Shown: one piece after another, positions 1 to 24,000 of the stretch
How the letters are laid out: each line of letters begins with the position of its first letter
How positions within the stretch are numbered: position 1 is the stretch's first letter
From: an uncultured Neisseria sp.
GTDB lineage: Bacteria; Pseudomonadota; Gammaproteobacteria; Burkholderiales; Neisseriaceae
Assembly (NCBI GenBank): GCA_963533245.1
Contig: CAUSOO010000018.1
Coordinates: forward strand, 7,129 to 31,128
Direction: 5' to 3'
DNA: 24,000 bases
Notes under the pieces: model-generated
What the model saw: the letters and a program-made list of their open reading frames with translations, nothing else
Databases searched by the model: none
What the model was told of the DNA's origin: nothing
Position numbers and translations under genes: made by a program

Positions 1-369
1 ACGACCTCGGAAAGGTTTTGCCGCAAGTCAGATTGGAATATAAATATAATGATTTTGATTATTATTTGTATGATTTTTTGAGATTTTAACAAGTTTTTAA
101 GCGCATGCAAACATTTGCCAGATATATCCGCATTCAATAGTTAAAATGATTTAAAAACCTATTCCATTGTTTAACATAAAAATATTCCATTTTTTATATA
201 ACCCATATAGGCAAACAAGAAATTCAAAAATAAAAATTGCCTGAATATGTCTTATCAGCTGGTCAAAACACTTTCTTACCATTCAAACGAAAAATCCTAA
301 CCAAGCCCATAAGGCATTTTCAGACGACCTTTTTAGCTACCTGCTTTAGGTTCTTTTTCTCATGTGGCT

Positions 370-389
370 CAAACTGCTCAAGCAGTTTG
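370..389 (+). promoter_or_regulatory. Perfect 8-4-8 inverted repeat (CAAACTGC-TCAA-GCAGTTTG) about 60 nt upstream of gabD. It could be an operator or an attenuator hairpin.
   Basis: Read directly: 370-377 is the reverse complement of 382-389, followed by CGCTTTTAT. It lies between a DUS at 319..330 and the gabD RBS/ATG at 452. Confidence 0.3.
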
Positions 390-451
390 CGCTTTTATCC
401 TATGAGGAGAATAATGACTTCCATCCATCATCTATACACACGAGGACAGGC

Positions 452-1888
452 ATGAACTCTTTTGCATCATTGTTAAACCATCCCGATATTTCTTTTCTTC
501 CGATTCCAGACAGTATCAAAGTCGATAATCCGGCAACGGGCGAGACTTTGGCGTTTGTCCGCACAACCCGTTCAGACGGCCTCAAGCTGCTGATTCAAAA
601 GGCGGAGGCTGCACAAAAATTATGGGCGGCAAAAACTGCGTTGGAACGCGCCGATGTGTTGTGGCGTTGGTATTTTTTGATGAAGGAGAACAAAGAAGAA
701 CTGGCGCGCATCATGACGATGGAACAGGGCAAAAGCCTGACCGAGGCGCGCGGCGAAATCGATTATGCGGCTTCGTTTGTGCGCTGGTTTGCCGAAGAAG
801 CGCGGCGGATTGACGGCGATGTGCTGACGAGCGTGAAAGCGTCGCAAAAACTGGTCGTGTTGAAACAGCCCGTCGGCGTTACCGCTGCGATTACGCCGTG
901 GAACTTCCCGTCCGCAATGATTGCGCGCAAGGCCGCGCCTGCTTTGGCGGTGGGCTGCGCGATGATAGTCAAACCTGCATCGCTCACGCCCCTGAGCGCG
1001 TATGCGCTGGCCTTGCTGGCTTACGAAGCGGGCGTGCCGCAGGATTTGCTACCCGTCGTCAGCGGCCGCGCTTCGGAAATCAGCCATGAATTTGCCACGA
1101 ACCCGACCGTGCGCAAAATCAGCTTTACCGGTTCGACCAAAGTCGGCGCGAAAATTTTTGCCGACAGCGCGGCGGACATTAAAAAACTCAGTTTGGAACT
1201 GGGCGGCAACGCGCCGTTTATCGTGTTTGACGATGCCGATTTGGACAAAGCCGTCGAAGGCGCGCTGGCGAGCAAGTTCCGTAACAGCGGCCAGACCTGC
1301 GTCTGCACCAACCGCGTGTACGCTCAATCGGGCATTTACGACGAATTTTGCCGCAAATTAAGCGAAAAAGTAGCCGCGCTCAAATTGGGCAACGGTTTGG
1401 ATGAAGGCGTGAACCAAGGGCCGCTGATTGAGGGAAAAGCGGTGGAGAAAGTCGAGCAGCACATCGCCGACGCGCTCTCAAAAGGCGCGGTCTGCCTGAC
1501 CGGCGGCAAACGCAGCGCGTTGGGCGGAACGTTTTTCGAACCGACCGTCTTAAGCGGCGTAACGGCGCAAATGGCGGTGGCGCGCGAAGAAACCTTCGGG
1601 CCGTTGTGTCCCGTATTCCGCTTTGCAACTGAAGCCGAAGTCATCGCGGCTGCCAACGATACGGAATACGGTTTGGCGGCCTACCTCTTCACTGCCGACA
1701 CCGCCCGCCAATGGCGCGTCGGCGAAGCCTTGGAATATGGCATGGTCGGCATCAATACCGGCCTAATCAGCAATGAAGCGGCACCGTTCGGCGGCGTGAA
1801 ACGCAGCGGACTGGGACGTGAAGGCAGCAAATACGGTGCGGACGAATATTTGGAATTGAAATATTTGTGTATCGATGTAGCGGATTGA
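452..1888 (+). CDS. gabD: NAD(P)+-dependent succinate-semialdehyde dehydrogenase (aldehyde dehydrogenase superfamily)
   Basis: The ORF track frame 362..1888 matches E. coli GabD as I recall it along its length (AITPWNFP, LELGGNAPFIVFDDADLDKAVEGALASKFRNSGQTCVC, EETFGP, GREGSKYG). I chose the internal ATG at 452 because it follows a GAGGA-like RBS and gives a GabD-like N-terminus. The upstream 30 codons contain a hairpin. Confidence 0.9.
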   Translation: MNSFASLLNHPDISFLPIPDSIKVDNPATGETLAFVRTTRSDGLKLLIQKAEAAQKLWAAKTALERADVLWRWYFLMKENKEELARIMTMEQGKSLTEARGEIDYAASFVRWFAEEARRIDGDVLTSVKASQKLVVLKQPVGVTAAITPWNFPSAMIARKAAPALAVGCAMIVKPASLTPLSAYALALLAYEAGVPQDLLPVVSGRASEISHEFATNPTVRKISFTGSTKVGAKIFADSAADIKKLSLELGGNAPFIVFDDADLDKAVEGALASKFRNSGQTCVCTNRVYAQSGIYDEFCRKLSEKVAALKLGNGLDEGVNQGPLIEGKAVEKVEQHIADALSKGAVCLTGGKRSALGGTFFEPTVLSGVTAQMAVAREETFGPLCPVFRFATEAEVIAAANDTEYGLAAYLFTADTARQWRVGEALEYGMVGINTGLISNEAAPFGGVKRSGLGREGSKYGADEYLELKYLCIDVAD

Positions 1889-1901
1889 GTTTAGTCTCAG
1901 G

Positions 1902-1913
1902 AGGTCGTCTGAA
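1902..1913 (+). repeat. DNA uptake sequence, AGGTCGTCTGAA dialect
   Basis: Exact 12-mer, 14 nt after the gabD stop codon. Confidence 0.9.
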
Positions 1914-2183
1914 AACGTAACTTCAGCAAGATAATCTCCCCCTATCTTTGCAGCACTCTGAAAAAATTGGCGGAAATCAACAAATACGCGATATAAGACT
2001 AACGTATCGTGCAACTGATGAGTTCGCCAAATATTTTGCTGGGGCAACGACACCAAACTTTAAGGCTCACTGGATAGTATGGGAAAGTCCGTTACACAGC
2101 CGGCAAACAGGGGAGATATAGTGGATTTGAAACTGTTTACTTGAAACAATAATTTTTAAAGCAATAACATAGGAAAAAAGAAA

Positions 2184-2537
2184 ATGAAAAGATTGTTTAT
2201 ATTTGCTCTAGCTTGCTTTACTGCGAGCTGTACTGTCACACCAAAAGTCGAATCATTGCCTGATGCAGAATTAAATAAGCCATATTTCATAGAATTTAAT
2301 GTGGCCAATCAAGCCACTTATCCCGATCATTTCATAGTAGAAATGGATCCTCCGAATTCGGGGTTAACTGTAAAGCCCATCGATAAGTGGTATGATACGG
2401 TTCATATTTCTGGAACTCCACAGACCAAACAGGATATTACGATTGAAATTTCTTATTATATAAGAGGGCCAGGAGGATTTTTGGGATTGGGAAAGAAGGA
2501 TCATAAGAAATTTTATCAGATAAAAGTTAAAGAATGA
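2184..2537 (+). CDS. Hypothetical small lipoprotein (117 aa), AT-rich
   Basis: The N-terminus MKRLFIFALACFTASC looks like a signal peptide with a lipobox-like TAS-C. GGAAAAAAG lies upstream. G+C is low (21/60 counted at 2281-2340). I recognise no family. Confidence 0.5.
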   Translation: MKRLFIFALACFTASCTVTPKVESLPDAELNKPYFIEFNVANQATYPDHFIVEMDPPNSGLTVKPIDKWYDTVHISGTPQTKQDITIEISYYIRGPGGFLGLGKKDHKKFYQIKVKE

Positions 2538-2665
2538 GTTAAGGTTATCTGACCTGAAGGTTTAGTTTAGATAGCTTTTCTCTAAGAAAGGATTGTTCAT
2601 ATTTCAAGAAAGCACTGTGTTGTTTACATAACAGGCGTAGGTTGAATTGGAAGCCTAACTTTCTC

Positions 2666-2697
2666 AAAGGTCGTCTGAAAGTTTTCAGACGACCTTT
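2666..2697. terminator. Inverted DUS pair forming a hairpin (AAAGGTCGTCTGAAA / TTTCAGACGACCTTT) with flanking A and T runs
   Basis: The arms at 2666-2680 and 2683-2697 are perfect reverse complements. A T-run follows. Confidence 0.5.
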
Positions 2698-2754
2698 TTA
2701 CTAATGGCAGTCGTTCCGTTCGATTGTTCATGCAACAGAAGAAACGGAAGATGA

Positions 2755-2911
2755 TATAGTGGATTAACTTTAAACCAGTACGGCGTTGCCTCGCCTTAGC
2801 TCAAAGAGAACGATTCTCTAAGGTGCTGAAGCACCAAGTGAATCGGTTCCGTACTATCTGTACTGTCTGCGGCTTCGTCGCCTTGTCCTGATTTAAAGTT
2901 AATCCACTATA
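2755..2911. mobile_element. Correia repeat-enclosed element (CREE), full-length 157 bp form
   Basis: Starts TATAGTGGATTAACTTTAAACCAGTACGGCGTTGCCTCGCC and ends with the inverted TTAATCCACTATA. This is the characteristic Neisseria Correia terminal inverted repeat and core. Confidence 0.93.
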
Positions 2912-3031
2912 TATCGAGTATAAACTCTGGAAAAACAATTTCCTGAAGCCGCGACCGGCTTCGTATCACTTGCGTTTTCTTCGGCTGACAAATTGGCATA
3001 AAAGTGTATTGTTAATCTTTTCATCATCAAT

Positions 3032-3068
3032 AAAAAAACCAACCTCTCAAAGGTCGGTTTTTTTTATT
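3032..3068 (-). terminator. Bidirectional rho-independent terminator closing the minus-strand thrS...ihfA-MerR-like cluster
   Basis: A-run, stem ACCAACCT/AGGTCGGT (one mismatch), 5-nt loop, then a T-run. It lies 25 nt downstream of the stop codon at 3093. Confidence 0.6.
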
Positions 3069-3092
3069 TTTCGCAGAAATACGAAATGGCGA

Positions 3093-3407
3093 TTATGAAT
3101 GCGCTTCCAAATCTGCCAAGATTTGATTCAGGCTATCCCTAACCTCTTCTGCCTTTGCAGCAGGATGACCGTTTGCATCCAAAGAATCACGGCTGAAGCG
3201 GTCGACATAAGGCGCAAAGGTATCTTTCAGCTTCAAAAGCTTCACCACATCGGAACGGGTGTAACGATCGCCGCCGTAACCGACAACGATACCGTTCTCA
3301 TGTTGCCACTGGGCAAATTGTGACGGGCTGATTTGCACCAGTTCGCACATTTCGTCCAGCGAGAAATAACGTTTTGCAGGAATAACGGGATTAACGTTGT
3401 TTGTCAT
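3093..3407 (-). CDS. Small MerR-family-like DNA-binding protein (104 aa) immediately downstream of ihfA
   Basis: The segment [44 protein letters not shown] fits the MerR-type HTH and wing pattern. I chose the ATG at 3405-3407 (MTNNVNPV), which overlaps the ihfA stop region by 17 nt, rather than the longer track start at 3446. Confidence 0.65.
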
Positions 3408-3693
3408 AGTAATGCTCCACCATGCCTTTGAGTTTTTGGCTGGCATGGAAAGTGACTACGCGGCGGGCGGTAATCGGTACTTCTTCGCCGGTTTTCGGAT
3501 TACGGCCGGGACGCTGCGGTTTGTCGCGCAACTGAAAATTACCGAAACCGGAAATTTTGATTTCTTCGCCGCGTGCCAAAGTGCTGCGGATTTCTTCAAA
3601 AAAGAGTTCGACGATTTCTTTGGCATCGTTTTTGGTTACATTGCTGACTTTATCTACCAAAATATCGGCCAATTCGGCTTTAGTTAATGTCAT
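3391..3693 (-). CDS. ihfA: Integration host factor subunit alpha
   Basis: 100 aa with DNABII hallmarks ([26 protein letters not shown]). It sits in the conserved position after pheT. Confidence 0.95.
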
Positions 3694-3766
3694 ATTATTA
3701 CCTTCTGTTGTAACAGGTGCAGATTATTACCAATTTCTATTTAAAATTCAAGCGAATATTTATTTT

Positions 3767-6130
3767 TTAGCTGCGAAGTTGCGCTCCTGCAGCAGTTGCC
3801 GCATCAATCAGTTTTCCGATAACCGGCTCGACTGTTTCATCCGTCAGCGTGTTTTCCATATCCTGCAAAATCACTTTAACTGCCATGCTCTTCATCCCTT
3901 CAGGCAGGCCCGTACCGCGATACACGTCAAATACGCTGATTTCCTGTACCAACTTGTTTGTCGCGCCGTTCAAGGCGGCCAACAAATCATCATGGATCAT
4001 GGTTTCAGGCATCACAAACGCCAAATCCCTGCGCACCGGCTGAAATTTCGATACTGCCTGATAACGCGTTTTTTCGCGTTCCAACACGGCTGCCATATCG
4101 ATTTCAAATACCAGCGGTGCTTGCGGCAAGTCGTATTTTTGCAGCCATTTTGGATGCAATTCGCCGACAAAGCCGATAACTTGGCCGTCTGAAACGATAT
4201 TGGCAGCACGGCCGGGATGCAGGGCGGGATGTTCGGTTTTAACGAACTCAACCGCTTTGTTTTTCAACAGATTTTCCACATCCGCCTTGATGTCGTAAAA
4301 ATCCGCGTTGCGCGTTTTCTCGCCCCACTGTTCGGGCATCGCCACGCCGTACCACAGGCCGCCGATGCGTTCGTTTTGTACAAACAGGCCGTCTGAATCC
4401 TTGCTGAACACGCGGGCGATTTCAAACACACGCACGCGGTTTTGCTTGCGGTTCAGATTGTTTTGCAGAATTTCCACCAAGCCGCCGATAAGCGTGGAAC
4501 GCATCACGGCATACTGCGCCGCCAGCGGATTTTGCAGGCGGATGGGGTTGGCGTTGGCGGCAAAATCGTGTTCCCACTGCTCGTCAACGAAGGCATAGCT
4601 GACTACTTCGCGGTAGCCGCGCGCCGCCATTTCGTTATAAACGGCAAAACGCGGACGGCGGGTTTCGGGCAGTGCCAGCATTTTCAGACGACCTGACGTG
4701 TAATCGTCGGGGATATTTTCATAGCCGTAAACGCGGCCGATTTCTTCAATCAAATCGGCTTCGATTTCGATGTCGAAACGAAAGCTCGGCGCGGTAACGC
4801 GGAAGCCTTCCGCCGTTTTTTCAGGCTGCAAGCCCAAGTGCTGCAAAATGGTTTCCACCTGTTCGGCAGGAATGTCCACGCCCAACACGGTCTTCAGACG
4901 ACCCAAACGCAATTCGACCTGCTTCGCTTCAGGCAATTCGCCCTGCGCTTCCACCATTTCTCCTGCCGCACCGACGCAGATTTGCAAAACCAATTCGGTA
5001 GCGCGTTCGATGGCGTCAGCCTGCAAACGGTAATCCACGCCGCGCTCAAAGCGGAACGACGAATCCGAGCCAAAACCGTATTGGCGCGATTTGCCAGCAA
5101 TAATTTCAGGCGCAAACCAAGCCGCTTCCAGCACGATATTTTGCGTGTCGTCTGAAACCGCGCTTGCCGCGCCGCCCATCAATCCTGCCAAACTCAACGC
5201 GCCTTTTTCATCGGCTACCACCAGCGTATTTTCAGACAAAGAGACGGTTTTCTCGTTCAGGCATTCCAGCGTTTCACCTTCGCGCGCGCGACGAATGTGC
5301 AGGCTGCCTGAAAGTTTGTCGGCATCGAAAACATGCATCGGCTGACCGATTTCCAGCATCACATAATTGCCAATGTCCACCAGCGCGGAAATACTGCGGA
5401 TGCCGCTGCGCTCCAAACGCTGCTTCATCCAATCCGGCGTGGCGGCGCGCGCGTTCACGTTTTCAATCACGCGGCTGATAAAGCGGCCGCAATCGGCAGG
5501 CGCATCAATCTGCACGGGCTGTTTGCGGCTGCCCGTGATTGGCGCGGCATGGATTGCAGGCTGCTTGAACGCGCAACCCGTCAGCGCGGACACTTCACGC
5601 GCAATGCCTTTGATACTCAGGCAGTCGGCACGGTTCGGCGTGATTTTCAGCGTGAACACCGTATCGTCCAAATCCAAATATTCACGGATGTTTGCACCGA
5701 CGGGCGCGTCTTGCGGCAGAATGTGCAAGCCGTTCACGCCGTCGTCAGGCAGACCGAGTTCGTCGGTGGAACACAACATGCCGTTCGACACCACGCCGCG
5801 CATCTTGGTCGGCTTGATTTTGAAATTGCCCGGCAACACCGCACCCGGCAACGAACACGGCACTTTGATGCCCGCTTTCACATTCGGCGCACCGCACACA
5901 ATCTGCACCAACTCGCCCGTACCCGCATCGACTTGGGTAACGTTCAAACGGTCGGCATCAGGATGTTTTTCAACGGATTTCACTTCGGCAATCACCACAC
6001 CCGTAAACGCAGGCGCGGCAGTCTCGGCTTCTTCCACTTCCAAGCCGGACATGGTTAACAGATGTTCCAGCTTATCGGCGGAAAGTTCGGTATCGGCTTG
6101 GGTTTTCAGCCATGAGTAGGAGAATTGCAT
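3767..6130 (-). CDS. pheT: Phenylalanine--tRNA ligase beta subunit
   Basis: 787 aa. It has the N-terminal tRNA-binding domain (MQFSYSWLK...VVIAEV...HPDADRL), the B3/4 and B5 domains and the C-terminal FDX-ACB region, all typical of PheT. Confidence 0.97.
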   Translation of the reverse strand: MQFSYSWLKTQADTELSADKLEHLLTMSGLEVEEAETAAPAFTGVVIAEVKSVEKHPDADRLNVTQVDAGTGELVQIVCGAPNVKAGIKVPCSLPGAVLPGNFKIKPTKMRGVVSNGMLCSTDELGLPDDGVNGLHILPQDAPVGANIREYLDLDDTVFTLKITPNRADCLSIKGIAREVSALTGCAFKQPAIHAAPITGSRKQPVQIDAPADCGRFISRVIENVNARAATPDWMKQRLERSGIRSISALVDIGNYVMLEIGQPMHVFDADKLSGSLHIRRAREGETLECLNEKTVSLSENTLVVADEKGALSLAGLMGGAASAVSDDTQNIVLEAAWFAPEIIAGKSRQYGFGSDSSFRFERGVDYRLQADAIERATELVLQICVGAAGEMVEAQGELPEAKQVELRLGRLKTVLGVDIPAEQVETILQHLGLQPEKTAEGFRVTAPSFRFDIEIEADLIEEIGRVYGYENIPDDYTSGRLKMLALPETRRPRFAVYNEMAARGYREVVSYAFVDEQWEHDFAANANPIRLQNPLAAQYAVMRSTLIGGLVEILQNNLNRKQNRVRVFEIARVFSKDSDGLFVQNERIGGLWYGVAMPEQWGEKTRNADFYDIKADVENLLKNKAVEFVKTEHPALHPGRAANIVSDGQVIGFVGELHPKWLQKYDLPQAPLVFEIDMAAVLEREKTRYQAVSKFQPVRRDLAFVMPETMIHDDLLAALNGATNKLVQEISVFDVYRGTGLPEGMKSMAVKVILQDMENTLTDETVEPVIGKLIDAATAAGAQLRS

Positions 6131-6162
6131 GTTATGTTCTCAAAAAATGTAGGTTGTAATAA

Positions 6163-7164
6163 TTAGAATTGCAAGGTAGTCCGGTGCCGTACATCTGTTT
6201 CAGATAGTAGGGATTTTATATCACCATAAAGCCTAGACAGTGGTCTTAAAAAATCGGTACCGTTGATGTTTTTTGGCATTTCCCTATTATTCTTACTATA
6301 AAATTCAAAGATCTGATTATAGGTATTTGTTTTATTTTCCTGCTGTTTCAGAGATACAGGAATATCTGGCAGGTACATTGCCAAAAATCCAACCCTTTGG
6401 AAATTACGGATTTTAGCTTTACTGGTAAATTCTTTATAATCGGTGAAAAAGCCAACACCCAGAATATCTGTGGTATAGCCAGAAGCCAACAGCCTCTCAC
6501 GGGCAAAATTCGATTTGACGGACAACCATAAGTTATTGGGCAGACACATCAGTACAAAATCACCATAAGACTGGATTTCCGGATTGTTGGTTTTAAAAAA
6601 ATGTATGCCATCGATCAAATCAGCCAAAGCCCTTTCCAGCAACATTTCAGAAATAGTTCCCAAATTAGACACCCCACTCTGTGATTCGGATTCAGTTTGC
6701 CGTCTCACCCATGCCAAACGATTTAAATCATCTATTTCAGTCTTAAAGCGGATAAAATTTTCCGAATCAACCTCCTCACCAACCAACAGAGCAATTACTT
6801 TCAGAGTGATCTCTGCTTTTAAGTGGATATGTTTTAATACCAAGCCGAATACCGGAAATTCAGCAACAAAAATCCAAATCAGTTTTTGATACGGGTTATT
6901 ATCATACCTAGGTATCTCGACAGAACAGGATTTTCTTAACGCAGACTGTTCACTTTTGCTCATTTTTGCATATAAGTCGATAATTTCATCTTTAAAATCA
7001 TCAGCATCCAATTCCATCAGTTTACCTTGAGACGGTAATGCATTGTAAAGCAACCGATATACTGGACGGTAAAATCCGTCTGCAATTTCTTGACTGAAGT
7101 GGCTGAAATCAGGTTCAGACGACACTTCTATGCCCCTGATACATTTCACCGAAACATCTTCCAT
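6163..7164 (-). CDS. Putative type II restriction endonuclease, assigned by context only (333 aa from ATG 7164; 344 aa if TTG 7197 is used)
   Basis: A long AT-rich ORF divergent from a cytosine-5 DNA methyltransferase and near a vsr gene. I could not recognise any family motif by eye. AAGAGG lies 11 nt before the ATG at 7162-7164. Confidence 0.45.
   Translation of the reverse strand: MEDVSVKCIRGIEVSSEPDFSHFSQEIADGFYRPVYRLLYNALPSQGKLMELDADDFKDEIIDLYAKMSKSEQSALRKSCSVEIPRYDNNPYQKLIWIFVAEFPVFGLVLKHIHLKAEITLKVIALLVGEEVDSENFIRFKTEIDDLNRLAWVRRQTESESQSGVSNLGTISEMLLERALADLIDGIHFFKTNNPEIQSYGDFVLMCLPNNLWLSVKSNFARERLLASGYTTDILGVGFFTDYKEFTSKAKIRNFQRVGFLAMYLPDIPVSLKQQENKTNTYNQIFEFYSKNNREMPKNINGTDFLRPLSRLYGDIKSLLSETDVRHRTTLQF
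7114..7123 (-). repeat. DUS 10-mer core (GTCGTCTGAA on the minus strand) inside the putative endonuclease gene
   Basis: Exact TTCAGACGAC on the plus strand. Confidence 0.7.
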
Positions 7165-7240
7165 AAATTTAAAAACCTCTTGGCTTTTTACAATCAAAAA
7201 GATAAAATGTGCTTAATCTGGTACATTTATAGACCCTGAT

Positions 7241-8314
7241 ATGAAGCAAATCCACATCAAATTAAACGACGAACTACACCAAAAATTGTCCACATACTGC
7301 AAACTAAACCATTTAAGTATCCAAGACTTTGTAGAATCTCAATTATTTTCGAGTCTATACAAGTCGCAAACTCCCCAAAACGCACCCTTTCGGTTTATCG
7401 ACCTTTTTGCTGGAATCGGCGGAATCCGGTTGCCTTTTGAAGAATTGGGAGGGCAATGCGTATTCAGTTCCGAAATCGATAAATTTGCCAAAACAACCTA
7501 TCAGGCATTCTATGGAGATGTCCCGCATGGCGACATTACACAAATCGCTCCGTCCGAAATTCCTGATTTCGACCTGTTACTAGCCGGATTTCCCTGCCAG
7601 CCATTCAGCCAAGCAGGATTGAAAAAAGGCTTTACTGATACACGCGGTACAATGTTTTTCCATATAGAAGAAATCATCCGCCAAAAGCATCCTAAAGCTT
7701 TTCTATTGGAAAACGTAAAAGGTTTAAAAGGACACGATAAAGGTCGGACATTCCAAACAATCTATGACTCTCTGACTGCGCTCGGCTATACTGTCAATGC
7801 CAAAGTAATGGCAGCTAAAGATTTCAACCTACCCCAAAACCGTGAACGGATTTATATAGTCGGCTTTCGCTCAGCAAAAGATGCCGCACAATTTGAATTT
7901 CCCCATCCCTTACCTAAAACCGTGAAGGTGGGAGATATCTTGGAATCCTTCCCCGATGCCAAATATACAATTTCAGACAGACTTTGGCAGGGACATTTAC
8001 GACGCAAAGCCGAGCATAAACAGAAAGGAAATGGTTTTGGTTACGGTCTGTTCAATGCACAATCCGAATATACCAACACTATTTCAGCACGTTACTATAA
8101 AGATGGTTCTGAAATTCTAATTGAACAGGAAAATACCAACCCGCGCAAACTTACTCCATTAGAAGCTGCAAGATTACAGGGATTTCCTGATGAAATCGTT
8201 CTCAAAGCGCGTAAGCGGGGGGTATCAGATGTGCAACTTTACAAACAATTTGGTAATTCCGTAGCTGTAAATGTCATTCGCAGCATTGCCCAAAAAATAG
8301 TTCCTCTACTATAA
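7241..8314 (+). CDS. DNA (cytosine-5)-methyltransferase with an N-terminal extension of about 45 aa resembling a ribbon-helix-helix domain
   Basis: Canonical m5C motifs are present: I DLFAGIGG, IV GFPCQPFS, VI ENVKGL, VIII QNRERIYIVG, X QFGNSVAV. Motif I begins near residue 53. An in-frame stop at 7214 leaves the ATG at 7241 as the only start. Confidence 0.93.
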   Translation: MKQIHIKLNDELHQKLSTYCKLNHLSIQDFVESQLFSSLYKSQTPQNAPFRFIDLFAGIGGIRLPFEELGGQCVFSSEIDKFAKTTYQAFYGDVPHGDITQIAPSEIPDFDLLLAGFPCQPFSQAGLKKGFTDTRGTMFFHIEEIIRQKHPKAFLLENVKGLKGHDKGRTFQTIYDSLTALGYTVNAKVMAAKDFNLPQNRERIYIVGFRSAKDAAQFEFPHPLPKTVKVGDILESFPDAKYTISDRLWQGHLRRKAEHKQKGNGFGYGLFNAQSEYTNTISARYYKDGSEILIEQENTNPRKLTPLEAARLQGFPDEIVLKARKRGVSDVQLYKQFGNSVAVNVIRSIAQKIVPLL

Positions 8315-8728
8315 CTTTTTTCTATTCAAAGAATCTGCAATCTGCTGAGCATATCGCTGGGGATTCTTAACAACATCCTTTCCCCAAAATCGAAAGACTT
8401 CCCAGCCCTCGGCTTTCAGACGGTCTGTTACTTCTATATCCCGTCGGATATTGCGTTCTATCTTAGCAATCCAAAATTCGCGGTTGCCCTTTATTTCCGC
8501 TTTTCTCTGTTCCCAATCCTTGCCGTGCCAAAACTCGCCATCGACAAATACGGCAACTTTGTATTTTTTAAATGAAAAATCAGGCTTCCCAAAAATGCTT
8601 CCGCTATTTTTCCGATACCTGAGCCCCAAAGCCCACATCGCTTTTGCCAACACAAGCTCGGGTTTCGTCCCTGTGCTTTTGTTGGACTGCATACATTTTT
8701 TGCGCTGTTCGGGGGTCAATTTATCCAT
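8309..8728 (-). CDS. vsr: Very-short-patch repair (Vsr-type) T:G mismatch endonuclease
   Basis: 139 aa. It aligns with E. coli Vsr as I recall it (TKPE, GKPDF, FVDGEFWHG, REFWIAKIERNIRRD, GWEVFRFW). It converges on the methyltransferase gene and overlaps it by 6 nt. Confidence 0.85.
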   Translation of the reverse strand: MDKLTPEQRKKCMQSNKSTGTKPELVLAKAMWALGLRYRKNSGSIFGKPDFSFKKYKVAVFVDGEFWHGKDWEQRKAEIKGNREFWIAKIERNIRRDIEVTDRLKAEGWEVFRFWGKDVVKNPQRYAQQIADSLNRKKL

Positions 8729-8730
8729 TA

Positions 8731-8742
8731 GAGTCGTCTGAA
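8731..8742 (+). repeat. DUS variant (GAGTCGTCTGAA) filling most of the 16-nt pheS-vsr spacer
   Basis: Read directly between the pheS stop (8745-8747) and the vsr start (8726-8728). Confidence 0.7.
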
Positions 8743-8744
8743 AA

Positions 8745-9740
<996 letters not shown>

Positions 9741-9940
9741 TTATCGTCTGTCGGTTGATGATGGGTCGTCTGAAACAATGAGGCCGCCTGTATGGTTTGG
9801 TATTGCCAAACTTTTCAGACGACCTTTTATCGTTTACGGCCAATCCGTTTGATAGAATCGGCGTATTTTAGCGCAAATCAATTCAAAAAAATAGACTTTA
9901 AAGAAAGAAAATCAATCACATAGACTTTATTCAAACAAAG

Positions 9941-9967
9941 AAAAAAGGAAGCCGTAGCTTCCTTTTT
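9941..9967 (-). terminator. Rho-independent terminator after rplT
   Basis: Stem GGAAGC/GCTTCC with a CGTA loop, flanked by A and T runs, 14 nt downstream of the rplT stop. Confidence 0.6.
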
Positions 9968-9980
9968 AAATTTTTTTGGA

Positions 9981-10340
9981 TTAAGCAGCCAAAGCAGCTT
10001 TGGCTTTCTCAACCAATTGTGCAAAAGCGGCTTTATCGAACACAGCCAGATCAGCCAATACTTTGCGGTCGATTTCGATAGAGGCGCGTTTCAGACCGTT
10101 CATAAATTTGCTGTAAGACAGACCGTTTTCACGGGCACCTGCATTGATACGGACAATCCACAATTGACGGAATTGGCGTTTGCGTTGACGACGGTCACGG
10201 TATGCGTATTGACCGGCTTTCATTACCGCTTGTTTGGCAACGCGGTATACGTTTTTACGACGACCACGATAGCCTTTGGCTAACGCGAAGATTTTTTGGT
10301 GACGGGCACGAGCGGTTACACCGCGTTTTACGCGTGGCAT
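9981..10340 (-). CDS. rplT: 50S ribosomal protein L20
   Basis: 119 aa starting [17 protein letters not shown], the typical L20 N-terminus. Confidence 0.97.
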
Positions 10341-10352
10341 ATTCTAAACTCC

Positions 10353-10550
10353 TTAAGCGTAGGGTAACATTTTAGCAACAGAAGCCAAATCGCGATCGTT
10401 TACCATAGAGGTGCCGCGCAGTTGGCGTTTGTTTTTAGTGGTCTTTTTAGTCAAGATGTGGCGTTTGAACGCATGAGCGCGTTTTACACCGCCGTTACCC
10501 AGTACTTTGAAGCGTTTTTTCGCGCTAGACTTGGTTTTCATTTTAGGCAT
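10353..10550 (-). CDS. rpmI: 50S ribosomal protein L35
   Basis: [16 protein letters not shown] is the typical L35 N-terminus. The ATG is at 10548-10550 with GGAG upstream. The 97-aa track ORF is an upstream over-extension. Confidence 0.93.
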
Positions 10551-10651
10551 GGGAAAACTCCATTCGTTATTAGATAAGGCATCAGGGGGTTTTAAAACAT
10601 TGGTTTCAAACACTTGAACCCAAAATGCCACGGTTTTTGCCGCCAATCAAA

Positions 10652-10683
10652 AGCTTACTCCGAAGCGGCAATCGGAGTAAGCT
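10652..10683 (-). promoter_or_regulatory. 12-bp perfect hairpin in the infC-rpmI leader. It may be an attenuator or part of an L20 operator.
   Basis: AGCTTACTCCGA (10652-10663) is the reverse complement of TCGGAGTAAGCT (10672-10683). On the transcribed strand it is followed by TTTGATT. Confidence 0.4.
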
Positions 10684-10696
10684 GAAAATTATAACT

Positions 10697-11215
10697 TTAT
10701 TTTTTCTTCGGTGCAATCATCATCACCATTTGACGGCCTTCCATTTTAGGGAAGGATTCGATTTGAGCCACTTCCGCCAAATCTTCTTTCACGCGCTCTA
10801 AAAGTTGCGCCCCGAGTTGCTGGTGAGCCATTTCACGTCCGCGGAAACGGAGCGTTACTTTGACTTTATCGCCGTCAGCCAAGAAGCGGTTGATGTTGCG
10901 CATTTTGATTTGATAATCGCCTTCATCGGTACCCGGACGGAATTTGATTTCCTTAATTTGTACCTGCTTCTGGTTTTTCTTGGCTTCGTCGCGTTTCTTG
11001 GCTTGTTGGTATTTATATTTACCGTAATCCATCAGTTTGCATACGGGTGGTTTGGCAGTAGGGGAAATCTCTACCAAATCCACATCCTGCTCTTCGGCCA
11101 TAGCCAAAGCTTCACGAACCGACACAACACCAAGCTGTTCGCCTGACTCACTGATTAAACGCACTTCTTTGGCGGTAATTTCGCCATTGATTCGTGCTTC
11201 GCGTTCTTGAGCGAT
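10697..11215 (-). CDS. infC: Translation initiation factor IF-3, non-AUG (ATC) start
   Basis: The frame stays open upstream of the GTG given by the track and encodes (I)[23 protein letters not shown], a normal IF-3 N-terminus. AGGAG lies 5 nt and 8 nt before two tandem ATC codons (11216-11218 and 11213-11215). There is no in-frame ATG. Confidence 0.85.
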
Positions 11216-11235
11216 GATGAATACTCCTATAAAAA

Positions 11236-13149
11236 TTAATGGTTGACGAGGGCATCTGCGATTTCTTGTTGCAGTTGTGCAATGAAATCATCCAAATCTA
11301 AAGAACCCAGGTCTTCTGCTTTGCGGCGCACGGCCACTTTGTTTTCTTGCTTCTCTTTATCGCCGACAACGATTTGATAAGGGAAGCGGTATTGGCTGTT
11401 GTCACGGATTTTGTAACCGATTTTTTCGTTACGCAAATCCAGCTCTACACGGAAGCCTGCGGTTTGCAATTTGGCAGCCACTTCACGGCAGTAATCCGCT
11501 TGATTTTCGGTGATATTCATAATCACCATTTGAACCGGCGCCAACCATAGCGGGAAAGAACCTGCATGGTTTTCAATCAAAATACCGATAAATCGTTCCA
11601 AAGAACCCAAAATGGCGCGGTGCAACATTACTGGACGGGCGCGGTCATTGTTTTCGGTTACATATTCTGCATCCAAGCGTTCCGGTAACACAAAGTCCAG
11701 TTGCAGCGTACCACACTGCCAAGAACGTCCCAATGCGTCTTTAACGTGATATTCGATTTTAGGTCCGTAGAACGCGCCTTCCCCCGGCAACTCGTCCCAT
11801 TCCACACAGCAAGCAGTTAATGCTTCGCGCAAACCTTGTTCTGCCTTATCCCATACGTCGTCTGAACCGGCACGCTTCTCAGGACGCAGCGAAAGTTTGA
11901 CGGATACATCATGGAAACCGAATTGCTTGTAAATACGAACCAGCAATTCATTGAATGCCCGCGCTTCGCTGACGATTTGATCTTCGGTACAGAAAATATG
12001 CGCATCGTCTTGTACAAAACCGCGGACACGCATCAGTCCATGTAATGCACCGCTCGGCTCGTTGCGATGGCAAGAACCAAATTCTGCTAAACGCATTGGC
12101 AAATCGCGGTACGAGCGCAGACCGTTATTGAAAATCTGAACATGCCCCGGGCAGTTCATCGGTTTAACCGCGTATTCGCGCTTTTCCGAACTGGTTACGA
12201 ACATATTGTCTTTGTAGTTATCCCAGTGACCGGATTTTTCCCAAAAGGTTTTATCCATGATTTGGGGGGTTTTGACTTCTTTGTAACCGGCGGCATTCAG
12301 CTCTTTACGCATATGCTGCTCGATAGTCTGCCACAAAGCCCAACCTTTGGGATGCCAAAACACCATACCCGGCGCTTCGTCCTGCAAGTGGAACAAATCC
12401 AGTTGCTTGCCCAATTTGCGGTGGTCGCGTTTTTCTGCTTCTTCAATACGCTGGATATAGGCTTTTAATTCATCTTTCGTCGCCCAAGCAGTGCCGTAAA
12501 TACGTTGCAGCATTTCATTATTGCTGTCGCCGCGCCAGTATGCACCTGCCAGCTTGGTCAGCTTGAAGTTTTTCAAGAAGCGGGTGTTCGGAACGTGCGG
12601 ACCACGACACATATCGACATATTCCTGATGATGATACATACCCATTGCTTCAACTTCGGGCATATCTTCAATCAGGCGCAGCTTGTATTCTTCGCCGCGA
12701 TTTTGGAAAATTTTGATGGTTTCGGCGCGCGGAGTCATGATTTTGATTACATCATAATCTTGTGCAATCAATTCTTTCATACGCGCTTCGATGGCAGCAA
12801 CATCTTCAGGCGTAAACGGTTTTTCAGTTGCAATATCGTAATAAAAGCCCTCTTCAATGACGGGGCCGATAACCATTTTTGCGTTGGGATAGAGCTGCTT
12901 GACTGCGTGACCGACAAGGTGGGCGCAAGAGTGGCGGATGATTTCAACGCCTTCTTGGTCTTTCGGGGTAATGATTTGGACGGTTGAATCTTCGGTAATC
13001 GGATCGCACGCATCGACCAATTTGCCGTTTACCTTACCCGCCACCGTCGCCTTCGCCAAACCTGCTCCGATAGACGCGGCAATCTGTGCCACGGTAACGG
13101 GCGATTCGTATTGGCGGACTGAGCCGTCCGGCAAGGTAATGTTCAACAT
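11236..13149 (-). CDS. thrS: Threonine--tRNA ligase
   Basis: 637 aa with TGS, second additional and class II catalytic domains ([10 protein letters not shown]..., [22 protein letters not shown]). The ATG is at 13147-13149 with GGAG 8 nt upstream. The track start at 13152 is a TTG one codon earlier. Confidence 0.96.
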
Positions 13150-13176
13150 CAAAAAAGCTCCAAAACATTAAAAAAT

Positions 13177-13194
13177 AACGGCATAAATGCCGTT
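13177..13194 (-). terminator. Terminator-like hairpin between tRNA-Val and thrS
   Basis: On the minus strand: AACGGCA-TTTA-TGCCGTT followed by ATTTTTTAATGTTTT. It ends about 25 nt before the thrS RBS. Confidence 0.45.
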
Positions 13195-13203
13195 TGGGAA
13201 ATT

Positions 13204-13280
13204 TGGTAGGCACGATTGGATTCGAACCAACGACCCCCACCATGTCAAGGTGGTGCTCTAACCAACTGAGCTACGTGCCT
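13204..13280 (-). tRNA. tRNA-Val (anticodon GAC)
   Basis: 77 nt that fold as a cloverleaf: AGGCACG/CGTGCCT acceptor stem, GCTC..GAGC D arm, CCACC-TTGACAT-GGTGG anticodon arm, GTTGG-TTCGAAT-CCAAT T arm, and an encoded CCA end. It is close to E. coli tRNA-Val(GAC) as I recall it. Confidence 0.95.
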
Positions 13281-13412
13281 GTTTAACAGGGTTCGGATTA
13301 TAGACGATACTTTGACGCAATGGCAAGCATGAAAACGAGGTTTCAGACGACATTGTCGGAACATTGTGATTTTTTTGAAACATTTTCAACAGTGAACATC
13401 TCGATACGAATA

Positions 13413-13424
13413 AGGTCGTCTGAA
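13413..13424 (+). repeat. DUS (AGGTCGTCTGAA). An opposite-orientation 10-mer core lies at 13342..13351.
   Basis: Exact 12-mer in the tRNA-Val/tgt intergenic region. Confidence 0.9.
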
Positions 13425-13526
13425 ATATTCAAACACCGCTATTGCGATGAAAATCCTTTATAATCGCGTTTTTACCTCAATCGTTTGACTGCACGGCGGC
13501 TTCGCACGCCGTTTTCTACATTATAG

Positions 13527-14651
<1,125 letters not shown>

Positions 14652-14670
14652 GATTGAACCATGCTTATCG

Positions 14671-14720
14671 AGGTCGTCTGAAAACGTTATATTCAAGCAA
14701 ACACCGTTTTCAGACGACCT
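14671..14720 (+). terminator. Inverted DUS pair hairpin after tgt (16-bp stem)
   Basis: AGGTCGTCTGAAAACG (14671-14686) is the reverse complement of CGTTTTCAGACGACCT (14705-14720). The following T-tract is weak. Confidence 0.5.
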
Positions 14721-14723
14721 TGC

Positions 14724-14732
14724 TGTTATAAT
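14724..14732 (+). promoter_or_regulatory. Candidate extended -10 promoter element (TGTTATAAT) for prmB
   Basis: TATAAT at 14727-14732 is preceded by TGT, about 35 nt upstream of the prmB ATG. I see no convincing -35 element. Confidence 0.3.
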
Positions 14733-14766
14733 GCAAACATTAATTTACATTATTTGAGAGTGCGAT

Positions 14767-15666
14767 ATGTTTACCCAAGCAGCCCAAGAATTGACCACCG
14801 TCCGCGATATCCTGCGTTTCGCCGTCAGCCGTTTCAACGATGCCGGTTTGTTTTTCGGGCACGGCTCGGACAACGCGCACGATGAAGCCGCCTACCTCAT
14901 CCTGCACACCCTCAACCTACCGCTGGACACGCTGGAGCCCTACCTCGATGCCAAGCTGCTGCAAAGCGAGAAAGAAGAAGTGTTGTCAGTACTGGAACGT
15001 CGTGCAGTCGAACACATCCCCGCAGCCTACCTCACCCATCAGGCATGGCAAGGCGATTTCGATTTTTATGTTGACGAACGCGTCATCGTACCGCGTTCGT
15101 TTATTTACGAACTGCTCGGCGACAACCTTACACCTTGGATAGAACACCCCGAATTGGTTCACCGCGCATTGGATTTGTGTACCGGCAGCGGCTGCCTCGC
15201 CATTCAAATGGCACACCACTACCCCGCCGCTGAAATTGACGCCGTCGATTTGAGCTTGGATGCGCTGGAAGTAGCCGCCATCAACATCGAAGATTATGGA
15301 TTGGAAGAGCGCATCAACCTGATCCACACCGATTTGTTCGAAGGTTTGGAAGGCACATACGACCTGATTGTTTCCAACCCGCCCTATGTCGATGCCGAAT
15401 CGGTCGATATGCTGCCCGACGAGTACCTGCACGAACCCGAACTCGCCTTGGGTAGCGGCGAAGACGGCTTGGACGCCACCCGCCAAATCCTGCTGCACGC
15501 AGCCAAATACCTCAATCCCAAAGGCGTATTGCTGGTCGAAATCGGACACAACCGCGACGTATTGGAAGCCGCCTATCCCGAGCTGCCGTTCACTTGGCTG
15601 GAAACCAGCGGCGGCGACGGATTCGTATTCTTGCTGACCCGAGAGCAATTGCTGGGATTGGAATAA
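14767..15666 (+). CDS. prmB: 50S ribosomal protein L3 N5-glutamine methyltransferase
   Basis: It aligns with E. coli PrmB as I recall it (GHGTDN-like GHGSDNAHDEA, FYVDERVIVPRS, DLCTGSGC, NPPYV, HEPELALGSGEDGL, PFTWLE). Confidence 0.9.
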   Translation: MFTQAAQELTTVRDILRFAVSRFNDAGLFFGHGSDNAHDEAAYLILHTLNLPLDTLEPYLDAKLLQSEKEEVLSVLERRAVEHIPAAYLTHQAWQGDFDFYVDERVIVPRSFIYELLGDNLTPWIEHPELVHRALDLCTGSGCLAIQMAHHYPAAEIDAVDLSLDALEVAAINIEDYGLEERINLIHTDLFEGLEGTYDLIVSNPPYVDAESVDMLPDEYLHEPELALGSGEDGLDATRQILLHAAKYLNPKGVLLVEIGHNRDVLEAAYPELPFTWLETSGGDGFVFLLTREQLLGLE

Positions 15667-15682
15667 TCCCTTGCTGATTTTG

Positions 15683-15723
15683 ATACGGCCGAAAATCTTC
15701 TGCATATAGGTTTTCGGCCGTAT
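15683..15723 (+). terminator. Hairpin terminator after prmB (13-bp perfect stem)
   Basis: ATACGGCCGAAAA (15683-15695) pairs with TTTTCGGCCGTAT (15711-15723), followed by TTTTC. Confidence 0.55.
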
Positions 15724-15786
15724 TTTCATGATTGTGCTCGCCCCAAACCATTATTATTAACGTTGAACATATCCGTTTAATCTGTT

Positions 15787-15798
15787 TTCAGACGACCT
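15787..15798 (-). repeat. DUS (AGGTCGTCTGAA on the minus strand)
   Basis: Exact TTCAGACGACCT. Confidence 0.9.
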
Positions 15799-16016
15799 CC
15801 CTACACACAAAATCAATATTCCAATCGGAACCATTTCTTATATTTATTGTCTGTATTTAAATAAGCATTCATAAAAATATTATATTTAACCCGCATGACC
15901 TGATGGATTATAATGACGAATAACAGCCGGAATATGCTTTATTCAAATATTATCGACTTGACGACTCAACTAAATACCTATTATTTACATCTCCGCCACA
16001 TCGGAACAATCAGACA

Positions 16017-16754
16017 ATGAACCACTTTTGGACAAACAGCCTGACCGCCTGCATCCTGCTTGGCGCGTCGCTTCAAGCTTCGGCACAAACCCACTCCGTT
16101 TATTTCAATCAAAACGGCAAAATTACCGCCACAATGTCATCGGTAGCTTACGTCCGCCAATACACCGTCGAATCCGGCGTAGCGCAAGTGCAGGACTTTT
16201 ACTATCCGTCCATGAAAAAATATTCCGACCCGTATGAAATACCGGCGGCACAGATCAAAACCTTCGTTCCCGTCCTCAACAACGGTACTTTGACACTCTG
16301 GCATTTCAACGGGCAAAAGAAAATGATCGGCAGCTACCGCAACGGCAAGCCGAACGGCGAATGGACCAACTGGTACCCCAACGGTAAAAAATCGGCGGTC
16401 ATGCCCTATCTGAACGGCTTGAGTGAAGGCGTCGGCTCACGCTATTACCGCAACGGCACGAAAGAAAGCGAAATCCAGTTCAAACACGACAAGGCAAACG
16501 GCTACTGGAAGCAATGGTATCCCAACGGCAGCCCGAAAACCGAAATGACCATGGTCAACGACAAACCGACCGAAATCATGAGTTGGGACGAAAACGGCCG
16601 CGCCCTTTCTGAAATTACCATTACCAACGGCAAACGCAACGGCGTTGTCTTGGAATGGTATGACGACGGAGCCAAAAAGTCCGAAACGGTTTACGCCAAC
16701 GACCAAATAGTGAAAAAGACAAATTGGGACAAAGAAGGTTACGTTATTGAATAA
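16017..16754 (+). CDS. Secreted protein with MORN-variant repeats (YwqK family-like)
   Basis: It has a signal peptide ending LQASA-QT. It also has four or more repeats of the G-x-x-N/E-G-x-W-x-x-WY-x-NG-x-K type (GKPNGEWTNWYPNGKK, DKANGYWKQWYPNGSPK, GKRNGVVLEWYDDGAKK). Confidence 0.7.
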   Translation: MNHFWTNSLTACILLGASLQASAQTHSVYFNQNGKITATMSSVAYVRQYTVESGVAQVQDFYYPSMKKYSDPYEIPAAQIKTFVPVLNNGTLTLWHFNGQKKMIGSYRNGKPNGEWTNWYPNGKKSAVMPYLNGLSEGVGSRYYRNGTKESEIQFKHDKANGYWKQWYPNGSPKTEMTMVNDKPTEIMSWDENGRALSEITITNGKRNGVVLEWYDDGAKKSETVYANDQIVKKTNWDKEGYVIE

Positions 16755-16760
16755 CAGAAA

Positions 16761-16788
16761 AGGGAAACGATATGTTTCCTTTTTTTGT
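16761..16788 (+). terminator. Rho-independent terminator after the MORN-repeat gene
   Basis: GGAAAC-GATAT-GTTTCC followed by TTTTTTTG. Confidence 0.6.
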
Positions 16789-16960
16789 TTAAAACATCAC
16801 TACCCCCTACCAAATCATGCCGGCCTGACAGAGGTCATCTGAAACCTGCCGTCCCTAATGTCATAGAATTTACATTTAAATATCAACCGCTCCCCTTGTT
16901 CCTTTACAGATTTCGTTTAAAATACAACCCAAACAACAACTATTCAAATTACATAAAACT

Positions 16961-17491
16961 ATGCGCTATTACGGTACGATTACACGCTGGAATGACAACC
17001 GCCAATTTGGAGCCATCCGCGAAGAAAGCATGGGTACAGAAGTGTTCGCCCCGCTTTCCGCCTTTACCACACTGACACGTCCGCCTGCCGAAGGCCAACG
17101 CGTCTCATTCGACATCGTCAAAGGCAGACGCGGACGCGACGAAGCCGAAAATATCTGCTTCTCCCTTGACTGTGTCGATGAATTCGACTTTTTCGACACC
17201 GAACCCGAACCGTATAAAAAAACCTTTTCCAAGCTCTTGCTGATTATCCCCATCATCGCCCTGCTTGCCACCGGCGGATGGTTTGGCTGGGATTACTGGC
17301 AGAAATACCAGCAACAGGCGCAAGCGGCAGCGGCCGCACCGCCGAAGACGATGGTGGAAGAAGTTGCAGCCAAAATAAAAGCCGAACGCGAAGAGTGGTT
17401 GGATGCGGTAAACAGCCGCAAAACTCAAAAACAAACAAAACCCGACAACGGCAAAGCTGCCCACAACAGCTCCTCCAAAGAAGCAAAATAA
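16961..17491 (+). CDS. Membrane-anchored protein with an N-terminal domain resembling a cold-shock domain
   Basis: GTITRWNDNRQFGAIREE...VFAPLSAF...GQRVSFDIVKG resembles an OB-fold cold-shock domain. One hydrophobic helix follows (LLLIIPIIALLATGGWFGW), then a low-complexity tail rich in Lys, Ala and Gln. Confidence 0.6.
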   Translation: MRYYGTITRWNDNRQFGAIREESMGTEVFAPLSAFTTLTRPPAEGQRVSFDIVKGRRGRDEAENICFSLDCVDEFDFFDTEPEPYKKTFSKLLLIIPIIALLATGGWFGWDYWQKYQQQAQAAAAAPPKTMVEEVAAKIKAEREEWLDAVNSRKTQKQTKPDNGKAAHNSSSKEAK

Positions 17492-17534
17492 TGGCTGCGT
17501 AGCAATCAAAACCGAGCAGAACCAACTTCATGAA

Positions 17535-17579
17535 AAAGGTCGTCTGAAAACCCAAATCCAAGGTTTTCAGACGACCTTT
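17535..17579 (+). terminator. Inverted DUS pair terminator
   Basis: AAAGGTCGTCTGAAAACC ... GGTTTTCAGACGACCTTT. The DUS copies are at 17537..17548 and 17566..17577. Confidence 0.65.
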
Positions 17580-17587
17580 CACCTTAG

Positions 17588-19375
<1,788 letters not shown>

Positions 19376-19392
19376 GGCATTTCCCCATAGCC

Positions 19393-19430
19393 AAGGTCGT
19401 CTGAAAACGGATTTTCAGACGACCTTTTTC
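19393..19430 (+). terminator. Inverted DUS pair rho-independent terminator after argS
   Basis: AAGGTCGTCTGAAAA-CGGA-TTTTCAGACGACCTT followed by TTTTC. Confidence 0.75.
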
Positions 19431-19487
19431 TCTTCTTTGCCCCTTAGGCTATACTGTCGGAAATATTTTCAATTCCGACAATTCTTT

Positions 19488-21017
19488 ATGCCCGATTTCC
19501 TCCCCGTCCCGCCAGCCGAACTGTGGCAGGCGACGCTTGAACACCTCCGCCTCTCCCTGATTGCCCTGCTTTGCGCCGTCGCGCTTGCCGTGCCGCTCGC
19601 CGTGTGGCTGGCGGACAAACGGCGTTGGGCGGAAGGTGTTTTGCAGGTAACCAATATCCTGCAAACTATCCCGTCCCTCGCGCTGCTCGGCTTGCTGATT
19701 CCCTTTGTCGGCATCGGTTCACCGCCGGTTTTGATTGCGCTGACGCTCTACGCCCTGTTGCCGATTTTTCAGAACACCTATCTCGGTTTGAGCCAAATCG
19801 ATCCCGCCATCAAAGAAGCGCACACCGCGTTCGGCTTGTCCCGTTGGCAGGCGTTGTGGCGCATTGAATTGCCGATGGCGCTGCCCGCCATGATTTCCGG
19901 CATCCGCACCGCGTCCGTATTGATTATCGGCACGGCGACACTCGCCGCGCTCATCGGCGCAGGCGGCTTGGGCAATCTGATTTTGCTCGGCATCGACCGC
20001 AACAACATGGCGATGACGTTTACCGGCGCGCTGCTGTCCGCCCTGCTCGCCGTACTGGTCAGCGGCGGCATCGGCATACTGCAAAAGTCCAAACACAAAA
20101 TGCCGATTACCGCCGCCCTGCTTGCCATCCTTATCGCCATCGGTTTGGCACCGATTTTTCAAACGAACCCATCCGCACAAAAAATCACCATCGCAGGCAA
20201 GCTCGGCAGCGAACCCGACATCCTCATCAATATGTACAAACAGTTGATTGAAGAAAATAATCCGCGCGCGCAGGTGGCGCTCAAACCCAATTTCGGCAAA
20301 ACTTCATTCCTGTTCAACGCATTAAACAGCGGCGAAATCGACATCTACCCCGAATTTACCGGCACCGTCCTTGAAAGTCTGGTCAAAGTTCCTGCCGAAC
20401 AGCAAAACCGCCGCCTTTCGCCCGAACAGACCTACCTAACCGCCAAAGACCTGCTTGCCCGGCAACAGCGGCTGACCTTTCTGCCGCCGATGGCATACCA
20501 AAACACCTACGCCCTCGCCGTCAGCCAGGACTACGCCGCCGCGCACAATCTGCACAAAATATCCGACCTCAAACGCGTGCAAAACCAAATCCGCGCCGGC
20601 TTTACCCTCGAATTTACCGACCGCGCCGACGGCTACAAAGGTTTGCAACAACACGGCATACAGTTTAGCCACCTCTCGACGCTCGAACCCGCCCTGCGCT
20701 ACACCGCCCTCCTGAACGGCAAAATCGACCTCGTCGAGGCCTATTCCACCGACAGCGACCTCAAACAATACCGCCTCGCCGTCCTTTCAGACAACATCGC
20801 CCTTTTTCCCTCTTACCAAGGCGCGCCGCTGATGAAAACCGAGTTTGCCGAACAGCATCCCGACATCGTGAACGCATTGAACAAACTGGCAGGCAAAATC
20901 AGCGAAGCCGAAATGACCGAAATGAACTACCGCGTGAAAGTGGGCGGAGAAAAACCGGCGGACGTGGCGCGGGATTATTTGCAGAAAAACGGTTTGATTA
21001 ACGATAAGGGCAAATGA
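19488..21017 (+). CDS. Osmoprotectant (glycine betaine/choline-type) ABC transporter, fused permease and substrate-binding protein
   Basis: The N-terminal half has about 5-6 TM helices with a permease EAA-like motif (EAHTAFGLSRWQALWRIELPMALP). The C-terminal half resembles OpuBC/OpuCC-type binding proteins (IDIYPEFTGT, LEFTDRADGY, YQGAPLM). I chose the ATG at 19488. Confidence 0.85.
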   Translation: MPDFLPVPPAELWQATLEHLRLSLIALLCAVALAVPLAVWLADKRRWAEGVLQVTNILQTIPSLALLGLLIPFVGIGSPPVLIALTLYALLPIFQNTYLGLSQIDPAIKEAHTAFGLSRWQALWRIELPMALPAMISGIRTASVLIIGTATLAALIGAGGLGNLILLGIDRNNMAMTFTGALLSALLAVLVSGGIGILQKSKHKMPITAALLAILIAIGLAPIFQTNPSAQKITIAGKLGSEPDILINMYKQLIEENNPRAQVALKPNFGKTSFLFNALNSGEIDIYPEFTGTVLESLVKVPAEQQNRRLSPEQTYLTAKDLLARQQRLTFLPPMAYQNTYALAVSQDYAAAHNLHKISDLKRVQNQIRAGFTLEFTDRADGYKGLQQHGIQFSHLSTLEPALRYTALLNGKIDLVEAYSTDSDLKQYRLAVLSDNIALFPSYQGAPLMKTEFAEQHPDIVNALNKLAGKISEAEMTEMNYRVKVGGEKPADVARDYLQKNGLINDKGK

Positions 21018-21020
21018 TTC

Positions 21021-21073
21021 AGGTCGTCTGAAAAACGGTTTTCATTTTATTGAAGCGGGTTTTCAGACGACCT
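21021..21073 (+). terminator. Inverted DUS pair hairpin after the ABC gene
   Basis: AGGTCGTCTGAAAA (21021-21034) pairs with TTTTCAGACGACCT (21060-21073). No T-tract follows. Confidence 0.45.
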
Positions 21074-21144
21074 CCAAGTTGCAACAAGCCGTTGATTAGA
21101 CTATAGTGGATCCTCGATCAACACAAACATCAAGGAAATAAGCC

Positions 21145-21393
21145 ATGAGCGGTAAATTAGACCAAATCAGCGGTAATGTAAAAGAGAAAGCCGGAGAACT
21201 CTTAGACGATCCCAAACTCCAAGCAGAAGGCGTGATCCAACAAGGCATCGGCAAAGTCAAAGAAGTTGCCGCCGACATTGAGGAAAAAGCAAGCGACGTA
21301 TTGAAAAAAGGCAAAGAAGAAGCAGGACATTTGGTTGACGAGGCAAAAGAAAAAGCCGAAAACCTGATTGACGACATCAAAAGCAAGTTCTAA
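21145..21393 (+). CDS. CsbD-family stress-response protein
   Basis: 82 aa. GKLDQISGNVKEKAGELLDDPKLQAEGVIQQGIGKVKE matches the CsbD repeat pattern. AAGGAAATAAGCC precedes the ATG. Confidence 0.8.
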   Translation: MSGKLDQISGNVKEKAGELLDDPKLQAEGVIQQGIGKVKEVAADIEEKASDVLKKGKEEAGHLVDEAKEKAENLIDDIKSKF

Positions 21394-21417
21394 TCCATCC
21401 TTGTCTTAAACTATGTC

Positions 21418-21453
21418 AAAAGGCCGTTTGAAACACGATTTCAGACGGCCTTT
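21418..21453 (+). terminator. Terminator hairpin built from an AGGCCGTCTGAA-type DUS and a degenerate partner
   Basis: AAAAGGCCGTTTGAAA ... TTTCAGACGGCCTTT (one G-U position) followed by ATTT. Confidence 0.6.
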
Positions 21454-21561
21454 ATTTCAATCAACAGAGCAACGGCGCAGCCACCTTAAAATCGCCTGTT
21501 CACCACAATCAAGCTTTCAGACGACCCCGCCGGATAAATCGGATAGATGCACCCAATGTTT

Positions 21562-21718
21562 TATAGTGGATTAACTTTAAACCAGTACGGCGTTGCCTCG
21601 CCTTAGCTCAAAGAGAACGATTCTCTAAGGTGCTGAAGCACCAAGTGAATCGGTTCCGTACTATCTGTACTGTCTGCGGCTTCGTCGCCTTGTCCTGATT
21701 TAAATTTAATCCACTATA
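21562..21718. mobile_element. Correia repeat-enclosed element, full-length 157 bp
   Basis: It differs from the copy at 2755..2911 at one position (TAAATTTAAT versus TAAAGTTAAT), by my reading. Confidence 0.93.
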
Positions 21719-21779
21719 ACAGCCTTGTCGAATCCCGACTCGAGATACGCATCGCTCAACCCTCAACAGGAGAAGCACC

Positions 21780-22529
21780 ATGCCTTCCGCCAAGCTCATC
21801 CAAAAACTCAAACCCGCCTTACAAAACCCGCTTCCGCCCGAACAAGACGGCATCTTGTTGTGCCTCGACTCCGACAACGTAACGGGCGACAACGCCAAAT
21901 ACATGAACATGTACAACCGCCTCGCCCGTTGGTACGATTTCGGCGAACGCTGGATAGCCCGCCTCAAATACGGCAACAGCATCAACAAAATGCGGCGCAG
22001 CCTGATGGGCGAACTGGAATGGCGGCAGGATTGTACCGCGCTCTACGTCTCCATCGGCACAGGTACCGATTTAAACCACCTGCCCGCCGACATCGACCCC
22101 GCCGCGCTGGATTTAACCGGCGCCGACCTGTCGCTCGGCATGTTGGAACGCTGCCGCAACGTATGGCGGAAAAAAGCGGCAGGCTTGGATTTGGTACACT
22201 GCAACGCCGAAGACTTACCCTTTGCCGACAATATGTTCGACGTCGTATTCCATGTGGGCGGCATCAATTTTTTCAGCGACAAGCAAAGAGCCATCAACGA
22301 AATGCTGCGCGTCGCCAAGCCCGGCACCAAAATCATGATCGCAGACGAAACCACCGACTTCATCCAACAACAATACAAAAAAAGCCTATTCACGCGGAGC
22401 TACTTCCAAGACACCGATTTCGACCTGACACAAATCGAAAACTGCATTCCCGAAACCGTTCAGGAAAAGAAAACGCGGCTGCTTTGGGACAACCGCTTTT
22501 ACTGCATCACCTTCCGCAAACCTGTTTGA
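21780..22529 (+). CDS. Class I SAM-dependent methyltransferase (Methyltransf_11-like), substrate unknown
   Basis: Motif I-like YVSIGTGTD, an acidic post-I residue in LTGADLS, then [14 protein letters not shown] and [13 protein letters not shown]. The RBS AGGAGA lies 7 nt upstream. Confidence 0.8.
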
Positions 22530-22534
22530 AATAT

Positions 22535-22574
22535 TTTTCAGACGACCTCGAAATCTGAAAAGGTCGTCTGAAAA
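22535..22574 (+). terminator. Inverted DUS pair hairpin after the methyltransferase gene
   Basis: TTTTCAGACGACCT (22535-22548) pairs with AGGTCGTCTGAAAA (22561-22574). There is no clear U-tract. Confidence 0.45.
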
Positions 22575-22580
22575 CACATT

Positions 22581-22687
22581 TATAGTGGATTAAATTTAAA
22601 TCAGGACAAGGCGACGAAGCCGCAGACAGTACAGATAGTACGGCAAGGCGAGGCAACGCCGTACTGGTTTAAAGTTAATCCACTATA
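22581..22687. mobile_element. Correia element, short 107 bp form, inverted relative to the 21562 copy
   Basis: Both terminal inverted repeats are present. Compared with the reverse complement of the 157-bp copy it lacks about 50 internal nt, as in the known short class. Confidence 0.9.
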
Positions 22688-22841
22688 TAAACTCAAACAT
22701 CATAATATCCATACCCAATACGGCTCATGCTGAAATCCGATACTCCGGACAAATTTAGCGTCTTTATTATGATTCAACCTAAGCTGCGCCTACCGATTTG
22801 AATCGGCTATACTACCGCCTTTCCTTAAAACACACATCGTC

Positions 22842-23783
22842 ATGAGTACCAAAAAATTTCCCGTCCCCCTCAGCTATTTCAGCATGCCGTTGGGGCTTTT
22901 CGCGCTCGGTTTGTCGTGGCGTTACGGCGCGCATATCGGGCTTTTGCCGAATTGGGCTGCGGAAACGCTGTTAGCCGCCGCCTTCGTGCTTTGGCTGCTG
23001 CTGGTCATTGCCTACATCATCAAAATCCGTTTTTTCCGCCCCGAATTTTTGCAGGATTTGCAGGATTTGGTGCAATGCTGTTTCATCAGCGCGATTCCGA
23101 TTACCACGATGCTGGCAGGTTTGGCGGCACTACCCTACCAAACGCTACCGGCAAAAGGGTTGATTTTACTGGGAACGGCAGGACAGTTGGCATTTGCCAT
23201 GTACCGCGCAGGCGGCTTGTGGCGCGGTGTCCATACCCTTGATGCCACCACGCCGATTGTGTACCTGCCCACCGTTGCCACCAATTTTGTCAGCGCGACC
23301 GCAATGGCGGCATTGGGTTGGTCGGATTACGCCTGGCTGTTTTTGGGCGCGGGTCTGTTTTCATGGCTTAGCTTGGAAGCCGCCATATTGAGCCGTTTGC
23401 GTACCGGCACACCCGTCAATGCCCCTGTACGCGGTATTGTCGGCATTCAGCTTGCGCCCGCTTTTGTCGGCAGCGGCGCTTATTTTGCCGTATCGGGCGG
23501 ACACATCGATGCCTTCGCGCTGCTTTTAATCGGCTACGGCTGCCTGCAATTCCTGTTGCTGCTACGCCTTCTGCCTTGGATGCTGGAACAGGGGTTCAGC
23601 CCCAGCTTTTGGGGTTTCTCGTTCGGTTTGGCGGCAATGACGGGCTGCGGTTTTCATTTGATTGCCGAACAGCGTTTACTGTTTTTAGGCTATTTCCTCG
23701 CCACCACAGGCTCCGGCTTGGTGATGTTACTGTTGCTGGCTACTTTGAATTTGGCGAGACAGGGACGGTTGTTGATGAAATGA
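22842..23783 (+). CDS. tehA: TehA/TDT-family (SLAC1-like) anion channel / tellurite-resistance protein
   Basis: 313 aa with about 10 TM helices. It aligns with E. coli TehA as I recall it (GLFALGLSWRY, AGGLWRG, TTPIVYLPTVATNF, GIQLAPAFV, FWGFSFG). Confidence 0.9.
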   Translation: MSTKKFPVPLSYFSMPLGLFALGLSWRYGAHIGLLPNWAAETLLAAAFVLWLLLVIAYIIKIRFFRPEFLQDLQDLVQCCFISAIPITTMLAGLAALPYQTLPAKGLILLGTAGQLAFAMYRAGGLWRGVHTLDATTPIVYLPTVATNFVSATAMAALGWSDYAWLFLGAGLFSWLSLEAAILSRLRTGTPVNAPVRGIVGIQLAPAFVGSGAYFAVSGGHIDAFALLLIGYGCLQFLLLLRLLPWMLEQGFSPSFWGFSFGLAAMTGCGFHLIAEQRLLFLGYFLATTGSGLVMLLLLATLNLARQGRLLMK

Positions 23784-23826
23784 AAAATCGTGCGGCTTAA
23801 AGGCGTGATAAAACGGACATGGTCTC

Positions 23827-23838
23827 AGGTCGTCTGAA
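23827..23838 (+). repeat. DUS (AGGTCGTCTGAA)
   Basis: Exact 12-mer after tehA. Confidence 0.9.
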
Positions 23839-23862
23839 AACTATATTTGGAAATTCAAACCG

Positions 23863-24000
23863 ATGAAGATAAACCCTGAAAACGGCAGCATTACCCTACC
23901 GGACAGCAACATGATTAGCGCACGCACCACGCTTGATGACTGGATTGCATCCTTCCCAAAATCCAGCCCGAATCATCTGCAAGCGGGAATAACATTTTTC
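23863..24000 (+). CDS. 5' end of an unidentified ORF that runs off the window
   Basis: The ATG at 23863 opens a frame with no stop to the window edge (MKINPENGSITLPDSNMISARTTLDDWIASFPKSSPNHLQAGITFF). I recognise no family and the RBS is weak. Confidence 0.3.
   Translation, partial: MKINPENGSITLPDSNMISARTTLDDWIASFPKSSPNHLQAGITFF

Follow-up and report, generated by a model that had tools for sequence, protein, structure and literature searches.

Meningococcal lineages are distinguished, among other markers, by their restriction-modification (R-M) content at pheS/pheT, which is thought to limit DNA exchange between them. The literature already documents pheS/pheT as a hot spot and NmeDI as a trio (PMC7973814, PMC3082526, PMC2095814). 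NmeDI, described in N. meningitidis ST-11, recognizes RCCGGY, cleaves on both sides, and has a restriction gene whose first nine codons overlap the methyltransferase gene (PMC2095814). V.NgoAXIII, the gonococcal Vsr endonuclease, is a multispecific enzyme with in vivo activity (PMC6116569, PMC6789123). For the SsoII/Ecl18kI systems, there is regulatory precedent in the N-terminal domain of the methyltransferase, which controls the system (PMC2760811, PMC3978073), and the motifs that define the CCGG family of endonucleases are taken here from PMC6344858.

The stretch of DNA analyzed here (24,000 nt, referred to as the window) belongs to a commensal Neisseria of the mucosa/sicca group. Its pheT (3767..6130, minus strand) and pheS (8745..9734, minus strand) are separated by 2614 nt with 40.2% G+C, compared with 54.9% in pheT and 51.0% in pheS. 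We consider it likely that this interval holds an intact, horizontally acquired, Ecl18kI-like Type II R-M cassette with its own Vsr, probably specific for CCNGG, equipped with an uncharacterized nuclease and spread by transformation. A sequence-only reading of the same DNA had reported three genes parting pheS from pheT, tight junctions of 32 and 16 nt, and a sharp drop in G+C; all of these features were recovered at the same positions, the two spacers were confirmed, and both 60-nt counts (19/60 G+C at 6241-6300 and 41/60 at 5401-5460) proved exact. Its statement that the site is a hot spot for R-M systems agrees with the literature (PMC7973814, PMC3082526, PMC2095814) and with our survey of Neisseriaceae, in which 32 of 74 pheS-pheT intervals exceeded 700 bp and carried many unrelated cargoes.

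The insertion is real: empty-site relatives, whose flanks are 95-97% identical to the window, carry a pheS-pheT spacer of 132 nt. These relatives match the window at 1..6143 and from 8752 onward, and the foreign DNA is therefore 6144..8751, with a G+C content of 0.40 against 0.51-0.55 in the flanks. The foreign R-M-plus-Vsr cassette that had been proposed from the letters of the DNA is supported. The cassette has replaced the entire native 132-nt spacer together with the final pheS codons, so that PheS ends in …KQFK in the window and in …KQFAK in the empty alleles. Comparison with the empty-site relatives further indicates that, in the 32-nt spacer between the restriction gene stop and the pheT start (6131..6162, minus strand), only the last ~13 nt are native (…GAGAACATAAC ATG). 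At the other junction, the 16-nt pheS-vsr spacer (8729-8744) contains a DNA uptake sequence, GTCGTCTGAA (8733..8742, plus strand); the earlier statement that an uptake sequence fills most of this spacer holds as to its presence, but the dialect is mucDUS rather than canonical.

The methyltransferase (M) is encoded at 7241..8314 on the plus strand as a 357-aa cytosine-5 DNA methyltransferase of the M.Ecl18kI/M.SsoII type, and it matches PF00145 (E 1e-102; 344 bits, cut-off 22) and TIGR00675 (350 bits, cut-off 100.65). The gene is intact and every catalytic motif is present: motif I FAGIGG (7406-7423), motif IV PCQ (7592-7600), motif VI ENV (7709-7717), motif VIII QNRER (7835-7849), and motif X GNSVAV (8252-8269), all on the plus strand. 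Over aa 46-357, the protein is 62% identical to M.Ecl18kI of pECL18, and its target-recognition domain (aa 210-301; 7868..8143, plus strand) aligns with that of M.Ecl18kI at 61% identity with no gaps, compared with 34% for Dcm, 23% for HpaII-like, and 7% for NmeDI-like enzymes. A stretch within this domain, GFGYGLFN..S.YTNTISARYYKDGSEILIEQ, is nearly identical in both proteins, and the long target-recognition insertion of Dcm is missing. By sequence, M is accordingly placed as a close relative of M.Ecl18kI/M.SsoII with a collinear target-recognition domain.

On this basis, the target of M is probably CCNGG, and the enzyme would methylate the inner cytosine; alternatives would be CCWGG or some related CC..GG site. 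The strongest rival is a system of the same kind whose target is CCWGG (Dcm/EcoRII-like), CCSGG, or another CC..GG variant, which we regard as the less probable outcome, though a serious one. NciI of Neisseria cinerea recognizes CCSGG. The target-recognition domain falls in the Dcm/EcoRII/SsoII class, 62% identity does not guarantee equal specificity, and several nuclease families are paired with related methyltransferases. Specificity cannot be read from M alone because methyltransferases 65-68% identical to it are paired with other nuclease types; the 241-aa candidate nuclease that accompanies a related methyltransferase (L093) gave no match in PDB or Pfam. CCWGG is also strongly depleted in Neisseria DNA (O/E 0.16-0.18) and CCSGG is not. 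Against this rival stand the gapless 61% alignment with M.Ecl18kI, the 34% with Dcm, and the missing Dcm insertion; the CCWGG depletion, for its part, is uninformative on the window system because it is lineage-wide and extends to genomes without the cassette. Site avoidance was dropped as evidence of specificity: the window shows a 3-fold depletion of CCNGG, wholly attributable to CCWGG, and eight M-R modules contain 2 CCNGG sites where 26 are expected, but GGNCC is equally depleted there and the candidate targets are not discriminated.

M and the restriction gene (R) diverge from a 76-nt intergenic region (7165..7240), as set by the ORF boundaries, which is 100% identical in L019 (Neisseria sp. 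HMSC06F02). The region contains a sigma-70-like candidate M promoter (-35 at 7180-7185 and -10 at 7203-7208, plus strand), of a kind no commoner than in shuffled sequence, and an inverted repeat, AAATGT-N12-ACATTT (7205-7210 / 7223-7228), which is a candidate operator; homologous loci have comparable inverted repeats beside the M start. The first 45 residues of M (7241..7375, plus strand) appear to form a ribbon-helix-helix domain, a presumed autoregulator: the match to ParD (20.3 bits) is below cut-off for the window's own sequence, whereas the N-termini of homologous methyltransferases exceed the cut-offs of FitA-like_RHH, HicB, and ParG. This N-terminus does not align with that of M.Ecl18kI, being a ribbon-helix-helix of ~45 aa as against a helix-turn-helix of ~71 aa. 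In the proposed mechanism, the ribbon-helix-helix domain would bind the inverted repeat, which overlies the candidate promoter of M in the divergent spacer, and expression of M may in this way precede that of R, an order set in SsoII/Ecl18kI by the helix-turn-helix N-terminus.

The gene divergent from M (6163..7164, minus strand) encodes what is putatively a restriction endonuclease of Type II, from an uncharacterized family. The ATG at 7164 gives 333 aa, in agreement with the length of its 334 homologues (~331 aa), and an upstream TTG at 7197 (ORF 6163..7197) would give 344 aa. No match to R was found in Pfam, NCBIfam, PADLOC, or PDB sequences, no match to PDB sequences with the HMMER profiles A1 and A3, and nothing by tblastn in the PLSDB plasmids; Pfam scans of 20 distant relatives returned a single match, to Mrr_cat, close to the threshold but below it. 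The control R.Ecl18kI, by comparison, matches REase_II models and its homologues carry PF09019. What R does show is a consistent setting: in every context examined, its gene lies head-to-head with an m5C methyltransferase gene, the adjacent PF00145 gene being divergent in a gammaproteobacterial MAG, Aliarcobacter, Oligoflexia, a small mobilizable plasmid, and several Neisseria contigs, and the genes of distant relatives likewise adjoin the end of a vsr or the start of an m5C methyltransferase gene.

The second line of evidence is a conserved core at aa 160-270 (6355..6687, minus strand), delimited by the superfamily alignment A3 and hhalign. Its key positions, all on the minus strand, are E173 (6646-6648), D202 (6559-6561), S215-V-K217 (6514-6522), R222-E223-R224 (6493-6501), D233 (6466-6468), and E245 (6430-6432); D202, K217, E223, R224, and E245 are invariant in A3, and the superfamily motif reads D…(S/E)xK…A(R/K)ER, with some members having the canonical ExK. 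Against the Ecl18kI family, the A3 profile aligned with Prob 62% and E 7.3e-5 (the narrow family profile, unlike A3, found no match), in a register that pairs E173, D202, S215-x-K217, and R222-E223-R224 with E125, D160, S-A-K182, and R186-E187-R188 of Ecl18kI, the spacing from K217 to RER being one residue longer in R. The AF2 model of R has a pLDDT of 86.6, the conserved core being its least confident part (pLDDT 55-76), and it starts a helix (221-227) at the RER triplet, the first residue of which is R or K throughout the superfamily. Candidates for the third acid are D233, invariant in the close family only, and E245, which is conserved superfamily-wide but distant along the chain. Foldseek with the full model returned no nuclease from PDB, only chance matches with TM <0.25, and a core-only model (aa 135-333) was poor (pLDDT 63).

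We infer, with good support from gene linkage and the remote profile match (62%), that the 333-aa ORF is the endonuclease. R would then be a Mg2+-dependent PD-(D/E)XK endonuclease and distant kin of the CCGG family, in which D202 and K217 may act in catalysis, CC:GG pairs may be read by the (R/K)-E-R triplet that opens the following helix, and incoming DNA would be cut at unmethylated sites. That the ORF is no endonuclease but has, for example, a regulatory or accessory role, leaving the locus a solitary methyltransferase with a Vsr, is improbable. The empty database searches and the lack of a Foldseek neighbor would fit such a role, yet detectable homologues are commonly missing for restriction endonucleases, the gene is strictly paired with an m5C methyltransferase gene across phyla and also on a plasmid, the D…(S/E)xK…ER arrangement has invariant D, K, E, and R residues, canonical ExK occurs in some relatives, and the Ecl18kI active site and recognition triplet align in register. 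Homology of the ORF to a non-nuclease family, which would have spoken against the sequence-only reading, was not found in these searches.

The third gene, vsr (8309..8728, minus strand), encodes Vsr, an endonuclease of very-short-patch repair, matching PF03852 (E 6.5e-39; 132 bits, cut-off 27) and TIGR00632 (163 bits, cut-off 97.85, positions 2-119 of 119). The protein is 80-88% identical to the pheS-adjacent Vsr of eight other Neisseria loci, including gonococcal V.NgoAXIII, and by sequence it is of the same type as the latter, for which nicking of T:G mismatches 5' of the T has been shown and to which it is 86% identical (PMC6116569). The window Vsr would nick the T:G mismatches that arise from 5-methylcytosine deamination, and the mutational cost of the cassette would thus be limited. 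At the DNA level, homology of vsr with other pheS/pheT cassettes stops at 8363 (vsr codon ~122), just after the conserved Vsr domain, and the blastn breakpoint is identical against six loci (L006, L018, L021, L026, L029, and L030). This recombination break shows the shared vsr as one apparent arm for exchanging M-R modules at pheS/pheT. That vsr is a hot-spot resident outside the cassette is made less likely by the same vsr-M-R trio at gatA/gatB and in other pheS/pheT contigs. In two related copies (L086 and L089), vsr is a pseudogene, and parts of such cassettes therefore decay.

Evidence for movement comes from uptake sequences and from the other copies of the trio. The window contains 28 uptake-sequence copies of the mucDUS dialect against 5 canonical ones (GCCGTCTGAA), where 0.04 are expected by chance, and one mucDUS-type copy lies inside R (7114..7123, minus strand), at a site where the corresponding peptide of non-Neisseria R homologues lacks it. 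The M-R module is 99.46% identical to that of L019, as against 95.7-96.0% for pheS and pheT; between these two Neisseria lineages, its sequence has thus diverged much less than the neighboring genes have. The same trio was found at pheS/pheT in other Neisseria contigs (L089 and L098) and between gatA and gatB (L086-88). Spread of the cassette may proceed through transformation assisted by DUS, in which homologous recombination would take place in pheS/vsr at one end and in pheT at the other. It is very improbable that the trio is instead ancestral to the pheST operon of the lineage and was lost elsewhere rather than inserted. Its occurrence in the pheS/pheT gap of four or more diverged Neisseriaceae contigs (R identity 100, 81, and 67%) would accord with such ancestry, but only one of 80 species representatives (L019) has the trio, its composition is foreign rather than backbone-like (40% G+C against flanks of 51-55%), and the closest relatives share a conserved 132-nt spacer. 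Moreover, the module is 99.5% identical across lineages whose flanking genes differ by ~4%, the trio also sits at gatA/gatB, and unrelated phyla carry the M-R pair.

Horizontal acquisition thus remains our preferred reading, and it adds to commensal Neisseria a further pheS/pheT system, probably CCNGG-specific and recently moved between lineages, which is one more entry among the transformation barriers of the genus. The uncharacterized endonuclease family is directly testable and might give a new enzyme. As the same trio lies between gatA and gatB, our results also suggest that inter-cistronic gaps of essential operons are favored landing sites. A bolder and rather doubtful extension is that R is the founder of a CCGG-family branch not recognized before (an N-terminal half that is helical, a core of SxK/ExK plus (R/K)ER, and ~115 clusters at 50% identity), that the vsr-M-R cassette is specialized for gaps in essential translation operons (pheS|pheT and gatA|gatB), and that downstream dependence stabilizes it. 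If true, expression of the downstream essential gene (pheT or gatB) would require transcripts that start in the cassette or run through it, conferring stability beyond ordinary post-segregational killing.

Among the described occupants of the site, identity with NmeDI (RCCGGY/RCCGGB) or a close variant, which the sequence-only reading had left undecided, is almost certainly wrong and already refuted at the sequence level, for although the locus and, on paper, the gene content (M, R, Vsr; PMC7973814) are equal and the NmeDI-type locus L026 has a Vsr 82% identical to the window's, R has no detectable similarity, M is 28% identical overall and 7% in the target-recognition domain, M (plus) and R (minus) are divergent in the window, and DNA homology ends within the vsr 3' end at 8363. 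In L026, M and R are co-oriented with a 29-nt overlap and R has 351 aa, matching the published anatomy; except for L019, no tblastn match to the window R was found in L026 or any other surveyed locus. The sequence comparison settles the window cassette as a new pheS/pheT occupant distinct from NmeDI, with which it shares the site, the vsr-first layout beside pheS, and a Vsr of ~82% identity, and from which it differs in an unrelated R, an only distantly related M (28%), and gene orientation. Vsr is indeed the sole component common to the window and the NmeDI-type, HpaII-type, and NgoAXIII-type occupants (80-88% aa). NgoAXIII of N. gonorrhoeae (V.NgoAXIII with a truncated methyltransferase; PMC6789123) as well as HpaII-like cassettes in N. 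lactamica, N. subflava, and N. sicca occupy the same site and resemble the window in Vsr (80-88%) and in DNA from pheS to vsr codon ~122 (85-92%), but they carry an HpaII-type M (with an RE_HpaII R, E 2e-121), or remnants and an HNH gene, and all of their genes run in the pheS orientation, unlike those of the window.

For R itself, the nearest parallel in motif is the CCGG family (NgoMIV, Cfr10I, Bse634I, SgrAI, BsaWI, AgeI, PspGI, EcoRII-C, and PfoI), in which, as in R, a Ser replaces the acidic residue that precedes the catalytic Lys, the next helix begins with a basic-acidic-Arg triplet, and an upstream helix carries a Glu (PMC6344858). D202 and S-x-K217 are compatible with this family's permuted PD…K…(D/E) active site, for whose downstream acid D233 and E245 are the candidates. 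The solved members of the family, however, give no sequence or Foldseek match to R, and many R-superfamily members have the canonical ExK instead. For the system as a whole, the closest parallel is Ecl18kI/SsoII (CCNGG; plasmids pECL18 and P4 of Shigella sonnei), with which the window shares a methyltransferase 62% identical in its catalytic and target-recognition domains, divergent R and M genes over a short spacer (70 nt in pECL18 and 76 nt in the window), an additional N-terminal DNA-binding domain on the methyltransferase (PMC2760811, PMC3978073), and the nuclease motif order E…D…SxK…RER. It differs in having a ribbon-helix-helix where Ecl18kI/SsoII has a helix-turn-helix, a candidate operator AAATGT-N12-ACATTT where the latter has AGGACAAATTGTCCT, and an R of 333 aa that lies outside PF09019 and the Ecl18kI family, has a large N-terminal half made of helices, and matches that family by profile only remotely; moreover, the window system is chromosomal, accompanied by a Vsr, and located inside an operon.

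An infC-rpmI-rplT-pheS…pheT-ihfA cluster of the usual kind lies on the minus strand of the window, and in it pheS (8745..9734, minus strand) and pheT (3767..6130, minus strand), both confirmed by Pfam, are separated by an interval of 2614 nt with three ORFs. These comprise vsr (8309..8728, minus strand; PF03852, E 6.5e-39; TIGR00632, 163 bits), a cytosine-5 methyltransferase gene, M (7241..8314, plus strand; PF00145, E 1e-102; TIGR00675, 350 bits), and the gene for a putative endonuclease, R (6163..7197, minus strand), whose product has 344 aa if translation starts at a TTG and 333 aa, a length that matches its homologues, if it starts at the ATG at 7164. The G+C content of the interval is 40%, against 55% in pheT and 51% in pheS. 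The sequence-only reading had described a foreign R-M and Vsr cassette inserted between pheS and pheT, and this is borne out by relatives with an empty site and by the 40% G+C; its spacer lengths of 32 nt and 16 nt are both correct, its hand-counted G+C was exact on recount, and the DNA uptake sequence (DUS) it placed between pheS and vsr is present, the 16-nt spacer holding GTCGTCTGAA in the mucDUS dialect. The window contains 28 mucDUS versus 5 canonical DUS; the dialect indicates a source in the N. mucosa/sicca/subflava group, and several genomes from this group are 95-97% identical to the DNA on either side of the cassette. Low-G+C stretches (0.37-0.41) are also found elsewhere in the window, at 1801-2800, with a small lipoprotein-like ORF (2184..2537), and at 15600-16800, with a 245-aa protein (16017..16754) built of repeated 'NG…W..WYPNG' units; part of 2255-2686 has matches at several positions in related loci.

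The insertion was examined across the pheS neighbourhoods of 80 Neisseriaceae species representatives, 74 of which also contained pheT; in these 74 loci, between 60 nt and 3.5 kb separates pheS from pheT, and the distance is greater than 700 nt in 32 of them. The closest relatives (L005, L010, L012, L013, L014 and L028) share a conserved spacer of 132 nt that includes a hairpin and a mucDUS. Homology between the window and these empty-spacer loci stops at 8752 and picks up again at 6143, so the whole native spacer has been replaced by the cassette, with only about 13 nt of native sequence remaining before the pheT ATG and with the last pheS codons altered (…KQFK* versus …KQFAK*). Two forms of the pheS 3' end exist, …KQF(K/E)* with a 16-23-nt spacer after it and …KQFAK* with a hairpin of sim/king-type DUS-like repeats after it, and their occurrence does not follow cassette type (window 8745-8760, L006, L016 and L029 versus L019, L018, L026 and empty alleles). 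A 14-nt direct repeat at 6121-6134 and 6165-6178 (AGAATTGCATGTTA and AGAATTGCAAGGTA), through which the R gene end (…LQF*) resembles the pheT start (MQF…), may be due to chance or may be a junction trace. Within the foreign R gene, a mucDUS lies at 7114-7123 in a variable N-terminal stretch and is missing there from non-Neisseria homologues; an imperfect inverted repeat of 32 nt pairs the region around it (7095-7126) with the end of pheS and the DUS (8730-8761).

The pheS-pheT locus has been published as the NmeDI site and as a seat of lineage-specific R-M differences (PMC7973814, PMC3082526), and many unrelated cargoes emerged in our survey, in keeping with the hot spot that the sequence-only reading had named. 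Across the Neisseriaceae intervals other than L025, L057 and L061, they include HpaII-type R-M systems with Vsr (L006, L016, L018; RE_HpaII, E 2e-121), an NmeDI-type system with Vsr (L026), Vsr alongside an HNH gene and the remnant of a methyltransferase (the gonococcus L029, and L021), Vsr with just a methyltransferase (L030), systems resembling CfrBI (L031) and DpnII (L039), a DpnI-like gene (L072), an AAA_21 ATPase and its partner (in both L073 and L075), a protein of the GHKL-ATPase type (L001), several non-defence genes, nucleotidyltransferase-like pairs and metabolic genes. That reading had left the choice between an NmeDI-like system and a new occupant, and the comparison with L026 settles it in favour of a new occupant of this hot spot. 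L026 has the gene layout published for NmeDI, in which M and R are co-oriented and an R of 351 aa starts inside M (PMC2095814), the overlap in L026 being 29 nt. No similarity was detectable between the window R and this NmeDI-type R, the two methyltransferases are 28% identical and their target-recognition domains 7%, and identification of the cassette as NmeDI was therefore rejected, with Vsr alone in common.

The window Vsr is 80-88% identical at the amino acid level to pheS-adjacent Vsr proteins in eight loci, one of them a 137-aa gonococcal protein whose 414-bp gene has the reported length of ngoAXIIIV; V.NgoAXIII is reported to be multispecific and to suppress C-to-T mutation in vivo (PMC6116569, PMC6789123). 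By analogy, the cassette's Vsr would be of the multispecific type common to other cassettes at this site. In every comparison, DNA homology with the other Vsr cassettes extends from pheS and ends at 8363, at about vsr codon 122 and directly beyond the conserved Vsr domain, which leaves the 17 C-terminal Vsr codons and all sequence on to 6144 as cassette-specific DNA.

All catalytic motifs of M are intact, and in a tblastn search of plasmids it was best matched by small plasmids of enterobacteria, among them the Ecl18kI plasmid pECL18. M is 62% identical to M.Ecl18kI from residue 46 onwards, and the target-recognition domains align without gaps at 61% identity, the second half being almost identical. 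The corresponding domain of Dcm, which has a long insertion, reaches 34% with gaps, and that of an HpaII-like enzyme 23%. Given this gapless match, set against the Dcm, HpaII-like and 7% NmeDI-like values, we predict that M methylates C5mCNGG, the alternative being CCWGG or another CC..GG site. Relatives of M that are 65-68% identical (L092:1850-6094, L093:2687-9152) have an HTH_3 N-terminus and quite different nuclease partners, a RE_LlaJI and AAA_5 pair in one and a 241-aa protein of no known family with a Vsr, next to McrBC, in another. Under a maximal-order Markov model, Neisseria DNA contains far fewer CCWGG and GGWCC sites than expected (O/E 0.16-0.31; window and L002-L030), alike in genomes with and without the cassette, and CCSGG shows no such depletion (O/E 0.87-0.99; same sample).

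R had no match in Pfam, NCBIfam, PADLOC or PDB sequences, while the control R.Ecl18kI was recognised by PADLOC. Its 334 close homologues are about 331 aa long and nearly all unnamed, and in every readable context R and a PF00145 gene are arranged head-to-head, 90-220 nt apart (MAGs of a gammaproteobacterium and of Oligoflexia, Aliarcobacter butzleri, a 2.5-Mb contig, a small plasmid that encodes a relaxase and a replicase, and several Neisseria contigs). Searching 1.84 billion representatives with a profile yielded 115 clusters, including distant relatives of 200-350 aa with only the C-terminal core in common with R; two of these, on short contigs, adjoin a vsr end and the start of a Dcm-type methyltransferase, and one distant member gave a near-threshold Mrr_cat match across the core region. 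In the superfamily alignment D202, K217, E223, R224 and E245 are invariant, in the pattern GD…(S/E)-x-K-x3-A-(R/K)-E-R, with the canonical E-x-K present in one subfamily. In the AF2 model (pLDDT 86.6), D202 precedes a strand, S215-V-K217 belongs to the next strand, and the helix after that opens with RER. The core (6355-6687, residues 160-270) is the most conserved part of R yet has a pLDDT of 55-76, the variable helical N-terminal half exceeds 90, and the core alone folds poorly in AF2. Mainly on its invariant linkage to M and on this motif, R is a putative endonuclease.

The CCGG endonuclease family combines a PD…K…(D/E) active site with an R-(D/E)R triplet at the N-terminus of the post-lysine helix (PMC6344858). 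An Ecl18kI-family profile built from the real R.Ecl18kI sequence and 26 homologues was matched by the R superfamily profile in hhalign (Prob 62%, E 7.3e-5), pairing E173 with E125, D202 with D160, S-V-K217 with S-A-K182 and R222-E223-R224 with R186-E187-R188. Despite this match, the narrow profile of the close R family gave no match and Foldseek with the R model did not find a nuclease, so that membership of R in the CCGG family is plausible and not established.

The helix-turn-helix region that opens M.Ecl18kI has no aligned counterpart in the first ~45 residues of M, which are of the ribbon-helix-helix type; the window N-terminus scores below threshold (ParD, 20.3 bits), and clearly homologous N-termini (MKQIHIKL…) exceed the cut-offs of FitA-like_RHH, HicB and ParG. 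The 76-nt R/M spacer contains a promoter-like site for M with an inverted repeat, AAATGT-N12-ACATTT, over the -10 region, and homologous loci have inverted repeats at the corresponding place. In SsoII and Ecl18kI, expression is coordinated by the methyltransferase's N-terminal domain, which binds an operator located between the divergent R and M genes (PMC2760811, PMC3978073), and we infer by analogy that the N-terminus of M would regulate M and R expression through this spacer. M is antisense to pheS, vsr, R and pheT, which are all on one strand of the window; as the native spacer is gone, transcription of pheT would have to run through the cassette or start within it.

Outside Neisseria, M-R pairs occur without vsr. 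On Neisseria-type contigs with DUS, the order vsr(+) M(-) R(+) recurs in three settings, namely pheS-vsr-M-R-pheT (L098; R 67% identical), pheS, a decayed vsr, M, R and pheT (L089; R 81% identical; vsr reduced to a pseudogene at L089:85-393, with M and R intact), and, in Neisseria with canonical DUS (L086-88; L086:2415-4993), gatC-gatA, a vsr with an internal stop, M, R and an ORF starting MTWETVIGLE, which we take to be gatB. From this common order at pheS/pheT and gatA/presumed gatB, the trio is read as a coherent cassette that has settled between cistrons of essential translation operons in at least two places. Among the species representatives, the same M and R occur in L019 (Neisseria sp. 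HMSC06F02) only, which has the other form of pheS end and pheS-vsr spacer. This difference, together with an M-R module 99.46% identical to that of the window against 95.7% for pheS and 96.0% for pheT, points to recent exchange of the cassette by recombination, with crossovers in or near vsr and in pheT.

Overall, the cassette is best read as an Ecl18kI/SsoII-like Type II system, probably specific for CCNGG, and the proposed mechanism involves no departure from known R-M biology; its interest lies in the putative nuclease family of R and in the operon-splitting habit. Compared with Ecl18kI/SsoII, the window R is a putative nuclease of an uncharacterised family and may be a remote member of the CCGG family, and in place of their helix-turn-helix regulator M would carry a ribbon-helix-helix one.

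Follow-up and report, generated by a model that had tools for sequence, protein, structure and literature searches.

A ribbon-helix-helix domain at the N-terminus of a Neisseria cytosine-5 DNA methyltransferase as a candidate control element of its restriction-modification cassette

What controls a restriction-modification (R-M) cassette that has no C-protein gene, and what is the long N-terminal extension of its methyltransferase? Recent reviews describe the proteins that regulate Type II R-M systems as helix-turn-helix (HTH) proteins, either C proteins or HTH-methyltransferase fusions (PMC12707154, PMC6456624, PMC3874152). The question arises in a 24,000-nucleotide stretch of DNA from an uncultured Neisseria sp., referred to here as the window, which encodes a 357-residue cytosine-5 DNA methyltransferase (M; 7241..8314, + strand). 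Residues 50-353 match the full-length Pfam DNA_methylase model PF00145 (E = 1e-102, 344 bits with a cut-off of 22), TIGR00675 (dcm) is matched at 350 bits (cut-off 100.65), and motif I FIDLFAGIGG and motif IV GFPCQPFS are both present. One homolog is named 'HpaII' by its source. The first residue of motif I is residue 52, in line with the long extension that the original prediction had reported. About 45-49 N-terminal residues are extra, as the alignment with M.HhaI (E = 9e-68) starts only at query residue 46. The same prediction saw no alternative start for the gene. An in-frame TTG does occur at codon 16; it is the sole start-like codon before motif I and has no Shine-Dalgarno sequence.

The methyltransferase gene is convergent with vsr, which encodes a very-short-patch repair endonuclease (8309..8728, − strand; PF03852, E = 6.5e-39; TIGR00632, E = 3e-48) and overlaps the methyltransferase stop codon. 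The vsr gene is also found in two related loci, L014 and L019. The absence of a separate C-protein gene was correctly predicted: the island contains no candidate C-protein ORF of at least 40 aa, and a separate Xre-type HTH gene upstream of the nuclease gene (R) is also absent. We also asked whether the island could be NmeDI, a known system found at the pheS-pheT site of N. meningitidis, and rejected this identity: the NmeDI M and R genes are co-oriented and overlapping, and its R protein has 351 aa (PMC2095814).

The structure prediction of the N-terminus is that of a ribbon-helix-helix (RHH) module. AlphaFold2, run as a single chain with a 33-sequence alignment, models residues 1-9 as extended and residues 10-22 and 27-41 as helices (mean pLDDT 86), which agrees with the strand, helix A, turn and helix B parsed earlier from the sequence. 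The predicted β-strand (codons 2-9, KQIHIKLN; 7244..7267, + strand) has a pLDDT of about 90 and aligns with the strand KRVNVNF of ParG. Helix A (codons 10-22; 7268..7306, + strand) is modeled with a pLDDT of 96 and carries Leu16, which is at least 90% conserved. Helix B (codons 27-41; 7319..7363, + strand) aligns with helix 2 of ParG and is preceded by a conserved S/T-I-Q turn (Ser26 and Gln28), within an S/T-I-Q-D/E-F/Y-V motif that is conserved among homologs. Codons 42-49 (7364..7387, + strand), with a pLDDT of about 59 and both length and sequence differing among homologs, are probably a flexible linker between the RHH module and the catalytic domain.

Comparison with known folds gives the same answer. 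A profile built from the 33 homologous N-termini matches ParG (1p94) with E = 1.1e-6 over residues 35-75, across its RHH domain, and SvtR (2kel) with E = 2.6e-4; HP0222, ParD and Arc are matched more weakly. The top 50 Foldseek neighbors of the module model are nearly all RHH repressors (TM 0.66-0.79, rmsd 1.1-2.5 Å), with E-values of 0.1-1 because the domain is short, and they include the PutA DNA-binding domain (2gpe, 2ay0). ParG is the best match in both sequence and structure. The N-terminus thus displays strand-helix-helix topology within about 45 residues, similarity to solved RHH structures and the helix-B cap. No HTH family in Pfam or NCBIfam matches the extension.

At curated Pfam and NCBIfam thresholds, the module of the window is outside any named family. 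It scores under the gathering threshold of every Pfam RHH family, the best being ParD PF09386 (20.1 bits vs 27.3), and HicB PF05534, ParG PF09274, RelB and YbfE are weaker still. These scores, together with Foldseek E-values above 0.1, would suit an unrelated helical leader that resembles an RHH by chance. We regard such a coincidence as highly improbable: the profile match to ParG covers the whole RHH, every weak match in three independent libraries is to an RHH family, and the AlphaFold topology concurs with the near-exclusive RHH structural neighborhood. Moreover, some free relatives of the module do exceed the gathering score of HicB PF05534 (24.8-35.5 bits vs 21). Residues 1-41 are identified as an RHH domain by the profile, the predicted structure and the Foldseek neighbors alike, and this fold assignment is well supported.

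Conservation in the module is highest at the predicted DNA-contacting residues of the strand and is not confined to the hydrophobic core. Lys2 and His5 are invariant in the homolog alignment, and Gln3, Ile4 and Lys7 are at least 90% conserved. Side chains alternate along K-Q-I-H-I-K-L, with Ile4, Ile6 and Leu8 hydrophobic and Gln3, His5 and Lys7 polar; by the RHH paradigm, the latter three are likely the base-contacting side chains. Across homologs, codons 1-40 have pS of 0.76-1.0 (saturated) vs pN of 0.11-0.38, values which indicate that the region is translated and under purifying selection.

If the module reads DNA, its targets are expected near the genes that encode it. A consensus scan predicts a sigma-70-type promoter for the methyltransferase gene at 7180..7208 (+ strand), composed of a −35 element TTGGCT (7180-7185), a 17-bp spacer and a −10 element TAAAAT (7203-7208) and matching consensus at 9 of 12 positions. 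Its position is kept in six of nine clade loci, with the −35 element at −60 to −64 and the −10 element ending at −33 to −36. The M transcript is predicted to start near 7215. GGTATA/TATACC boxes are strongly enriched in the 80-100 nt upstream of module genes; counted over 80 nt, this is the top-enriched hexamer, occurring 35 times in 22 of 27 loci (47-fold enrichment, p about 1e-45). The boxes form palindromes overlapping the methyltransferase promoter in relatives, most of which have three or four boxes spaced by 9-10 bp and reaching from the −10 hexamer as far as the start codon; the canonical site of one of them (L017) is GGTAAAATAATATACCTAAGGTATA. The 2.7 kb upstream of module genes contain 11 matches to GGTAYA-N4-TRTACC, vs none in 132.7 kb of background, and TRTACC-N3-GGTAYA (0-1 mismatch) has 10 upstream and none in background, but both patterns were drawn partly by eye from loci also used for counting, and only the hexamer test is unbiased.

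Within the 24 kb of the window, GGTAYA-N4-TRTACC has a single match with up to one mismatch. This candidate operator, GGTACATTTATAGACC (7220..7235, boxes 3 and 4), is an imperfect 16-bp palindrome located downstream of the predicted promoter, 5 nt short of the M start codon. Its identity among loci L001, L026 and L014 is 88-94%, compared with 52-55% at adjacent third codon positions, and the M-proximal 40 nt of the intergenic gap as a whole are far more conserved than neighboring synonymous sites. The clade alignment of intergenic regions also locates a weak remnant of box 1, GATAAA (7201..7206; GGTAAA or GGTATA in relatives), which overlaps the −10 hexamer and precedes box 3 by 19 bp, the spacing seen in relatives. 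The intergenic region of the window has no box 2 (TRTACC), nor does it contain the canonical 15-bp palindrome TRTACC-N3-GGTAYA, even with up to 3 mismatches. Because these two elements are missing, the operator of the window is the weakest in the clade.

Several other candidate sites were set aside. A 2-mismatch match to TRTACC-N3-GGTAYA at 7129-7143 is attributed to chance; it falls within the coding sequence of R, and neither L026 nor L014 conserves it. Neither the inverted repeat AAATGTGC N8 GTACATTT, seen by eye, nor the direct repeat TACATTT (7140 and 7222) is supported as operator halves by the clade alignment. Methylation-sensitive control of the CfrBI type was rejected as well, there being no CCGG in 7150-7240.

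The RHH module on the methyltransferase probably reads GGTAYA/TRTACC boxes at its own promoter and brings about negative autoregulation. Autorepression of M appears likely from the operator-like boxes and the positionally conserved promoter. According to this model, two methyltransferase molecules would pair through their RHH domains, and the resulting two-stranded ribbon, presenting Gln3, His5 and Lys7, would read the short RTAY-centered boxes GGTAYA/TRTACC. As these boxes sit on and just downstream of the methyltransferase promoter, accumulated enzyme would occlude that promoter. In the window, boxes 3 and 4 are intact, box 1 is weak and box 2 has been lost, so repression may be weaker or limited to a single site.

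The divergent neighbor of the methyltransferase gene (6163..7164, − strand) encodes the putative restriction endonuclease of the cassette, a member of a family of about 331 aa. Homologs with 45-82% identity lie divergently beside RHH-methyltransferase genes in eight other loci. The protein contains invariant Glu173, Asp202 and Ser215-x-Lys217, a pattern that fits the PD-(D/E)XK motif. No match was found in Pfam, NCBIfam, PADLOC or PDB sequences, and the confident AlphaFold model (pLDDT 88) has no meaningful PDB neighbor by Foldseek. The endonuclease assignment made earlier therefore stands as a putative one, resting on genomic context and the catalytic-motif-like pattern but lacking a family or structural match. 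None of the 340 homologs is annotated, and the family is a candidate new family of restriction endonucleases.

The length of the gap between the two genes depends on the partner start codon: 43 bp for TTG 7197, 76 bp for ATG 7164 and 91 bp for GTG 7149. The prediction had allowed 43-76 bp. The upper value is possible, but 43 bp is unlikely because homologs start at the position equivalent to 7149, which suggests 91 bp, and gene callers give proteins of 328-333 aa. It had also placed both promoters in this gap by necessity, which nothing demands, and the description of the module as facing the endonuclease promoter was conjecture, since the consensus scan did not locate a nuclease promoter. The sole minus-strand match (7369 to 7342) is inside the M gene; it is missing in the closest relatives, L026 and L014, and a similar one occurs at the same position in the distant L024.

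These observations bear on whether the RHH module controls the two genes jointly, in the manner of SsoII and Ecl18kI, so that occupancy of the M promoter would switch M off and release or activate a competing R promoter. We consider such coordination possible but doubtful. The SsoII/Ecl18kI precedent speaks for it (PMC2760811, PMC12707154), as do the absence of a C gene from the island, the divergent arrangement of R and M, kept with a gap of 76-91 bp in nine loci, and an HTH_3-fused sister methyltransferase that shares this layout. Against it, the only candidate nuclease promoter is the match within the M gene that L026 and L014 lack, and conservation is poor (41-62%) in the portion of the gap next to R. 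Since the module is also found in cassettes with a convergent or co-oriented R, control of R is not among its general properties. By analogy with SsoII and Ecl18kI, our guess is that any effect on the divergent nuclease gene is indirect or is exerted through a promoter that the scan did not find. If coordination does occur, it would provide a delayed switch from modification to restriction on entry into a new cell.

The distribution of the module provides further evidence of its role. Of the 120 closest methyltransferases, 50 have the module and about 17 have an HTH_3-type (PF01381) N-terminal extension, the remainder having little or none; the HTH_3 sister enzymes are distinct from those bearing the RHH. 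One HTH_3-bearing relative has a divergent layout with vsr, like the window, and a relative without extension is encoded in a co-oriented M-R operon. HpaII-like methyltransferases with the fused module face the conserved divergent partner of about 331 aa, as in the window, and Dcm-like methyltransferases of Firmicutes with the fused module adjoin EcoRII-family nucleases. The module also exists free, as a gene of 47-65 aa ahead of N4/N6 methyltransferases (N6_N4) in Acinetobacter, Chloroflexi, a marine/soil metagenome set and enterobacterial ColE1 plasmids. NCBI annotates this free form as 'HicB family antitoxin'. In two of nine loci it precedes serine recombinases, so the module is not specific to R-M systems. 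A tblastn search with the module returned five weak yet informative matches in plasmids and none in phage records; the module alignment retrieved only three proteins in a word-index search of protein sequences. Profile searching gave about 1,240 hits.

These comparisons lend indirect support to the proposal that the RHH is the cassette's control element. In its favor are the swap with HTH_3, the free genes before other methyltransferases and the operator-like motif at the promoters of relatives; its weaker side is the reduced operator of the window, limited to the imperfect 16-bp palindrome and the weak −10 box. At several loci the free gene overlaps the methyltransferase start codon, so that fusion through loss of a stop codon would be easy. 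RHH domains are obligate dimerization modules. Together with the degenerate operator, these two points could mean that the RHH is mainly non-transcriptional, dimerizing the enzyme or tethering it to particular DNA sites and so altering its methylation kinetics, or is the inert remnant of a fused upstream regulator. We give this explanation only a small chance of being correct. A non-transcriptional role fits poorly with the exceptional conservation of the predicted DNA-contacting strand, with matching boxes at promoters in 22 of the 27 loci and with the intergenic footprint kept within the window's own subclade, and strong purifying selection on the module speaks against a relic.

Autoregulation by the RHH module would resemble that of several characterized systems. 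The autoregulatory methyltransferases M.SsoII, M.Ecl18kI, M.EcoRII, M.MspI and M.ScrFIA carry an N-terminal DNA-binding region (PMC2760811, PMC3978073, PMC12707154). The window enzyme is like them in having a predicted DNA-binding region before motif I and no C gene, and, as in SsoII, Ecl18kI and MspI, R and M are divergently oriented and closely spaced. A palindromic site, here a candidate, overlaps or adjoins the M promoter, and repression of M would be the expected outcome. However, the extensions of SsoII-type enzymes are HTH regions of 70-100 residues, whereas the window enzyme has a 41-residue RHH, which must dimerize to form the DNA-reading ribbon; likewise, the SsoII-type operator is one 15-bp HTH site, and that of the module is a candidate array of 6-bp boxes with 9-10-bp spacing. 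The extension is thus of the RHH type and not the HTH type of SsoII, EcoRII and MspI.

C proteins are small dedicated R-M regulators that bind repeated boxes at the cassette promoter and act autogenously. In its free form, the module is likewise carried within R-M cassettes and encoded by a gene about as small as those of C.PvuII, C.AhdI, C.Esp1396I and C.Kpn2I. C proteins, however, are Xre-type HTH activator-repressors, usually encoded upstream of and co-transcribed with R, whereas the free RHH genes have a different fold and lie upstream of M, often with an overlap at its start codon. The candidate regulator of the window is part of M itself and does not belong to the HTH type.

The fold of about 45 residues, strand-helix-helix, is shared with ParG (plasmid TP228), Arc, CopG, omega, ParD and the C-terminal domain of HicB, all RHH repressors of mobile-element operons. 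Repressors of the ParG group autoregulate as cooperative dimers on arrays of short repeats overlapping their own promoters. Unlike the methyltransferase fusion, they are stand-alone or have partner-binding tails, with no DNA-modifying enzyme attached, and their operator sequences differ. PutA has an N-terminal RHH on a proline-catabolic enzyme and represses the divergent putA-putP control region. It is therefore like the window protein in being an RHH-enzyme fusion, but it is a metabolic enzyme in another regulatory setting, and a sequence relationship is undetectable beyond the fold.

Full-text literature searches turned up neither an RHH-type R-M regulator nor an RHH-methyltransferase fusion, an absence from the literature covered that is not proof of novelty. 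The module occurs free or fused, with m5C and N4/N6 methyltransferases, in Proteobacteria, Firmicutes, Chloroflexi and enterobacterial ColE1 plasmids, and the module cassette is portable. That the 'KQIHIKL' RHH and its GGTATA/TATACC array constitute a widespread, undescribed third protein class of R-M transcription controller is a tentative proposal, to which we assign somewhat less than an even chance. Unrelated R-M systems conserve both the predicted DNA-reading strand and the candidate operator, so the regulator of one system could cross-talk with that of another. If the proposal is true, it would add a new R-M regulatory class and predict cross-regulation among unrelated systems with a common operator, the RHH counterpart of the incompatibility groups of C proteins. 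MKQIHIKL... together with GGTATA boxes would then serve as a simple sequence signature for annotating regulated R-M cassettes. The timing of methyltransferase vs nuclease expression, in turn, determines whether an R-M cassette becomes established in a new host and how it acts as a selfish element.

The island lies between pheT (3767..6130, minus strand) and pheS (8745..9734, minus strand), with a GC content of 36-44% (6131-8744) against 55-59% in the flanks. The ORF survey places three genes on it: a minus-strand ORF, a methyltransferase ORF and vsr. The 357-aa cytosine-5 DNA methyltransferase (7241..8314, plus strand) matches PF00145 over residues 50-353 (E 1e-102) as well as TIGR00675. The convergent vsr (8309..8728, minus strand; clear matches to PF03852 and TIGR00632) overlaps it by 6 nt at the stop codons (8309-8314). 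Neisseria sp. HMSC06F02 (locus L001) carries an N-terminal module and methyltransferase identical to those of the window. Beyond pheS, rplT (9981..10340, minus strand), a probable rpmI and infC (10697..11164, minus strand) were identified by eye from translations; the genes in 9981-11164 are consistent with the usual infC-rpmI-rplT-pheS-pheT cluster. The pheT/pheS gap is a known hot spot for R-M insertion in Neisseria. At this site meningococci have the known system NmeDI, whose M and R genes overlap and point the same way (PMC2095814), whereas those of the window are divergent; identity with NmeDI was therefore rejected, and the cassette is a different system.

The divergent ORF (328-344 aa; minus strand, 6163 to 7149, 7164 or 7197) has three candidate starts. 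The longest form begins at TTG 7197, and ATG 7164 has AAGAGG 11 nt upstream. Homologs with 45-82% identity lie divergently beside methyltransferase genes with a ribbon-helix-helix (RHH) module at eight further loci, with gaps of 79-103 bp. Their starts correspond to GTG 7149 (MKCI...), for a gap of 91 bp, the same as in the near relative L026. The original prediction had put the gap at 43-76 bp; the homologs favour 91 bp, although ATG 7164 stays as an alternative start. The ~331-aa partner family comprises 340 proteins, of which one carries the UniRef label 'restriction endonuclease' and the others are annotated as hypothetical; it yields no match in Pfam, NCBIfam, PADLOC or PDB sequences. E173, D202 and S215-x-K217 are invariant in the family and compatible with a PD-(D/E)XK site. 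The AlphaFold model is confident (pLDDT 88) and has no meaningful Foldseek neighbour in the PDB. The restriction endonuclease label rests on context, and the protein may represent a new restriction endonuclease family or fold. Within its coding region, a terminator-like hairpin (7063-7082, plus strand; TGGACGG...CCGTCTG, then a T-rich tail) could be a stop to read-through from upstream or a chance occurrence.

Motif I of the methyltransferase (FIDLFAGIGG) begins at residue 52 and the M.HhaI alignment at residue 46, which leaves ~45-49 residues ahead of the catalytic domain and bears out the claimed N-terminal extension. In nine homologous loci, codons 1-40 combine a pN of 0.11-0.38 with saturation at synonymous positions (pS 0.76-1.0); by these substitution patterns, the extension is coding and under selection. 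The claim that no alternative start is evident holds but for one in-frame start-like codon before motif I, TTG at codon 16.

The window sequence alone gives only sub-threshold family matches, every one to RHH families (ParD at E 9e-4, DUF6290, HicB, DUF7557, RelB, YbfE and aCcr1). A profile from an alignment of 33 homologous N-termini matches ParG (1p94, E 1.1e-6), aligned exactly on its RHH, followed by SvtR (2.6e-4), with HP0222, ParD and Arc behind it. In this alignment, K2 and H5 do not vary, and conservation reaches 90% or more at Q3, I4, K7, L16 and Q28. The single-chain AlphaFold2 model (mean pLDDT 86) is extended over residues 1-9, forms helices at 10-22 and 27-41 and ends in a tail of low confidence. 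Foldseek searches of the PDB with this model return RHH proteins almost exclusively, including ParG, StnY, PutA, AmrZ, NikR, CopG, Arc, TacA, RelB, CopA and AtaR (TM 0.66-0.79, rmsd 1.1-2.5 Å), at E-values of 0.1-1, as expected for 45 residues. On the family matches, profile, predicted model and structural neighbours together, an RHH fold is well supported, in agreement with the original prediction.

Because the strand residues barely vary, a shared DNA motif was sought upstream of the module genes in 27 non-redundant loci. In an unbiased test of hexamer enrichment in the 80 nt upstream relative to the remaining sequence of the loci, GGTATA/TATACC comes first by a wide margin (35 occurrences in 22 of 27 loci, 47-fold, binomial p about 1e-45), and GGTACA is likewise enriched. 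The boxes pair into two kinds of palindrome, one of 15 bp and one of 16 bp. At 0-1 mismatch, TRTACC-N3-GGTAYA and GGTAYA-N4-TRTACC occur 10 and 11 times, respectively, in 2.7 kb upstream versus 0 in 132.7 kb of background, counts that are descriptive and carry no formal test because the patterns were defined after inspecting the same loci. The intergenic alignment of the HpaII-like clade contains four boxes at 9-10-bp spacing, of which the first coincides with the -10 hexamer (GG-TAAAAT or GG-TATAAT) and the last lies shortly ahead of the start codon. A sigma-70-like promoter lies at a fixed position in 6/9 loci (-35 at -60 to -64; end of the -10 at -33 to -36). Arrays of short, pseudo-symmetric boxes that are spaced by one turn of the helix and overlap the promoter of the regulator itself are a classic RHH layout, as in Arc, CopG, omega, MetJ and ParG. 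The boxes form a conserved candidate operator of the module genes.

In the window, the methyltransferase promoter predicted by consensus match (plus strand) has a -35 of TTGGCT (7180-7185), a 17-bp spacer and a -10 of TAAAAT (7203-7208). Neither the window nor its two nearest relatives (L026 and L014) has the 15-bp palindrome or box 2; all three retain boxes 3 and 4 (GGTACATTTATAGACC, 7220-7235) and a weak box 1 (GATAAA, 7201-7206). The sequence at 7220-7235 is the sole match to the 16-bp pattern with at most one mismatch in the 24-kb window, where an estimated 0.2 or so would be expected by chance. Across the three loci, identity is 78-85% over the 40 nt that precede the start codon and 88-94% over the operator candidate, versus only 52-55% at third positions of the adjacent RHH codons, which indicates that the non-coding stretch is constrained. 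No Shine-Dalgarno sequence precedes the gene (7226-7240). Six loci of the clade (L001, L026, L027, L029, L031 and L014) share the sequence 'ACCCTG' 2-5 nt ahead of the ATG; this sequence may be operator box 4 alone or have a translational role besides.

We consider it probable that RHH-mediated methyltransferase dimers bind the boxes and repress M transcription. The methyltransferase would pair through its RHH, the dimer would occupy boxes at and just downstream of the promoter, and at its site, about +5 to +20 in the predicted transcript, it would obstruct RNA polymerase. That the RHH is purely structural or a relic is quite unlikely, given that the DNA-reading residues and matching boxes are conserved. 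The same binding might also tune the nuclease gene in the manner of SsoII and Ecl18kI, as layout and precedent make plausible; this is possible but doubtful, as the nuclease promoter was sought and not located and conservation is poor in the R-proximal portion of the gap.

A fusion of an RHH to an enzyme, with repression of a divergent control region, has a precedent in PutA, and the fold and operator logic of the window module resemble those of ParG, Arc, CopG and omega. C proteins, which act on R, have another fold and another gene position. The function proposed for the window enzyme resembles that of the regulatory methyltransferases M.SsoII, M.Ecl18kI, M.EcoRII, M.MspI and M.ScrFIA, which use HTH regions (PMC2760811, PMC3978073, PMC12707154), whereas the window enzyme has an RHH in place of this defining HTH. 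The R-M literature searched (full text and reviews) contains no RHH-type R-M regulator or RHH-methyltransferase fusion.

Among the 120 closest methyltransferases (60-99% identical), the N-terminus begins MKQIHIKL... in 50 and is of HTH_3 type and ~72 residues long in about 17 (PF01381 is precomputed for 16 of these); the remainder have 0-34 extra residues. An HTH_3-bearing relative has a window-like layout with a divergent small ORF and vsr; in a relative that lacks the extension, M and an unrelated R are co-oriented and overlap in one operon. In Firmicutes, the module is fused to Dcm/EcoRII-like methyltransferases (~380 aa) adjoining EcoRII-family nucleases (PF09019, PF09217). It also occurs as a free 47-65-aa gene ahead of an N6_N4 methyltransferase in Acinetobacter kookii, two Chloroflexi MAGs, two metagenome contigs, and Salmonella and E. 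coli plasmids with a ColE1-type replicon or remnant. The small ColE1-type Salmonella plasmid NZ_CP082340.1 (1684-3574) encodes the RHH, the N6_N4 methyltransferase and a convergent 292-aa hypothetical gene; an identical segment lies beside a Rop gene on a 103-kb IncFIB plasmid of E. coli (NZ_AP019857.1). Both have a perfect TATACC-TTG-GGTATA ~25-40 nt upstream, and the NCBI label of their RHH gene, 'HicB family antitoxin', is probably misleading in this context. An exhaustive profile search with an E-value limit of 1e-3 returned 1,241 proteins, most of them 45-90 aa long, with the common pattern (K/R)xIH(I/V)(K/R)L...LHxxLR...(S/T)IQ(D/E)(F/Y/W)V. At two loci (L022, 591-785; L025, 2998-3159), a free module gene with GGTATA/TATACC boxes upstream directly precedes a serine recombinase. 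Judged by this distribution, the RHH module is portable, and its cassette is not confined to R-M systems.
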